A DNA stretch of 64,000 nt from a virus (Duplodnaviria > Heunggongvirae > Uroviricota > Caudoviricetes). Where the stretch lies: IMG/VR virus record IMGVR_UViG_3300022750_000190; one strand, given 5' to 3'. The notes under the pieces were generated by a model. The model was not told where the DNA came from. It ran no database searches and saw only the letters and a list, made by a program, of their open reading frames with translations. The position numbers and the translations under genes were made by a program. Positions 1 through 64,000 of the stretch are shown here, one piece after another (within the stretch, counting starts at the first letter, position 1; every line of letters starts with the position of its first letter).

Positions 1-142
1 TGTTGTGTATATTCTATATTTTGTTAAATTAACGTTTTCCAAAATATAGAATATGCTTCTTTGATACTTAAACCAAACGAATATAATATTTTAATTCGAC
101 TTCTCAAAAATTTCAGTACTTGCAGACATCTAAACATATCTG

Positions 143-171
143 TTTACTTTATTCTCGTTTCTTGTTATAAT
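143..171 (+). promoter_or_regulatory. sigma70-type promoter
   Basis: TTTACT-17 nt-TATAAT with TG extension, upstream of ATG 202. Confidence 0.7.
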
Positions 172-201
172 GCCTCATCTTAAAACATCAAGGCATTAAA
201 C

Positions 202-1206
202 ATGAACGAGCAAACAATTTCTTTTTACGATGCTAACGCTAAAAGCTATGCTGATAGCACTATCGGTTTGGATATGTCTATTCTTCACGATGAATTCTTG
301 TCAAACCTTCCTGCTGGTGCAAGCATTCTTGACGCTGGTTGTGGTAGCGGTCGTGATTCTCTAAAATTCAAAACTCTCGGTTTTGACGTTACAGCAATTG
401 ATGCCTCAGCAGAACTTGTTAAAATTGCCTCTCAAAATATTGGTCAAAATGTTATCCAAAAGTCTTTTGAAGAGATTAATTGGAATGACAAGTTTGATGG
501 TGTTTGGTGCATGGCTTCTTTGCTTCATTTGAATGATGAAGAACTTATCAAAGCACTGGGTAATATTGCATTGTCTTTGAAAGATGACGGTATTATTTTT
601 GCTAGTTTTAAAGCTGGTGAAGGCAGTTCTTATGATGATAAAGGGAGATTTTTCAATTATCACACTATGGAAGAACTTGTAGAAGTCTTTGAAACATTTA
701 CTGGTCTTTTTACTAACGTTAAATGTTTCTACAATAAAGATTCTATGGGACGCGAAGACACTCAATGGATTAGCGTTATTGCCAAAGTAAATAATAAAGC
801 GAAGTTCTTGCGCAATATCGGTAATGCCGAATCAGCATTCTTTAAACATTTGAAAAGTGATTCTGTCTATTCGCTCTTTCCTGATTCTGTATGGGAAGAC
901 TTCGAGAATCAAGACGAAAACTTTAAATTCACTATTAATATGTTAAATACAGTATGGACTCACTCTTGGCTCGAAAAGAAAGAGCCAGTTTTTGTATTGC
1001 CATCAGAAGTCAAAGGTGTTAAAGTAGAAAAAGAAGATCCGCAGGCTTTGATTTCTTTTGAGAAATTTATTCGAAAATTTAGTCCCAATCCTGAACCTAT
1101 TCTTCTAAAAATGAACAGTTATGAAGCAACAAACCCAAGCTATTACGACAGTTTAACTGACAATATGTGGCAGTTTTGGTTAAAAGCATGGAAAACAAAA
1201 CCTTAA
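202..1206 (+). CDS. Class I SAM-dependent methyltransferase with C-terminal extension of unknown function
   Basis: Motif I ILDAGCGSGRDS, VTAIDAS, FDGVWCMASLLH; about 135 extra C-terminal residues. Confidence 0.9.
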   Translation: MNEQTISFYDANAKSYADSTIGLDMSILHDEFLSNLPAGASILDAGCGSGRDSLKFKTLGFDVTAIDASAELVKIASQNIGQNVIQKSFEEINWNDKFDGVWCMASLLHLNDEELIKALGNIALSLKDDGIIFASFKAGEGSSYDDKGRFFNYHTMEELVEVFETFTGLFTNVKCFYNKDSMGREDTQWISVIAKVNNKAKFLRNIGNAESAFFKHLKSDSVYSLFPDSVWEDFENQDENFKFTINMLNTVWTHSWLEKKEPVFVLPSEVKGVKVEKEDPQALISFEKFIRKFSPNPEPILLKMNSYEATNPSYYDSLTDNMWQFWLKAWKTKP

Positions 1207-1230
1207 AATTACTCTAGAGAGAATATCCAT

Positions 1231-1656
1231 ATGAACACTGTATTACCGATTGTTTCTATTTCAGAATTTGCAAGCATGGCACCTAGATTGCAGACGATCC
1301 CTGTTATGCTAAAACTCGAAAAAGAACAACTTCCTGAAATGAAAGATGCTTTTCAAGGATCTGATTTTTCAGTTGCTTATATTGATTTAAACACTGTGAA
1401 AGACGCATTTGATTTGAATCAAAAAATGGCAGAGTTTAAAAACGAAGTTCAGGATAAAAGAATTGTTTACTTTTTTGATAACTTTGAACAAGCAGACTCA
1501 CTTCGCATCCAATATTTGATGTCTCCTGTTATTACAGGTGTAAAAGAAGGTATTTATTACAAAGATAAAGACCTATTGCTTTTCAACACATATTCGCACT
1601 ACAAAAATATCCCACCAGCAATTATGAATAAATGTATTCATGTCACTTTACATTGA
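1231..1656 (+). CDS. Degenerate MoxR-like AAA+ domain protein (no Walker A)
   Basis: IPVML, IVYFFDNFEQAD (Walker B-like), IPPAIMNKCIHVTL; paralog of 1810 and 3488. Confidence 0.6.
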   Translation: MNTVLPIVSISEFASMAPRLQTIPVMLKLEKEQLPEMKDAFQGSDFSVAYIDLNTVKDAFDLNQKMAEFKNEVQDKRIVYFFDNFEQADSLRIQYLMSPVITGVKEGIYYKDKDLLLFNTYSHYKNIPPAIMNKCIHVTLH

Positions 1657-1728
1657 TTAATTCATCTAAAACAACACTTTAAATATATTACAACAGAAGA
1701 TTAACACTCTTTTGTTGTAATATAATGC

Positions 1729-1757
1729 TTGCATTATTATTAAAATGTCTGTATAAT
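1729..1757 (+). promoter_or_regulatory. sigma70-type promoter
   Basis: TTGCAT-17 nt-TATAAT. Confidence 0.7.
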
Positions 1758-1809
1758 ACGCGAAGGATTAATATACGCATTGATGCGAAATTATAAGAGA
1801 GTGTATTCT

Positions 1810-2268
1810 ATGGAGACGATCAAACCTTCACATTTTTCACATTGTGCTATAGAAAAACAAAAGTTTGTACGAAGAGCAATACAGTACGGCGCAGTAATGA
1901 TCCACGATACACCAGAAACCACGACTGATTTAAAATCTGCATTCGAAGAAAGAGGTAGGCTCTTTATCGAATTCGACTTCAAGGAGCGATGCGATGATTT
2001 TAACTTCCCTTCTAGGTTCTTGTCAATAGCAAATGAACACGAAGATGAAAAAATTGTTTTCATGCTTAAAAACTTCGAACATGCCGATCCTGCAGAAGCC
2101 AAGTTCGCTTTCTCTTCCCTTATGGAGCAAGGATGGTTTCGAGATGCCACCACTATTTGCAATAACAAAAACACTCTAATATTTGGTGTTGAAGGCATAA
2201 TCAACAAAGAAACTTCTCCTTTGCCCAGAGCTTGCTTAAATAAACTAGCACATTTCGAAGTTTTCTGA
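1810..2268 (+). CDS. Degenerate MoxR-like AAA+ domain protein (no Walker A)
   Basis: IKPS, AVMIHDTP, IVFMLKNFEHADP, PLPRACLNKLAHFEV; start could be TTG 1780. Confidence 0.6.
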   Translation: METIKPSHFSHCAIEKQKFVRRAIQYGAVMIHDTPETTTDLKSAFEERGRLFIEFDFKERCDDFNFPSRFLSIANEHEDEKIVFMLKNFEHADPAEAKFAFSSLMEQGWFRDATTICNNKNTLIFGVEGIINKETSPLPRACLNKLAHFEVF

Positions 2269-2304
2269 TATGATGGGACTCTTATTAACCAAGAGTCCGA
2301 TTAT

Positions 2305-2661
2305 ATGAAAAGCCTTGCTGATATTTTAGTAAACGTCAAAAAAATCAATGAAACATTGCCGTCAAACTGGCTCAGACATCAAGAAGTGCCTTTTAAACTT
2401 ATTGGCATTATTGACGATATGTATTCCATTGCCCATACTGCTGAAAAAACAGTTCAAGAATATTCAACGGCTGAAAATTTGCTTATTTACAATGAAATTG
2501 TTAATGAAATGCGCGTTATGTTTGTCGAGAAACTAAAAATGTTTGCTATCGGTGTTTCGATTATGGATCGTGCTGTTTTAGTTAATAAAACAGTTCTGAA
2601 AATACTGAACGAAAAACAATATCCTTATAGTCCTGAGCAAAAATCCATTAGCCAGTATTAA
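2305..2661 (+). CDS. hypothetical protein
   Basis: 118-aa ORF, in tandem with neighbours. Confidence 0.7.
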   Translation: MKSLADILVNVKKINETLPSNWLRHQEVPFKLIGIIDDMYSIAHTAEKTVQEYSTAENLLIYNEIVNEMRVMFVEKLKMFAIGVSIMDRAVLVNKTVLKILNEKQYPYSPEQKSISQY

Positions 2662-2726
2662 AATAGGTTTACTTTCTTCGAAAGATACATTATAATACAC
2701 ATACATAAATTACTAGGTAATTCCAC

Positions 2727-3131
2727 ATGCTTCCAGTTTTCGATGAAAAAACACGTAAAGAAAAACGCGAGCTTGTAACTGCTTATTTTTCCAAGCATCC
2801 AGAAGAAAAACCAGCTTCTTTCAATCGTGTTAGCCACGAAATCAATGACCTTGAATTGGCTTATCTTTCTCAATATGTTGAGCAAGAATCCAAGGCTCAT
2901 AGTCGTGCATCTACTCTGGCTTATCTTCTTGACCCTGAAAGTAGTCATAATACTTTTACGCCAAAAGAACCTTCTGACCATGACCAGATGATTGCACATA
3001 CCATGATTCAATGGCTTGGCACAAACGTAGGTATGGATTTTGTTCGTAACTCGCTTGAATCTGCTGGTTATGAAGTCACAAAAAAAGAAGAAAAGAAAAA
3101 GACTATTTTGGAGCGAATCAGAAATGGCTAA
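2727..3131 (+). CDS. hypothetical protein
   Basis: 134-aa ORF, promoter and AGGT RBS upstream. Confidence 0.75.
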   Translation: MLPVFDEKTRKEKRELVTAYFSKHPEEKPASFNRVSHEINDLELAYLSQYVEQESKAHSRASTLAYLLDPESSHNTFTPKEPSDHDQMIAHTMIQWLGTNVGMDFVRNSLESAGYEVTKKEEKKKTILERIRNG

Positions 3132-3468
3132 TAAGCAGGTTGAAGGGTTTTGGTGGAGCGAGAGGGAGCCGCATTTTCCAAAACCTATTGCATCCGAAAT
3201 TCCTTTTAGCAATAAAGACGAAATTGTCAATAAGCTAAAATATGTTGAAGAAAATATTCAAAATTACACTTTGGGTAAAAGACATACAGGACAAAAGGTT
3301 CATTACAAGGGCTATTCTGAATGCCGATGCTGTGGTAAAGAAGTCGGTTCAGCAGAATTTAGAATTGAAAACTGGACTTGGCCAGAAGGCTTGTTGCATT
3401 ATGTATTGGAACACAACATTAAACCAAGTGAAGAATTCATTGCAAGCGTTCTAAAGATCAAACAATAA
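3124..3468 (+). CDS. phage-type hypothetical protein with CxxC/His motif
   Basis: YKGYSECRCCG...WTWPEGLLHYVLEHNIKP; ATG 3124 overlaps the upstream stop. Confidence 0.75.
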   Translation: MANKQVEGFWWSEREPHFPKPIASEIPFSNKDEIVNKLKYVEENIQNYTLGKRHTGQKVHYKGYSECRCCGKEVGSAEFRIENWTWPEGLLHYVLEHNIKPSEEFIASVLKIKQ

Positions 3469-3487
3469 AACACACTTTTTATATTAG

Positions 3488-3958
3488 GTGAATATTTTGA
3501 ATACCACACATCGCACAAAAACAGAAAGCACTCCACTAAATGAAATGGCTGAATTTGTCATTGAAACGAAAATGCCAGTCATGGTTTGTGGCTTTCAAAA
3601 TGCAGAAAATGTAAAACAGCATTTTGAAAACTATAATTTTATTGTCATCGATTTTGAAGATAATATTTATGGGAAATTCAATCTGTTTCAAAAACTATTT
3701 GATATTCGAAATAGCATTAATGAAAAAGATACTGTTTTCTTTTTTGAAAACTATGACTATGCATCTGCACAACAGCATACCTTGCTTTTTCAGGAACTTT
3801 TTGATAAAAAGTCTATTCCTATCTCTTTGATTAATGAAAACGACCTTGTGATTTGTCGAGTAAAAGATGAAGAATATGAATTTGGCTTGAAAGGGTTGTT
3901 ATCCTGCAATATCCCTGCTATTATGCGTAATCGACTTGTAAGTTTTAAAATTGATTAA
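3488..3958 (+). CDS. Degenerate MoxR-like AAA+ domain protein (no Walker A)
   Basis: PVMVCG, TVFFFENYDYAS, NIPAIMRNRLVSFKI. Confidence 0.6.
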   Translation: MNILNTTHRTKTESTPLNEMAEFVIETKMPVMVCGFQNAENVKQHFENYNFIVIDFEDNIYGKFNLFQKLFDIRNSINEKDTVFFFENYDYASAQQHTLLFQELFDKKSIPISLINENDLVICRVKDEEYEFGLKGLLSCNIPAIMRNRLVSFKID

Positions 3959-3976
3959 ACTACTAGGGTATTAGAA

Positions 3977-4285
3977 ATGCAAATCACTGAAACTAAAACA
4001 GTTGTTAGAGAAATTTATGTTGCGCCATGTTTGAAATGTGGTAGTGAGGATATTCTCATTACCGATTCCAACTATAGTTCATTCAACACTGGTGGCGGTA
4101 CTTGCAGAGCCTGCAAACATTCTGTAACTGGTGGTTGTGGCTGTGATGTCAGTATGGACACTTTGGTACACATTTGGAACAAAGGAAACGATATTAAGCA
4201 CCTCATCAAAGAACAAGAAAGTGTTATTCTGAGCGCACAAAAAACAATCTCAGAATTGGAGAAATTAAGGGCTAGCCGGTCTTAA
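3977..4285 (+). CDS. Lar-like zinc-finger protein (restriction alleviation family, tentative)
   Basis: PCLKCG...CRAC...IWN pattern plus C-terminal coiled coil. Confidence 0.5.
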   Translation: MQITETKTVVREIYVAPCLKCGSEDILITDSNYSSFNTGGGTCRACKHSVTGGCGCDVSMDTLVHIWNKGNDIKHLIKEQESVILSAQKTISELEKLRASRS

Positions 4286-4294
4286 CTAATGCCT

Positions 4295-4325
4295 GAAACC
4301 CTTGTAAATACAGGGGTTTCTTTCA
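4295..4325 (+). terminator. rho-independent terminator
   Basis: GAAACCCTTGT-AAAT-ACAGGGGTTTC then T-tract. Confidence 0.7.
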
Positions 4326-4395
4326 TTTTACACTTTACTTTTACTCCCTTTTTTGGTACAATATCCCTATAGACAGCCACTTATAGGTACGTATC

Positions 4396-4938
4396 ATGAA
4401 AGCAGTTCAGCACAGTTCTGACAAATACCCACCTCGCACTCATCACAATGCGAGTACCGCTGACATGACTATCGCTTTTGCAGAAGATTTTGAATCTCTT
4501 GGCGAAAAACTTACCAAATCTGCGGTTTTGAAAGCCAAGAAGATTTATCTTCCTATTCCTCTTCAAACTGATAAACGACAAGCATCTATTGCGATTTTTC
4601 GTATGTGCCGAGATCACAATGTTACTGTCATCAACATTGCTGGTAATGGTATTTATAGTTTGGCTGAACATGGCTGGACACAAGAATCTTTGAACCAATG
4701 GGTTTATGATGTTCTTAAACCTGTTTGTCAAAACCTGCCTATTGTGCAAATCATTTCTGGTGGTCAAACTGGTGTAGACTTTGCTGGTGGCGTTGCTGGT
4801 GAAGTGCTTGGTCTTGACCCTGTTATGACCTTTCCAAAGGGTTTCTTGCAGCGGACTTTGAAGGTACATGCTTATACACAAACAGAACAAAATGTTCTTG
4901 ATACTGTTGCCGAATACGTCGAATTAATTCAGGAGTAA
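4396..4938 (+). CDS. SLOG superfamily protein (cpYpsA/MoCo-carrier-like), permuted order
   Basis: RTHHNASTADMTIAF, INIAGNG, IISGGQTGVD, FPKGF motifs. Confidence 0.7.
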   Translation: MKAVQHSSDKYPPRTHHNASTADMTIAFAEDFESLGEKLTKSAVLKAKKIYLPIPLQTDKRQASIAIFRMCRDHNVTVINIAGNGIYSLAEHGWTQESLNQWVYDVLKPVCQNLPIVQIISGGQTGVDFAGGVAGEVLGLDPVMTFPKGFLQRTLKVHAYTQTEQNVLDTVAEYVELIQE

Positions 4939-4946
4939 ACAACAAA

Positions 4947-5603
4947 ATGCTTAATTACTACGAAAATACAAGCCGCATATTTAATTTCATGAATTCCATT
5001 GGTCTTTACACACCTTTCCCTGAATTTCCTCTGATTATTAAAAATATAAAAGATACTGAATATAGAATTTTTAATAATAAAAAAAGAGAATGTTCTACTT
5101 CTTTTACTATTAAACCCCCTGTCAAAAACACCTTGCAAGTGACTTTTACTAAACAGATGAGTTTTACAAATACTCAAGAATTCGAAACCAAAGATCTTGA
5201 ATCTTCACTTTTTGATGAGAATGAACATCATTATTCATTTGATCCACAAATCAAAAAAGAAATGTCTGATTACTTATCAAGAACTCTTCAAAAGCTTAAA
5301 CCTGAAATTGATGAGACTTTTCATGATAAAGATGTAAATATCACAGTATCACTAAACGTTGATTTAAAGGTTTTAGGTAACGGTCGGGATTTTGATTTTA
5401 ATGACTTAAAACGAACTGTTGACTATAATATCAATACTGTTATAATGATTGCTTCAAAAGCTCCTGATAGTATCCTTGAAGAATTGAACAATGATGTCAA
5501 GCTCATGAGTTTTGACAGGATTCTTGAAATAAGGAAGAATTATCCTGTCAAAAGCTATGAAGACAAAAGCGGTTCTTACTCAACAAAACTTTCCAGCAAT
5601 TAA
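4947..5603 (+). CDS. hypothetical protein
   Basis: 218-aa ORF. Confidence 0.7.
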   Translation: MLNYYENTSRIFNFMNSIGLYTPFPEFPLIIKNIKDTEYRIFNNKKRECSTSFTIKPPVKNTLQVTFTKQMSFTNTQEFETKDLESSLFDENEHHYSFDPQIKKEMSDYLSRTLQKLKPEIDETFHDKDVNITVSLNVDLKVLGNGRDFDFNDLKRTVDYNINTVIMIASKAPDSILEELNNDVKLMSFDRILEIRKNYPVKSYEDKSGSYSTKLSSN

Positions 5604-5625
5604 ATTTTAATCAAAAGGTGATAAC

Positions 5626-5913
5626 ATGACTAATTGTTATACATGCAGTTTTCGAAAAAACACTCCCGGTGACTGCCATAGCTCTTGCTCTCACCCTGTT
5701 TTTAATGATAACAATAATGCCATGAAAACAGTCATTCTGATTATGCGACAACACCCAGCTTCTATGGCAGCTTTGGAACAAATGACTGGTATTCGTTTCG
5801 ACAGTTACGGTGTACAAAGTGGATGGGTAAACTTTCCGCTTAATTATGACCCAATTTGGCTTAAAGGCGATTGCAAACACCACAACTTAATTGGCGTAAA
5901 AGAAATTTCTTGA
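5626..5913 (+). CDS. Cys/His-rich hypothetical protein
   Basis: CYTC...CHSSCSHP...FPLNYDPIWL..C; AAGGTG RBS. Confidence 0.75.
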   Translation: MTNCYTCSFRKNTPGDCHSSCSHPVFNDNNNAMKTVILIMRQHPASMAALEQMTGIRFDSYGVQSGWVNFPLNYDPIWLKGDCKHHNLIGVKEIS

Positions 5914-5926
5914 TAGGTAGGTTGAT

Positions 5927-6106
5927 ATGACAGAATATGGTATTGCTCGAAACACAAATGAATTCAAAAATGAAGACATGCATCGTACTTGCATGACAAA
6001 AGACGAAGCAGAAGAATGGATGCAAGATTGGCTGAGTGGTCGAGGAAGTCCAACCGAGTATTGCATTGTAAGTCGAGAAGCTTCTGCTTGGGACTTGACT
6101 GATTAG
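5927..6106 (+). CDS. small hypothetical protein (59 aa, not in ORF track)
   Basis: AGGT RBS, ATG 5927, MTEYGIARN...WDLTD, TAG, terminator follows. Confidence 0.7.
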   Translation: MTEYGIARNTNEFKNEDMHRTCMTKDEAEEWMQDWLSGRGSPTEYCIVSREASAWDLTD

Positions 6107-6121
6107 TTTAACATTTTTATT

Positions 6122-6152
6122 AAAGCCTATTAGAGATAATAGGCTTTTTTAT
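6122..6152 (+). terminator. rho-independent terminator
   Basis: AAAGCCTATT...AATAGGCTTT plus T-tract. Confidence 0.75.
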
Positions 6153-6213
6153 TTCTCAAAATAAAAATCACCATCAACCTTAAATCTTTTAATTAATTTC
6201 CCTAAACAAATCC

Positions 6214-6242
6214 TTGCAACCCCTTGTCACCTCTGGTATCAT
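6214..6242 (+). promoter_or_regulatory. sigma70-type promoter
   Basis: TTGCAA-17 nt-TATCAT. Confidence 0.55.
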
Positions 6243-6363
6243 TGCTTCGTAACGTAAGGAAACACCTTAGTGTTTGTGCTAAGTAGGATGTATAACAAAA
6301 ACAATACCTGCCTATTGAATACCTTTGATGCCTATAATCTATTCTCTGACAGGAAATACCAAA

Positions 6364-6528
6364 ATGAAAAATACACGTATGTTTAAAACGAAGCGAATGT
6401 TACTGATTTACATTGCTCTAGCATTTACTGGTGGTCACGACCATAACCAGCATCATGATAGACACCCATCTCAAAACCGAGTACGGAAATGGAGTCTTCT
6501 GCATTCGAAGCAAGCTAAACAGCATTAA
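6364..6528 (+). CDS. small His-rich protein (tentative)
   Basis: AGGA RBS before ATG 6364; hydrophobic stretch then HDHNQHHDRH; lies between a promoter and a terminator. Confidence 0.45.
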   Translation: MKNTRMFKTKRMLLIYIALAFTGGHDHNQHHDRHPSQNRVRKWSLLHSKQAKQH

Positions 6529-6534
6529 TCAATC

Positions 6535-6557
6535 AAGCCACTTTCGAGTGGCTTTTT
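6535..6557 (+). terminator. GCCAC-family terminator
   Basis: AAGCCACT-TTCG-AGTGGCTT plus T-tract. Confidence 0.85.
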
Positions 6558-6620
6558 TGTTGCTAAATTTTCTTATCCCTGTTATAATTGACTCACTTAA
6601 ACATTTCAGAGTAGACAAAT

Positions 6621-7496
6621 ATGAGCAATATGATTACTGTCAAGAAAAAAGACTTTTTGAAGAAATTCAGAACTGGTTTTGATATTGCTCGTAGCGAATA
6701 CGGCGTCTACAACTTCAACCCAAGAAGAACAACCATTACCGAAGTTCTTTTCGATGTTACTGACGAAAGCAACGATTTCGATGGTTGTGGACTTGTAGAT
6801 CGCAAGCTCCTTAACTCTATCAATCCCGAAAACTATTCAGAGTCTATTGTCGCAATTAAAACAAAGGCTGATGAACTTTATCTTTCTAATCTGGATTTCT
6901 GCATCAAAAAACTTGAAAAACTTTTGGAAGGTTTTCCAAAATGGAAAGATGTACTTTATTCCATGAATATTGGCGATGCTGATAAAATTGCATACTCAAA
7001 CAGCAACTTCAAAAATCTTGAAATTGCAAAAAATATGGTCGCTGGTAAAGAACCACTTCCTGCAAAAATCATCTACCTTATTCCTGATGAATTTCAAATT
7101 CCGAGTTTCATTCCTGAATTGGGTCAATCATTCTACAGAGGTAATTTTGAAGACTATAACGATTTTTCCGTAGAAGAATTTAAGGTCAGTAAAATCTCAT
7201 TCTCGGATGGCTTTTTTCATCGCACTTATGATGAAACAGTGAATATCAATAAAGATGCATTGCTGAATAAGCTTTATTCCAACAACACATTGAATGTCAT
7301 TGTTGAAATGCAATCTGTAAGCAATGAAAGTGTTTTGAAATTTTACACAAAAGAACTGTCAATGTTTAAAGATGGGGTTTTGACACAAGGTTCTTGCCAT
7401 GGCGTTTTTGACTCCAAGGAAAAAGCAACTTATTTTGTAAAAGAGCGTGCTGAAATTGCTATTTCTATGATTCAAAATAAATTGAAAAATATTTAA
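6621..7496 (+). CDS. hypothetical protein
   Basis: 291-aa ORF. Confidence 0.75.
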   Translation: MSNMITVKKKDFLKKFRTGFDIARSEYGVYNFNPRRTTITEVLFDVTDESNDFDGCGLVDRKLLNSINPENYSESIVAIKTKADELYLSNLDFCIKKLEKLLEGFPKWKDVLYSMNIGDADKIAYSNSNFKNLEIAKNMVAGKEPLPAKIIYLIPDEFQIPSFIPELGQSFYRGNFEDYNDFSVEEFKVSKISFSDGFFHRTYDETVNINKDALLNKLYSNNTLNVIVEMQSVSNESVLKFYTKELSMFKDGVLTQGSCHGVFDSKEKATYFVKERAEIAISMIQNKLKNI

Positions 7497-7507
7497 TAAT
7501 TTTTAAG

Positions 7508-7774
7508 GTGAAAACAATGAAAAAAGAAGAACTTGTAAAATTGAAGGTTGGCGATTTTGTGGAACGTAACCTTCATGGTGCTGGACATGTCACAAAAGGT
7601 GAAAAGGCAGAAGTCTTTCATATTGATAAGAAGGCTGGTATCTTTTGGGTCGAAGAATGGGATGAAAAATATGTAAAAGATTCGGTTTATGCATATTCTT
7701 TGGAAACCGGAAAATCAATTAACAATTATGTTCCCGGTTTTTACAACCAAGTGACAGAAATCGTTAAAAACTAA
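7508..7774 (+). CDS. hypothetical protein, paralog of 8234
   Basis: KVGD...HIDKKAGIFW...AYSLETGKSIN. Confidence 0.7.
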   Translation: MKTMKKEELVKLKVGDFVERNLHGAGHVTKGEKAEVFHIDKKAGIFWVEEWDEKYVKDSVYAYSLETGKSINNYVPGFYNQVTEIVKN

Positions 7775-7783
7775 AAAAATATG

Positions 7784-7812
7784 TTGATGCGGAATAAAAT
7801 TTGCATTATAAT
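7784..7812 (+). promoter_or_regulatory. sigma70-type promoter
   Basis: TTGATG-17 nt-TATAAT. Confidence 0.7.
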
Positions 7813-7841
7813 AACATATCAACCATAACAGAGTTTATATC

Positions 7842-8132
7842 ATGAAATATATTTTTTTGCTGGTCGCTGTCGCAATGCTGTCAGCATGTAATATTGTAGC
7901 CGAACCCGGTTCAAATGCTAGTGCTATAAAATATGTAACTGACCAAAAATTGAGAGCAGAACGTTTTGATGCATGCATGAAAGCGCTTCCTGCTGGTCCT
8001 GTTTCTACACAATACAATGACTGGTCTGAAGTTGTTGATAGTTGCGAAACAGCCGCATACCGCCAAAGTCAAAAATTTGCTCATCAAGTAAATGGTCAAT
8101 GGGTTTTCGAAGATGGCAAGCCCGTTCAGTAA
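7842..8132 (+). CDS. putative lipoprotein
   Basis: Lipobox MLSAC after hydrophobic leader; CMKALPAGP...YNDWSEVVDSC. Confidence 0.75.
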   Translation: MKYIFLLVAVAMLSACNIVAEPGSNASAIKYVTDQKLRAERFDACMKALPAGPVSTQYNDWSEVVDSCETAAYRQSQKFAHQVNGQWVFEDGKPVQ

Positions 8133-8152
8133 AAAACGATAAATCTTTGCAA

Positions 8153-8178
8153 AAGCCACCTTGAAAGGTGGCTTTTTT
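8153..8178 (+). terminator. GCCAC-family terminator
   Basis: AAGCCACCT-TGAA-AGGTGGCTT plus T-tract. Confidence 0.85.
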
Positions 8179-8233
8179 ATTGCATTTATTTTAAAAATTT
8201 GATATTTTAATTCAAATTTATCTTGGTGAGAAT

Positions 8234-8491
8234 ATGAATGAAAAATTAAGAAATATTAAAAAAGGTGATAATGTAATTATTTGTCCTGTTGGTGGATTTG
8301 GAGCTATTAAACACGAAGTTGTCAAATTAGATCCTTTATTAGGCATTTTATGGATAAACAATAAAGAAAATGACCTTTCCTACGAATCTTGGAGCGCTTA
8401 TTCTCTAGATGATGGTTTGCAAATTAATCCTACGGTTATTGAAAAAATGACTCTTATACAGTTTTTTATTTCAGACATCATCGAAAAATAA
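8234..8491 (+). CDS. hypothetical protein, paralog of 7508
   Basis: KKGD...KLDPLLGILW...AYSLDDGLQIN. Confidence 0.7.
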   Translation: MNEKLRNIKKGDNVIICPVGGFGAIKHEVVKLDPLLGILWINNKENDLSYESWSAYSLDDGLQINPTVIEKMTLIQFFISDIIEK

Positions 8492-8563
8492 TACATGTTG
8501 CAAAAAGCATTGGCTTATATTATAATACACCCATCAGAAGCCAACCTTATTAGGTAATCCGAA

Positions 8564-9415
8564 ATGACCATTAAAAATTCCACTCCAATGAAACGTCTTA
8601 CTTCCCATTTCAAATCGATGGAAAGTTCATTGAAGCAGTATGACGGTAAAAAGACCGTTTTGAACAAACGTGAGTCTTCGGTGGATTATCATGGTCAAGA
8701 CCGCAAAGCAATTGAAAGCGACTTTATTGTTATTTTCACTTTCGGTCGTAATATGCCAAGTATCTCATTTGTCTTTGAATACCTAAACCCTAATGCGCCA
8801 GAAACCTTTTTCGCGCAAATCAAATCTGGTGTTGGTAACGAAACTATCACTACCTCTGCGCCAATGAATTTTGAAGAATTCCGTCTGAACCTTAACAAGT
8901 TCAACAAATTCCTTGACACTCCACGAAAACGAGAAAGAAGCACTAAGAAAAATCCTGCAAAATCAGATATGGAATATCTTATGGACAATATCAAGCCTAT
9001 TTTCTTCACTGAAACTTTGCAAGATTCTTCCAAAGAACATATTGATTCCTATAATACTCAGGTCGCTGAAAAGCTTAAAGAACTCAATATCCCAAGCGCT
9101 GAGAAAAAACTGGTTAAAGCCCAATCTGTATATCAAGCTGCTCTTGAAGAAGCAAAAGTGGAATATCAAAAGATTCCTGAAATTGAGCAAATTAAAAAAC
9201 TTGAAGAAAGCCTTCGCATTGCGAAAGCAAAAGCTCAACTAAAACGTGAAAAAATTGAAAAAGATTTAGATGTAGAACAAAAAAGATTGGATGAAAGAAA
9301 AGCCAATACTGAACTACATGGTAAAAAAGTAGATCTTCAACTTTTCAAATCTTCATTGATTTCTAGCCTCCCAACAATGGTTCGTGCATTACTTCGCTCA
9401 CATACTGAGCATTAA
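8564..9415 (+). CDS. hypothetical coiled-coil protein, paralog of 9519
   Basis: 283 aa; TPMKRL start, SFVFEY, LPTMV end. Confidence 0.8.
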   Translation: MTIKNSTPMKRLTSHFKSMESSLKQYDGKKTVLNKRESSVDYHGQDRKAIESDFIVIFTFGRNMPSISFVFEYLNPNAPETFFAQIKSGVGNETITTSAPMNFEEFRLNLNKFNKFLDTPRKRERSTKKNPAKSDMEYLMDNIKPIFFTETLQDSSKEHIDSYNTQVAEKLKELNIPSAEKKLVKAQSVYQAALEEAKVEYQKIPEIEQIKKLEESLRIAKAKAQLKREKIEKDLDVEQKRLDERKANTELHGKKVDLQLFKSSLISSLPTMVRALLRSHTEH

Positions 9416-9434
9416 TTCGAAGCCATTGATAATT

Positions 9435-9458
9435 AAGCCACTTCAAAGTGGCTTTTTT
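9435..9458 (+). terminator. GCCAC-family terminator
   Basis: AAGCCACT-TCAA-AGTGGCTT plus T-tract. Confidence 0.85.
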
Positions 9459-9518
9459 GTTGCCATAAATTGGTTTCCCTGATATAATCAATAATACTTT
9501 CAACCGAATGGTTTAATC

Positions 9519-10370
9519 ATGCAAAACATCACTCCTATGAAGCGTCTTAGCACAACTCTTAAAAGTATTAAAGAGTTGGTTGCAACCGAATTTACTCACT
9601 TCTCTTTGAATAAAGCTGAATCACGTAGCATTCCTTACCCTTTTCAGACTCAAAATAAATACGAGACAAAAGGTGTTTTGAACGATTTCGCATTGATTTT
9701 TTATCATGAAAAGAACAAGTTGGATAACCCTACTTTTTCTTTTATCTTCAACTATGTTGACAAAAATAAGCCTGCTACTTTCATGGCTCAATTGAAACAA
9801 AAGCAAAGTAATGACACTATCATTAGCTCGCCTGTTATGGACTATGAAACCTTTCGTAGTGGTCTTAACTTGTTCGTCAAAAATCTAAGTGCAATTCAGA
9901 AAGGAAAAAATTTCAATAAAATTATTATTCAAGAATTCGTAGATGTTTTCCTTGGTGAAACATCCGATTCTGAAACATTGTTTGCTCTTGGTCAATTTAA
10001 AGCAGCCTTTGAAAATCATGAGCTTTCCAAAATTGTTGAAGACTTGACTAAGCAATCAGAAAACGCTGAAAATGAGTTTATTTCTTCTGAAAATAAAGCA
10101 ATCAAAGAAATTGCCAATATCCCTGAATGCAAAGAAATCAAAGAGCTTCGTGCAAGATTGAAAGTTCTGGAAATGACTGTTACTAAACAAACAAATGAAA
10201 TCAGACAAACACACAAGCTTACTGAAAAACGTTCTGCTTATGTAAAGATTGAAAATAGTAAAAAAGATGCTGAAAAGAAACTTGATGAATTGAAAACAGA
10301 ACATTTGAAAAAACTACCACCAATGGTAAAAATGTCCGTTCAAACAATTCTAATGAAAGAAAAAAAGTAA
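9519..10370 (+). CDS. hypothetical coiled-coil protein, paralog of 8564
   Basis: 283 aa; TPMKRL start, SFIFNY, LPPMV end. Confidence 0.8.
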   Translation: MQNITPMKRLSTTLKSIKELVATEFTHFSLNKAESRSIPYPFQTQNKYETKGVLNDFALIFYHEKNKLDNPTFSFIFNYVDKNKPATFMAQLKQKQSNDTIISSPVMDYETFRSGLNLFVKNLSAIQKGKNFNKIIIQEFVDVFLGETSDSETLFALGQFKAAFENHELSKIVEDLTKQSENAENEFISSENKAIKEIANIPECKEIKELRARLKVLEMTVTKQTNEIRQTHKLTEKRSAYVKIENSKKDAEKKLDELKTEHLKKLPPMVKMSVQTILMKEKK

Positions 10371-10444
10371 GTGTAAACCAACTTGACTAAATTTTACAAT
10401 TGCTGTAAAATCTAGTGATTAAATCAATAAATGAGGTGGTTCCT

Positions 10445-10678
10445 ATGGCGCATTCTAGTATCGGCAGGCTTGGTAAACGTTTAGCAAAAACTGTTCTGCA
10501 TAATACGCCAGAAGGTGCCACCATCTTTTCTATTCGTGAAAGTGGTGTTGCTTACAAAACATCCGAAATGAAAAGCTATGCGCTTTACAAGACTTTTCCA
10601 GAAGTTTCTATGGATGCAAAGAGACAATTTGTTTCTGATTTTTGCAACCGAGTTCAATCTTTGAATCAGGTAGCATAA
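10445..10678 (+). CDS. hypothetical protein
   Basis: GAGGTG RBS before ATG 10445. Confidence 0.7.
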   Translation: MAHSSIGRLGKRLAKTVLHNTPEGATIFSIRESGVAYKTSEMKSYALYKTFPEVSMDAKRQFVSDFCNRVQSLNQVA

Positions 10679-11244
10679 TGCCATATCCTACCAAAACGCT
10701 TGTTGATTCCATTCTTGATATGCTTTTGTCATGTTTTAAAATTGATTATTCTTCGAAATACAAATATTTTGAAGATGCCATCAATCAAAAAATTCAACAA
10801 GGTGAAGAAGATATAACTTTATCTTTTGATGACAAAAGTTTTCATGACGTGAGGCTTATTAAAGAAAGCTGTTATGACAATTTGGATGAAGATTATGATG
10901 ACAAGCCAAAGGCTGAATATAGCACTTACGGGTACTATATCATTCTGAAAAATGGAAAAGAATATAATTCAAAACCAGATACTGTTCGTCATGCTGATTT
11001 AATCATTGCCGATCTTCTTGCTCATTCAGGCATTGATTATTCTCCTAAACGCAGGAAAATTGAACAAAATTATGATAATGAATTAATGAGAGGCTATTGG
11101 GATTCTTCAATTAGTTTCGAAGATGAGAAATATCCAGACATTCGTCTTATTCAAGAAGATGAATATGATCAGCATATGGATGATGATGAAAAACCAGATT
11201 ACGATTTGTTCGTTGATGGTTATTATGTCATCATTGAAAATTGA
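10678..11244 (+). CDS. acidic protein with two-fold internal repeat
   Basis: Two ~80-aa units (IDYS.K...SF.D....D.RLI.E..YD...D.D.KP......GYY.I..N); TAATG coupling to upstream gene. Confidence 0.8.
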   Translation: MPYPTKTLVDSILDMLLSCFKIDYSSKYKYFEDAINQKIQQGEEDITLSFDDKSFHDVRLIKESCYDNLDEDYDDKPKAEYSTYGYYIILKNGKEYNSKPDTVRHADLIIADLLAHSGIDYSPKRRKIEQNYDNELMRGYWDSSISFEDEKYPDIRLIQEDEYDQHMDDDEKPDYDLFVDGYYVIIEN

Positions 11245-11341
11245 TTGTTAATAAGTTCACACAACTGCAAAAGATGCGCTTGACAAGCAAACGGCAGATA
11301 GAGCAAATGTGAAAAAAGTAATTTCAGAACAAAAACAATAG

Positions 11342-11590
11342 GTGATAAAAATGGATAGAAAAATTGCATATAAAAATTATTCCGATAATTGGGATAGAGA
11401 ATTTACAACATTAGAAGCCCTCTACGAAAGAATTCGTATTCTTTCTGAAAATGGTGCTTATAGAATGTGCATATATATCGACAGCAAAAAAGAATATAAC
11501 GATGTATTGGAAGATCTGATTAAAAATGGCTATAGTGTAGAACACTACAATGGTGGCAATAATAATATTTTAGAAATTGATTGGGGATGA
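11342..11590 (+). CDS. hypothetical protein
   Basis: 82-aa ORF, AGGTG at start. Confidence 0.65.
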   Translation: MIKMDRKIAYKNYSDNWDREFTTLEALYERIRILSENGAYRMCIYIDSKKEYNDVLEDLIKNGYSVEHYNGGNNNILEIDWG

Positions 11591-11919
11591 TTTTGAGAAT
11601 ATTTATTTATTGTATTTGTGTACTAATCCTAAATGGGTGCAGCATTAGCTATCAAAAAACAGAACGAATCCAAAACGATTTCGAAGTTATTGCTATTCAT
11701 AATAGTGAAACACAAACGGCAGATTTCAAAAACATTATAACATCTGAAATTTTTAAAAATCAAGAAATCTCTCCTGCATGTATCAATCAATTGAAAATTG
11801 GCGATAGAATGCCAATGTATAAAACGACAGTAACAATAAATAATATCAAGACAAGACATTTAGAAACTTTTGCAGGAACAGACGACTCTTGCTTTAGAAT
11901 TCCTCATAAACCAATCTGA
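11587..11919 (+). CDS. putative lipoprotein
   Basis: Hydrophobic leader ending ILNGC; ATGA overlap with upstream stop. Confidence 0.65.
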   Translation: MILRIFIYCICVLILNGCSISYQKTERIQNDFEVIAIHNSETQTADFKNIITSEIFKNQEISPACINQLKIGDRMPMYKTTVTINNIKTRHLETFAGTDDSCFRIPHKPI

Positions 11920-11957
11920 AATATTTCGAATTACCACAATCATTTCCCACAAAAACG

Positions 11958-11986
11958 TTGACATAGTGCCATTATATTTATATAAT
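11958..11986 (+). promoter_or_regulatory. consensus sigma70 promoter for nhaP
   Basis: Exact TTGACA-17 nt-TATAAT. Confidence 0.85.
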
Positions 11987-12058
11987 GGCGACACACGAAA
12001 CGATAGTAAAAATACTATTTAAACCTAAACAAAGAGAAAATGAAATGAGGAATACCAA

Positions 12059-13423
12059 ATGCTGACGATTGTCGCCGCGTTTATGACTATCACTACTGTG
12101 ATGACCTACTTGAACTATAAGTTCTTCAAATTGCCCCATGCTATTGGCGTAATGCTTGGTGCTTTGGTAATGAGTTTGGCTATTCAAGCATTTAGTCGCC
12201 TTGGTTTTCCATTTATGGAAGAAGCTGTTATTGAGATTATTTCAAAAATTGATTTCCATGAACTGTTGATGGTTTGGATTCTTCCTGCACTTTTGTTTGC
12301 TGGCTGCTTGACCGTTAACGTAAGTGATTTGAAATCTCACAAATGGGCTATTGCAGGACTCGCAACATTTGGTGTGATTATTGCAACTGTTGTAATCGGT
12401 TTTTGTACTTATCAAGTTCTTGGGGCACTTGGTCTAAAAGTAAGCTTGCTTTATTGCTTACTCTTCGGTGCATTAATTAGCCCAACAGACCCAATTGCAG
12501 TTATGGGCATTCTTCGCAATGCAAGAGCACCAAAAAACCTTCAAGTTACTATTGTAGGCGAATCGTTATTTAACGATGGCACAGCAATCGTTGCGTTCTC
12601 TATCTTATTTGCTTTGGTTACATCTGGTGGCGAACCAACTTTCAGTCATGCTGGCATGTTGTTTCTGCAAGAGGCTGTTGGTGGTGTACTGTTCGGTTTG
12701 GCTCTTGGGCTTTTCACTGTTCTTATACTTAAAACAATTGATGAAGCACATATTACTGTAATGATTACTCTGGTGATGGTGGTAGGTGGTGCTACACTGG
12801 CAAGCCTTATGCATGTATCTGCACCATTGGCTATTGTAATTGCTGGTCTTTGCTTGGGATACACTCCTTTCAATCACATGAACGAGTATACTCAGCGTGT
12901 AGTTAACAGCTTCTGGCATATCATTGATGAATTTTTGAATGGCATGTTGTTTGCGCTTATTGGTTTGGAACTACTGATTGTAGACGTTAGCACCATCCAT
13001 TTTGTAATCGCTATTACAATGTTTGTAGTGTTGGTTGTAAGTCGTTTGCTGACTGTTATTCCACCACTTGCATTGATGAAGCGAATCCGAAAGGAAGCTG
13101 GCTTTGGTAAGGGTAGTGCTGCAATTCTTGCTTGGGGCGGTTTGCGTGGTGGTGTGTCTATTGCACTTGTTCTGGCATTGCCAGCAGGGCATGAGAAAGA
13201 CGTATTGCTTCCACTGACTTACATCATTGTTCTTGGCTCCATCTTGATTCAAGGCTTGACTGTTGGCAAGTTGGTTAACATCCTTTTTGAAAACACGCCA
13301 AAGGATACATTACCAGTAGATGGTCATGGCAACGTTAATACTGATGAATCAGAAGCCATTGCAGTACAAGTATGTGATGCGGCAGAAGCTCACACAATTG
13401 AAGAAAGCCATAAGAAAGACTGA
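12059..13423 (+). CDS. nhaP: CPA1-family Na+(K+)/H+ antiporter, NhaP-like
   Basis: About 12 TM helices; LFGALISPTDPIAV, GESLFNDG, WGGLRGGVSIALVL signatures. Confidence 0.95.
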   Translation: MLTIVAAFMTITTVMTYLNYKFFKLPHAIGVMLGALVMSLAIQAFSRLGFPFMEEAVIEIISKIDFHELLMVWILPALLFAGCLTVNVSDLKSHKWAIAGLATFGVIIATVVIGFCTYQVLGALGLKVSLLYCLLFGALISPTDPIAVMGILRNARAPKNLQVTIVGESLFNDGTAIVAFSILFALVTSGGEPTFSHAGMLFLQEAVGGVLFGLALGLFTVLILKTIDEAHITVMITLVMVVGGATLASLMHVSAPLAIVIAGLCLGYTPFNHMNEYTQRVVNSFWHIIDEFLNGMLFALIGLELLIVDVSTIHFVIAITMFVVLVVSRLLTVIPPLALMKRIRKEAGFGKGSAAILAWGGLRGGVSIALVLALPAGHEKDVLLPLTYIIVLGSILIQGLTVGKLVNILFENTPKDTLPVDGHGNVNTDESEAIAVQVCDAAEAHTIEESHKKD

Positions 13424-13436
13424 CTTTCTAAAGAAT

Positions 13437-13464
13437 AAAAAACCGTCCTAGTGGCGGTTTTTTA
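13437..13464 (+). terminator. rho-independent terminator
   Basis: AAAACCGTC-CTAGT-GGCGGTTTT plus T-tract. Confidence 0.75.
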
Positions 13465-13535
13465 TTGTCTTATTATTGATTGGGTGTTATAATCAAATAC
13501 TAAACAGAACCATACCACACAAAAGGAACCTTAAA

Positions 13536-13730
13536 ATGACAGACAAACGAATCATCAACGTAACAGTACGTCGCCAGCTTTCTTCTCAATCTCAGAAATT
13601 TCGAGCACTCAATACCTATCAAAAAGGTGGTTTCTTCTGTATTTACCTTGAAAATGGCAGTGTCAAAAAAATCCCTATCGAACACATTTTCGACATTGAC
13701 GAAGATTATGCACCAGTAGTAGACGAATAG
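13536..13730 (+). CDS. small hypothetical protein
   Basis: AAGGA RBS before ATG 13536. Confidence 0.7.
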   Translation: MTDKRIINVTVRRQLSSQSQKFRALNTYQKGGFFCIYLENGSVKKIPIEHIFDIDEDYAPVVDE

Positions 13731-13732
13731 TA

Positions 13733-13978
13733 ATGACTTTCACATTAAACAAAAAGGATGATGAAACCTTTGAACTCACTTGCCTATGTACAGCAAGTGA
13801 TGTTCCGAGCGTCATTGAAAGGTCTGATGATTATCATGCTCTTTATCAAAAGAAGTGGGAATATGATGAAGAGTCTGACAACTTTGAAACCTATACAGTT
13901 TCCATTGTGAAAAAATACCCATACGAAATGTCGAAACATACATTTGAGCATATCAACTGCCCTGAATGTTACAAATAA
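13733..13978 (+). CDS. small acidic hypothetical protein, possible metal-binding
   Basis: CLC and CPEC motifs. Confidence 0.7.
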   Translation: MTFTLNKKDDETFELTCLCTASDVPSVIERSDDYHALYQKKWEYDEESDNFETYTVSIVKKYPYEMSKHTFEHINCPECYK

Positions 13979-13983
13979 ACTTC

Positions 13984-14013
13984 AAAAAAGCCCTAATTGT
14001 TAGGGCTTTTTTA
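13984..14013. terminator. bidirectional terminator
   Basis: A-tract GCCCTAA-TTG-TTAGGGC T-tract between convergent genes. Confidence 0.8.
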
Positions 14014-14745
14014 TTAAAAATATATGTCTGCTTGTTCTTTGGTTATAATGTTTTCAGACCTAAGTTTTTCAATAAATTTGTTATACTCACCAATTGAAAT
14101 AAAATGATCAGCATTATAACCTTTTAAAACTTCATTTATCTTTTCATTGTTTAATGATAAGAGAGTTATAATGTGTCTTTGTTGATTTGTTCTTGCAATG
14201 AAAAGGTCATACTTATTATCTGTCTCTGAATATTTATAGAGTATTTTGGGATCTCTTTTCATATACCCGTTCATCAACTCTTTATACGCTTCATTTTTGG
14301 AATAAACTTTAGAATCTATTGATGATGGATAGAAAAACGAAAATCTATCTTGTTGTGCTTTAGGTCTAAATTCTGGATTTTCATCGACCATATTTATTAC
14401 CATCTTATATCTATTAATTAAAAATTCATCATGATCTATCTTAGGTATCAAAATAAAAGCAATTGCCAAAATAACAAAAAAAGAAATTGATAATATTTTT
14501 AAATTGCTCTTTCTGATTACACTCAAAAAAGCAATTGTTGCCATAATTAAAAAAGTATAAACCAAAATGCCATTATTCGTAACTGGTATCGTCAAATTTC
14601 CATTTTCAGAATACCAATTATAAAGCTCATAATTATTATAAACAGTTTTTAATGATGCAGCGATTATTACTTGTAAGAATAATGCACATAAAATCAATCC
14701 ATACTTTACACTTTTTGAATCCTTTTCAAACCCCATATAATTCAC
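14014..14745 (-). CDS. membrane protein
   Basis: Three hydrophobic segments in the N-terminal 100 aa; opposite strand to neighbours. Confidence 0.75.
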   Translation of the reverse strand: MNYMGFEKDSKSVKYGLILCALFLQVIIAASLKTVYNNYELYNWYSENGNLTIPVTNNGILVYTFLIMATIAFLSVIRKSNLKILSISFFVILAIAFILIPKIDHDEFLINRYKMVINMVDENPEFRPKAQQDRFSFFYPSSIDSKVYSKNEAYKELMNGYMKRDPKILYKYSETDNKYDLFIARTNQQRHIITLLSLNNEKINEVLKGYNADHFISIGEYNKFIEKLRSENIITKEQADIYF

Positions 14746-14861
14746 CTATATTTTAATCTATTCTAATACTTATCTTTAATTAAGGCAAAAAACTATTATA
14801 GTAAAAAGTTTCCTTTCTGGCTTGCTTAATGATATAATATAAGCCCATATGAGGCATTAAA

Positions 14862-15284
14862 ATGATAAAATGCATATTCACCAAAAACTTAGATACTGAA
14901 ATCACTAATTTCGATTTGGATGGATTTCTTCTTTATCCTGAAAAACAATACAGTTCGTTTGAGTTGTTCGAAAATTGCTACGGTTGTGTTGTAACAAGCT
15001 CGCCGCTAGTCGTAGGTCACTATCGAAGAGACGAAGTGCTAATTTTGAGGAATGGTGTATTAGATGTTCCTTATATAGAAACTTTTGGATGCGGAATTGA
15101 AGTGCTCTTAAAAGCTCTTTTGGAAGTTCGTTCAACTATTAATACAACCTCTGTTACTGCTATTCGTAAAAAGATCAAGCAACGTGATGATAGCGAAATC
15201 ACACAAGAAGAATTAATGGCTTGGTTAGATACGATAGGTGATTCTATGGAAAAAGCTTATTTGAAATCGAAGCTTTCTCAATAG
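14862..15284 (+). CDS. C-terminal fragment of an ABC-type (AAA_21, PtuA-like) ATPase, catalytically degenerate
   Basis: VVTSSPLVV (cf. THSP H-loop), EVLIL, ETFG..IE.LL, STI, IGDS...L; no Walker A. Confidence 0.55.
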   Translation: MIKCIFTKNLDTEITNFDLDGFLLYPEKQYSSFELFENCYGCVVTSSPLVVGHYRRDEVLILRNGVLDVPYIETFGCGIEVLLKALLEVRSTINTTSVTAIRKKIKQRDDSEITQEELMAWLDTIGDSMEKAYLKSKLSQ

Positions 15285-15340
15285 ATTTTGTTTTTCTATT
15301 TGTCCCATGATATACTTTAGTAAAATATGAGGGATTCAGA

Positions 15341-15868
15341 ATGTTTAAATTCTTTGATGACAGAATAACAATTCGCATTCTTGTTGAATCCCTTTCTGCA
15401 TATGATCCTTTTTACCCTTATGATGATCGTCATTATAGTTATCATTTTAAAGATAACTTTTTTCATGTAAAAGTAAAATTTCCATATCGTGAAGACATTA
15501 ATGAAAAATATACGTTAATTTATAATGTTAATACTACCGATTTTGATATTGAGCCAAATGATATTAAAATCAAATTAGGTTCTTTCACTTACAAAAGAAT
15601 TCAAAAAGCTTTGAAAAAAGCTTGTGGTCATAGTCTTGAACGAACTGCTTTTTTTAATATGGTTTATTTAGAAAGACAAAAAATGGCAGAATATATTACA
15701 ACAGAATCAAAAACATCTGGTGATAGCAATCTCTCATCAAAAGGGAAACATAGAACCAACAAGTCAAATACAAGTTATACACCTTCTGTTCGAGATGCTG
15801 TGTGGTCATCTGCTGATGATTCGAGCAGTTCAAGCTCAGGATCTCGTTCAAGCAATGGTTGTGATTAA
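15341..15868 (+). CDS. hypothetical protein with Ser-rich tail
   Basis: Ends SSADDSSSSSSGSRSSNGCD; GAGGG RBS. Confidence 0.7.
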   Translation: MFKFFDDRITIRILVESLSAYDPFYPYDDRHYSYHFKDNFFHVKVKFPYREDINEKYTLIYNVNTTDFDIEPNDIKIKLGSFTYKRIQKALKKACGHSLERTAFFNMVYLERQKMAEYITTESKTSGDSNLSSKGKHRTNKSNTSYTPSVRDAVWSSADDSSSSSSGSRSSNGCD

Positions 15869-15940
15869 GAAATAATAAGTATTGCACGGATAAGACCATT
15901 GGTGTATAATTGATATTATTTCAATCAAAAGGCCTTCATC

Positions 15941-16684
15941 ATGTATTTTAGCAAACGAATGGGACTGGATAACACTGGCATTACTGCTGAAATTGCAGAG
16001 CTTGACTACTCTATTCAGTTTAAAAGTGGTGTGAATCTGCATCTTAAAGAAGGTGATTTGGTTACATTTATCAAAAAATACATTCCAGAAATCAAAATTG
16101 ATGATTACTTTGACGCTTCATTTAAAGTGTTTCAGCGTTCACAGAATATTAGTCTTCTTCAATTTATTCGATTTAAATTAGACGCAACTATTCGGACCCA
16201 TTTTTGTGAAGCAATGTATGATATCGAATTAGATGCTTCCGAAACCAGTGGCTACTGTTATGATGCTTTCAATGAAATGAAAGCAGAAGACAATGGCACA
16301 TTATTTTTTAAAGCTTGCAAAGCTGCATATGATGAAGTTAAAAATGGATCTCGTGAAAAAATCACTGCCAAACTTGATCTTCATAGTTCTGCTTGGAGAT
16401 TTTACAACACTGACATGCGCTTTGACGATGAAGAATTAAGTATTGTTGTCAACGAAAAAGCTCTTGGTGAAACCGTTGCATATATCCGTGAAGATTTTGC
16501 GGCAAATGGTGAAAAGACACTGAAAGCCCTTAATGCTAAAAACGAACAAAATCGTTATGTTTCTGTTGAGTTTTTTCTTCAATATTTTGAAAAAGATTAT
16601 ATTGAACTTCAAGCCTCAGATTTCACTTATGAAAAATTTGCGAATTTCTTAAACAAATACAAACTTATTAGTCAAGGTGAATGA
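15941..16684 (+). CDS. hypothetical protein
   Basis: 247-aa ORF with promoter. Confidence 0.75.
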   Translation: MYFSKRMGLDNTGITAEIAELDYSIQFKSGVNLHLKEGDLVTFIKKYIPEIKIDDYFDASFKVFQRSQNISLLQFIRFKLDATIRTHFCEAMYDIELDASETSGYCYDAFNEMKAEDNGTLFFKACKAAYDEVKNGSREKITAKLDLHSSAWRFYNTDMRFDDEELSIVVNEKALGETVAYIREDFAANGEKTLKALNAKNEQNRYVSVEFFLQYFEKDYIELQASDFTYEKFANFLNKYKLISQGE

Positions 16685-17169
16685 ATATGAAAAATGACTA
16701 TAATACAAAAAGTGGTAAAAAACCACTTTATCGAAAAGTTAATACATTGGCTCGTGGCGTTCGTCATCATTCAGGTGGAGATTATCGCCATGAACGCAAT
16801 GGTAAAGAACAACCAGAATCTAACCGTCAAGGTATGGGCGCAAAAGTAAAACGTGGTTTAGATTACACTCCACTTTACAAATTCTTGCTTTCAAAAGTCG
16901 GTCAAAAATGGCAGGAAGTCCATAGCGAAGCTGTATCTCGACTTGATGCAGAATATCCAATTTTCAATATGGTCGCAATTTTAGAAAGCGAAAGACAAGA
17001 TTCTTTTTCTGATGGCGGATTTGCTTATTATAGTGGTATGTATGTAGATGAAAATGGCTTGCTTCAATTGGTTAATCCATCTTTGCATCCAAATGATATT
17101 AAGCCTTGGTGTACTTGTTGTACTTTCTCTTTGAATGGCATTCGAAGCGAAGCCACACCAGTACATTAA
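16681..17169 (+). CDS. conserved hypothetical protein (bacterial-type)
   Basis: KPLYRKVNT.ARGV, RGLDYTPL..FLLSKVG, HSEAVSRLD motifs recalled from bacterial hypotheticals. Confidence 0.7.
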   Translation: MNMKNDYNTKSGKKPLYRKVNTLARGVRHHSGGDYRHERNGKEQPESNRQGMGAKVKRGLDYTPLYKFLLSKVGQKWQEVHSEAVSRLDAEYPIFNMVAILESERQDSFSDGGFAYYSGMYVDENGLLQLVNPSLHPNDIKPWCTCCTFSLNGIRSEATPVH

Positions 17170-17237
17170 AACGGTTTACACCAGACACGCCTTCTGATAT
17201 AATCATTCCACACATTAAATCAGAAGGCGTGCCGAAC

Positions 17238-17651
17238 ATGATTACCGAACTCAATGCTGATATTCAAAAACTTCAAGCTGAAATTGAAGAGAAAAAAGCA
17301 GCACTCTCTGTATTGATTCAAAAAAATAAAGAACAGGAAACTGCTCTTTATCCAATGTCAAAATTCCTTCATCAAACCTATATCTATGACCGCCCTCAAA
17401 AATGGAACTCTCCAAAAGTTGGCATTTTTGACAAAGAACATCAAGACATCTGGAAATATCTCAATTTCAACGGGGTTGTATCTGGTGAAGTATTGAATAG
17501 ACTTTATGAAAAAGAGGTTTTCACTAACGAATTTCAATATGCAACTTTTGTAATTGCTGATTATGACGATTTTGATGATGGTGCTAATCATCAAGAAGGC
17601 TACATTGGCATTCATGACATCTACGAACTTCTTGCGATGAAAGTCGAGTAA
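17238..17651 (+). CDS. hypothetical protein with N-terminal coiled coil
   Basis: ATG 17238 after promoter and RBS. Confidence 0.7.
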   Translation: MITELNADIQKLQAEIEEKKAALSVLIQKNKEQETALYPMSKFLHQTYIYDRPQKWNSPKVGIFDKEHQDIWKYLNFNGVVSGEVLNRLYEKEVFTNEFQYATFVIADYDDFDDGANHQEGYIGIHDIYELLAMKVE

Positions 17652-17669
17652 TTAATTTTTGATAGGTTG

Positions 17670-17698
17670 TTGACTATGAGTCAACAATCTATTATAAT
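17670..17698 (+). promoter_or_regulatory. sigma70 promoter overlapping a palindrome
   Basis: TTGACT-17 nt-TATAAT inside TTGTTGACT-ATG-AGTCAACAA. Confidence 0.75.
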
Positions 17699-17729
17699 AC
17701 ATTTCTATTCAAATTAAAGGTATCCTATC

Positions 17730-18176
17730 ATGGGCGTTGGCAAATATTCCCCTACTGTTAGTCGTTCTTACGCTGCTGACCAAAATTGGTTTGAGAAAAA
17801 TGGAGGTGGTACTGATAATGGTATTGACCCTACATCCTATAACGATGATGACGGATATGACGCTTATGGTTATAGCGGTCGTGTTGGTGAGGGTCCAGAC
17901 CGGGCTGGCTATACCGAAAACGATTATATGACTTCATATCATGTTTTTGATGATGGTGAGATTGAATATAGTCTTTACGAAGATATCTCAGATGAATACT
18001 CTGGTGTTAATCTTCTGGTGCTTCGAGAAAATAAGAGAGAACTTTCTAAAGATCCAGTTTTCCAAAAAGAACTTGAACTTCAACGCGAATTGAAAGCAAT
18101 TATCGAAGAAGCACAAGCTAAACTTGCGCCAATCGAAAAGAGCATCAACCACAAGCTTAACGTTCAAAATCATTAA
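17730..18176 (+). CDS. acidic hypothetical protein
   Basis: GYDAYGY...DRAGYTENDY, C-terminal coiled coil. Confidence 0.8.
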   Translation: MGVGKYSPTVSRSYAADQNWFEKNGGGTDNGIDPTSYNDDDGYDAYGYSGRVGEGPDRAGYTENDYMTSYHVFDDGEIEYSLYEDISDEYSGVNLLVLRENKRELSKDPVFQKELELQRELKAIIEEAQAKLAPIEKSINHKLNVQNH

Positions 18177-18183
18177 TACACAA

Positions 18184-18262
18184 GATGAATATGGTTACTA
18201 CATGACAAAATAGTTAGCGGTTAAACCTGCAACAGTTCGACCATTTAGTAACCATATTCGTC
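18184..18262. repeat. 17-bp inverted repeat flanking 45 nt
   Basis: GATGAATATGGTTACTA (18184-18200) / TAGTAACCATATTCGTC (18246-18262), one G-U-compatible mismatch. Confidence 0.85.
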
Positions 18263-18388
18263 AAAACACTTTACATAGTTCAGAATTTTTGCTATTATTA
18301 CTTTGCTTTAAAATTTTACACTCAAAAACTTATCTTAAAACGATCTTATTAATTAATAATTCAAAAAAAACAACCATCGATTGGAGAT

Positions 18389-18634
18389 ATGTTTATGAGT
18401 AAATATCGTGTATTTGAAGCTGGAAAACGCTGCACTGAGTACAACATCAAAGGTTGGGATAAAGACACCTTTGATACAAAACGAGAGGCAGAGATTTTTG
18501 CCTATCATTGGGCTTTCCCAATGTCATATAGTGCTTGTGTTGAATTTGCAGATACTATGGATATAAATGTAGAATACAACTATTCTACTTGCGAATTCCC
18601 TGTAATGATGAAAATTGAGGAAGTAGACGAATGA
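18389..18634 (+). CDS. hypothetical protein
   Basis: GGAG RBS, 81 aa. Confidence 0.7.
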   Translation: MFMSKYRVFEAGKRCTEYNIKGWDKDTFDTKREAEIFAYHWAFPMSYSACVEFADTMDINVEYNYSTCEFPVMMKIEEVDE

Positions 18635-18888
18635 AGGCTTATACAGATTATCCTATGACTCATCTTGGCGACAAATCAGGTGAGCAAGCTCCAATTCGTG
18701 AGATTTTCATTCATGGTTGGGATGGCAACAAATGTGTTTACATTACAGTTGAAGGAACTGTCACTTCAATTAAATATGGCTATATCTATGCTTCTTCTGC
18801 TCGTTGTGGTGAAGTGAATTGCATTCATTACAGTCAATATAAAGTGTTAAGCGCAGAAGAAATTGATGAACTTTGCGAGGAAGATTGA
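18631..18888 (+). CDS. hypothetical protein
   Basis: ATGA overlap; MKAYTDYP...WDGNK...IKYGYIY. Confidence 0.75.
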   Translation: MKAYTDYPMTHLGDKSGEQAPIREIFIHGWDGNKCVYITVEGTVTSIKYGYIYASSARCGEVNCIHYSQYKVLSAEEIDELCEED

Positions 18889-19071
18889 ATGATTACTTAT
18901 AAACAACTACCATCAAGTGTGGCTGTTTTCCTTGATGGCAAACGTGTTGGTCAAATCAAGGCATGGAAATCAGAAGGATTTAGGTATTACGCAAAAGGAT
19001 TCAAGGACGGTGGAGTTGTTTTCCCAACTGTTGAGAAAGTGAAGTACTCTCTCGAAAATGACATGGAATAA
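18889..19071 (+). CDS. small hypothetical protein
   Basis: 60 aa, abuts upstream stop. Confidence 0.7.
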   Translation: MITYKQLPSSVAVFLDGKRVGQIKAWKSEGFRYYAKGFKDGGVVFPTVEKVKYSLENDME

Positions 19072-19074
19072 TGC

Positions 19075-19103
19075 TTGCATTGAGCAAAAACCTTTGGTAT
19101 AAT
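19075..19103 (+). promoter_or_regulatory. sigma70 promoter for the ncRNA-tRNA unit
   Basis: TTGCAT-17 nt-TATAAT. Confidence 0.75.
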
Positions 19104-19142
19104 TAACATATCAAATAGAGAATTTGGAGTCATTGTTAAAGA

Positions 19143-19267
19143 TGGCTGGATGATAGCGGCGGCGGGCGAATCATCAAAGACTTTTAGTCTTATCTGGCGC
19201 GTGAATAAAGAGCATTACCATTTTATAGTGGTGATTAAAACGGTTGGGTGAACCGGCTCTTTAGCCA
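19143..19267 (+). ncRNA. candidate structured ncRNA immediately upstream of the tRNA
   Basis: GC-enriched, no ORF; nested stems TGGCT/AGCCA, GATGAT/ATCATC, AAGACT/AGTCTT, AAAGAGC/GCTCTTT, ATTACCATT/AGTGGTGAT, CGGTT/AACCG. Confidence 0.5.
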
Positions 19268-19274
19268 GAATTTT

Positions 19275-19350
19275 GGTTGTATAGCTCAGTTGGTAGAGCG
19301 TGCCCTTCATACGGGTAATGTCGTAGGTTCGATCCCTATTGCAACCACCA
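19275..19350 (+). tRNA. tRNA with CAT anticodon (elongator Met; Ile2 not excluded)
   Basis: 76 nt cloverleaf: GGTTGTA/TGCAACC acceptor, GCTC/GAGC D stem, TGCCC-TTCATAC-GGGTA anticodon arm, GTAGG-TTCGATC-CCTAT T arm, encoded CCA. Confidence 0.95.
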
Positions 19351-19378
19351 CTACTTAAATCTAAAAAGGCTTTTAAAA

Positions 19379-19744
19379 ATGAAATATGCACGCGATATTC
19401 AATCGTTGTTTATCATTTTCCTCTCCATAACTACACCAGTCAATTTAATTGCTATTTTTGCAAAATTCCCAATGTCGAATGTAAGCAATTTTAAATTCTC
19501 TTTTTATATTTTTGCTGTTATGGGACTTTTGGCGTTCATGTTTTGTAGAGCACATATTGCTGTTTACTCTATGAAATCTTTTTCATTCCTTTCGAATTTC
19601 TACATGGCTGTTTTAGCTGTATCTTCCATACTCTCGGTTTCGATGATTTACAGTCCTGTATTCTTCCTTTTTGTTCCGCTTCCATTCATCTGGCTTTACC
19701 TGATGGCTTCTGAAACAAATAACAAAAAATTGGTGAATACATGA
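19379..19744 (+). CDS. small membrane protein (about 4 TM)
   Basis: Mostly hydrophobic 121 aa. Confidence 0.7.
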   Translation: MKYARDIQSLFIIFLSITTPVNLIAIFAKFPMSNVSNFKFSFYIFAVMGLLAFMFCRAHIAVYSMKSFSFLSNFYMAVLAVSSILSVSMIYSPVFFLFVPLPFIWLYLMASETNNKKLVNT

Positions 19745-19926
19745 TTACTTCTAGCAAGGCTTATCGTTTTGAAATGCTTGACAGTTCTCTTCCTGTTGGA
19801 CATGAGTATTACGAGTTTTCTTATACTGTTTTTGAGCCTGATTGGTATAGTGCTTTCAAACAAGCACTTAACGATAATAGAAATGCAATTGTTATTTCAC
19901 ACGAAGAAATTAAAATCAAACAATAA
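19741..19926 (+). CDS. small hypothetical protein
   Basis: ATGA overlap, 61 aa. Confidence 0.65.
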   Translation: MITSSKAYRFEMLDSSLPVGHEYYEFSYTVFEPDWYSAFKQALNDNRNAIVISHEEIKIKQ

Positions 19927-19941
19927 CTGGATTAATTCATC

Positions 19942-20274
19942 ATGACATCTCAAATTGCTATTGCTGTTGGTCATCGTTGTTCTGCAACTTCTGAAATTGC
20001 TGTTAATGCACCATATTGTGTGAAAATCTTCCCGCTTGGTCAAAACAAACAAGAAGTTATTGTTGGAACCTATTTTAAAAAAGAATTTGTATGTGATTCA
20101 ATTGACCTTATGAATTTTGACAAATCAGAAGTCATCAGCCATTTTGAAAATTTCAAAGACATTGTAGAAACACATACAAATCCAGAAGAATTCAATAGTA
20201 ATCAAGAGCATGACAAATGGATTAAAGATTTCAAAAATGCCTCGGTAGATATTGTTGTTCTTGTTGTAGATTAA
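19942..20274 (+). CDS. hypothetical protein
   Basis: 110-aa ORF. Confidence 0.7.
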   Translation: MTSQIAIAVGHRCSATSEIAVNAPYCVKIFPLGQNKQEVIVGTYFKKEFVCDSIDLMNFDKSEVISHFENFKDIVETHTNPEEFNSNQEHDKWIKDFKNASVDIVVLVVD

Positions 20275-20437
20275 TGCAAAATTGGTCAATATATGAATTA
20301 ATGACAGTAAAGAAAAGAGTATTGCCTCCTTTAAAAAATTTTCAGGAAAATAATAGCAACTAACTATTGTTTGCTTTATTTTCCTTTTTCTTGTATAATC
20401 AACGCATATCCATTCAATCCATATTGAGAATCAAATC

Positions 20438-20917
20438 ATGAGCAAAGATACTACTCTGGTTAATAATGTAGAAGTTCGTAACGAAGGCGTAATTCCTATG
20501 CGTGATGGCACTGTCGGTGTTGTTATTCATCATATCGTGGGTGAAGATGGTCTAAGCGACAAAGAACGTAATTTGAAAAATCAGCATACTATTCCTCTTT
20601 TTACTCTTGTCGAAATCGAAGCTGATGGTTCCGAAGAATTTGGGCTTCGTCTTTATGTGCAAGGTCATTCTCGTGACTGTGATGGCACTCCATTGTACAA
20701 TTTGACTCATGACTATCGAGTTGTAGGGAAAGACGTTAGCACTGATAGAATGCGTAATGCAAAAGATCGTTTGGAACATATGTTTGCTGTTATGGATACA
20801 GGGAAGGTTACTGGTGGCTATTCTGCTGATAGTCTTGTTGTTATCAGAACTGCTGATGAAGTAAAAAATCGACTGATTGAACATGGCTACATGGAAGAAA
20901 ATGGTAATTTGATTTAA
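20438..20917 (+). CDS. phage-type hypothetical protein
   Basis: LRLYVQGHSRDCDGTPLY motif. Confidence 0.8.
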   Translation: MSKDTTLVNNVEVRNEGVIPMRDGTVGVVIHHIVGEDGLSDKERNLKNQHTIPLFTLVEIEADGSEEFGLRLYVQGHSRDCDGTPLYNLTHDYRVVGKDVSTDRMRNAKDRLEHMFAVMDTGKVTGGYSADSLVVIRTADEVKNRLIEHGYMEENGNLI

Positions 20918-20943
20918 TCAAAAATAAAAATAGAGAAAATAAT

Positions 20944-21315
20944 ATGAATCAATTCACTAAAGAAGAACAGCTTTTCCAAACAATTCAAGATGCTTTTGAC
21001 GCACGTAGAATTGCAGATGCTAAATTTGCAAAAAGTGTTGAACAAGCAATGAATGAAAGAACCAAATTCCTTTCTAAACATGAAGGAAATATCAATTCGA
21101 TTTTGGAACTTTACAAAGATGCAGCACTTGCTTCTGCTGTTGCTCAAAAACGTTACATTTCTGATGATGTTGGCTTGCCCAAAAAGCCAGATCGCATGTT
21201 CGTTCTTGAAGAAGGCATTCGTCTTGAATGGGATTATGAAGATCGTGGCTACACAGAAAAAATGGTTGTTATCCCAACTTGGGATTATATTTTTCTTTTG
21301 CAAAAACCAGAATAA
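20944..21315 (+). CDS. hypothetical protein
   Basis: 123-aa ORF. Confidence 0.75.
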   Translation: MNQFTKEEQLFQTIQDAFDARRIADAKFAKSVEQAMNERTKFLSKHEGNINSILELYKDAALASAVAQKRYISDDVGLPKKPDRMFVLEEGIRLEWDYEDRGYTEKMVVIPTWDYIFLLQKPE

Positions 21316-21327
21316 GGATTCATTATT

Positions 21328-22164
21328 GTGAGTAATATTAAAGATTTTACAAAAGAAGATATTTTGAATAATGCTCTTTTGACTAGTCGCCCTGATGAAG
21401 AACCATATTACTATATGTATTCCATCGTTCGCGATGATATAGAAATGGATGAAGGAAAACGAATTTCGCAATCTGGACACGCTTTTACTGATTCGCTAGC
21501 ATCTGCAAAAGAATCTCATCCAGAAGCTCATGAAGGTTATCGTACTTGGGCTGCTAATAATTCACGCAATGGCGGTGCAAAAGTTGCGATGAAGTGTCGG
21601 AATGAATCCCAATTGATTATTGCATTTAATCTTGCAAGAAAGGCTGGTTTGCCATGTTCTATTGTTGTTGATAAAGGTCATATTATGCTACCTGATTTTG
21701 ATGGAAATCCTATTATTACAGCACTTGGTATTGGACCTTGTTCCAAAGAAGATGCCAAACATATTACTAAACGCTTTCAATGTATTCAAACGATTAAAGG
21801 AGCAGAAAAAAATAATATTCTAAATATTATTTCTAGTAATTCTAATATGAGTATTGGTAAAATTGTTGCTCAAAGATATCATGCATATTCAGGACTTGAC
21901 TTTTCTTTAATTCAGAATGAACCTGAACTTTATGAAAAACTAAAAAAAACAAAAATCACACAAGAACTGAAATTTTCTAGTAAACAAGATCTTTCAGACT
22001 TAATCCAATACATAACCAATAATGATCTCAATCATCATTTTGTTGCTGCCTCAACAGAGCTAGATGCTTTAGAAAATAATGGACCATTAACCGCAATTGC
22101 TATTGGACCTTGCACAAGTGAAGAAGCTCAATATATAAAAACTACTTTTAATTTGATATTTTAA
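21328..22164 (+). CDS. pth2: Peptidyl-tRNA hydrolase 2 (Pth2) family, two tandem domains
   Basis: Domain 1 GKRISQSGHA...KVAM...VVDKGH...TALGIGP; domain 2 GKIVAQRYHA...TAIAIGP. Confidence 0.8.
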   Translation: MSNIKDFTKEDILNNALLTSRPDEEPYYYMYSIVRDDIEMDEGKRISQSGHAFTDSLASAKESHPEAHEGYRTWAANNSRNGGAKVAMKCRNESQLIIAFNLARKAGLPCSIVVDKGHIMLPDFDGNPIITALGIGPCSKEDAKHITKRFQCIQTIKGAEKNNILNIISSNSNMSIGKIVAQRYHAYSGLDFSLIQNEPELYEKLKKTKITQELKFSSKQDLSDLIQYITNNDLNHHFVAASTELDALENNGPLTAIAIGPCTSEEAQYIKTTFNLIF

Positions 22165-22298
22165 TTTTTGACAAGTATGGATACTACATCGCAAATGGAT
22201 TTGCAATTGTGCCCACCAAAGTATTATTTGCAGATTGACCAATTATAAAAAATGGGATATAATGCAACAACATAAAACCTAGCCTATTTGAGAAAATT

Positions 22299-22718
22299 AT
22301 GCCACGTATCGCTTTCGCTGCTGCTTACACAGATGAAGAATCAAATAATAAAATCAAAGCATTTGGGTTTGATAAAACAGACTTTCATATGACGACTTGC
22401 TTTGATACGTCTGCTGCCATTGGAGAGATGCCTGAGTATTCTTTTCCAAAACAAACAGCCACTATTAAAGCAGTTGTAGAATGGGCTGTTGGTGATGACA
22501 CATACCTTGTAGCTGAGCTTTCCGATTGCGATTGGAGCGAAGACCTCAATATGCTGATGAACGCTTATGGAGCCGTTGAAGACCTCCCACATAACCCTCA
22601 TTTGACTCTTATTAAAGGCAATGCAAAAAACACTGCGGATAAATATCAATCTCTTGTTGGTACTGTTTTAACATTTAATCGGCATGTTATTAAAGTTAAA
22701 AACATTTCCAAGAAGTAA
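22299..22718 (+). CDS. 2H phosphoesterase, Acb1/T4 gp57B-like
   Basis: Two HxT motifs (FHMTTCF, PHLTL); spacing, size and flanks (AAAY, EW...TYLV, YGA..D) match gp57B as recalled. Confidence 0.7.
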   Translation: MPRIAFAAAYTDEESNNKIKAFGFDKTDFHMTTCFDTSAAIGEMPEYSFPKQTATIKAVVEWAVGDDTYLVAELSDCDWSEDLNMLMNAYGAVEDLPHNPHLTLIKGNAKNTADKYQSLVGTVLTFNRHVIKVKNISKK

Positions 22719-22747
22719 AAAAAACGCTACCTAAGTAGCGTTTTTTA
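22717..22747. terminator. bidirectional terminator
   Basis: A-tract CGCTAC-CTAA-GTAGCG T-tract. Confidence 0.85.
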
Positions 22748-22757
22748 TTTATTTATT

Positions 22758-24722
22758 TTACTGTAATAAATTTACAGTAAAAGTTGATTCTTTACCTTCT
22801 TTTAAACCAGTACTTAATTCAGAATATCTTACTACAACCTGATTGTTAGAATTCAATTCTGCACTTTCCAATACCTTAGTCTTATAGTTTGATGCTGTTA
22901 TTCCTCCATTACCAATATACTTATCTAATCCTTTCGGAACAGTAATCATTGGATCTTGCCCTGTTGCATTCTTAAATGCATTTACTGTTTTAATAACATT
23001 GGCTTTATTATATTTTCCTGTACTCAAATCATCTACGATTAAATGTAGTTTATAAGATTGAGTTTTATCTATTGTAGACTTATCTAATGAATTAATAAAA
23101 GTTTCTAAATCAGTTTTTGTTGATAATGAACTTGTTTTAATTGTATTGTTCGCTAATAATCCTTTAACTGTTGTAGTGTTTGAAACACTTGCAGAATCAT
23201 CCGTGCTTGAACCAGTAGATACACAATTATTACTTGATTCTATAAATTCAGTTCCACGAGGATATGTTTTAACTCCTTTTGAATCTGTTGCTACATATCT
23301 GTATGATGTTACTGTTCCTGTATATCCTGATGGACATGCTTTAGTGCTTGTTTCAGTAGTTACATCACTTACAGTAGATTTACATGTACTGTTATATGTA
23401 GCTGGTGTATTTGATACGAATGAAGTTGTTGTTTGTTTAGTTGTACTACTATATGTATATACTCTAGTACCACTTTCTGTCACTTCTCCTGTATAATCGC
23501 TTGCTGAACCACCATAAACTCCTGCACAAGTTAATAATCTTGTTCCCGGTTCTTTTGTAACTTGGTCTGGAACATTAGTGCAAGTATTACTAATTTCTAC
23601 TGATGTCCAAGGTGTTGCGTTTTGCTCATTTAAAATAGCGATTTCAGCAGGAGTCTTAACAGAGTTTGCACTATATTCTTTATGCGTTCTACGTCCTTCC
23701 ATTACTCTGTAACCAGTTTGTCCTTCCCCACATGTCGTTCTTGGATCAACTCTTGTATCTGCAACAGTTTTATAACACGTAGTACCTGTGCCAATGTTTG
23801 ACCAAGCTGACCATGCTCTAGGACCATCTGACCATATTTGTCTTGTTCTAGTTTGATTTTGACCTGTACCACCCTCTGAATAAGGAGCCGGACATGCCAC
23901 TAATTGAGTCTGTGTTTCGTTTGATTGGAAAACAGATTTACATGTGTTACCTATTGTAGACCAACCAGTATAGTTAAATCTTTGACCACCATACGAATAT
24001 ACGGTTGTAGTATAAAACTCAAATGTTCTACTTTGTGTAATTACACCATCTGGCATTGTAGATGGACAAGCAACTGTTTGTGTTTCAGAACCTCTAACTG
24101 CACAATAGTCATTTACGTTATACCAAGCTGTTTGATTTCTCCATGTATTATCAGACCATAATTGATACTGGTAAGCATTTGTAAATGTACCTGATGAGGT
24201 AATTCTTCCCTGTCCATCAACTGGGGCACACGTATATTGTTGATAAAATGTTTGGGTACTTCTATATACTGCTACACAATAATCAGCTACGTTATACCAA
24301 CCTCCAAAATTACGAGTAGAACCATCAGACCACACTTCATAAGTTCTTCTTTGTAAGATATATCCACTTGGTCTGTCTGCTGGACAACCTACAGCATTAT
24401 CTTGAGTCGTCGTATAGCTATAAGTTGGTCCTGCTGGCGCAGAACAAACTTCATAATAGTCTACTATAACGTTTTTACCTACGTTACCTTCGCCTCTTTT
24501 GGCTCCTACTGTATATATATTTCCTCCATATGAAACACTACCACCTCTACCTGCTGCTACTCCTGCATATCCGCCATTTAAGGTTAAAGTATAATTGTTT
24601 ACACCTTGTGAGTTGTTGCTAAATAAAGTATTTCCTTTGCTATACGTACAAGCAGCGTAAGCTTGACCAAATACGCTCATCAATAGCAGAGAAAATAAAA
24701 TTCTTAATGTATTTTTTTTCAT
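22758..24722 (-). CDS. exported modular Cys-repeat protein, copy A (7 stalk modules)
   Basis: Signal peptide ending AYA; 16 Cys in pairs; WSDG repeats; conserved C-terminal domain. Confidence 0.9.
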   Translation of the reverse strand: MKKNTLRILFSLLLMSVFGQAYAACTYSKGNTLFSNNSQGVNNYTLTLNGGYAGVAAGRGGSVSYGGNIYTVGAKRGEGNVGKNVIVDYYEVCSAPAGPTYSYTTTQDNAVGCPADRPSGYILQRRTYEVWSDGSTRNFGGWYNVADYCVAVYRSTQTFYQQYTCAPVDGQGRITSSGTFTNAYQYQLWSDNTWRNQTAWYNVNDYCAVRGSETQTVACPSTMPDGVITQSRTFEFYTTTVYSYGGQRFNYTGWSTIGNTCKSVFQSNETQTQLVACPAPYSEGGTGQNQTRTRQIWSDGPRAWSAWSNIGTGTTCYKTVADTRVDPRTTCGEGQTGYRVMEGRRTHKEYSANSVKTPAEIAILNEQNATPWTSVEISNTCTNVPDQVTKEPGTRLLTCAGVYGGSASDYTGEVTESGTRVYTYSSTTKQTTTSFVSNTPATYNSTCKSTVSDVTTETSTKACPSGYTGTVTSYRYVATDSKGVKTYPRGTEFIESSNNCVSTGSSTDDSASVSNTTTVKGLLANNTIKTSSLSTKTDLETFINSLDKSTIDKTQSYKLHLIVDDLSTGKYNKANVIKTVNAFKNATGQDPMITVPKGLDKYIGNGGITASNYKTKVLESAELNSNNQVVVRYSELSTGLKEGKESTFTVNLLQ

Positions 24723-24960
24723 TTTTTATTATTTTTATAATTAAATAAAGATTAACATTAAAATTTTTTTGAAAATTGCTATTCGTCAGAAAGTTATAAA
24801 CCCTATATATTATCATATTTGAAAAACAATTGCAAGAACACTTATAATATATGACTAATTTTTATGATTTAGTTAACATATTAATGACATAAAAAAAATA
24901 AAAACAAATGTCAAAAAAAATTCCCACTAGTTATATTTATTAACAAATATGAATATTAAT

Positions 24961-24988
24961 AAAAAAACGCCACCTAAGTAGCGCTTTT
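24961..24988 (-). terminator. terminator of copy B
   Basis: CGCCAC-CTAA-GTAGCG, near-copy of the 22717 hairpin, A-tract on + strand. Confidence 0.7.
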
Positions 24989-25000
24989 AAATAATTGAAT

Positions 25001-26623
25001 TTACTTCAATAAATCAACAGTAAAGGTAGAGTCTTCACTTTCTTTTAAACCTGTTGTTAATTCTGAATACTTAACTACCACTTGATTATTAGAATTTACA
25101 ACAGCGCTTTCTAATACTTTATTTTTATAGTTGTCAGCAGTTATTCCACCGTTACCAATATATTTATCCAAACTTCTTGGAACAGTAATTATTGGATCTT
25201 GTCCTGTTACACCCTTAAAGGCATTTACTGTTTTAACTACGTTTGCTTTATTATATTTCCCTGTGCTTAAATCATCAACTATTAAATATAATTTATATGA
25301 ACTATTAGTATCTATTGTTGTTTTATCAAGTGCATTAATAAACGCTTCCATATCAGTTTTTGTTGATAATGAACTTGTTTTAATTGTGTTATTTGCTAAT
25401 AATCCTTTTGATGTTTGAGAATTTGACACAGTTCCTGAATCATCATTACTTGCTCCAGTAGACACACATGTATTGTTTGATTCTATAAAGTCTGGACCAT
25501 TTGGATAAGTTTTAACTCCTTTAGTATCTGTTGCTACATATCTATACGATGTAATTGTTCCTGTATATCCTGTTGGACATGCTTTTGTACTATTTTCAGT
25601 TGTTACATCACTTACTGTAGATTTACATGTACTGTTATAACTTGGTGGTGTATTAGATACGAATGAAGTTGTTGTTTGTTTAGTTATACTACTATATGTA
25701 TAAACTTTTGTTCCTGTCTCTACCACTTCTCCTGTATAATCACTAGCAGATCCACCATAAATACTGGCACAAGTTAACAATCTAGTTCCCGGTTCAGTTG
25801 TAACTTTATCTGCAACATTTACGCAAGTATTTGCCACTTCAACTTCTGTCCATACTGTTGCGTTTTGCTCGTTTAAAGTTGCAATTTCTGCTGGAGTTTT
25901 ACCACTATTAGCACTATATTCTTTGTGAGTTCTTCTCCATTCCGTAATTCTATATCCAGTTTGACCTTCTCCACATGTTTTTCTGGAATTATCTTTTACA
26001 TCAGAGACTGTTTTATAGCAAGTGTTTGAAACAGTAGCCCAAGCTGACCATCCTCTTGCTCCATCTGACCAAATTTGCCTTGAACTAGTTTGTGTTATTC
26101 CATTACCACCTTCAGCATATGGTGCTACACAGGCTATTGCTTGTGAACGACCTTCTGTTGATTGATAAACAGCAACACATGTATTAGAAGTCGTTACCCA
26201 ATTAGAATAATTTTTTATAGAACCATCAGACCAAACTTCATAACTTTGTCTTAAATTTATAACTCCACTTGGCTGTGTTGCTGGACATGCTGATGTCGTA
26301 TAGTTATACCCTGTATAACTATAAGTTGGACCTGCTGGTCTGGAACAAACCTCATAATAATCTACTATAACGTTTTTACCTACGTTGCCCTCACCTCTTT
26401 TAGCTCCTACTGTATAAATATTTCCGCCATATGAAACGCTTCCCCCTTTTCCATTAGCAGAACCTACGTTTGCTCCATTTAGCCTTAAGCTAAAAGTATT
26501 CACGCCTTGAGAGTTATTAACAAACAAAGTGTTTCCAGCACTATATGTACAAGCTGCATAAGCTTGTCCAAATACACTCATCAATAACAGAGAGAATAAA
26601 ATTTTTAATGTATGTTTTTTCAT
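25001..26623 (-). CDS. exported modular Cys-repeat protein, copy B (5 stalk modules)
   Basis: Signal peptide and tip nearly identical to copy A; shortest stalk. Confidence 0.9.
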   Translation of the reverse strand: MKKHTLKILFSLLLMSVFGQAYAACTYSAGNTLFVNNSQGVNTFSLRLNGANVGSANGKGGSVSYGGNIYTVGAKRGEGNVGKNVIVDYYEVCSRPAGPTYSYTGYNYTTSACPATQPSGVINLRQSYEVWSDGSIKNYSNWVTTSNTCVAVYQSTEGRSQAIACVAPYAEGGNGITQTSSRQIWSDGARGWSAWATVSNTCYKTVSDVKDNSRKTCGEGQTGYRITEWRRTHKEYSANSGKTPAEIATLNEQNATVWTEVEVANTCVNVADKVTTEPGTRLLTCASIYGGSASDYTGEVVETGTKVYTYSSITKQTTTSFVSNTPPSYNSTCKSTVSDVTTENSTKACPTGYTGTITSYRYVATDTKGVKTYPNGPDFIESNNTCVSTGASNDDSGTVSNSQTSKGLLANNTIKTSSLSTKTDMEAFINALDKTTIDTNSSYKLYLIVDDLSTGKYNKANVVKTVNAFKGVTGQDPIITVPRSLDKYIGNGGITADNYKNKVLESAVVNSNNQVVVKYSELTTGLKESEDSTFTVDLLK

Positions 26624-26790
26624 TTTTTTTGTTTTAATTATTATTTATCAATTATAACCTTATAATTTTATTACATCTGTAATAAAACAAAAAAACAATA
26701 AAATTCTATTATAATAACATATTTTTTCTCTTTCAATAAAACAAAAGAGAAAAATTTTCTCCGACAAAATAAAAAATTTATAACAAAAAT

Positions 26791-26816
26791 AAAAAACACC
26801 CTTTTCAGAGTGTTTT
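26791..26816 (-). terminator. terminator of copy C
   Basis: AAAACAC...GTGTTTT hairpin. Confidence 0.6.
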
Positions 26817-26831
26817 CTAAATACGATTATT

Positions 26832-29015
26832 TTATTTTAAAAGCTCAATTATGAAACTTGATTCTTTTCCTTTTTTCAATCCTGTTGTCAATTCAGAGTA
26901 AGTTACCACTACTTGATTACTTGCATTAACTTCTGCACTTTCTAATACTTTATTTTTATAGTTTGATGCTGTTATTCCACTATTACCAATATATTTATCT
27001 AAACTTTTTGGAACAGTAATTATTGGATCTTGTCCTGTTATACTTTTAAAGGCATTTACTGTTTTAACTACATTAGCTTTGTTATATTTTCCTGTGCTTA
27101 AATCATCAACTATTAAATGTAATTTATATGATTGAGATTTATCAACAGTAGATTTATCTAATGAATTAATAAAAGTTTCTAAATCAGTTTTTGTTGAAAG
27201 AGAACTTGTTTTAATTGTATTATTAGCTAACAATCCTTTTGATTTAACTGCACTTGATATTAATCCTGAATCGTCTAAGCTTGCACCAGTAGATACACAT
27301 GTATTATTGGACTCTATGAAGTTAGTTCCATTAGGATAAGTTTTAATTCCTTTTGCATCAGTTGCAACATATCGGTAAGAAGTAACTATTCCTGTATATC
27401 CTGATGGACATGCTTTTGTACTAGTTTCAGTTGTTACATCACTTACAGTAGACTTACATGTACTGTTATAAGTTGGTGGAACATTTGACTTAAATGTAGT
27501 AGTTGTTTGCTTTGTTGCACTACTATAGGTGTAAACTTTAGTACCAGATTCTATAACTTCTCCTGAATAACTACTTGGCTGTCCACCATAAACCGCAGCA
27601 CATGTTAATAGTCTAGTTGCAGGTTCGGTTGTCACTTTGTCTGGAACATTAACACATGTATTAGCTACTTCAACTTCTGTCCATACTGTTGCATTTTGCT
27701 CATTTAAAGTAGCTATTTCAGCTGCAGTTTTTCCTGAATTTGCACTGTATTCTTTGTGTGTTCTTCTCCACTCAGTAATTCTATATCCTGTTTGACCTTC
27801 TCCACACGTTTTACGACTATTGTCTTTTACATCAGGTACTGTTCTGTAACAAGTACTTGAAACAGTTGCCCAATTAGACCATGCTCTTGGTCCATCTGAC
27901 CATATTTGTCTTGAACTTGTTTGATTTATACCATTACCACCCTCAGCATATGGTGCAAAACATGCTATTGATTGTGAACGGTTTTCTGTTGATTGATAAA
28001 CAGCAGCACAAGTATTTCCTGTTGTTGTCCAGTTAGTGTAGTTGAATCTCTGACCACCATAGGAATAAGCAGTAGTCGTGTAATATTCAAATGTTCTGCT
28101 TTGTGTTATTGTTCCACTTGGCAATGTAGCTGGGCATGCTACATTTTGACTTTCAGAACCTCTAACTGCACAATAGTCATTAACATTATAATAGTTACCA
28201 TAATTACGTATAGAACCATCAGACCAGACTTCATAAGTTCTATTATGAGTATATGTACCAGATGATGTTATTCTTCCTTGTGCATCTGTTGGCGCACATT
28301 GAAAAACTGTACTTTGTGTTTCAGTTCTATTATATACTGCAGAACAATAATCAGCTACGTTATACCATCCACCAAAATTCCTTGTTGAGCCATCAGACCA
28401 CACTTCATAAGTTCTTCTTTGTAAGATATATCCACTTGGTCTGTCTGCTGGACAACTTGCAGCTTGATCTTGTGTCGCCGTATAACTCGCAACAGCAGAA
28501 CAATAATCAGCTACATTATACCATCCACCAAAATTACGAGCAGATCCGTCAGACCATACTTCATAAGTTCTTCTTTGTAATATGTAACCACTTGGCCTAT
28601 CCGCTGGACATCCTGCAGCTTGATCTTGTGTTGTAGAGTAACTATAAGTTGGCCCAACATCTGCATAGCAGACATTATAAACAACATTCGAACCAGAACC
28701 ATTTTTACCATTACCGTGAGATACAGCAATTACAACCGGACCTTTATAATAAGTCCTTCCGCCATAGTTAAAAGTAGAAATAGCTCCACCACGAGTTCCA
28801 TATACAATTTGATTATTTAATGTAATTGTAACAGCATTATTTGATGCATCCCAAATCCACCAACCATTGTTATAGGATGGTGTAGTAGTATATGGCAAAC
28901 ATGTTTCTGCTTTAACGTTGTTAGCAAAAATTAAAATAAACAATAATAATGATATTTTCAGGATAGTAAATCTGTTGATATTATTCAAAAATATTTGAAT
29001 GAAATTTTGTTGCAT
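26832..29015 (-). CDS. exported modular Cys-repeat protein, copy C (8 stalk modules)
   Basis: Signal peptide ending VKA; distinct tip; duplicated CPADRPSG module. Confidence 0.9.
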   Translation of the reverse strand: MQQNFIQIFLNNINRFTILKISLLLFILIFANNVKAETCLPYTTTPSYNNGWWIWDASNNAVTITLNNQIVYGTRGGAISTFNYGGRTYYKGPVVIAVSHGNGKNGSGSNVVYNVCYADVGPTYSYSTTQDQAAGCPADRPSGYILQRRTYEVWSDGSARNFGGWYNVADYCSAVASYTATQDQAASCPADRPSGYILQRRTYEVWSDGSTRNFGGWYNVADYCSAVYNRTETQSTVFQCAPTDAQGRITSSGTYTHNRTYEVWSDGSIRNYGNYYNVNDYCAVRGSESQNVACPATLPSGTITQSRTFEYYTTTAYSYGGQRFNYTNWTTTGNTCAAVYQSTENRSQSIACFAPYAEGGNGINQTSSRQIWSDGPRAWSNWATVSSTCYRTVPDVKDNSRKTCGEGQTGYRITEWRRTHKEYSANSGKTAAEIATLNEQNATVWTEVEVANTCVNVPDKVTTEPATRLLTCAAVYGGQPSSYSGEVIESGTKVYTYSSATKQTTTTFKSNVPPTYNSTCKSTVSDVTTETSTKACPSGYTGIVTSYRYVATDAKGIKTYPNGTNFIESNNTCVSTGASLDDSGLISSAVKSKGLLANNTIKTSSLSTKTDLETFINSLDKSTVDKSQSYKLHLIVDDLSTGKYNKANVVKTVNAFKSITGQDPIITVPKSLDKYIGNSGITASNYKNKVLESAEVNASNQVVVTYSELTTGLKKGKESSFIIELLK

Positions 29016-29237
29016 TTATTTCTCATTTGTGTTTAAAAAAATACTAACATTACAACTTTATGTCAAAATAGTTAGCAAGCTAATCATTAATTAAAGTAAC
29101 TTTTTTTAAGCCTTTATTTGTATGCATATTATGCATATAATATTTTTTTATTTATTTTTATTTTTTTTATTAGAGCAAATGCACTATATTAAAAAAAAGC
29201 CACTTTTTAATAGTGACCTTTAATTTAATTATTTATA

Positions 29238-31037
29238 TCAAAATAAATTTATAGTAAAAGTTGATGTAGCTCCTTCCTTGATTCCTGTTGTTAATTCTGA
29301 ATATTTAACAATAATTTGATTGTTTGAATTAACAATAGCACTTTTAAAAACTTTGTTTTTATAGTTTGAAGCTGTTATTCCTCCATTGCCTATATATTTA
29401 TCCAAACTTTGTGGGACAGTAATTATTGGATCTTGTCCTGTTACTGATTTGAAAGCAGCAACTGTTTTTGTAACGTTAGCTTTATTGTATTTCCCTGTAC
29501 TTAAATCATCAACTATTAAATGTAATTTATATGTATTTGAATAATCAATTGTAGATTTATCAAGTGTTTTAATGAATGTTTCTAAATCTGTATTTGTATT
29601 TAAAGAACTTGTTTTTATTGTGTTATTCGCCAATAATCCTTTTGATTTGACTGTACTTGATATTAATCCTGAATCATCTAAACTTGCACCAGTTGATACA
29701 CATGTATTATTTGATTCTATAAAATCTGCTCCATTAGGATATGTTTTAACTCCCTTAGAATCTGTTGCAACATATCTATAAGATGTTATTGTTCCTGTAT
29801 ATCCTGATGGACATGCTTTAGTGCTTGTTTCAGTAGTTACATCACTTACAGTAGATTTGCATGTACTATTATAAGTTGGCGGAATGTTTGATTTAAATGT
29901 AGTAGTCGTTTGCTTCGATACACTACTATATGTATATACTTTAGTGCCAGTTTCTGTTACTTCGCCAGTATAATCACTTGTTTGACCGCCATAAACACTC
30001 GCGCATGTTAACAATCTTGTTCCGGGTTCGGTTGTTACTTTATCCGGTACATTTGTACATGTATTTGCCACCTCTACCTCAGTCCATGCAGTTGCATTTT
30101 TTTCATTTTCTATAGCTAATTGGGCAGGAGTTAAATTTGATTGAGATATGTATTCTACATGAGTTCTTCTCCATTCAGTAACTCTATATCCTGTTTGACC
30201 TTCACCACATGTTTTACGACTATTATCCTTCACATCTGAAACAGTTTTAGAACATGCGAATTCTACTGTGGTCCATGCTGACCATGCTCTTGGACCATCA
30301 GACCATATCTGCCTTGTCCCTGTCTGTTTTAATCCTGCACCATTTGGATAAGTTGAAGGACATGCAACTGTTTGGGAACGGCTTTCTGTTGTTTGATAAA
30401 CCGCAGCACAAGTATTTGAAGTTACATACCAAGCTGAATAATTCTGAACTGAACCATCTGAAAACACTTGATAACTTTGAGCCATATTAATTACACCACT
30501 TGGCTGGGTAGCTGGACAAGCAGAAGTGGTATAATTATATCCTGTATAACTATAAACAGCAGAACAGTAATCAGCTACGTTATACCATGCTCCAAAGTTA
30601 CGAGCAGAACCATCCGTCCATACTTCATATGTTCTTCTTTGCAAAATATAACCACTAGGACGAGTTGCAGGACAGCCAGCAGCTTGATCTTGAGTAGTTG
30701 TATAACTGAAAGCAACAGCAGGAGTAACTGTACAAACTTCATATTCATAACGCTCATTTGAACAGTTTTTTCCTCCTAAACATCCTTTATCCCTGTAAGC
30801 ACCAACACCATACGTTTGACCATTATAAACAATAGTTCCATTAGCCCCCTGCATTGTTCCTATGAATTTACCAAGCCACAAACTATAGGTTTCCGAACCT
30901 ACTGCACCAACTACTTTAGTAAAAGCATATGCATAAACTCCATTTCTAGTAACCGAAGTATACACACAATTTGCATACGCATTAGACATTGTTAATAACG
31001 AAAACATTATTATTAATTTTTTTAATATTCTGACCAT
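29238..31037 (-). CDS. exported modular Cys-repeat protein, copy D (6 stalk modules)
   Basis: Signal peptide ending AYA; tip has an extra Cys pair (CLGGKNC). Confidence 0.9.
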   Translation of the reverse strand: MVRILKKLIIMFSLLTMSNAYANCVYTSVTRNGVYAYAFTKVVGAVGSETYSLWLGKFIGTMQGANGTIVYNGQTYGVGAYRDKGCLGGKNCSNERYEYEVCTVTPAVAFSYTTTQDQAAGCPATRPSGYILQRRTYEVWTDGSARNFGAWYNVADYCSAVYSYTGYNYTTSACPATQPSGVINMAQSYQVFSDGSVQNYSAWYVTSNTCAAVYQTTESRSQTVACPSTYPNGAGLKQTGTRQIWSDGPRAWSAWTTVEFACSKTVSDVKDNSRKTCGEGQTGYRVTEWRRTHVEYISQSNLTPAQLAIENEKNATAWTEVEVANTCTNVPDKVTTEPGTRLLTCASVYGGQTSDYTGEVTETGTKVYTYSSVSKQTTTTFKSNIPPTYNSTCKSTVSDVTTETSTKACPSGYTGTITSYRYVATDSKGVKTYPNGADFIESNNTCVSTGASLDDSGLISSTVKSKGLLANNTIKTSSLNTNTDLETFIKTLDKSTIDYSNTYKLHLIVDDLSTGKYNKANVTKTVAAFKSVTGQDPIITVPQSLDKYIGNGGITASNYKNKVFKSAIVNSNNQIIVKYSELTTGIKEGATSTFTINLF

Positions 31038-31345
31038 TTTTTTCTTTTCTTATTTATATAAAAAAATATAACATTAAAAAAAGCAAAATAAATAAATAGA
31101 AATCCTCTGTAAGCTTTGATTCATAAGGGTTTGACAGTTTTATAACTTTGGAATTTTACGCCTGATTTTTAAGAAATAAAAATCAAAATATCCAAATGAA
31201 TATATCCAAAAATAGATATAATCTATTTTTTTTGAAAAAACTCATTTATCAAAAATATTCAAACAGATACTTTTAAAAAACAACAAATATCAAAAATATT
31301 TATATTTTTCTCCTTAAATATAAATAAAAAAAATAAAAAATAAAT

Positions 31346-31375
31346 AAAAAAAACCACCATATCAATGGTGGCTTT
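31346..31375 (-). terminator. terminator of copy E
   Basis: A-tract CCACCAT-ATCA-ATGGTGG. Confidence 0.75.
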
Positions 31376-31389
31376 CCTAAACTCTTTAT

Positions 31390-33186
31390 TTATTTAAGTA
31401 AGTCAACAGTAAATGATGAACTTGCGCCCTCTTTTATACCAGTAGTCAATTCAGAATAAGTGACCTTCACTTGGTTGTTACCATTTAACACTGCACTTTC
31501 AAACACTTTGTTTTTGTAATTAGAGGCTGTAATCCCACCATTACCTATATATTTATCTAAGCTTTGTGGAACAGTGATTATAGGATCTTGTCCTGTTACG
31601 CCTTTAAATGCATTAACTGTTTTTACTACGTTTGCTTTGTTATACTTTCCTGTACTTAAATCATCAACTATCAAATACAATTTATATGTTTCACCAGTAG
31701 ACACTGTTGATTTGTCTAAAGTTTTAATGAATGTATCTAAATCTGTTTTTGTACTCAATGAACTCGTTTTTATTGTGTTATTAGCCAATAATCCTTTTGA
31801 TTTGGCAGTACTTGCAACTATGTTTGAATCATCTATGCTGGCACCAGTAGATACACATGTATTACTTGCTTCTATAAAGTCAGTTCCATTAGGATAAGTT
31901 TTAACTCCTTTAGCATCTGTTGCAACATATCTGTAAGAAGTAATTGTTCCTGAATATCCTGTTGGACACGCTTTTGTACTAGTTTCAGTTGTTACATCAC
32001 TTCTTGATGACTTACATGTACTGCTATAAGTTGGTGGAACATTCGACTTAAATGTAGTTGTTGTTTGCTTAGTTGCACTACTATAAGTATATACTGTTGT
32101 TCCACTTTCAACTACTTCTCCTGTATAGTCACTTGCTTGTCCACCATAAACACTCGCACAAGTTAACAATCTTGTTCCCGGAGTAGTAGTAACTTTATCT
32201 GGCACATTAACACAAGTATTAGCCACTTCAACTTCTGTCCAAACAGTTGCATATTGTTCGTTTAATGCTGCAATTTCTGCCGGTGTTTTACCACTATTCG
32301 CACTATATTCTTTGTGTGTTCTTCTCCATTCAGTAATTCTGTACCCTGTTTGACCTTCGCCACATGTTTTTCTAGAATTATCTTTTACGTCAGATACTGT
32401 TTTATAACAAGTACTTGAAACAGTTGCCCATGCAGACCAAGCTTTTGCTCCATCAGACCATATTTGTCTTGAACTTGTTTGAGTTATTCCATTACCACCC
32501 TCAGCATATGGTGCAAAACATGCTATCGTTTGTGAACGCCCCTCTGTTGATTGATAAACAGCTACACAAGTATTAGATGTTACATACCATGCAGAATAAT
32601 TTCTCACAGAACCGTCTGTAAATACTTGATAGCTTTGAGCCATATTTATTATTCCACTAGGCTGTGTTGCTGGACAAGCAGAAGTTGTATAATTATAACC
32701 TGTGTAACTTGCTACCGCTGTACAATAATCTGCTACATTATACCATCCGCCAAAGTTTCTTGTAGAACCATCAGACCAAACTTCATACGTTCTTCTTTGA
32801 AGAATATATCCACTTGGTCTGTCTGCTGGGCAACCAGCAGCTTGATCTTGTGTTGTTGTATAGCTATAAGTTGGTCCTGCTGGCGCAACAGTACAAGCTT
32901 CATATTCCCAACGCTCACTAGTACCATTTTTACCTAAACTTATTTTATCTCTATATGCACCACGAGCATAAGTTACTCCATTATAAGTTATGGTTCCAGT
33001 AGCGCTACTTATTGTCCCTATATAAGTTCCTAAATATAAACTGTAACTTCCGGTAGGTCCGCCGCCTTCAAAACCATAGGCATAAACGCCGTTTCTTTGA
33101 AAAGATGTCCATACACAATCGGCACTCGCAATTGAAGTTATTCCCATTAATATCATAAGGGATAAAATTGATAATATTTTTTTCAT
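31390..33186 (-). CDS. exported modular Cys-repeat protein, copy E (6 stalk modules)
   Basis: Likely start ATG 33186 (MKKILSIL...IASA signal peptide); tip related to copy D. Confidence 0.9.
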   Translation of the reverse strand: MKKILSILSLMILMGITSIASADCVWTSFQRNGVYAYGFEGGGPTGSYSLYLGTYIGTISSATGTITYNGVTYARGAYRDKISLGKNGTSERWEYEACTVAPAGPTYSYTTTQDQAAGCPADRPSGYILQRRTYEVWSDGSTRNFGGWYNVADYCTAVASYTGYNYTTSACPATQPSGIINMAQSYQVFTDGSVRNYSAWYVTSNTCVAVYQSTEGRSQTIACFAPYAEGGNGITQTSSRQIWSDGAKAWSAWATVSSTCYKTVSDVKDNSRKTCGEGQTGYRITEWRRTHKEYSANSGKTPAEIAALNEQYATVWTEVEVANTCVNVPDKVTTTPGTRLLTCASVYGGQASDYTGEVVESGTTVYTYSSATKQTTTTFKSNVPPTYSSTCKSSRSDVTTETSTKACPTGYSGTITSYRYVATDAKGVKTYPNGTDFIEASNTCVSTGASIDDSNIVASTAKSKGLLANNTIKTSSLSTKTDLDTFIKTLDKSTVSTGETYKLYLIVDDLSTGKYNKANVVKTVNAFKGVTGQDPIITVPQSLDKYIGNGGITASNYKNKVFESAVLNGNNQVKVTYSELTTGIKEGASSSFTVDLLK

Positions 33187-33491
33187 TTTTATTTTTATTC
33201 TGGTGTGATACTCAAATAATAACACTTGTTTTTATTTTCATATGCACTCAAATGATGATAGTTTATAAAATGGCACATAAGCCCTACAACTCCAGCTTTT
33301 AAAGGGTATACACGCCATATTCAACTGGATTGTTTTGAAAATTTTTCTATAATTTTACTTTCGTAACACAACCCATTTGAATACATTTTTACAACCTTAA
33401 AAATATATTTCTTATATACAACTTTTTACTTAAAATTTATAAAAAAATAGATTATATGATACGATAATTTAAAATTAAATAGGAAATAACA

Positions 33492-34037
33492 ATGGAAAAC
33501 AATGTAGATGATATATCTTTTTTAGAACAACGTCGCGTTCCTTTAAGGGCAATAATTGGAGTAATAATTTTTTCTATTATTACTGTTCAAGGTTTTAGAA
33601 TGGGGCAAAATGGTTTAGCTTATATAATGCTTGTTTGTACTTTATGGATGCTAGGTATCGCAATATTAAATCGTAAAGCTGGATCTCAAATATTAATGAC
33701 GCTTAAAAAAGATGGCATCTTATTCTTTAATGCTGATGGCATTGTTCCTTACACATCCATTCAAGACATAGAAGTTGAATGTTACAATGGTATGGCTCAC
33801 ATGCAACTGAACTCTGTTTTCCATATAATCTCAGAAAAAGCAAACACATTACCAAACTTTAAAGATAGCAGACTTAAGATTTTCTTTAAAATGCCAAGTT
33901 CACGTAAAGGAAAAGGTTTCCGTAAACATTTAGTTGTTTTTAACTATGGCGGGCTTGTTACAACAGATGGAATAAAGGTTAAAGCAGATGATTTATCTGA
34001 TGAATTAATTTATAGAATTCAAAAAGCAAACGAATAA
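33492..34037 (+). CDS. membrane protein (2 N-terminal TM plus soluble domain)
   Basis: Two hydrophobic helices; divergent from the array; AGGA RBS. Confidence 0.75.
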   Translation: MENNVDDISFLEQRRVPLRAIIGVIIFSIITVQGFRMGQNGLAYIMLVCTLWMLGIAILNRKAGSQILMTLKKDGILFFNADGIVPYTSIQDIEVECYNGMAHMQLNSVFHIISEKANTLPNFKDSRLKIFFKMPSSRKGKGFRKHLVVFNYGGLVTTDGIKVKADDLSDELIYRIQKANE

Positions 34038-34052
34038 TTAAAATAAATATAG

Positions 34053-34079
34053 AAAAAGACGCCATCTGGTGTCTTTTTT
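34053..34079 (+). terminator. rho-independent terminator
   Basis: AAAAAGACGCC-ATCT-GGTGTCTTTTT. Confidence 0.75.
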
Positions 34080-34179
34080 ATTTAAAACATAAAGCTTAGC
34101 AAAAAATAAAAAACGTCTTGATTTCGTGTTCTTGTTGCATTATAATAGCCCTATCATTCACTCCCTTCTGGAGCAAATC

Positions 34180-34386
34180 ATGGGTCAAGCTAAAAATCGT
34201 GGCAATTTCGAAGAACGCCAATCTAAAGCAATCATTGTAAATCAAGAACGAAAAGAAGCTCTTGAACGAGTTCGAGCTATCAATGAAGCAAATATGACGC
34301 CTGAACAACGAAAGAATCGTCGCCATGCTCGAAATTTCATGGCTATTGCTGCTGGACTTTCTATTGGTGGGTTTGGCGGCTTCTAA
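34180..34386 (+). CDS. small basic hypothetical protein
   Basis: MGQAKNRGNFEER start; GGAG RBS. Confidence 0.8.
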   Translation: MGQAKNRGNFEERQSKAIIVNQERKEALERVRAINEANMTPEQRKNRRHARNFMAIAAGLSIGGFGGF

Positions 34387-34414
34387 CCTCCCTGAACTTA
34401 AAGGTAAATAAAAA

Positions 34415-34813
34415 ATGAAAGACCAATTTATTAAACAAAACATTGATTTTAATCGCAAAATCAATGATATTCATATTATTGATTTGGATAAATCCTTGTT
34501 TTCGGGAACCATTGATAGCATTGTAAATTCTTTGGCATTGCTGAAAGAAGAACATGGTAATGATGTAATGGTCAAGCATACACATTGTGCAAGTCAAGAT
34601 GCATTTTCTGCTGGACATGATAAATACATTCTTGTGAAACCTATGCAAGAAAATGATCTTGAATATGACAAACGAATTAAAAAAGAACAAAAACATTTTG
34701 GTATGATTTTTGATGTTCGAGCACAAGCAATTGTAGAAAAGGCTCTGAATAATAGAAAACTCTCTGTTGAAGAAAAAGAAATTCTAGCAAGTATTAGTCC
34801 AAAAGTTAAGTAA
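34415..34813 (+). CDS. hypothetical protein
   Basis: 132 aa, AAGGT RBS. Confidence 0.75.
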   Translation: MKDQFIKQNIDFNRKINDIHIIDLDKSLFSGTIDSIVNSLALLKEEHGNDVMVKHTHCASQDAFSAGHDKYILVKPMQENDLEYDKRIKKEQKHFGMIFDVRAQAIVEKALNNRKLSVEEKEILASISPKVK

Positions 34814-34849
34814 TACCACTAAATATAAATCATAATTTTAAAGGTTAAA

Positions 34850-35266
34850 ATGATGCAAAAACAAGGTATTTACATTGCTAGTCGTGCTAGCTTTCCTCAA
34901 CACCCTGCCAACTGGCGTAAACTACGTGACGTTGATGGTTGGAATGTTACTTGCTCTTGGATTGATGAAGCTGGCGCTGGTGAAACGGCTGATTTTTCCG
35001 AGCTTTGGTCTCGAATCGAAGCAGAAATCAAAGACTCTGAACGTCTCATTCTCTATGTAGAACCAGAAGACTTTCCATTGAAAGGTGCTTTGATTGAAGC
35101 TGGCATGGCTCTTGCATTAGGCATCAAAGTTTTTATTGTTGCTAAAGATCTTGTCTTGGAAAAGCCAAACTTCCGTCCTATTGGCTCTTGGATTAATCAT
35201 CCGCTTGTTCAAATGGTCGATTCGATGGAAACAGCCTTGATTGGCGCACATCGTAGACAAATTTAA
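34850..35266 (+). CDS. nucleoside 2-deoxyribosyltransferase-like (NDT fold) protein
   Basis: IYIAS, SWIDE, GALIEAGMALALGIKV. Confidence 0.65.
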   Translation: MMQKQGIYIASRASFPQHPANWRKLRDVDGWNVTCSWIDEAGAGETADFSELWSRIEAEIKDSERLILYVEPEDFPLKGALIEAGMALALGIKVFIVAKDLVLEKPNFRPIGSWINHPLVQMVDSMETALIGAHRRQI

Positions 35267-35292
35267 TTTCATAAATAATTGAGGAATAAAAA

Positions 35293-35586
35293 ATGCCAGT
35301 TCTAGTAAAATGGTCTGCCAACAACGAAGAGGTTTTTGAAGAATTCAAAATTATTCGGAACCAAACTTTTGCAGAAGTCCAAGAAATTATTGATACATTT
35401 ATTGAAAATTTTGAGGAAGAGCATAACGGCGAAATCACTCCACTTTCTGGTTACTCTTTCCATGAAGATGATTTTTCACCAGAAGCTTTTGAAGTGTTTG
35501 CAATTTCAGAATCAGAAGCTGATGCACTTGAAAAATACCTTGGAGCCAGTTTCGGTCTTGGTGCTTTGCACTACGTTTTTAATTGA
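35293..35586 (+). CDS. acidic hypothetical protein
   Basis: GAGG RBS, Glu-rich. Confidence 0.75.
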   Translation: MPVLVKWSANNEEVFEEFKIIRNQTFAEVQEIIDTFIENFEEEHNGEITPLSGYSFHEDDFSPEAFEVFAISESEADALEKYLGASFGLGALHYVFN

Positions 35587-35638
35587 TTAACATACAATGC
35601 AGGTTTTAAAGCCCGCATTTCCCATTGAGTTCTAAAAA

Positions 35639-36127
35639 ATGTCGAAGAAGAGACCGTCTAGTAACGGATTGCTTGATATTAAAAAAGTTCAAGCTTATTT
35701 CGAACTTATTGATCGCATTTCCAAAAACACCCCTCATTCCAACATGGAAGATGTAGAAACATTTAAAAAAGAATTGTTAATCAAACTCAATTTAAACATG
35801 GAAACTTTTCCTCCACTAAATACATACACTTTTAAAATTGAGTCAATCGAAAAGGCAAAAACAAAACTCCATATCTTTCCAGCTTCGCACACAATAGTAT
35901 TAAAATTATCAAAATTTAACAATAATGAAGAATCAGGACTTATACAAAGAGCAGTCAAAGCATTTGTAAATATTAACGGTTCAGCCATTCTTGAAAGAAC
36001 GCATCGTGGGGAAGTATCAATTCAAACTGATAATATTGTATGGATTTCAACAAAAACAGATGATAACAGAAGCAAATTACGTTATCATTATGACCTTGAA
36101 AAAGAAAACACAATGCTTGCAAATTGA
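35639..36127 (+). CDS. hypothetical protein
   Basis: 162-aa ORF. Confidence 0.65.
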   Translation: MSKKRPSSNGLLDIKKVQAYFELIDRISKNTPHSNMEDVETFKKELLIKLNLNMETFPPLNTYTFKIESIEKAKTKLHIFPASHTIVLKLSKFNNNEESGLIQRAVKAFVNINGSAILERTHRGEVSIQTDNIVWISTKTDDNRSKLRYHYDLEKENTMLAN

Positions 36128-36172
36128 TTTTTTCTGTATTATAATGTCAATCTTACTAGAAAGGTATATATT

Positions 36173-36394
36173 GTGATTGAGTCAAATAAAATCACCAGTT
36201 TAATCGAATATAAAAACAGAAAAGAAAAACCAAAACAATCTGTTTTCCCTGATGATATGGTGATGGGCTTTCAATTAAACTCGACCATCACTGATGAGGA
36301 AGTAAAGTCTTTCATGGAAGAGTTAAGTAATGGAAAAGCTTATATGACATTTTCTTTCGACTCTTCCAAAGTACTAGCTTTTAAAAAACCATAA
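36173..36394 (+). CDS. small hypothetical protein
   Basis: 73 aa, promoter and AAGGT RBS. Confidence 0.65.
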   Translation: MIESNKITSLIEYKNRKEKPKQSVFPDDMVMGFQLNSTITDEEVKSFMEELSNGKAYMTFSFDSSKVLAFKKP

Positions 36395-36420
36395 AATTAA
36401 TTTATAAAGAGATACCTAGA

Positions 36421-36927
36421 ATGACACTTGCAATAGAACTTGAAGAAATCAAACAAGCTCACAAAATGGCTGGCTTGAAAGCTATTCAAAATTCTTTGAC
36501 TCCTATTTGCGAGTATCTTTCTGCAAACAAAGAAAAGACTTCTATCAAGGCTGTTTTTATTCGTTTCACTTATGACGAATTGGCAGATTATTATGCCGAT
36601 GCAAAAAGTTCCTATAAATCAGATTTTATTTTCAGTCGTAGCGGAAATCCTAAAGTTTTCAATTTCGTTGAAGGTGGACTTGACTACTCTTTTGAGGAAC
36701 ATGGTTCTGTTGATATCTTCAGTAATTCTTTCTCTAAAGAAGATATCACCTTCATTAAAAACTTATTGTCGGACAAGTCATTCCTAAAATCTATTCATGA
36801 TTTTACTTGTGATAATCTGACTGTTGCAGATGGCGATCTTTTCTCTATTTCTGATGAATCAGTTACTCTCAGCCTGAAATATTGCCCTGCGCCAGAATAT
36901 AAATTTGTTCAACCGGAACGCAATTAA
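36421..36927 (+). CDS. hypothetical protein
   Basis: 168-aa ORF. Confidence 0.75.
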   Translation: MTLAIELEEIKQAHKMAGLKAIQNSLTPICEYLSANKEKTSIKAVFIRFTYDELADYYADAKSSYKSDFIFSRSGNPKVFNFVEGGLDYSFEEHGSVDIFSNSFSKEDITFIKNLLSDKSFLKSIHDFTCDNLTVADGDLFSISDESVTLSLKYCPAPEYKFVQPERN

Positions 36928-36958
36928 ATGTTATTTTATAACCAATAGGTGATCTTGC

Positions 36959-37273
36959 ATGGAAAAAATTTTTTTGGCATCCGATTTTTCAAAACACCCT
37001 TCTGGACGAAATAGCCAAGATGGTCCATATAATGGTCAACTTTTTTGCGAAACCTATCTAATTCCTTCAATAGAAAATAAAAAACCAACAACTATATATT
37101 TGGATGGAACAAGAGGTTATAGTTCCGCCTTCTTGGACGAAGCTTTTGGTGGATTGGCAAAAAAATATCCGCATGAATTAGTTAAAAAATTTATATTTAT
37201 AGATTCTTTTGACAAAAACCTCATTTACAGAATCAATAGATATATTGAAAAAGCTTACGTTAAAGCTTGTTAA
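36959..37273 (+). CDS. STAS-like domain protein (DUF4325)
   Basis: DFSKHPSGR...DGPYNGQ.F, IYLDGTRGYSSAFLDEAFGGL. Confidence 0.8.
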   Translation: MEKIFLASDFSKHPSGRNSQDGPYNGQLFCETYLIPSIENKKPTTIYLDGTRGYSSAFLDEAFGGLAKKYPHELVKKFIFIDSFDKNLIYRINRYIEKAYVKAC

Positions 37274-37336
37274 AATTTTAAATTGATGATATTATAGCCA
37301 ACAGTAAAATTTCTTTACAAGAAGGCTTCGAACACA

Positions 37337-37594
37337 TTGAAGATTAAAAACAAAATAAATGGTCATATAAGGTTCCTTTTTTGGGGAACCTTTTCTATGT
37401 GTATACTTTTGATTTGCACTTTCTTTTCTCACTTCAAAAATGAATATGTCAAACATAAGAAGTTAGGTAACGAAAAACTTCGTAAATTCATTTGTTTTTC
37501 AATTATCACCTTAAATGCACGTTCTTTAATTACATTTTGGAACAAAGCAAAAACCTTAACACCTCAAATATACAAAATTAGCCAACATTATTAA
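37337..37594 (+). CDS. possible small membrane protein
   Basis: 85 aa from a TTG start, two hydrophobic segments. Confidence 0.4.
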   Translation: MKIKNKINGHIRFLFWGTFSMCILLICTFFSHFKNEYVKHKKLGNEKLRKFICFSIITLNARSLITFWNKAKTLTPQIYKISQHY

Positions 37595-37607
37595 AATAGG
37601 AAAAAAC

Positions 37608-38072
37608 ATGCCAATAATTAACGATATGTATGATGTTAGTTTCAAACTGAAATATCCGCTTGGCTATCAGATTCAGCTTGAAACGTGGGAGAACGATGGA
37701 GATAATTATTCTACCCAAACAATCAGTGGCTTAACAAAACCTGATGTGATTTTTTACATTGCCGTTGCAATGATGTTTACAAGTAAAAACAATCGCAAGA
37801 ATGGTGGCGGAATGGGAAACAGTGAGAACCATCCAAGCCATCTTTTACAAGTTATTCAGGAAAAGGTAGAAGAGCATCCAGAAATCTCAGCAGAAACTAA
37901 AGAAATCTGGTTAGAAGCGGATGAAGAGACTATTCACGAACTTCTTGTTGAACATATCCTTGGCGAAACCATAGATTACGAAGATTATGATTGTTTCTGC
38001 CGTGTTTTCGAATCTTTCAAAGTTATTGAAATTCGTGAACCTGTTTTTGACATTACAGATCAATTCAAGTAA
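37608..38072 (+). CDS. hypothetical protein, 4-member paralog family (1)
   Basis: GYQIQLETWEND...GLTK.DV.F...RVFESF.V...DITDQF. Confidence 0.8.
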   Translation: MPIINDMYDVSFKLKYPLGYQIQLETWENDGDNYSTQTISGLTKPDVIFYIAVAMMFTSKNNRKNGGGMGNSENHPSHLLQVIQEKVEEHPEISAETKEIWLEADEETIHELLVEHILGETIDYEDYDCFCRVFESFKVIEIREPVFDITDQFK

Positions 38073-38081
38073 GGAATAGAT

Positions 38082-38816
38082 ATGTCAAATACTATTGCTT
38101 ATATTCAAAATTATATCGGACCTGTTTTCTTTGTTGATAAGAAAACAGTTGAGTATTCGACTATCAACCGAAACATTGAATCTTGTCCTAATATTGAATG
38201 TGAAAAACATCAACAACCTGTTAGTGGACTTCCATTACATTGCACTGAATGTGGAAGTAAGATACAAATGGTTTTATGCGAGAGAAATATAGAAAAAACA
38301 CCATCTTTTTATACTGAAAACTTCTATGGCATGTGTGCAAGTATAAGCAACTCACATGTAAATGGAACCTCTTATTTTATGGACCCATCTGTTAAACTTT
38401 TCAATTCTGATAATGAACTTGCTTATGTTCCAAAACTGAGAGATTCTGAACTAAAGTTCGCTCTCATAGATAACAAAACTATTGGAACTTATTGCGAAAA
38501 CGAAAAATGCAAATTAAAACATCGTTACACTAACAGTGAATACAAACATTGCCCGGAATGCGGAGAAAAAACCTTTGTAAATATAACGCATTCTATCACT
38601 CTTCCCTTAAACGAAGATGAAGCAATTTTTGAACAATCAATAAATGTCAATTACGATAATTTTCAATTAATTCAAAATAGTGATTGGCAGAAATTAGTAA
38701 TTGATTATGCTGAAACAGAAAATTGTAAAAAATTAATCAATATTATTGAAAAAGCATATGGAAAAGATTCTGTTATAGTTAAGCTTGCTTTTGTAAGTTA
38801 CCATACTCACCATTAA
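38082..38816 (+). CDS. double zinc-ribbon protein
   Basis: CPNIEC...CTECG and CENEKC...CPECG. Confidence 0.75.
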   Translation: MSNTIAYIQNYIGPVFFVDKKTVEYSTINRNIESCPNIECEKHQQPVSGLPLHCTECGSKIQMVLCERNIEKTPSFYTENFYGMCASISNSHVNGTSYFMDPSVKLFNSDNELAYVPKLRDSELKFALIDNKTIGTYCENEKCKLKHRYTNSEYKHCPECGEKTFVNITHSITLPLNEDEAIFEQSINVNYDNFQLIQNSDWQKLVIDYAETENCKKLINIIEKAYGKDSVIVKLAFVSYHTHH

Positions 38817-38833
38817 AATAAGAGGTCATACAT

Positions 38834-39253
38834 ATGAATACAATTAAAAAAGGCTATCTGCTTTGGCTGCAACTTAGTGTTGACAATCAATATCAGGAAA
38901 AAATTGTTTCTTGTGAAACGATTGAGGATGTTCGATTTCTTGTAGATGTAGCTTCCTGTTTCAAAGAGACAAGAGGGTCAAAAAAAGGCTTTGGTTGTTC
39001 AGAAGCAAGCGTTGAAGAAATCCTTGAAAAGTATATTCAAGTAAAAGAAAAACATACTAATCTTTCTCCGTCCCTTAAAGAAGAATGGCAAATTGAGCGA
39101 GATAACCAAAATGAATATGCAGTAGACTGCATTACACAACATCTTATTTGTAGTTCTTGGAGTGGAGTCTATTGGGCTTCTTTTGAACGGTATGAAGTTT
39201 TCGAAATACCAGTTGATTTAAAAAATGTAACTAACTCAATTCATAATATTTAA
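38834..39253 (+). CDS. hypothetical protein, 4-member paralog family (2)
   Basis: KKGYLL...DV.FL.DV...FK...YWASFERYEVFE. Confidence 0.8.
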   Translation: MNTIKKGYLLWLQLSVDNQYQEKIVSCETIEDVRFLVDVASCFKETRGSKKGFGCSEASVEEILEKYIQVKEKHTNLSPSLKEEWQIERDNQNEYAVDCITQHLICSSWSGVYWASFERYEVFEIPVDLKNVTNSIHNI

Positions 39254-39268
39254 AAACAGGTAAAAAAA

Positions 39269-39721
39269 ATGAAAAACAAAAGCTCTCAACAATATTATCA
39301 GCTTCATATCAAAAGTCTTGATCTTAATGGTCAAAGACAATCGACTAAAATAGTTGATAATTTAACTAAATACGATGTTCTTTTTTTAATCGACGTTTCA
39401 TCTTTATTTAAAAATGAAACTGGCTTGGGCGGTCTATCTGTTAATGACAAATCAATTATTCATATTTTCAAAGAAACGAAGAACAAACATTCTGAAATAT
39501 CAGAAGACATTGATTCAATTTGGGCATTAGCAGAAAAACCTGAAAACATTGATTACAACTTTGAAGATGACTTATTAAATAATATTTCAGATAATGTATG
39601 CGAATACCTTTTGGACTATTCTGGACTGGATAATAACTATTATCGTTTATTCGATAGTTATCAGGTTTATGAAATGCCAAGAGAGTTAGTAGATGTAACC
39701 GAAAAATTCAAAAATAAATAA
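39269..39721 (+). CDS. hypothetical protein, 4-member paralog family (3)
   Basis: YQLHIKS...LTK.DV.FLIDV...YYRLFDSYQVYE. Confidence 0.8.
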   Translation: MKNKSSQQYYQLHIKSLDLNGQRQSTKIVDNLTKYDVLFLIDVSSLFKNETGLGGLSVNDKSIIHIFKETKNKHSEISEDIDSIWALAEKPENIDYNFEDDLLNNISDNVCEYLLDYSGLDNNYYRLFDSYQVYEMPRELVDVTEKFKNK

Positions 39722-39749
39722 TTGTTTTTTAATCCAAAAGGATAAACAA

Positions 39750-40208
39750 ATGACTACTACAAATATTAAAAAAGGTTATCAACTCCATGTCAAAAGTTGG
39801 GAGAATGATGCTGACCATCGCAAAACTCATATCATTAATGGGTTATCGAAAGAAGACGTATCTTTTTTAATCGATCTTTTTTCTTACTTCAAAAGAGATA
39901 AGTTTGGTAACTCATCCACAGCAAAAGGCGATGTACTTAAAGCTTACCTTACCGTCAAAGAAAAACATCCAAAAGTTTCACGCGAATTTAAAGAGTCTTG
40001 GTTCTTGGATGAAGAGGAAGATGAAATAGAGGATAATGAATCTTACGGAAAAGAAGATTATACAGAAGATTTCGTTGTTGATATGCTTTATGAAAATGGT
40101 ATCGGAAAGTCATACGAAGGTCGTTATTGGAGAGTCTTTGACGGATATGAAGTTTTTTTCTTTCCAGAAGAAATTCACAATGTTACCTCAAAATTCAGGA
40201 AGTTCTGA
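39750..40208 (+). CDS. hypothetical protein, 4-member paralog family (4)
   Basis: KKGYQLHVKSWEND...GLSKEDV.FLIDL...YWRVFDGYEVF. Confidence 0.8.
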   Translation: MTTTNIKKGYQLHVKSWENDADHRKTHIINGLSKEDVSFLIDLFSYFKRDKFGNSSTAKGDVLKAYLTVKEKHPKVSREFKESWFLDEEEDEIEDNESYGKEDYTEDFVVDMLYENGIGKSYEGRYWRVFDGYEVFFFPEEIHNVTSKFRKF

Positions 40209-40294
40209 CAACTGCATCAGGTTTAAAATAGTGTTGATACCTTTTTTTAAACCTGATATAATCCTTAGAATTCAACTATCAGAGTCTATCAAAA

Positions 40295-40636
40295 ATGTTC
40301 GATAAAAGCGCCGTCCAAAAAGAATGGTTCTGCAATAAAAATTCTTACAATGCTTTTTTGTATGCAATGGACATTGCTGAAAAGCTTGAAAATCTTCGGC
40401 TAAAAGGCGCAATGATTTTCGAAGGCAATGACTTGCTACCTAATGATGGTAAATGGGTTGTTAATCTCGAACCAGAAGAACCTTATGTTGGGTTTTTGCA
40501 TGACCACTGCACACAAGGTTATGCCGGAATGTGCTGGGATGACAGTGAAAAGACATGGGTTACAAAAAAAGAAGTCAAGGAAGCATTCAAAAACATTCGT
40601 TATATCATTCCTCAAAAAATCCACAAAGTTGTCTAA
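40295..40636 (+). CDS. hypothetical protein
   Basis: 113-aa ORF. Confidence 0.75.
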   Translation: MFDKSAVQKEWFCNKNSYNAFLYAMDIAEKLENLRLKGAMIFEGNDLLPNDGKWVVNLEPEEPYVGFLHDHCTQGYAGMCWDDSEKTWVTKKEVKEAFKNIRYIIPQKIHKVV

Positions 40637-40664
40637 CCTTTCGTCCATGATAGTAAAAAGCCAC

Positions 40665-40693
40665 TTGATATTTTAGGGTGGCTTTGCTATAAT
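40665..40693 (+). promoter_or_regulatory. sigma70 promoter embedded in a GCCAC hairpin
   Basis: TTGATA-17 nt-TATAAT with the -35 in the loop of AAGCCAC...GTGGCTT. Confidence 0.7.
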
Positions 40694-40719
40694 GACCCTA
40701 TCGAAACAGGAACAAAAAG

Positions 40720-40779
40720 ATGTTTTCCGTTTTTGATTATCAGTCTGAATCGCCTGATTTCAAATGCCTTCTTGACTGA
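40720..40779 (+). CDS. candidate 19-aa micropeptide
   Basis: AGGA RBS, ATG 40720, MFSVFDYQSESPDFKCLLD, TGA; has its own promoter. Confidence 0.45.
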   Translation: MFSVFDYQSESPDFKCLLD

Positions 40780-40842
40780 AAGATTTTATTTGAATTAAAC
40801 AAAAATTGTATAATATTCTATATAAATTTAAGGTAAGAAATC

Positions 40843-41256
40843 ATGAAACTAGATGATATTAAAATCGGTCAAGAAATTCACGAAGTCAATGTAATTTGGA
40901 CTGCACGTAAAGTTCCGTGCATCAAAAACATCACTCATTACAGTATCGTTTCTCTTCCAAGCACAAAAGACCGCAACACTGAAAAAACTGTCAACGTTAT
41001 CGAAGAAGGTAGCGCAGAAACAATTGAAAAAAATCTTTATAGTAAAAATGTTTTCCCAAATAATTACAACTTGGATCGTTGGTTCAAAACTCGTGAAGAA
41101 GCTCTCGCTTATGCTACTCGCATTAGTGAAGGCAACCTTACTTACAATGAAAAACTCATTGTCGAAGACTCCAATGTTTCCCCAATCAACAGCAAAACAA
41201 TCAGTTCAAAAATCAGTTTTGCTGAGCGTTTCAAATCTGCACTAAGCTTCGGTTAA
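40843..41256 (+). CDS. hypothetical protein
   Basis: 137-aa ORF. Confidence 0.75.
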   Translation: MKLDDIKIGQEIHEVNVIWTARKVPCIKNITHYSIVSLPSTKDRNTEKTVNVIEEGSAETIEKNLYSKNVFPNNYNLDRWFKTREEALAYATRISEGNLTYNEKLIVEDSNVSPINSKTISSKISFAERFKSALSFG

Positions 41257-41288
41257 TCGAAGCTTTTTACTTTCTAGAGGATTTAATC

Positions 41289-41498
41289 ATGTCAGCAGAA
41301 TACAGAACACCAGAAGGTCATCTTTCACAAGGATATCCATGTGCCCGTTGTGGTAAAACAAGCAATATGTATGGCACTGGTCATGGTGAAGGTAAATGCG
41401 AACGCAATAAATCACTTACAGACGCCATCAATAAAGCTAATCCACCAGAAGGCGTAAAGCCTGTTTATCGTAAAACCGCTGTTATTTCGGGTAATTAA
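41289..41498 (+). CDS. small zinc-finger-like protein
   Basis: CARC...H....C; GAGGA RBS. Confidence 0.7.
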   Translation: MSAEYRTPEGHLSQGYPCARCGKTSNMYGTGHGEGKCERNKSLTDAINKANPPEGVKPVYRKTAVISGN

Positions 41499-41500
41499 TT

Positions 41501-41887
41501 ATGTCTACTGAACGCCAAGCAATGCTGATTTATGGCTGGACCGGTAGTCACTACTCTATCGGTCTTATTCTTTCAGCCTTTGCTGAAAAACATGGCATTG
41601 AAGAAAATACCGAAGAACTTGTTTATGAAATCGGTGAATGCTACGCAGAATTATTTAATCGCAATATCAAGAAAGGTCAATGCGACCTTGAAATTGAACT
41701 TCGTCATGGTCAAGACAATGATGAAGATGGTATGAGTTATTTTGGTCTCGCATGTGATGAATTGCAGGATCTTTCATTTGATGAAATCATGACTGTTCAA
41801 AAAATCATGAAAGAATCTTTTGATAAAACCATGCAAGGTATAGAACACGAAGAACCAAAATTCTCAAATATCGTTTCTTGGTATTAA
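41501..41887 (+). CDS. acidic hypothetical protein, paralog of 41914
   Basis: LIYGWTGS...IELRHG...YFGLA...EPKF. Confidence 0.8.
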   Translation: MSTERQAMLIYGWTGSHYSIGLILSAFAEKHGIEENTEELVYEIGECYAELFNRNIKKGQCDLEIELRHGQDNDEDGMSYFGLACDELQDLSFDEIMTVQKIMKESFDKTMQGIEHEEPKFSNIVSWY

Positions 41888-41913
41888 TTTTTCTCATATT
41901 TAAGGAAATCTCC

Positions 41914-42294
41914 ATGTCTTATAATGTTATGCCAATTCTTTTGTACGGTTGGACAGGAAGTCAAGAATATATCGGTACTTGTGCAAAGTCTTTTGGTGAA
42001 AAGCACAATATTGATTGTGATGTGAGTTTGCTCTGCCGCGAAATCGAAATTGATTTTTCAAACTATTTTCAAAGCCATATCAAAACAAAAAATATGCGAA
42101 TCGAATTGTCACATGGCGATGACTATTGTGATAATGAAAAATACTATTTTGGCATTGCTTTGTACTATATTGAAAATGTTTCTCACAAAGATATGCAAAT
42201 TATTCAAGATGATATTGTTCAAGCATTTGAGAAAGCAATGGAAGGTCTTGAATATCCAGAACCAACATTTAACACTGTTGTCTATTGGTCTTAA
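41914..42294 (+). CDS. acidic hypothetical protein, paralog of 41501
   Basis: LLYGWTGS...IELSHG...YFGIA...EPTF; AAGGA RBS. Confidence 0.8.
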   Translation: MSYNVMPILLYGWTGSQEYIGTCAKSFGEKHNIDCDVSLLCREIEIDFSNYFQSHIKTKNMRIELSHGDDYCDNEKYYFGIALYYIENVSHKDMQIIQDDIVQAFEKAMEGLEYPEPTFNTVVYWS

Positions 42295-42386
42295 AAGCAA
42301 TATTTCTCAAAATTATCAAAATGTTTGCCTTCTAGGTCTTGCTGTGTTAATATTAACTCATCAAAACAGACCTAGGAGTCATCAAA

Positions 42387-43031
42387 ATGTCAGCTAAAAT
42401 TGAATTGCATACAACAAGCAAACAGATCCGCGATATTATCGGTGGAGCAATGTATGTAGTCTGCGAACCTCGCATTTTTGCTTACATGGAAGAATTCTGC
42501 CCTCAATACAGTCACGGTTCTTGGCAATTCGCATCTATCAATGGTGCCCCGTTCATGTATCCAAAATTTGGTACAGAAACAGTCACCCTTTCCAATCCAA
42601 ATAACTATTCTGAAAACGAAGTATCACCAGAAGCCGCTGGTTTTGCTATTTGCACTATGGTTTTCAACCATTTGGCGCATCGTTATCAATCAGAAGCACT
42701 GAATAAAAATTGGGAAATGCTTATGGAGAACATTGAACACATGCCGTTCTCTTCTGAAATCTTAGCGTTTCTCGATAAAAATATGAACTTGAATCCTTGG
42801 AGAGAAGTTGAGTATATCGAACACACTACTGGTAGTCGTGGTGGCGAAGTATGGCTATTAACTCTCTCTTGTGGACATCATAAAGCAGTTCCAATTCCAA
42901 AATCAAGACCCGAATTTATTTTGGTGACTTCATTTAAAGAAAGAACGAGAAGAAATCGAAAAAAGGCGGCTCCATATAAAGTTCGTTGCATTATTTGCAG
43001 AATAATTTCTGAAAGTGAGGTTAATAAGTAA
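42387..43031 (+). CDS. ArdB/KlcA-family antirestriction domain fused to a Cys/His module
   Basis: FAYMEEFCPQYSHGSWQF...FMYP...VSPEAAG...ILAFLD, then WLLTLSCGH...RCIIC. Confidence 0.7.
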   Translation: MSAKIELHTTSKQIRDIIGGAMYVVCEPRIFAYMEEFCPQYSHGSWQFASINGAPFMYPKFGTETVTLSNPNNYSENEVSPEAAGFAICTMVFNHLAHRYQSEALNKNWEMLMENIEHMPFSSEILAFLDKNMNLNPWREVEYIEHTTGSRGGEVWLLTLSCGHHKAVPIPKSRPEFILVTSFKERTRRNRKKAAPYKVRCIICRIISESEVNK

Positions 43032-43032
43032 T

Positions 43033-43368
43033 ATGATTAATTTTATAATTGTCGCATGTTTTGTTTTAAGCTTTTTGAGTGGATATTACATTTGCTATAC
43101 CCGAAACCACAAAAACAAAAAATCTGAAATGGATGACAATAAAATTGACCTGCCCATCACAACAGAAGCGATAAAAGAAATACCAGATGGTGACAGACCT
43201 ATTCGTATTATTCTAAAGCAGCGCATTGTTTGGAAAAACATTCCAAGAGAAACAAAGCCTACTCAAACCGCAGATGAACTTATGGCAAAAATGAATGCCC
43301 GCAGTCGTGCCATTTTGAGTGGCGATTATTCCGTTATCGAATCAACATGGAAAATGAATTCTTATTAA
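43033..43368 (+). CDS. membrane-anchored hypothetical protein
   Basis: N-terminal TM helix. Confidence 0.7.
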   Translation: MINFIIVACFVLSFLSGYYICYTRNHKNKKSEMDDNKIDLPITTEAIKEIPDGDRPIRIILKQRIVWKNIPRETKPTQTADELMAKMNARSRAILSGDYSVIESTWKMNSY

Positions 43369-44063
43369 TTCAAGTCAAACAACAAGAACTCAGTTTCTAT
43401 CATTGCTTTAATATTTACAATTTCAGGAGTCGTTAAAATTATTGCGTCTCCTGAATGCAACACTTCATTATTCACTTGAAGTTCTCCTTTTGCGACATGA
43501 ATATAAACATTTCTTTTTTCCTCGACTAAATAATTAGTCTTCTCACCTTCTTCTAAAATACTTGCAAATACTGACACGTCTTGAAGTATTTTCATTGAGT
43601 TACGACTTCCATCCTGCGAAATAATCAATCTCAATTGGTTTAACTTCTCATCTCTTGTGAAATGCTGTTGCTGATACAACGGTTCCGTACCATTTTCAGA
43701 TGGTAACACCCATATTTGTAGCAAATGAACCTTATCGCTTTCAGAAGCGTTTATTTCGCTATGTTGCACACCTTTCCCTGTACTCATTAATTGCACATCA
43801 CCAGCTTTAATAATAGCTTGGTTTCCTAAAGTATCTTCATGTTTTAAAGCACCTTCTAATACATAAGTGAATATTTCCATATTCTTATGAGGATGAATCC
43901 CAAACCCATAAGAAGGCGCGATTACATCATCATTGATTACTCTCAAATCGGAGAAACCCATTTCTTCTGGATTATAATAATTAGCAAACGAAAATGAATG
44001 ATAACTTTTCAACCATCCGTGGTCAGCATATCCTCTATCGGTAGAACGTTTAATTTTAATCAT
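43365..44063 (-). CDS. yhhW: Pirin family protein (YhhW-like)
   Basis: RGYADHGWL.SYHSFSFA.YY, GF..HPH.NMEI.TYV.EG...H.D, QHSE.N metal ligands. Confidence 0.93.
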   Translation of the reverse strand: MIKIKRSTDRGYADHGWLKSYHSFSFANYYNPEEMGFSDLRVINDDVIAPSYGFGIHPHKNMEIFTYVLEGALKHEDTLGNQAIIKAGDVQLMSTGKGVQHSEINASESDKVHLLQIWVLPSENGTEPLYQQQHFTRDEKLNQLRLIISQDGSRNSMKILQDVSVFASILEEGEKTNYLVEEKRNVYIHVAKGELQVNNEVLHSGDAIILTTPEIVNIKAMIETEFLLFDLN

Positions 44064-44225
44064 AATATTTCTCCTTTTCTGTCCTAATACTATACAACAA
44101 AGAAATCTATTTCTCTCATCATCCTTATCAATTCCAACTATAGGTCAAATTAGATACCTTGCAAAAACAACTAAAATGCTTTATAATATTCAATTAAAAT
44201 ATCAATAATCATAAGAGATCCAAAT

Positions 44226-44429
44226 ATGTCAGAACAGGAAAACAAAGAAACGGCTATCACCCTTTTGCCTTGTCCATTTTGTGGTGGCGAAGCAGAAATA
44301 GAACGTTATGGCACTGGTCGCTACTCTACAATCTACCGATGCACAGAATGCTCCTGCATTCTTGAAACAGGTGAAACATTCAATCATGGCGGACGCTGGA
44401 ATGATCGCTTTAAACCACAAAACGATTGA
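44226..44429 (+). CDS. lar: Lar family restriction alleviation protein
   Basis: LLPCPFCGGEA...CTEC...WN.R. Confidence 0.75.
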   Translation: MSEQENKETAITLLPCPFCGGEAEIERYGTGRYSTIYRCTECSCILETGETFNHGGRWNDRFKPQND

Positions 44430-44486
44430 AAAAAGCATGAAACTGATGTATAATTGCCTATCTTATGAACAAACAGGAACAATGAC

Positions 44487-44876
44487 ATGACAGTTTTGAT
44501 TGTAGACGGTGATACCCTCATTATGCAGGAACTTCGGGTTTTCAAAGACCACATGTATGATGGTGCCGAAGTTGTCGAACTTATTTCTGGCATCGAATGC
44601 CTGAATTTCCTTCTTGAACAAGTTGAAGAAATCAGCGAAGACACTGTAATGTTCGTTGAAGCTGCTGTTTTTGAAGCAGACATGCGTATCAAACTTATGG
44701 TCGAAAAAGAACGTACAGAACAAAAAGAAATGCATGAGAAAATCTCTCGTTGCGTTAGGATTTTTGGACGACAACTCGAAGAAATCCAAAGAAAGTTCCG
44801 TTCTCCACTGCTTGCAGAAGAAGTTATGGAAATTGTTCAAAAACGTATTCATGCACGAATGGATAAAAATTCATGA
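44487..44876 (+). CDS. hypothetical protein
   Basis: 129 aa, acidic, coiled coil. Confidence 0.7.
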   Translation: MTVLIVDGDTLIMQELRVFKDHMYDGAEVVELISGIECLNFLLEQVEEISEDTVMFVEAAVFEADMRIKLMVEKERTEQKEMHEKISRCVRIFGRQLEEIQRKFRSPLLAEEVMEIVQKRIHARMDKNS

Positions 44877-45214
44877 AAAATTCTGAAATTTTAAATAAAT
44901 TGAAAATCAATCACGACGAATTATGCGCTTTTTTTACCAAATCGGAACATTCAACATTAAAAGGCGACATTAAGAAAATTCAAGGCTTGATTTCGAATAT
45001 GCATCATATGGTTTCGAATGACAAGATTCACCCCAAAAACAACAATGTCATAGAATCCTTCTTTAAAGCGAGTCATTCTCTTCTCGAAAACTATCATAAT
45101 CGTCAGAATTTAGCATATGACTATTCAATCGAGGCAAATAACAAGAAGATGAATAGTATGAAACAAACTCTTCAAGATTTATCTTCTTTCGAATCATTCT
45201 TGAAAGCTATTTGA
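44873..45214 (+). CDS. hypothetical protein
   Basis: ATGA overlap. Confidence 0.7.
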   Translation: MKNSEILNKLKINHDELCAFFTKSEHSTLKGDIKKIQGLISNMHHMVSNDKIHPKNNNVIESFFKASHSLLENYHNRQNLAYDYSIEANNKKMNSMKQTLQDLSSFESFLKAI

Positions 45215-45231
45215 AACTAGGAGTAGAAATA

Positions 45232-45546
45232 ATGCAAACTTACGAAATTATCCAATATAGTGCTATTTCCATTGGATTGAAAGGTAAATGGACTGAGAAC
45301 ACCTATCATGTCGAAAAAGATGGCAAAAAGGTAGTTTGGAATCCTCTTGAAAGCGATAGTGATGCACTTCTTCTTTTGATGGAAAAGGATATTCACATCT
45401 ATACTATGATAAAAGGAGAAAGGGCTATCGGATTTTTCTGTGGAGACTTCAAAGTTATCTTCAAAACTGATTTGCAAAAGCCTATCAAATATCGTGAACT
45501 GATTGCAACAGTTGCTGCCTCATATTCATACCGCGAAAACGATTGA
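45232..45546 (+). CDS. hypothetical protein
   Basis: AGGAG RBS; WNPLESDSDA motif. Confidence 0.7.
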   Translation: MQTYEIIQYSAISIGLKGKWTENTYHVEKDGKKVVWNPLESDSDALLLLMEKDIHIYTMIKGERAIGFFCGDFKVIFKTDLQKPIKYRELIATVAASYSYREND

Positions 45547-45595
45547 CTTTTTAGCTTAAAAACTTTATAATTGCCCAAATTACGGAGCTTTCCTT

Positions 45596-46063
45596 ATGAA
45601 AGTTAAACTCAATGCAGACTGGCTAGAAATCAATAATAAATCTAAACTTTTCTGGATTCAACAAGTCCGTAAAGATTTCGGATTTACTGCTGCACAAATA
45701 AAGCCACTTGCTGATTTGTTCTGGTCTGCAACCAACAATTTGCTTCTTGCAAAAGAATTAATTGTTGATACTAACGAAATAGATATTTTAAATTCTTTGG
45801 GCAGTACAAATTCTTTTGGACAACCTATCGAAATTGGTGAGGTTTGGATTAGCTATTCAAAAGCTATTCAGCATCATCATACAGAAGAAGAAAAAACAAA
45901 ATTAAAATATGAAGCAAATCCTAGGCTTCGAAAAGAAGAAGAATTGCAAGAAGAAATTCAAAAACTAATGGATTTAATTCCAGAAGATAAATTAGAACAA
46001 GTTGAAGAAGCATTAAAAAGAGTGCTAGCTGTTAATTCTTCATTTTCAGGTCCATACGCTTAA
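45596..46063 (+). CDS. hypothetical protein
   Basis: 155 aa, GGAG RBS. Confidence 0.75.
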   Translation: MKVKLNADWLEINNKSKLFWIQQVRKDFGFTAAQIKPLADLFWSATNNLLLAKELIVDTNEIDILNSLGSTNSFGQPIEIGEVWISYSKAIQHHHTEEEKTKLKYEANPRLRKEEELQEEIQKLMDLIPEDKLEQVEEALKRVLAVNSSFSGPYA

Positions 46064-46072
46064 CCAAAAATA

Positions 46073-46101
46073 TTGACCTAAACGGCAAAACCATCTATAA
46101 T
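46073..46101 (+). promoter_or_regulatory. sigma70-type promoter
   Basis: TTGACC-17 nt-TATAAT. Confidence 0.75.
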
Positions 46102-46137
46102 ACAGCCTATTGAATACACAAACTAATAGGCTTCAAC

Positions 46138-46458
46138 ATGTATTATCATGTTACCCTTATCTCAAATCTGGAATCTATTCGCCAAAATGGACTCATTCCA
46201 CAAATTGGCGAACGCTCTCTAGAACTTGGCGAAACTATTAATCGAGTCTACCTTTTTACAAGCAAAATCGCTTGTGAAGATGCCTTGACAAACTGGCTTG
46301 GCGATTATTTTGAAGATGAAGATATTGCTATCCTCGAAATAGAAAAATCTCATGTAAAAGGCATAAGTGAAGCAGAATATGAGATTTCTTGCGAGCATGC
46401 AATCCCATTTGAAAACATCAAGATTCTTGACGAAAACTTTTCGGTTGCCATCTCGTAA
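46138..46458 (+). CDS. ADP-ribosyltransferase-fold protein (KptA/Tpt1-like, tentative)
   Basis: YHVT...NLESIRQNGLIP...RVYLF...EYEI. Confidence 0.55.
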   Translation: MYYHVTLISNLESIRQNGLIPQIGERSLELGETINRVYLFTSKIACEDALTNWLGDYFEDEDIAILEIEKSHVKGISEAEYEISCEHAIPFENIKILDENFSVAIS

Positions 46459-46507
46459 GATATATCTTAAGAATTTCAATCAACGTAAAATAAAATCAAA
46501 ATAGTTG

Positions 46508-46536
46508 TTGACCACATCAACATAATTTACTATAAT
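46508..46536 (+). promoter_or_regulatory. sigma70-type promoter
   Basis: TTGACC-17 nt-TATAAT. Confidence 0.75.
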
Positions 46537-46597
46537 ATCGGTACTGGTTAGGCGGTTGGATTCGAAAACTTACTAATTAACCTTTGAGGCTACAAAA

Positions 46598-47239
46598 ATG
46601 AAAAAGACTCCAAATGTATTTTTAATGAATCGCGAAACCGAAGTCGTTGATAACGTTGTTAAACCCGGTTCCGAATGGGTTCTCAATGGCGAAGGTGTTG
46701 CTACTGTTAAGTTTGATGGCACTTCCACTATGTGGAAAGATGGCATTCTTTGGAAACGCTATGACCGCAAATTGAACAAAACTGCTGCACGCCGTATGGC
46801 AAAAGGTGAACCATTGAGCATTGATATGTTCAAAACTCCACCAGAAGGCTTCATTCCTTGCGAAGAAAAGCCTGACCCTGTAACTTTTCATTGGCCCGGT
46901 TGGACTCCATTGACCGAGCATGATAAATGGCACTGGGAAGCTGTTGAAGGCGCTACTGGTCTTGTTGACGGTAAAACCTATGAGTTGGTTGGTCCTACCC
47001 TTGCAAAAAACGTGTACGGTCTTGAAAAGCACGAATTGTGGGAACATGGTAGCAAAGTTGTAGAATTGCCTGCTGTAACTTTTGAAACTATTCGTGCATG
47101 GTTGATGGCGAATAAAGAAGAAGGTTTGGTTTTCCACCACCCTGACGGTCGTGTAGCTAAAATTCGCCGTAAAGATTTTAACTTGGTCAAAGGGCGAGAT
47201 CATCACTGGTGGATGATGACTGATGCAGATTTTGCATAA
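46598..47239 (+). CDS. ATP-dependent RNA ligase-like nucleotidyltransferase (DUF5565/RLIG1-like)
   Basis: KFDGT (motif I), TYELVGP, EGLVF (IV), AKIRRKDF (V). Confidence 0.75.
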   Translation: MKKTPNVFLMNRETEVVDNVVKPGSEWVLNGEGVATVKFDGTSTMWKDGILWKRYDRKLNKTAARRMAKGEPLSIDMFKTPPEGFIPCEEKPDPVTFHWPGWTPLTEHDKWHWEAVEGATGLVDGKTYELVGPTLAKNVYGLEKHELWEHGSKVVELPAVTFETIRAWLMANKEEGLVFHHPDGRVAKIRRKDFNLVKGRDHHWWMMTDADFA

Positions 47240-47255
47240 TCATAAGTAACAAACT

Positions 47256-47279
47256 AAAGAGAGCTTCGGCTCTCTTTTT
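47256..47279 (+). terminator. rho-independent terminator
   Basis: AAAGAGAGC-TTCG-GCTCTCTTT plus T-tract. Confidence 0.85.
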
Positions 47280-47331
47280 GCTTTTCGCATATAAATGAAA
47301 TACATTAATTAAATAACAAACCATTTTAAAA

Positions 47332-47523
47332 ATGAATAAATTAAAAAATAATGATTCCAATATTATGTGCTTTTATGTAATACTTTCATTAGTTACAGCA
47401 GCCATCATCAAAGAAAAATATAACCTTGATATTTCAGCAATAGTTCTTTCACTTATAATTGATGCAACAGTATTTATTTCTTTGTTTTTATTTTTTAACA
47501 TCAAAGGCAAGCACTCTAATTAA
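47332..47523 (+). CDS. small membrane protein
   Basis: Two TM segments in 63 aa. Confidence 0.55.
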   Translation: MNKLKNNDSNIMCFYVILSLVTAAIIKEKYNLDISAIVLSLIIDATVFISLFLFFNIKGKHSN

Positions 47524-47591
47524 AAATATGTATTTACTTTAAAATTAAATCAGTGTATAGTCATGGAAACCTCACATAAAGGAGAGTATTC

Positions 47592-47864
47592 ATGTTTAAG
47601 AAGTTATTTATTTTAACCGTTATTTTATCGCTGGTAGGTTGTGCCAGTGCAATGACTGGTGCTCAATCGCCGGAAGCAGCAGGTTTTTTTCGTGGGTTCT
47701 GGCACGGACTGATTGCAATTTACAGTTTAGTTGCACACATTTTCAATCCTGATATTGTTGTTTTCCAAACACCTAATAATGGTGGTTGGTACAGCTTTGG
47801 TTTCCTTTGGGGATCGGGTATTATTGGCAAATGTTGTGGTGACGCCTGTTCAAGACGCAAATAA
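47592..47864 (+). CDS. membrane lipoprotein, conserved bacterial-type
   Basis: Lipobox LVGC; AGFFRGFWHG...NNGGWYSFGF. Confidence 0.8.
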   Translation: MFKKLFILTVILSLVGCASAMTGAQSPEAAGFFRGFWHGLIAIYSLVAHIFNPDIVVFQTPNNGGWYSFGFLWGSGIIGKCCGDACSRRK

Positions 47865-47928
47865 TATATTGCCAATATAAATATTTTACAGTATAATGGG
47901 GCATTCAAAACACTAGGCTTATAGAAAA

Positions 47929-48450
47929 ATGAACCCCATTGTAGTAGCTGTAGAACCTCTTCGAATTGAAGCCATTAAACATGCAAAAATGACAGCTTTA
48001 ACATTTTTGGATGGCTTCAATACAATGCTAATTAATGAAAATTGGAATGTTGACGCTATCGCTCCTTATCCACAAGGCAAGATCGATCTTGTGGATTATA
48101 ACAAAACACTCGGCTCATTCATTCTATCTCGCAAACTTCTGAAATTGAAAGATGCACCAGTATCAGAAATGAGAGAATTTGTTTTTGCATTTATCAAAGA
48201 TGCAGAAGATAATGCCGAACACCAATACAACATCTTTATCAATCAGCTACAAGCAAAGATTGGCGATTACACTGCGATTGAATTCAAAGGCAATCATGTA
48301 GTTTCTCAATCTATACTTAAAGTCATCAAATCAGAAGAAAAAACCATTCACTGGAAAAGCGAAATGGTTCCTTATCTCTCTAAAAATGGTAAACATGTTT
48401 GCGATTTCGTTATTAAAAAAATGAAATCTAAAGAACTTGTTGATTTTTAA
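47929..48450 (+). CDS. hypothetical protein, paralog of 48514
   Basis: AVEPLR.EA...APYP...DAEDNA..QY...GNHV. Confidence 0.8.
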   Translation: MNPIVVAVEPLRIEAIKHAKMTALTFLDGFNTMLINENWNVDAIAPYPQGKIDLVDYNKTLGSFILSRKLLKLKDAPVSEMREFVFAFIKDAEDNAEHQYNIFINQLQAKIGDYTAIEFKGNHVVSQSILKVIKSEEKTIHWKSEMVPYLSKNGKHVCDFVIKKMKSKELVDF

Positions 48451-48513
48451 TCGTTCTTGCCATAATTATTTAGGCATGTTAGAATACTTACTTTAATCAG
48501 TAGGTATTCTAGT

Positions 48514-49053
48514 ATGACTAATCATATCGCTATTGCTGTTGAACCACTTCGTGCAGAAGCTGTTGAACGCGCTCATCAACATGCCCTTGCCACTGTAGAA
48601 AATATTCGCAAACGTCTTTCAGAAGCCAATTGGGATGCGAAGATCGTTGCACCTTATCCTGATGGCGGCATGCACGATAGCATTTACCAATCCATGCTTA
48701 GTTTATACACAACTGTTCGAAAATTAACTAAAAAAAATGGAACCTACACGCTTTATCGCGACACTCCCGAAATTGTAAAAATGGATAGTAAACTCATTTC
48801 TAATTTCGTTAAAGAAGCAGAAGATAACGCTGATGCGCAATACACGGCATTCGTCAATAAACTTAACGAAAAAGTTGGTAATTGTGTCAGTGCTGCTCTA
48901 GAAGGAAACCATGTTTGGGGATATTCTTTCTTGACCATTGTAAAAGCTGATGGTTCTACTGAAATCTGGAAAACTCAAATGATTGTGAATGTTTCAAAAT
49001 TGGGAAAAATCTTTAATCAGTTTCCAACTCGCAAATCTAAATCAAAGAACTGA
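48514..49053 (+). CDS. phage-type hypothetical protein, paralog of 47929
   Basis: AVEPLR.EA...GNHVWGYS...WKTQMIVNVSKLGK.FNQFPTR. Confidence 0.8.
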   Translation: MTNHIAIAVEPLRAEAVERAHQHALATVENIRKRLSEANWDAKIVAPYPDGGMHDSIYQSMLSLYTTVRKLTKKNGTYTLYRDTPEIVKMDSKLISNFVKEAEDNADAQYTAFVNKLNEKVGNCVSAALEGNHVWGYSFLTIVKADGSTEIWKTQMIVNVSKLGKIFNQFPTRKSKSKN

Positions 49054-49159
49054 TAGATAATTATACAAAGGTTGTGCATTAGCTCCATTATAATGCTTGC
49101 CTATAGTTATGTTTGATGATATAATCCATTCATATTAAATAATTTAGGAAAACCTACAC

Positions 49160-49627
49160 ATGTATCAACTGATCATCGCCAAAGACATCAATTCTTATGA
49201 CGTTTCCCCAAACGATAAAGCAGTTTTTGCTTTGGAAAGTTTTCTTTCCCCACAAGAATTCAAAGAAGCTTTTTTGAAAAGCATCAATGAGTTCGTTGAA
49301 CAATTGAAACCTTATCAAGAAGTTGTTGAACGCACTAATAAAGTATTCAGCAAAGCTATGGAAGAATTTGAACTGGAATCTTCTGAATATCAAGATGCAG
49401 AACAGCCTTTCGTTGAAGCATATACTGCTGAAAATGAGTTCATTGCAGAACATGGCATTTTCACTCATAATGGATTTAAAGCTGAAAAGTTGAAATTCAA
49501 ACCGGAAGAAGGTGTTGATGATTTTGAAGTCTACGAATTGTGGGATTGGTTTGCTTTAAAAAAAGACGAATCTTCCAAAAACTTTGAAAGTACTCATGTC
49601 CGAATGATTGAGCCATTGGACGATTAA
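49160..49627 (+). CDS. acidic hypothetical protein
   Basis: Glu-rich 155 aa. Confidence 0.8.
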   Translation: MYQLIIAKDINSYDVSPNDKAVFALESFLSPQEFKEAFLKSINEFVEQLKPYQEVVERTNKVFSKAMEEFELESSEYQDAEQPFVEAYTAENEFIAEHGIFTHNGFKAEKLKFKPEEGVDDFEVYELWDWFALKKDESSKNFESTHVRMIEPLDD

Positions 49628-49628
49628 T

Positions 49629-49832
49629 ATGGAAACATCAAAAGAAACAAAAGAACAAATCGAAAATTTTATAAAAGAAGACAATATTTACGATTTCACA
49701 CATGAAGCAATTGATGAAATCTATAATATTGGCACTTATAATGGAGTTTTCTCTGGTGATAATAATGGATTTCATGACCGCCAGAATAGTGTTTACGGTT
49801 TTCTAGATACACTTAGAAATCTAATGAAATAA
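49629..49832 (+). CDS. small hypothetical protein
   Basis: ATG just after upstream stop. Confidence 0.65.
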   Translation: METSKETKEQIENFIKEDNIYDFTHEAIDEIYNIGTYNGVFSGDNNGFHDRQNSVYGFLDTLRNLMK

Positions 49833-49852
49833 TCTAAAAAAACATTTAAATT

Positions 49853-49877
49853 AAACCGGACTCAGTTCCGGTTTTTT
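49853..49877 (+). terminator. rho-independent terminator
   Basis: AAACCGGA-CTCAGT-TCCGGTTT plus T-tract. Confidence 0.8.
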
Positions 49878-49935
49878 GTTGACTAAAATATAATAACTGA
49901 TATCCTTTAAATATTAATTTCAAAGAACTCAAAAC

Positions 49936-50859
49936 ATGAATAGCGATATAGGTCCAATTCTTCACTTCATCGAAAATGTTTCACAGAAAGATTCTGCTTA
50001 TATTCAAAATGCAGAAAAACTACTTTTGAAAGATAATGAAAACCTTAACTTTTACGAGTATATTATAAACAATTACGATGAACCTTTTGAAATAACTGTT
50101 GGGCCACAGAATATCACTCGAAATGAAGGTGTTATTGTATTATTAATACAAGGCCACCATAAAGCGATTGGTACAATTATAAATTATGGCACAGCACTTA
50201 TAAATGAAAAAACTTTTGATATAACTAACATAGTTAATATTGCACATAATCCTAAACTAAAAAATGACTATATTGATATAATCTATATTCCATCAAAAGG
50301 ATTGTATCAAATACAATCAATCAATTTAAGATCAAATAATACGTTTATGGCAAAAATAATATTGATATACGCTTTTCCAAAAGAACCATATGAATACAAA
50401 CAAACTTCTATTGAACACAAAATACAAAATGAATTCAATATTAACCTTCTGGACAGAGCAGATAGCCCTGAAATAAATCATCTGAATATTAAAGAGTTTA
50501 ACTACTCAACTCCATGTTCTTATTTTAAATATAATAATTCATTATTGGATGCTCATACTTTAATCAGTACAAATATTCATAATTTCAAATTCATATCTTA
50601 TCCAACATTAAAAAAAGATAATCAAGGTATTTGGTCTATGACCATAACTTATAAGTTATATATCTTTTCCAAGGATTTAAATGAACTATTAAACTTCATT
50701 GAGAACAATCATAAAATTCTAAAAGATCCATTTTTGTTCAATTTCTATAAAGCTACATCTGACTTTATTAACAAGTTATACAATACAACTCAAATAGAAA
50801 TCAATGAAAAAACAAATATGAATGAAGTTAGAAAAATAGTAAAAACTTTAGAATATTAA
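49936..50859 (+). CDS. hypothetical protein (very AT-rich)
   Basis: 307 aa, Ile/Asn/Lys-rich. Confidence 0.7.
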   Translation: MNSDIGPILHFIENVSQKDSAYIQNAEKLLLKDNENLNFYEYIINNYDEPFEITVGPQNITRNEGVIVLLIQGHHKAIGTIINYGTALINEKTFDITNIVNIAHNPKLKNDYIDIIYIPSKGLYQIQSINLRSNNTFMAKIILIYAFPKEPYEYKQTSIEHKIQNEFNINLLDRADSPEINHLNIKEFNYSTPCSYFKYNNSLLDAHTLISTNIHNFKFISYPTLKKDNQGIWSMTITYKLYIFSKDLNELLNFIENNHKILKDPFLFNFYKATSDFINKLYNTTQIEINEKTNMNEVRKIVKTLEY

Positions 50860-50919
50860 ATATAATTTTACTTTTATCGCTTGAATGTTAGGATATTTTA
50901 AAGACAATCTTAATATCCT

Positions 50920-51510
50920 ATGAACAAACTCATCACTTCACTTTTAGTTCTATCTGTATTACCTCTTGCTGCATGCACTAAAGATGCCTATAGAGAACCT
51001 ACACATCAAAATCCATTTGTATTTAAATATTCTCCTGATGTTTTCCCTAACTTTGAAAAAACAAGTTCCAATATCTATACACATACCGATGCTGATGGAA
51101 ATACAATTTCCTTAAATGTTTCACAAAAAAATAATATTCGTGCAGTTTACAACAACAGTATCAAGTATAAAACTCTTGAATCATGTCAAGTTAAATACAA
51201 TAAAATACTTGGTGAACTCAACAACTTCGTTGCTAATTCGAACGAACACGTAGTTGACAGTAAAGTACCTGCAAAAGCAGATGTAGATAGCACTTCTGTT
51301 AGATATGGATCTAACATGTACACACTTACAAAATCAAAAGATTGTTATAAAAAAGATGATGGTTATGTCTATTTTGCAACTATTGTTAATAATGGCATGA
51401 ATGGTAAAAGCATTGGTCGTGGATTTGCTGATAAAATGTCTGAAAATGGAGATATTGTTTACGAGTCAGCAACAACACCTAGTTCATGGTTAACTTTTCC
51501 TAAGCTTTAA
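50920..51510 (+). CDS. putative lipoprotein
   Basis: Lipobox LAAC. Confidence 0.75.
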   Translation: MNKLITSLLVLSVLPLAACTKDAYREPTHQNPFVFKYSPDVFPNFEKTSSNIYTHTDADGNTISLNVSQKNNIRAVYNNSIKYKTLESCQVKYNKILGELNNFVANSNEHVVDSKVPAKADVDSTSVRYGSNMYTLTKSKDCYKKDDGYVYFATIVNNGMNGKSIGRGFADKMSENGDIVYESATTPSSWLTFPKL

Positions 51511-51575
51511 AATATCTTTACCTCATGAAAGACTTCTGTTATAATCCATGTACATTAACACTTGGATTATAACTG

Positions 51576-51815
51576 ATGACTCAAACAACAGATTTGGATA
51601 TTCAAAAAGCAAAACTTGAAGAAGAACTTAAAAATCTCAAAGCTAATCATCCGCTTCTTGTAGCATTAATTAAAGACGTTGTTCGAGAAAATCTTACAAT
51701 TTCTGTTAATACAGATGCAAGTTGTGAACGTGACCAAACATATATTAGCGTTTCTGTTTCTTTACAGATCGATGGTGAGTACGTAAGTGATTCGGAATCC
51801 TCAGTAAACTCATAA
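51576..51815 (+). CDS. small hypothetical protein
   Basis: 79 aa. Confidence 0.7.
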   Translation: MTQTTDLDIQKAKLEEELKNLKANHPLLVALIKDVVRENLTISVNTDASCERDQTYISVSVSLQIDGEYVSDSESSVNS

Positions 51816-51816
51816 C

Positions 51817-51843
51817 AAAAAAAGCCTCATCATGAGGCTTTTA
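51817..51843. terminator. bidirectional terminator
   Basis: A-tract GCCTCAT-C-ATGAGGC T-tract between convergent genes. Confidence 0.7.
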
Positions 51844-52405
51844 TTTTATTCATTATTTCTTTATATTTTTCAAAAGAACGTTTAAATCCTTTTTGATACA
51901 TCAATTTATTTAAAAATTGAATAGAATCATTAACTGGATAAGGATATTCACCATCTCTCATTGGACAATCAAATTCGATATGAGTATATTCCATATCATC
52001 TTCTATTAATTCCTCATCTATAGCTACTTCAATGTCATTATTTTTAACTGTATAATATTCTGTTGTTTCAATTTCAGACCATTTATCTTTATCTACTAAA
52101 AAAGTTAATGAACTATCATAGTAATAACATGGCAACTCTAATCCACTTCTAACTTCAATTTTTCGAACCCCATATTGCTCAGCCAGATCTGAAAAAACAA
52201 GCATCACCAATGACCTTTCTTCTGGCATTAATGATGAATAACTTATAGATAATCCATATTCGTATTCAGGAGCATAGCCATGCTCATCACTGACTGATGA
52301 AAGCCATTTGTATCCAAATATACTTTCAAATTCCTCTCTAAGAATATTCTCAATTCTTTCAATTGGTGTATCTTCTTTTAATATTAACGATATTGTGTAT
52401 CCCAC
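51830..52405 (-). CDS. acidic hypothetical protein
   Basis: GTG start overlapping the upstream TAG. Confidence 0.7.
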   Translation of the reverse strand: MGYTISLILKEDTPIERIENILREEFESIFGYKWLSSVSDEHGYAPEYEYGLSISYSSLMPEERSLVMLVFSDLAEQYGVRKIEVRSGLELPCYYYDSSLTFLVDKDKWSEIETTEYYTVKNNDIEVAIDEELIEDDMEYTHIEFDCPMRDGEYPYPVNDSIQFLNKLMYQKGFKRSFEKYKEIMNKIKAS

Positions 52406-52761
52406 TAGATAGCCTCTTCATATTTATCTATAATTAATTCATTACTTTCTGACAAAAATACTTTTCCAATATACTTAAATTCACTTTCTTTTAGCAACCA
52501 ATTTTCATTGGTTATTTCATAATCAAACACTTCTTTTGCTGGTAATCCTACTTCTTCTGTTTGATAGATATACCAACCATTTTTGTCTATTCCTGAATAT
52601 TTCAATTCAGATATACCATCAATACCAAATAAACATTGTTCAATAGTTGGTGATACACAAATACGCTTTGTAATCGTGCATTCAGTTATGTTTTTTGTTT
52701 TAGGCACTTTAGGTTTAAAAATAACATGATTGCCTAAATATATAACACTTACATGGTACAT
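52405..52761 (-). CDS. ART-fold-like hypothetical protein (tentative)
   Basis: YHVS...F.PKVP...RICVSPTIEQCL...V.D...T.E.W. Confidence 0.5.
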   Translation of the reverse strand: MYHVSVIYLGNHVIFKPKVPKTKNITECTITKRICVSPTIEQCLFGIDGISELKYSGIDKNGWYIYQTEEVGLPAKEVFDYEITNENWLLKESEFKYIGKVFLSESNELIIDKYEEAI

Positions 52762-52922
52762 TTTGCATTCTTAATTTAATTATGCACATAATATCATTCT
52801 GATTTTAAAAATCAAGTGTTCTATTGATTATATTAATAGTAATAGAAATTATCAATATGTTGATTGCAAATATCTATAATCCCTGATAACATGCGATAAT
52901 TAGTTAACAATGAGAATTATAT

Positions 52923-53231
52923 ATGCCATCTGTTTATCGAGTTGGGAAATCACTAACAAGCTCTAGTTATATTGAGGTTGAATTTGAAATTAAAAATGGA
53001 AAACCACATTGGTTTGTTACGTGCAGAAGACACAGTGATAATTATCAATTGACTTGGCATTCATTTCCTATTTTTATTAGCCATCTTTATGTCTTTTGGG
53101 GGTTATCGAAAATGATTAATAGAGACTATGAAGAAACATATTTCTGTGTAAAAAATAATTTATACCTTATGTCTGGCGAAGACATCATTGCTGAACATTA
53201 TTTAATCAATAAAGAAAATTCAAATATTTAA
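52923..53231 (+). CDS. hypothetical protein, paralog of 53344
   Basis: VYRVGKS...YQLTWHS...L...WG. Confidence 0.7.
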   Translation: MPSVYRVGKSLTSSSYIEVEFEIKNGKPHWFVTCRRHSDNYQLTWHSFPIFISHLYVFWGLSKMINRDYEETYFCVKNNLYLMSGEDIIAEHYLINKENSNI

Positions 53232-53343
53232 AATAAATTATATAGAAAAAACAAAAACCCTCTTAAAATTCAATATTACGTCTTGTTCAACCTGACTATT
53301 GATGGTATAATTGGCTCATTAAAACACTCAATGGACACAAAGC

Positions 53344-53604
53344 ATGCAAGCCATTTACCAAATCGGTCGTAGCAAGAAAAATACAGTTAAAATCATCAAA
53401 AATGATACTTCATTTCTACTGGTGTTGACAGAAAATGGTGGACAGTACAATACTACTTGGAAATCAATCGACCAAGTAATTGAAAATCTGTCTTCTATGT
53501 GGGGTATTGGTGTTCTGGAATCCATGCCTTTCACTAATAAACGCGCAAAAGTTCTCGCCAAATTGAAACTTGTTTCTGGCGATAATATTATCCAAAATTC
53601 TTAG
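53344..53604 (+). CDS. hypothetical protein, paralog of 52923
   Basis: IYQIGRS...YNTTWKS...L...WG. Confidence 0.7.
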   Translation: MQAIYQIGRSKKNTVKIIKNDTSFLLVLTENGGQYNTTWKSIDQVIENLSSMWGIGVLESMPFTNKRAKVLAKLKLVSGDNIIQNS

Positions 53605-53626
53605 AATTGACAAAAGAGATTATAAA

Positions 53627-54190
53627 ATGCTACTGAAAGATATTTTTGAAAACACTTTAAAAACAGATGCAAATAGTAATTATGCTGACATTGAAGAGTT
53701 TGCATCTGCTCTTGGTTTACCTTATACTAGTTGGGATGATCGTTTTAGCGAGCGTGTAAAAGGCTATTGGGTTGCGCCTTGGTACTGCACCGACGAATAT
53801 GTCGGTATGGCTGTTTACTTCTTGGATGATAAGCCACTTGCGGTTAGTATGCAAACAGGTCGCAAAAGTTCTCCTGAATATGAATTCTATTCTCACGAAG
53901 CAGCAAAAGCTTGCATTAATTTTATTTTGGAATTGCAAGGTGAGCTAGAATACAATTATTCAGTTGCTAATTTGGAGGAAGATCATAAGAATAACATCTA
54001 TCACGTTTCATATGGCTCTCAGCTTCTTACTGATGTTGGCTACTATAATGATAAAAAAGTAAAGGTTGTTGAAACATTTGAAAAAATGGACGAGATTTCC
54101 AATTGGAATTTTGTTGTAGTTGAAGATGAAACTGGCGAAAGAACAAAAATCAGTTTGAAAGAATTTGATATACCATATATTTTAGGGTGA
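53627..54190 (+). CDS. phage-type hypothetical protein
   Basis: WYCTDEYVG..VYFLD...S.QTGRKS motif. Confidence 0.75.
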   Translation: MLLKDIFENTLKTDANSNYADIEEFASALGLPYTSWDDRFSERVKGYWVAPWYCTDEYVGMAVYFLDDKPLAVSMQTGRKSSPEYEFYSHEAAKACINFILELQGELEYNYSVANLEEDHKNNIYHVSYGSQLLTDVGYYNDKKVKVVETFEKMDEISNWNFVVVEDETGERTKISLKEFDIPYILG

Positions 54191-54262
54191 ATATAACACT
54201 TGAAATGCTAGGCAGAATATATTATAATAGCCCAATCAAAACACATATGGTTGGGCTTTATA

Positions 54263-54859
54263 ATGACTGACAAGACTAAACTTTTCCTTTACCACGATTT
54301 GCTTAATCTTTCTCATAGCACCTCTATTTACTGCGTTGGCAAAATCAACGAGAGGGAAGTAGAAGCATTAAAATCGATTAATGCAAGTTTTAACACTGTC
54401 GGTTGGCCTTCTCGCATTGAAGAAAAAGATATTAAAATTTCAAATCAATATTCTTTTGATAATGCTCCTTGTGTTGAAAATGAAGATTTTGTAAAGTTTA
54501 CTACTGTTCCTTCGGAATCAAAGCAAATTTTCAAAGATGTTATTGCAAATTATTTCAATTTGAACGAACATTACAATGATAAGTATGTAGACTTTTCTGG
54601 ATTTAGTGCTTATTTTGCACATATCCATGACGATTCTAGCGTGGCGGATTGGAGGGCACAAATAAACTTCATTCTTGACAACGAAGCTCAACATAGCATC
54701 CTGTCCATTGATGTTAACGGCAAACATCATTTAGTTACGCCGAAATCAGGTGAAATTGTTTTTCTGGACGTTCATTGCCAACACGCCATCATCCCTAATC
54801 AAAAGTTAGGCATTGATGTAATGCGCAATAACCCTATGGTCTCCCTTTTTGTCTCTTAA
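54263..54859 (+). CDS. 2OG-Fe(II) oxygenase/cupin-like protein (tentative)
   Basis: HIHDD (HxD) and distal QHAI after GEIVFLD strand. Confidence 0.5.
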   Translation: MTDKTKLFLYHDLLNLSHSTSIYCVGKINEREVEALKSINASFNTVGWPSRIEEKDIKISNQYSFDNAPCVENEDFVKFTTVPSESKQIFKDVIANYFNLNEHYNDKYVDFSGFSAYFAHIHDDSSVADWRAQINFILDNEAQHSILSIDVNGKHHLVTPKSGEIVFLDVHCQHAIIPNQKLGIDVMRNNPMVSLFVS

Positions 54860-55001
54860 ATCGTCGAAAAACCTAAAGTTTCGTCGAACCTGCCGATATA
54901 TTTAGCATGGTAAAACAGCAGATAGCAGTGGTAAAAATATGCTATCTGTTGTATAATAACCTCATACTGAAATCAAACGAATTCTTTTAGGTATCTTCAA
55001 A

Positions 55002-55697
55002 ATGTTCTCTGAAACCCCAAAGCCAAAAACCCCAATGTACTTCCTGAAAAACCAATTGGCTGTGTTTAAAGCTTTTCCTTTCGTAACTTTTAAAATGTTG
55101 AACCGCAAAGGTGGTGGTTATACTTTTGTAGGCACTCAAATGTTTGAGCAAAAACCTATCACTTTCGATTGTATCTACATTTTCAACCTGAAAAATTCAA
55201 GATCCAGTTTTTCCTTTAGCTTCAATTTCTTTGAAGGTGAACAGACTGTTCGAGCAACATTCCGTCCTGACCAAAATGCTGGCGTTGAATACACCAAAGA
55301 ATATTCCGTAAAAGATATGAAAGAAATGATGAATTCTTTCACTGAAAAATATAAAGATGTTTCTTTTGTAAATGAACAAGCTAAATTCACAAAAGCATTT
55401 ACAGAGCATTTCAATATCACTCTTAGCTGTGATATTCCACAAGATGAAGTGAAAAAGCTGTGTGGTAAGTTTGGCGCTTTGTTCATTGATGTGAACACCC
55501 AAATTAATCGGGCTGATATTCTTCTTAAAAAAGCGGATAAAACAAAAGGCAAAAGCGAATCTGATAAAAACGCATTTATTGAACTTTGTAAACAACGTGA
55601 TGAAGCTTACAAAGTTAAAAGCCGTCTGCTTACAGTTGGTCTTTTGGAGGCTCCACAAATCGTTCGAAAACAAGTTCTTAAAACATTTGCTGCGTAA
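55002..55697 (+). CDS. hypothetical protein, probable distant paralog of 8564/9519
   Basis: KTPM, SFSFSFNF, APQIV end. Confidence 0.7.
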   Translation: MFSETPKPKTPMYFLKNQLAVFKAFPFVTFKMLNRKGGGYTFVGTQMFEQKPITFDCIYIFNLKNSRSSFSFSFNFFEGEQTVRATFRPDQNAGVEYTKEYSVKDMKEMMNSFTEKYKDVSFVNEQAKFTKAFTEHFNITLSCDIPQDEVKKLCGKFGALFIDVNTQINRADILLKKADKTKGKSESDKNAFIELCKQRDEAYKVKSRLLTVGLLEAPQIVRKQVLKTFAA

Positions 55698-55703
55698 GCG
55701 GTG

Positions 55704-55762
55704 TGACTAGTATTCTAGGCATAACAGGCTAAAAACAGTCTTAATGCATAGAATACTAGTCA
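55704..55762. repeat. 14-bp perfect inverted repeat / long hairpin
   Basis: TGACTAGTATTCTA (55704-55717) / TAGAATACTAGTCA (55749-55762) with further internal pairing. Confidence 0.85.
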
Positions 55763-55839
55763 TTACAATAAGTCGTATCGTTGCTTTTAAATACCATTTA
55801 AGCTATAATAGTGCATCTTAAACGAACAGGTTATCCCAA

Positions 55840-56397
55840 ATGTCAGACCTTACTCAAAATCTCAGCAAACAAGCATTTTTGTCTGGCGATAATCGTTCTC
55901 GAAAAATCACTGTCGATAAAAACGAAATCCGGCAACTATGCGCCTCGTTCTTCAAAATTGCAGAAGGTGAATACACTGAACTTCATAACCAAGTCAATTT
56001 GGCTCATGAACTTCTTCGTGCAACTGGTGAATCCTTTGATGAAATCCAAGAAGCTTGTGATTACGAAGGGCTTGCACAAGACATTATCGTTAAAAACATT
56101 ATTAGCACTTATGGTCCTTGTGCAACAATCTTTGAGCGAGTCAAAAACCTCGAATTGCTGACCAACTATGACACAACACCTTTCAAAGTAAACAACAACC
56201 TTATTATTGATGTTTGTTTAGCTTATGAAGAGGCAGAGTCCAAAGACTTCACTAATCTGAAATACACTTTGAAGCGTTATCAAGATGATATTCAAAATCA
56301 CTATGATACATTTTTGAAAATCAAAGCAGAAGTCGAATATTCAGAAGTTCAGGTCATCGTTGACAGTATTATTAAATATATTGAATCAAAAAGATAA
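55840..56397 (+). CDS. hypothetical protein
   Basis: 185 aa. Confidence 0.75.
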   Translation: MSDLTQNLSKQAFLSGDNRSRKITVDKNEIRQLCASFFKIAEGEYTELHNQVNLAHELLRATGESFDEIQEACDYEGLAQDIIVKNIISTYGPCATIFERVKNLELLTNYDTTPFKVNNNLIIDVCLAYEEAESKDFTNLKYTLKRYQDDIQNHYDTFLKIKAEVEYSEVQVIVDSIIKYIESKR

Positions 56398-56407
56398 GAA
56401 GAATTAC

Positions 56408-56827
56408 ATGGCTCGAATTTATCGTTATTCCAATACTGGATTTGAGCCACAAACCCAAACTCATCTTATCAAAAAGTCAAATACAACTCTTGAAGAATTA
56501 CACGCACATTGCGAAAACGATTTTCAAAAATCTCTCATTTCTTTGTCTTTCAGAAAGCCAGATCCTGATTTTGAATATTCTGGTGTTTTTGTTTTCTTAA
56601 AATATCCCAGCATTGGAGATAGAAATTTCTATTTAAATCATCTAGAAAAAACAATCAATAAAGAGTCTATTCAATTTTTCGAGACAGAAATTGATGACGA
56701 ATCTATTTGTTATCTGGATAATGGTTTTGTATATCATGCTGAAAACAAAACGACTATTAAAGACGCTTTAGCTAGAGGCTACGAAACAGTTTATATTCCC
56801 GCATCCCAACTCAAAAACATTCTTTAG
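56408..56827 (+). CDS. hypothetical protein
   Basis: ATG 56408, IYRYSNTGFEPQ start. Confidence 0.7.
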   Translation: MARIYRYSNTGFEPQTQTHLIKKSNTTLEELHAHCENDFQKSLISLSFRKPDPDFEYSGVFVFLKYPSIGDRNFYLNHLEKTINKESIQFFETEIDDESICYLDNGFVYHAENKTTIKDALARGYETVYIPASQLKNIL

Positions 56828-56909
56828 AACTCTTATTTTGTTGACTTTGACCCTGTTTTGTGGCATTATAATAACAACAGAAATCATACGATAATCAAGG
56901 TATTCCATA

Positions 56910-57371
56910 ATGTTCTCTTTCATCACTAAAGCTCTCAAAGCCCGAAAAGAACGTAAAATTTCTCTCAAAATGGCCAAAATTGAGGAAAAGCGTCTTGCCA
57001 AAATCAAAGCAGACGAAGAAGAGAAACAACTTGAAGCTCAACTTATTGCTCGCGAAGCAAAAATCCCAAGAGTAAACATTCCGAAAGAATTGGCTCAGCG
57101 TATTGTTGATTCTTTTTTAGAACTTGCTCGTTGCGTTCCTGATAACGATGAAGGCGATCACTATCATCGTGCCTACATGCGAGATGTAAAACTCATTAAA
57201 AACGCCATGAACAACAATAGTGGCTTTCGAGTTGATGTTTTAAAGCGTGCTGTTAATTCTTTCCTAAGTTTGGCAGCTTGTGTTCCAGATAATGATGAAG
57301 GTGATCGTTGGTATCATTTCTACAAAAAAGATGCACAAGATTTACAAAAATTCATCAATCAAAAGGTTTGA
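56910..57371 (+). CDS. hypothetical protein with two-fold internal repeat
   Basis: SFLELARCVPDNDEGD and SFLSLAACVPDNDEGD. Confidence 0.8.
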   Translation: MFSFITKALKARKERKISLKMAKIEEKRLAKIKADEEEKQLEAQLIAREAKIPRVNIPKELAQRIVDSFLELARCVPDNDEGDHYHRAYMRDVKLIKNAMNNNSGFRVDVLKRAVNSFLSLAACVPDNDEGDRWYHFYKKDAQDLQKFINQKV

Positions 57372-57376
57372 TAACA

Positions 57377-57655
57377 ATGAATACTAACATTAAGCTTTCG
57401 CAAGTTCCATCCGAATATCAAATGTTGGTTTTAAAATATCGTTCTCTTTTGAAAACTTCGATTTACTTTATGGAAGAGTTTTTCAAAACACTTTCTTTTG
57501 ATGATTCTCGCCATGTCAATGACTCTATCAATAAAGTTGTTGGTGCTCAATCTATGATTAAAATCCTCTTCGATAATGGTACTTTTTGCATGCCAACTAT
57601 TGTCATTGAAGACCAAGAAAAATTCGAACATTATCGTAAACAAATTTCTCTCTGA
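57377..57655 (+). CDS. hypothetical protein
   Basis: ATG 57377, AAGGT RBS. Confidence 0.7.
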   Translation: MNTNIKLSQVPSEYQMLVLKYRSLLKTSIYFMEEFFKTLSFDDSRHVNDSINKVVGAQSMIKILFDNGTFCMPTIVIEDQEKFEHYRKQISL

Positions 57656-57669
57656 TAAGGAAAAATAAA

Positions 57670-57975
57670 ATGACAGTATTACTAAAAAAACATCAAAAAG
57701 TTCTTTCTTTCATGGAAAACAAAGGCATCCCTTTGCTTGAAGAAAATATTGTTGACCATAAAATCCATGCTGGTTGGAAAATGGCTAATGTTCAAGTAAA
57801 TGGTGTTTCCATCATGACTGGTAATTTTTGGGATTTCTATCCGGGTTGCCATGGCATTGCATTACCTAATTTTAACAATTCAAAAGATTTAGCAGAAATT
57901 TTTAATGATGCTTTAAAAGCTTTCGGCAAAAAAAGCTCTATTGTTGTTGATAAAGAATGGGTTTATACTTACTAA
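57670..57975 (+). CDS. phage-type hypothetical protein
   Basis: GNFWDFYPGCHG motif. Confidence 0.75.
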   Translation: MTVLLKKHQKVLSFMENKGIPLLEENIVDHKIHAGWKMANVQVNGVSIMTGNFWDFYPGCHGIALPNFNNSKDLAEIFNDALKAFGKKSSIVVDKEWVYTY

Positions 57976-57993
57976 GTTGAATACATTCATCGC

Positions 57994-58017
57994 AAGCCAC
58001 TTAATTGTGGCTTTTTT
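57994..58017 (+). terminator. GCCAC-family terminator
   Basis: AAGCCAC-TTAATT-GTGGCTT plus T-tract. Confidence 0.8.
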
Positions 58018-58035
58018 GTATGCACAGGCGTATAA

Positions 58036-59121
58036 TTGTCAAAACGACATAAGGTGAGTATTGTGCAACAATATGCTTTGAGCGGAAAACGGGTTAAAGA
58101 AATAATCTCCGTTTTGAGACAATCCCTTCCTAAATCTGTAATTTATATTTCAGATCTAGAAGCCAATACCAGAATCGAAAACGTCAATTTTTGCGAAATC
58201 ACTGGACTTGCTTTTGATTGCGTCAAAGATATGTTTTTTGTTCCTGTCGATCCCTTTTCTGAATCTCGGATTATTAACGTTTACAATATTGCAGTAGTTT
58301 GCAAAGATGCTTATAGCTTTTATAAAAAAATCTATCAATATATTCTGGATAATCCTGATTTCCCAAATATTGAAGATTACAAGAAAAGTCATCTTCGTTT
58401 TCAACTAACAAAAGAAAATATTCTTTCTGATTATCCAGAAAAAGAAAGAATTGAAATTTTAGATTACTCTTTTCTATTTGATAATATAGGGCAAAAAAGC
58501 CGCAAGGAACGAATCAAAGACGCTCTTGCAATAGCTCTTGATTCACCTGTTATTAATAACTTACAGCCCCTGAAACCAAAGAACCCTATTAACCGCAATG
58601 TACCTGCTCTTAATGCTAAACCAAAGAAATCCAAAACAACAGATGAACTTTACAGCGAAAGAACAATTAAAAGACGCATCAGGGATTTTAATGACCGTTC
58701 TAACGCCAAAGGCTTAACATGCAACATGACCTTTGAAAATTCAAAACATCTTTTTTCATTCAAATATTGCCAATTAACTGGCATGAAACTTGATCGAAAC
58801 AAGAATTCAAAACATGCTTTGCCTAATTCTTTTACGATTGACAGGCTCAATCGTTTTGAAGGTTACACCGTAGCTAATACTATTGTTATGTGCTATGAAG
58901 CAAACCAGATTAAATCAGATTTGGAACGCCATAATTACACTGAAAACTTGTCTCAACTCATTAGAATTCTTGATGAAACAAAACGACGAGTTCTTAATAA
59001 ATACAAAGACAACTCAGAATATAAATTTAAAACATCAAAATTGAAAGCACCTTCTGATCTTGTAGGAAGCTACAAAGATAAGAAAAAGAAACAACTTGAA
59101 AATAGATTTCATATAGCTTGA
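58036..59121 (+). CDS. protein with C-terminal His-Me finger / T4 Srd-like domain
   Basis: KRRI...AKGL..NMT...CQLTG...TIDRLN..EGY...NT...C..AN..K. Confidence 0.55.
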   Translation: MSKRHKVSIVQQYALSGKRVKEIISVLRQSLPKSVIYISDLEANTRIENVNFCEITGLAFDCVKDMFFVPVDPFSESRIINVYNIAVVCKDAYSFYKKIYQYILDNPDFPNIEDYKKSHLRFQLTKENILSDYPEKERIEILDYSFLFDNIGQKSRKERIKDALAIALDSPVINNLQPLKPKNPINRNVPALNAKPKKSKTTDELYSERTIKRRIRDFNDRSNAKGLTCNMTFENSKHLFSFKYCQLTGMKLDRNKNSKHALPNSFTIDRLNRFEGYTVANTIVMCYEANQIKSDLERHNYTENLSQLIRILDETKRRVLNKYKDNSEYKFKTSKLKAPSDLVGSYKDKKKKQLENRFHIA

Positions 59122-59179
59122 AATTCTATTGTAATTTTCAATAGACAGTGGTATTATCATTTTTTAAAGGAGATATAAA

Positions 59180-59341
59180 ATGAAAGCAGTATTGACTAAA
59201 AACGAATTTGTAACAAATTTCATTGAAACACGTATTAAGGAAGCTACTCGACCAAGTTTCTGTTCCACAAAAGAAGGTCGAAATCTTTTGACTCAACATG
59301 CTTTGGCAATGTATCAACTGTATGTAAGATCTTTTCGTTAA
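59180..59341 (+). CDS. small hypothetical protein (53 aa, not in ORF track)
   Basis: AAAGGAGA RBS, MKAVLTKNEF...YVRSFR. Confidence 0.7.
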   Translation: MKAVLTKNEFVTNFIETRIKEATRPSFCSTKEGRNLLTQHALAMYQLYVRSFR

Positions 59342-59400
59342 TAGCTTTACAGGAAAGTCTACTTTTGGTATAATGTTCATACACAAACAAGGATATAAAT

Positions 59401-59568
59401 ATGAGAAACTTGGCTTGCCGTATTGACAAAATGGGACCGGGTGGTCGTAAATGTACTTGCTGCAACGAATTTCATGGCAAGTCCAAGCCTATGCTTAACC
59501 GCATTGTTCGTCGCCGTCTGAATGCACACTTCGACAAAGAAATCCGTGCGGAACTTTCTCCAGAGTAA
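59401..59568 (+). CDS. small basic Cys protein (55 aa, not in ORF track)
   Basis: GPGGRKCTCC motif, Arg-rich helix; promoter, RBS and terminator present. Confidence 0.75.
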   Translation: MRNLACRIDKMGPGGRKCTCCNEFHGKSKPMLNRIVRRRLNAHFDKEIRAELSPE

Positions 59569-59586
59569 ATTTCATTAACTTCCTAG

Positions 59587-59608
59587 AGCCACTTTCGAGT
59601 GGCTTTTT
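59587..59608 (+). terminator. GCCAC-family terminator
   Basis: AGCCACT-TTCG-AGTGGCT plus T-tract, same as 6535. Confidence 0.85.
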
Positions 59609-59628
59609 AATTCAAAAGAGACAACAAA

Positions 59629-60111
59629 ATGAGCCTATCAGAGAACTTTATTAAAAATCAACGCTATCTCGATAATTGGTGTGAGCAATCGCTTTCTGTT
59701 CGTGTTTTCCAAAAAGAAATTGAAACTATTTATCAAACTAAAAATCCATCTGGCAGAATTACGCCTAAAAAACAAAAAGAACTTCTTGATTTGGTAGTTC
59801 AAGACAATTTCTTTGTTTGCTGGTGCAAAAGTAAAACATTGCCACAGTCTTTGTGGAATCAGACAGACAACGACGAAATCAAAACAGATACAGAAGAGTT
59901 TGACATTCCATTCGAGGAAATTAAAGTAAAGCTTCTCGAAAAAATGAAAGAACTAAACATCAATATCGAGAAAAATAGCATCAACGAACTTATTCCATTT
60001 TTGATTAGCTTTAAATCAGAAGAATTCTGGATTAACGAATACTATGGTGAAAGCGTAATGCTTCAATATATCTACATGAGTAATGATGCATTGAAAGGCA
60101 TGACCAAATAG
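59629..60111 (+). CDS. hypothetical protein
   Basis: 160 aa. Confidence 0.75.
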   Translation: MSLSENFIKNQRYLDNWCEQSLSVRVFQKEIETIYQTKNPSGRITPKKQKELLDLVVQDNFFVCWCKSKTLPQSLWNQTDNDEIKTDTEEFDIPFEEIKVKLLEKMKELNINIEKNSINELIPFLISFKSEEFWINEYYGESVMLQYIYMSNDALKGMTK

Positions 60112-60209
60112 TAGCGTTATAACATAACAATAAGCGTTTTCATTCGAAAACCCTTCCCTTTATATCCAAATTGGGTTATAATAAGCCATCTTAAATAAGG
60201 TGGCTTATT

Positions 60210-60344
60210 ATGAATCGTGCAAAACCATTGAGCAAAAAGAATCAGCAGAAAATGAATGCTGCTCTTACAGCTTTCTTTAAACCTCTTGATTCGGATAAGA
60301 AAGAACCGAAGCAAAAAGAACTCTTAGATACTGATATTCGTTAA
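60210..60344 (+). CDS. small basic hypothetical protein (44 aa, not in ORF track)
   Basis: AAGGTGG RBS, MNRAKPLSKK...DTDIR. Confidence 0.55.
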   Translation: MNRAKPLSKKNQQKMNAALTAFFKPLDSDKKEPKQKELLDTDIR

Positions 60345-60396
60345 ATCTGAATCATCAATATTTCATTTAAAATTATCAAAATTAGGTAAAGCCAAA

Positions 60397-60753
60397 ATGG
60401 GAACATTAAAAAGCTGGTTTGTAGATGGACAGAATGGTCAGGTTGAAGTGGTTGAAGCAAATGACCTTCGCGAATCTTTGACACTTTACGAAAAGCTTAA
60501 AGCAAAGTTCACAGAGTCTCAGCAAGCAGGCTTTTGGGGTAGGGCAGCAGCTAGGCAGGTTATTGCAAACCGCAAGCTCAAAGACCGAAATGATGCTCTG
60601 CAGGCTCGCTTGGACGCTATTGATAACATCCTGAGCGAAGAGAACGGTGAAGTTTCGCCAGATTATTTTGACAAGTTGTGGGTTGCTCTACATCCTACTC
60701 GCAAAGGCTATGAATATGTAGGTTTGCCTGTTCCAGAAGGTATTAAAGAATAA
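60397..60753 (+). CDS. hypothetical protein
   Basis: 118 aa. Confidence 0.75.
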   Translation: MGTLKSWFVDGQNGQVEVVEANDLRESLTLYEKLKAKFTESQQAGFWGRAAARQVIANRKLKDRNDALQARLDAIDNILSEENGEVSPDYFDKLWVALHPTRKGYEYVGLPVPEGIKE

Positions 60754-60869
60754 ATTGATTATCACAGAAGATAATCATATCTCAATTGCATTTTTACATA
60801 ATCTTTAATTGTTGACTAATTGCACTATCTTAGATACAATTAGTTCAATATTTCATAAGGTAATTAAAA

Positions 60870-61604
60870 ATGCTCAAATATGCCGTATCAATTTTCGCCT
60901 CGCTATTAATATCTATTTTTGCTTTCGCTAATGAGGCAGATGAATTTCCAGAAGATGGACCTTCTCGCGAAATGACTGCTTACATGCAGGGACAAAGCGA
61001 ATTCCCACCAAATATTGACTACATTATTGCTAATCTTGGAAAACGAGATAGTTTTAAAGTCGGTGTGCCTTTAGACAACATTATCCTTAAAGAAGATTCG
61101 ATTCTTAATAATTATAAAATAATTTCAAAAAAACAAATTGGCAATAACGTTATTGTAGAAATTGACACCACAAGCAAAAAAAGTAACTTTACACAGCCAA
61201 CTATTCAAAACCAAAACTTTACAGTATCAAACAAAAATTACTCTCTTGACTATTCTTATGGTTACGGATATGTTTTAGCCGCTAGCATTGATATTATATC
61301 TGATGGCAATATATCTGATGATGAATACTATAAATATACATCAGAAAAAATATCTAAATTGCTTATAAAAAAGGGGTTTATTGAAAAAAAACAATCCTTT
61401 AGTTTTTCAAAGTATAAGGTTTTTGAAAAAGGTGATATTGTTGTTCTCATTACCGATAATAGTAATATTAAAGCAAATAACTATTTGGTTTTAGTCAGTA
61501 TCACAAATAAAAAAGTTGTAAAAGAAGCAGCGGAATCTCTAGAATACAATTCAAAAATGTATGACAACCAAAGAGAAAAAGATATTGACCGCATTTTCAA
61601 ATAG
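60870..61604 (+). CDS. exported hypothetical protein
   Basis: Signal peptide ending AFA. Confidence 0.75.
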   Translation: MLKYAVSIFASLLISIFAFANEADEFPEDGPSREMTAYMQGQSEFPPNIDYIIANLGKRDSFKVGVPLDNIILKEDSILNNYKIISKKQIGNNVIVEIDTTSKKSNFTQPTIQNQNFTVSNKNYSLDYSYGYGYVLAASIDIISDGNISDDEYYKYTSEKISKLLIKKGFIEKKQSFSFSKYKVFEKGDIVVLITDNSNIKANNYLVLVSITNKKVVKEAAESLEYNSKMYDNQREKDIDRIFK

Positions 61605-61622
61605 TTATCATAGACCTATCTA

Positions 61623-61651
61623 TTGACTAGATAGGTCTTTTTCATTATAAT
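61623..61651 (+). promoter_or_regulatory. sigma70 promoter embedded in a terminator hairpin
   Basis: TTGACT-17 nt-TATAAT, -35 forms the loop of AGACCTATCTA/TAGATAGGTCT. Confidence 0.75.
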
Positions 61652-61679
61652 ACAACCATCTAAACCCTAGGATTAAACC

Positions 61680-62192
61680 ATGAAATCACCAATCAAAATG
61701 AATATTCCAACCAATATTGCAAGTTGGTCATGCATTGGAGTTAATGGCGAATTCCCAAGAGGTCATGGCAATTACATTACAACATTCAATGAAAAACACG
61801 AAAAGTTTGCAATTGTTAATCTAAGCTACGAAGATCTTGAAGATGCTATAAAATTAGGTTTGGTTGGCGAAGAAATGGAAGCTGATGTATATGCAGTTTC
61901 GGAAGAAAACTATAGCAAACACGAAAAAATCCGATATGTTGCTTTCATTACTGATAAACGTTTTCCTGAAAAATGCTTAACGCCCGAATGGTGGTATAAT
62001 GGTGCTGGCAAATTTTCTGTTGAAATATTAAAGAAAAAATACAATATTCTTGATACTGAGTGTCTTTGTGAAAACAAAGAATTTCATGATCATACAATTT
62101 TCTGGAGTGCGTTGGATTACCAAAACAATCTCAAAAAAGGAAAATGTCTCCAATGCAGCAAACAGTTCGAAAGCCCCATTAAAAACGATTGA
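61680..62192 (+). CDS. hypothetical protein with C-terminal Cys cluster
   Basis: CLC...H...CLQC. Confidence 0.75.
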   Translation: MKSPIKMNIPTNIASWSCIGVNGEFPRGHGNYITTFNEKHEKFAIVNLSYEDLEDAIKLGLVGEEMEADVYAVSEENYSKHEKIRYVAFITDKRFPEKCLTPEWWYNGAGKFSVEILKKKYNILDTECLCENKEFHDHTIFWSALDYQNNLKKGKCLQCSKQFESPIKND

Positions 62193-62217
62193 CCTTTCAC
62201 AAACAACACACTATAAT
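62189..62217 (+). promoter_or_regulatory. sigma70 promoter for creA
   Basis: TTGACC-17 nt-TATAAT. Confidence 0.75.
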
Positions 62218-62248
62218 ACAACCACACAAACTAATAGGAACTATCAAA

Positions 62249-62716
62249 ATGCGTAAAACTCGTTTTCTGTCCATGGCTCTTGGTCTTTCTCTCTGCGTCA
62301 TGTCTGCAGTTTCCATGGCAGAAGAAATTGGTTCGGTTGACACTTCCTTTAAATGGGTTGGTCCTGATAACAAAATTGTTGTTCAAGCCTTTGATGATCC
62401 AGAAGTAACTGGCATTGCTTGCTACTTGTCCTCTGCAAAGACTGGTGGTATCTCTGGCGGTCTTGGTTTGGCTTCTGACACTTCGGATGCATCTGTTGCT
62501 TGCCGTCAAGTAGGACCGATCTCTTTTGACCCAAGCCTTAAATCTGGCAAGGAAGTTTTTACGCAGAAAAGCTCTCTGTTCTTCAAGAAGCTTCATGTCA
62601 TTCGCATGATTGATACGAAGCGTAAAGTCTTGGTGTATTTGACCTATTCTGACCATCTTGTAGACGGTTCTCCAAAGAACTCGATTACAGCCGTTAGTTA
62701 CGGCGCACCACAGTAA
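62249..62716 (+). CDS. creA: CreA family exported protein
   Basis: Signal peptide; AEEIGSV, AFDDP.V.G..CYLS.AKTGG, AS.ACRQVGPI, LVYL.YSD....GSP.N. Confidence 0.92.
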   Translation: MRKTRFLSMALGLSLCVMSAVSMAEEIGSVDTSFKWVGPDNKIVVQAFDDPEVTGIACYLSSAKTGGISGGLGLASDTSDASVACRQVGPISFDPSLKSGKEVFTQKSSLFFKKLHVIRMIDTKRKVLVYLTYSDHLVDGSPKNSITAVSYGAPQ

Positions 62717-62733
62717 CTTTTAAAATCAACACT

Positions 62734-62758
62734 AAAACCTCCTTTCTTGGAGGTTTTT
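62734..62758 (+). terminator. rho-independent terminator
   Basis: AAAACCTCC-TTTCTT-GGAGGTTTT. Confidence 0.8.
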
Positions 62759-62878
62759 CTTTTTCTGAATTGAACAAAACAGGACATATTTAGAAATCTC
62801 TTTCAATTATCAGATGATTGTGTTATAATGACTCATTAGTTTCTTACAATCAAACCTAATCACCATGAGAATTATTTA

Positions 62879-63358
62879 ATGAATAACGATTGGAAAAAAA
62901 TCTCTGATTCAGTATGGAAACATATTGATAACAATTGGCAGATTAAATTAGATGATAATTCTTGGGACCGTTGGTTTATCCATGAAAATGGTCTTAATAT
63001 ATATTGCGGTTGTTTAAGTGATTCCTTCGAATCGGCAATTGATATTGTTTCGGAAGATCTTGAACCACTGAATAATGATGAGTTGCAAATTGGTTCTGAT
63101 GGACTTCTAATTAACGCAACTCCTGATATGAGCATGTGGAAACAAAATGGCAATGAAGGTGATGAGTTTTTCTGGTGGAAATCAAATGGTATTCGGGTAA
63201 CTCTTGAAAGTGATGGTCTTTGGCATTTTTATTGCGAAGACTTGGAATTCGCAAATGTTTATGACGAAGCCACATTTGAAACATTAGAAAAAGCTTTAAT
63301 ATATGGTCATATGAATGTTTCAGAATATATAGCAAATGGTTGGGCGGATTCGTATTAA
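62879..63358 (+). CDS. acidic Trp-rich hypothetical protein
   Basis: Two loosely similar halves (WK...W.I......W). Confidence 0.75.
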   Translation: MNNDWKKISDSVWKHIDNNWQIKLDDNSWDRWFIHENGLNIYCGCLSDSFESAIDIVSEDLEPLNNDELQIGSDGLLINATPDMSMWKQNGNEGDEFFWWKSNGIRVTLESDGLWHFYCEDLEFANVYDEATFETLEKALIYGHMNVSEYIANGWADSY

Positions 63359-63385
63359 TATCGTCTAAAGATAAAAAACATAATC

Positions 63386-63416
63386 AAAGACCATCTTGAA
63401 AAAGTGGTCTTTTTTT
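63386..63416 (+). terminator. rho-independent terminator
   Basis: AAAGACCA...TGGTCTTT plus T-tract. Confidence 0.75.
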
Positions 63417-63581
63417 ATATAAAAAGTAACGTATATGGCACATATATCTCCTAATGCATCATATACGTTACATTTTCTTATTTGCGAGCCATATAGCTTT
63501 CATTTTATTCTTGAAAACCCCCTTCCCATTTACATCATTATAGTGTTATACTTGCTTCATCAAATTTATGGAATCACTCCT

Positions 63582-64000
63582 ATGAACGTATGGCACAAAT
63601 ACAAAAACTACCTGTTCAAATCCTTAATCGCTTCAATGGATACCGAAATCAAAGTAGTCATTGATAAAAACACAAATAAACCATTTTTCTGTGTTGATGA
63701 CCTCTTGTCTTTTTGTGGCTATAAAAAAGACGAAGATGGTTCGATTGACCGTACCAATATTAAACGTTATCAAGAACGACTGAAAGTAGTTCATTTTTTT
63801 GAGCTTTTCCCAAATCTCAGTTTTATCTCTCTTGATAGCATGAAAACCTTCAATAGCGTTGTCTTCTCTATTTCTGGTAGTGAACAAAAGAAATTGAAAG
63901 CCAACGATGTGATTCGGATCACTTTGAATACTTACATTGCTGATTGCAAATCAAAGACAGAAATCGAAGTCTCTGATGATGCTGTTGAGTCATTCATCAC
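63582..64000 (+). CDS. partial ORF, Bro-N-like DNA-binding protein (runs off the window)
   Basis: EIKVVIDKNTNKPFFCVDDLLSFCGY resembles the Bro-N start; open to the window end. Confidence 0.55.
   Translation, partial: MNVWHKYKNYLFKSLIASMDTEIKVVIDKNTNKPFFCVDDLLSFCGYKKDEDGSIDRTNIKRYQERLKVVHFFELFPNLSFISLDSMKTFNSVVFSISGSEQKKLKANDVIRITLNTYIADCKSKTEIEVSDDAVESFI

Follow-up and report, generated by a model that had tools for sequence, protein, structure and literature searches.

The window, a stretch of 64,000 nucleotides from a contig of 604 kb, carries five tandem paralogous genes (A to E) on the minus strand, opposite to the strand of the flanking genes (Table 1). The open reading frames bear out the gene count and sizes (540-727 aa) that an earlier note on this DNA had given. 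For paralog E, the ORF listing runs on to a GTG at 33225, but it is translation from the ATG at 33186 that yields the signal peptide. Two additional paralogs lie ~36 kb from the array, just beyond the window, which brings the total to at least seven copies and the coding outlay on these exported paralogs to ~13 kb. Judged by the style of its gene content, the contig is probably a 600-kb giant phage of Pseudomonas. No structural (virion) genes are found within the window.

Table 1. Positions of the array genes, their domains and the associated signals in the window.
Feature	Position	Strand	Description
Terminator of A	22719-22746	-	12-bp stem and T-run, bidirectional
Paralog A	22758-24722	-	654 aa; signal peptide 1-23; type I tip 24-93; 7 two-Cys modules; C-domain 501-654
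C-domain of A	22761-23222	-	
Tip of A	24444-24653	-	
Terminator of B	24963-24988	-	intrinsic
Paralog B	25001-26623	-	540 aa; signal peptide 1-23; type I tip; 5 modules; C-domain 387-540
C-domain of B	25004-25465	-	
Tip of B	26345-26554	-	
Candidate sigma-70-like site	26708-26736	-	TTGAAA-17-TATAAT; 85 nt upstream of B start
Terminator of C	26790-26819	-	intrinsic
Paralog C	26832-29015	-	727 aa; signal peptide 36 aa; type III tip 37-116; 8 modules; C-domain 574-727
C-domain of C	26835-27296	-	
Tip of C	28668-28907	-	
Candidate sigma-70-like site	29038-29066	-	TTGACA-17-TATTTT; 23 nt upstream of C start
Terminator of D	29195-29221	-	intrinsic
Paralog D	29238-31037	-	599 aa; type II tip and additional Cys pair; 6 modules; C-domain 447-599
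C-domain of D	29241-29699	-	
Tip of D	30732-30971	-	
Terminator of E	31347-31378	-	intrinsic, 14-bp stem
Paralog E	31390-33186	-	598 aa counted from ATG at 33186; type II tip; 6 modules; C-domain 445-598
C-domain of E	31393-31854	-	
Tip of E	32893-33120	-	

Each array gene ends in an intrinsic terminator 12-17 nt past its stop codon (5/5), and the array is oriented independently of the flanking genes, two features that characterize moron cassettes. Only B and C are preceded by good sigma-70-like sites, in an AT-rich region that shows no enrichment of such sites over shuffled sequence. A Shine-Dalgarno motif is absent from the array genes, whereas 29 of the 54 other genes in the window have one.

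All five proteins begin with a Sec-type signal peptide, as previously proposed. Its start is rich in K/R, its core is hydrophobic, with a mean Kyte-Doolittle hydropathy of 2.1-2.9, and its end carries an AxA-type site. The predicted cleavage sites in the array are AYA/AC, AYA/NC, ASA/DC and VKA/ETC. These N-termini are not prepilin leaders, which argues against the PilV-type reading suggested in the earlier note. Neither a lipobox nor a transmembrane segment past the signal peptide is present in any of the five, and a lipoprotein was dropped as a candidate for want of a lipobox. The Cys totals are all even (16, 12, 18, 16 and 14 in A to E). Among full-length relatives, a signal-peptide-like N-terminus occurs in 51 of 64 and an even number of Cys in 56 of 64. 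The array proteins therefore combine the hallmarks of Sec-exported disulfide proteins, namely a signal peptide with n-, h- and c-regions, an even Cys count and no transmembrane segment, with cleavage and oxidation being predicted. Because an outer-membrane route is not recognizable from a barrel, a lipobox or a known secretion tag, the proteins could be located in the periplasm, on the surface or, after lysis, in the medium.

Behind the signal peptide, the paralogs share a three-part architecture that agrees with the earlier description. The variable N-terminal domain, or tip, spans 70-80 aa in all five paralogs and is closed by a predicted disulfide that links a Cys at mature position +2 or +3 with a second one at the tip end. 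A GKN motif is invariant in the tips, which form three classes within the array and at least one further class elsewhere on the contig. Along the stalk, long gaps between Cys residues (36-50) alternate with short ones (12-20). Two-Cys modules number 7, 5, 8, 6 and 6 in A to E and follow exactly the order already reported: R1-R3-R4-R5-8 in A, R2-R5-8 in B, R1-R1-R3-R4-R5-8 in C, and R1-R2-R5-8 in D and E. The first two modules of paralog C are adjacent and nearly identical. The final 153-154 residues form a Cys-free C-terminal domain that is 78-85% identical among copies. In paralog P0180, a Pro-rich linker takes the place of the distal stalk, while the tip (type III) and this C-domain are retained.

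An AF2 model of paralog B (pLDDT 77.7) is all-beta up to residue 386 and then enters an alpha/beta C-domain, for which the model is confident (pLDDT 87, pTM 0.77). The C-domain matched no solved fold (Foldseek against the PDB at E<=0.001; VIA-align), and Foldseek with the whole model against the PDB was empty at the same threshold. VIA-align over PDB representatives reached at most Z 4.7 with the whole model and Z 4.3 with the C-domain. A BFVD structure search gave a single row with E 3e-4 but TM 0.07, with non-significant tail-fibre rows, and all Atlas shape searches stayed at TM <0.45. Module residues 97-150 of paralog B align with six G5 or G5-E entries (IgA1 protease, SasG, two of Aap, RpfB and HP0197) at weak Z values of 3.8-4.5, below the level (5) that separates a shared fold from chance. 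In the model, the modules may bear a weak likeness to the rods that G5 domains, with their flat, three-stranded beta or triple-helix-like elongated fold, form in staphylococcal surface proteins; the paralogs have no match to the Pfam profile of the G5 domain (PF07501). Several other candidates were dropped: an autotransporter or outer-membrane barrel given the alpha/beta C-domain, a T9SS C-terminal sorting domain given the cellular relatives in Pseudomonas, a spanin for its wrong size and copy number, and inovirus g3p given the unsuited island gene content.

Stalk and C-domain are under purifying selection, with dN/dS between array copies of 0.12-0.28 and 0.06-0.20, respectively. Tips are likewise constrained within a class (dN/dS 0.09 for A-B and 0.30 for D-E), and across classes they are only 26-39% identical. 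Nucleotide identity among the copies is mosaic, which indicates recombination. A related contig (L014) has a syntenic array with the same tip classes.

Scans of the paralogs with Pfam, PHROGs, NCBIfam and PADLOC assigned no family. The PHROG scan returned only a fragment of 22 residues, the PDB sequence profile search was empty, and no relative emerged from 50,697 phage records (megablast and tblastn) or from a pattern scan of IMG/VR. For the C-domain alone, a word-based search was empty, and a Pfam scan of 30 C-domains gave scattered chance matches only. A tblastn search against 72,556 plasmids (PLSDB) returned modules in two Pseudomonas records only and no IncI plasmids. The family is rare, with 160 clusters in a set of 1.84 billion representatives, and is seen only in huge-phage-like contigs and low-GC integrase islands of a few Pseudomonas species, where chromosomal islands carry full-length relatives. 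The only Pfam hit is a sub-threshold one to NIP_1, a Cys-rich fungal effector, with E 0.004 and 17.8 bits where the cut-off is 25. Considered with the leaf-litter metagenome from which the DNA comes and the plant-associated Pseudomonas that hold the cellular relatives, this match could point to secreted lectin- or effector-like proteins aimed at a plant, fungus or protist of leaf litter instead of bacterial envelopes. However, such a role is very improbable, as the match lies under the gathering score and covers one module only, an enzymatic or toxin domain is absent, and eukaryote-directed effectors would bring little gain to a lytic phage.

Phage receptor-binding proteins typically show such a layout of tip, stalk and C-domain, several tip classes and recombination of this mosaic kind, and seven copies represent a large coding investment. 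These features would suit virion-associated proteins, either unprocessed fibres or rods folded and oxidised in the periplasm that use the C-domain to attach to particles released at lysis and serve as extra receptor-binding adaptors. However, the cytoplasmic assembly of tailed phages is ill-suited to signal peptides and obligatory disulfides, and each array gene is an isolated cassette away from any structural module. Relatives also occur in chromosomal islands without recognizable virion genes, and neither PHROGs, the 50,697 phage records nor the tail-fibre rows of BFVD provide a match. A virion role is accordingly improbable, and the export signals and even Cys counts support the earlier opinion that virion fibres assembled in the cytoplasm are an unlikely identity for these proteins.

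The genomic context of the relatives raises another alternative. In three islands (L001, L007/L008 and L023), a family member accompanies the same pair of large polytopic membrane proteins (~850 aa and ~925 aa) and a DUF6538 integrase. Language-model searches with these membrane proteins gave DotA/TraY (0.83) and TraG_N (0.79), Atlas scores that, being <0.9, are leads only. The same modules head Big_9/cadherin adhesin-like proteins, and P0075, which has a tip and modules, is encoded directly after TrbI and TraV; both are in line with the adhesin-like character that had been proposed. TraN also combines a conserved disulfide-rich core with a variable tip (PMC9246713). The family might thus consist of contact or mating-pair-type adhesins for DNA transfer, functional analogues of TraN whose adhesin part was captured by the phage. 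The rods would hold the producer against a neighbouring cell via the neighbour's outer-membrane proteins, and the island copies would work with the two membrane proteins. This scenario is unlikely on several counts. The suggested homology to TraN and PilV was not supported: the paralogs have no Pfam match to TraN (PF06986) at E<=1, hhalign of a 32-sequence family profile against F TraN gives a probability of 0.4%, and PilS (PF08805) and Shufflon_N (PF04917) have no Pfam match, their sole trace being an Atlas shape lead with TM 0.20. The island 928-aa protein has no BLASTP match to F TraG, and neither the window nor loci L002, L003, L010 and L012 contain a homolog of the island membrane proteins. 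No tra/T4SS families occur among the window ORFs scanned, the module-sharing P0075 being the only T4SS-linked member, and PLSDB plasmids lack the family save for the modules in the two Pseudomonas records. Moreover, mating contacts are of no obvious use to a lytic giant phage.

The explanation favoured here, which has about an even chance of being right, is that the array consists of self-contained moron-type cassettes, each of which makes the infected cell export one rod-like binder of a new family. The export signals, the structural model, the selection and recombination pattern and the cassette structure speak for it, and so do two further observations: paralog P0180 suggests that the stalk may be an exchangeable spacer, and the relatives that occur without a virion suggest that the family can function from chromosomal islands. 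Anatomy, export signals, selection pattern, distribution of the family and its lack of a known match are observations; the rod shape, the disulfides, the docking and target-binding steps and the purpose are inferred as follows. The Sec signal peptide would bring the chain into the periplasm, where all Cys residues would pair, giving one disulfide per module and one that closes the tip. The 5-8 flat beta modules would then stack as a stiff stalk, presumably ~20-30 nm long if the dimensions of SasG apply. The conserved C-domain would serve as an anchor that docks the rod onto a conserved envelope partner, and the distal tip would bind a target. Variation in tip and stalk length would create a panel that differs in specificity and reach, a principle on which Periscope proteins are also designed, as is TraN with its constant core and variable tip.

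As for purpose, the likeliest, though tentative, reading is that the exported rods occupy or mask envelope structures used by rival phages or conjugative elements and so would provide superinfection or entry exclusion during a long infection; PADLOC has no match for the family. Cell-surface adhesion or cell-cell contact is the next likeliest purpose, although a rather doubtful one. Similarly speculative is a multi-target shield built from the combination of tip class and stalk length, in which each tip would plug a different surface or periplasmic structure through which rival phages or conjugative elements enter, and the rods and the two DotA/TraG-like membrane proteins would form a new contact or exclusion module of the integrative islands of Pseudomonas. 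In a more unusual variant, periplasm-oxidised rods would arm released virions at lysis.

Few exported phage proteins are known, and these are mostly small. Here, one genome devotes ~13 kb to exported paralogs, at least seven in number and all large, whose family is absent from databases and whose tips keep to distinct classes in related phages. Rods that mask receptors or mediate contact, if this is what they do, would give giant phages a new means of controlling the host surface in the course of a long infection. They would also be a new source of binding scaffolds that are modular and disulfide-stable. The link to a recurrent Pseudomonas island suggests an undescribed envelope system common to phages and mobile islands.

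The proteins form a new family that varies an already known design. Among phage morons, lambda Lom and Bor and T5 Llp encode envelope proteins or exclusion lipoproteins. Like the array genes, these are autonomous cassettes with their own terminator, and their products are exported and alter the envelope rather than build the virion, as predicted here. However, they are small single proteins of known families, unlike the at least seven large modular paralogs. HxsA is an exported anti-phage effector that acts in the periplasm and blocks incoming phage DNA (PMC13128918). In contrast to the array proteins, to which it is unrelated in sequence, HxsA is host-encoded, depends on radical-SAM maturation and contains a peptidoglycan-binding domain and HxS repeats.

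TraN is the mating-pair stabilisation protein of F-type systems and belongs to their T4SS gene clusters. It has a conserved disulfide-rich core with at least 20 conserved cysteines, and its variable tip selects recipient outer-membrane proteins (PMC9246713). Like the array proteins, TraN is Sec-exported, beta-rich and ~600 aa long, with all Cys predicted in intramolecular disulfides (PMC9246713), and joins a conserved core to a variable tip that determines the partner, a role that is predicted for the tips of the array. The array proteins differ in having 12-18 Cys, a regular repeat of two-Cys modules, an N-terminal rather than internal tip, and no T4SS genes in the window. Periscope Proteins, which include SasG, Aap, Rib and Sgo_0707 (PMC8201768), likewise carry an N-terminal binding domain, a rod of tandem beta-domains in variable number and a C-terminal attachment region, and domain number sets how far the tip projects; attachment and projection are predictions for the array. 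The array matches this scheme with 5, 6, 6, 7 and 8 modules behind a variable tip, its rod shape being predicted only. However, the array proteins have no sequence kinship to Periscope Proteins, are predicted to be stapled by a disulfide in each module, belong to Gram-negative hosts, with cellular relatives in Pseudomonas, and are phage-encoded. The LPXTG cell-wall anchor of Gram-positive hosts is absent, and the C-terminus is instead a 154-aa alpha/beta domain. Finally, length varies among the paralogs of one genome in the array, whereas in Periscope Proteins it varies among alleles.

The five array paralogs, A to E, are minus-strand open reading frames of 540-727 aa. A Sec-type signal peptide is predicted at the N-terminus in 5/5, with an n/h/c-type layout of a K/R-rich start, a hydrophobic core of 10-12 residues (mean hydropathy 2.1-2.9), and an AxA-type site. 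The start of E is set at the ATG at 33186, as in the earlier note, because this choice yields MKKILSILSLMILMGITSIASA|DC. No lipobox or further hydrophobic segment was found along A to E. Cysteine totals are even throughout (16 in A, 12 in B, 18 in C, 16 in D, and 14 in E), and long Cys-Cys distances (36-50 residues) alternate with short ones (12-20). The long gaps set the two-Cys modules of the stalk (C-P-x-x-x-P-S-G...W-S-D-G...W...C), which number seven in A, five in B, eight in C, and six each in D and E. Four proximal modules, spaced 37/50/48/37, are common to all copies, and the distal modules R1-R4 differ in number and presence. In the tip, the variable N-terminal domain of 70-80 aa, the first mature Cys lies at +2 or +3 and, by its position, pairs with the Cys at the domain's end, so the tip would form a closed unit. 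Judged from count and spacing, Cys pairing in these proteins appears obligatory. The last 153-154 residues lack Cys and are 78-85% identical between copies. The anatomy proposed in the earlier note, with Sec signal peptides, ordered two-Cys modules, and a conserved Cys-free C-terminal domain (the foot), is therefore borne out, and the Cys spacing reproduces its module order exactly.

These proteins represent an undescribed, rare family that is common to huge phages and Pseudomonas islands. The paralogs gave nothing over threshold against Pfam, PHROGs, NCBIfam, and PADLOC. A PDB sequence profile search and a search of 50,697 phage records yielded no match to the family, and an IMG/VR scan found no relatives. 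Among 1.84 billion cluster representatives, exhaustive HMMER retrieved no more than 160 clusters at E<=0.001, of which 73 reach E<=1e-30; the family is thus real yet rare. Some of the matches are variants of 900-1243 aa that place the proximal modules and C-domain behind different N-terminal regions; others carry the tip and modules at the head of Big_9/cadherin adhesin-like proteins. In P0075, a 1158-aa protein, Big_9/cadherin repeats follow a signal peptide, a tip, and Cys modules of the same kind as in the array proteins. Its gene is placed directly after TrbI (VirB10-like) and TraV genes, which makes it a candidate conjugation adhesin.

The AF2 model of B, built from a 32-sequence alignment, is all-beta to residue 386 and continues into an alpha/beta domain (mean pLDDT 77.7). 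Its low pTM (0.29) is expected because the chain is elongated and multi-domain. Foldseek found no match to this model in the PDB; in the AlphaFold DB, only uncharacterised relatives were matched, with a 174-aa entry named 'Lipoprotein' as an additional match to the C-domain. By exhaustive VIA-align, module residues 97-150 align to six separate G5 or G5-E entries (IgA1 protease, SasG, two entries of Aap, RpfB, and HP0197) with Z of only 3.8-4.5, which suggests a likeness of shape, not membership. The C-domain folded by itself gives a confident model (pLDDT 87.3, pTM 0.77), for which no solved or Atlas counterpart was found (best Z 4.3, every TM score <0.45).

Array tips fall into class I (A and B), class II (D and E), and class III (C), with a GKN motif invariant across classes. 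Between classes, tip identity is only 26-39% and dS is saturated. Nei-Gojobori dN/dS among copies is 0.12-0.28 in the stalk and 0.06-0.20 in the C-domain; the tips give 0.09 for A vs B and 0.30 for D vs E. A to E are functional genes that maintain distinct tips, as opposed to decaying duplicates. The closest copy to A at the nucleotide level is B in the tip (~90%), E in the first module (89%), C in the next module (89%), and D near the base (93%). This switching of the nearest relative along the gene indicates inter-copy recombination or gene conversion. The source contig, ERZ27228643 k141_1005676 of 604,209 bp, has two more paralogs ~36 kb away from the array on its far side, again on the strand opposite to their neighbours. 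P0014 (538 aa) has a tip type of its own. P0180 (490 aa) joins a type III tip, as in C, to the common base and foot through a Pro-rich linker (PPPPPPVTPSDPGGGYTPPP...) where distal stalk modules would be; this copy shows that tip, spacer, and foot can be separated from one another. On the related contig L014, a syntenic array bearing tip classes III, III, and I ends beside the same 139-aa and Pth2 genes as the array in the window, and another contig has classes III and II.

Each array gene has its own strong intrinsic terminator 12-17 nt past its end (5/5), and terminator-like sites in the array region number 11, against 4.2 +/- 2.1 in shuffles. The array strand is opposite to almost all flanking genes. 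The 25 nt 5' of each array start are A/T-rich and lack a Shine-Dalgarno motif, unlike 29/54 other window genes, in which the motif is present; these leaders suggest that translation initiation follows another mode or timing. Good sigma-70-like sites lie upstream of B and C, and these promoters are still candidates because this AT-rich DNA shows no excess of sites of this kind. Taken together, terminators, opposite strand, leaders, and candidate promoters describe what, from sequence, would be autonomous moron-type cassettes. The window also holds a Na+/H+ exchanger gene, an unusual phage cargo, and a 361-aa protein whose PHROG matches include the 'decoy of host sigma70' and 'Srd anti-sigma factor' families.

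Full-length members are not confined to the 604-kb contig: they are present singly or as tandem pairs on contigs of 314, 252, and 250 kb, whose accessory genes are typical of huge phages (NAD+ ligase, NAD kinase, MoxR/VWA, a tRNA-synthetase fragment, and NADAR). The source contig is probably a phage, a view whose basis includes the gene-content style of the window. The C-domain profile matched 5/301 sampled Pseudomonas species genomes, often with two copies, and 0/400 other genomes sampled from the class. Chromosomal family loci in Pseudomonas are low-GC islands. Full-length identity between one phage-contig copy and a P. syringae protein is 67%, and B shares 60% identity with a protein from a Pseudomonas sp. 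Such gene flow between phage contigs and Pseudomonas suggests Pseudomonas or a close relative as host. One island type with a family member recurs in three independent instances (L001, L007/L008, and L023). Alongside one or two rod proteins, it encodes a DUF6538 tyrosine integrase, small HTH-type regulators, a protein with weak likeness to RepB-primase, and two signal-peptide-bearing polytopic membrane proteins of ~850 and ~925 aa; L007 and L008 have an MPTase-PolyVal protein in addition. A language-model search gave only weak leads for the membrane proteins (DotA/TraY 0.83, TraG_N 0.79), and no homologs of them were found in the window or other phage loci.

Locations of the array, its neighbours, and related loci
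Feature	Location	Strand	Remarks
Na+/H+ exchanger gene	window 12059-13423	+	complete; Pfam Na_H_Exchanger E 1.8e-60
tRNA-Met gene	window 19275-19350		adjoins Pth2 gene
Pth2 gene	window 21328-22164	+	278 aa; two stretches match archaeal/eukaryotic-type peptidyl-tRNA hydrolase Pth2 (E 1.8e-29)
Array gene leaders	window 24723-25000, 26624-26831, 29016-29237, 31038-31389, 33187-33491		A/T, no Shine-Dalgarno motif
361-aa protein gene	window 58036-59121	+	C-terminal half HNH/endonuclease VII-like
Sixth and seventh paralogs (P0014, P0180)	L012:8365-9837 and L012:10001-11617		~68.8-72.0 kb, just beyond window end
P0075	L009:254-5607		
Recurrent Pseudomonas integrative island	L001:29-19783; also L007, L008, L023		~20 kb, 35-45% GC
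Methyltransferase-like, UmuC, and DUF6988 genes in island of a Pseudomonas sp.	L004:11479-14089		next to the only rod gene of the island; the N6-methyltransferase-like genes are three paralogs in tandem

The array proteins would be exported by Sec, become oxidised in the periplasm, and form stiff rods. The C-domain may dock each rod on a conserved envelope component, with the tip displayed perhaps some 20-30 nm away, a reach estimated from the dimensions of SasG. A cell-autonomous envelope function is likelier than a virion role because the genes are isolated cassettes and their relatives on chromosomes function where there is no virion. The earlier note's idea of exported binders for masking, exclusion, or attachment is a reasonable hypothesis. 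Ranked first, as a tentative proposal, is that the proteins mask or plug the structures through which rival phages or conjugative elements enter; adhesion or contact ranks second among envelope functions and is rather unlikely. Exported exclusion proteins have precedents, as does a block of DNA entry in the periplasm (PMC13128918).

The earlier note also likened the repeats to those of TraN- and PilV-type proteins, and membership in these families is not supported. The family profile aligned to F-plasmid TraN with an hhalign probability of 0.4%. The array proteins begin with Sec signal peptides and not with leaders of the prepilin type, and neither a PilS nor a shufflon domain was detected in them. 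Of 72,556 plasmids searched by tblastn, just two records were matched, both from Pseudomonas and carrying cadherin-like genes, and a PilS-containing Atlas cluster at TM 0.20 is a lead only. In TraN, the Cys number at least 20 and the tip is internal (PMC9246713), in contrast to the N-terminal tip and 12-18 Cys of the array proteins. Nevertheless, TraN is still a good functional analogy, being Sec-exported and fully disulfide-bonded, with a conserved core and a variable partner-choosing tip. The N-terminal binder of Periscope proteins is carried on a rod, and how far it reaches depends on the length of that rod (PMC8201768). The design of Periscope proteins and TraN matches that proposed here for the array proteins, and the family is a set of new parts on a known design principle.
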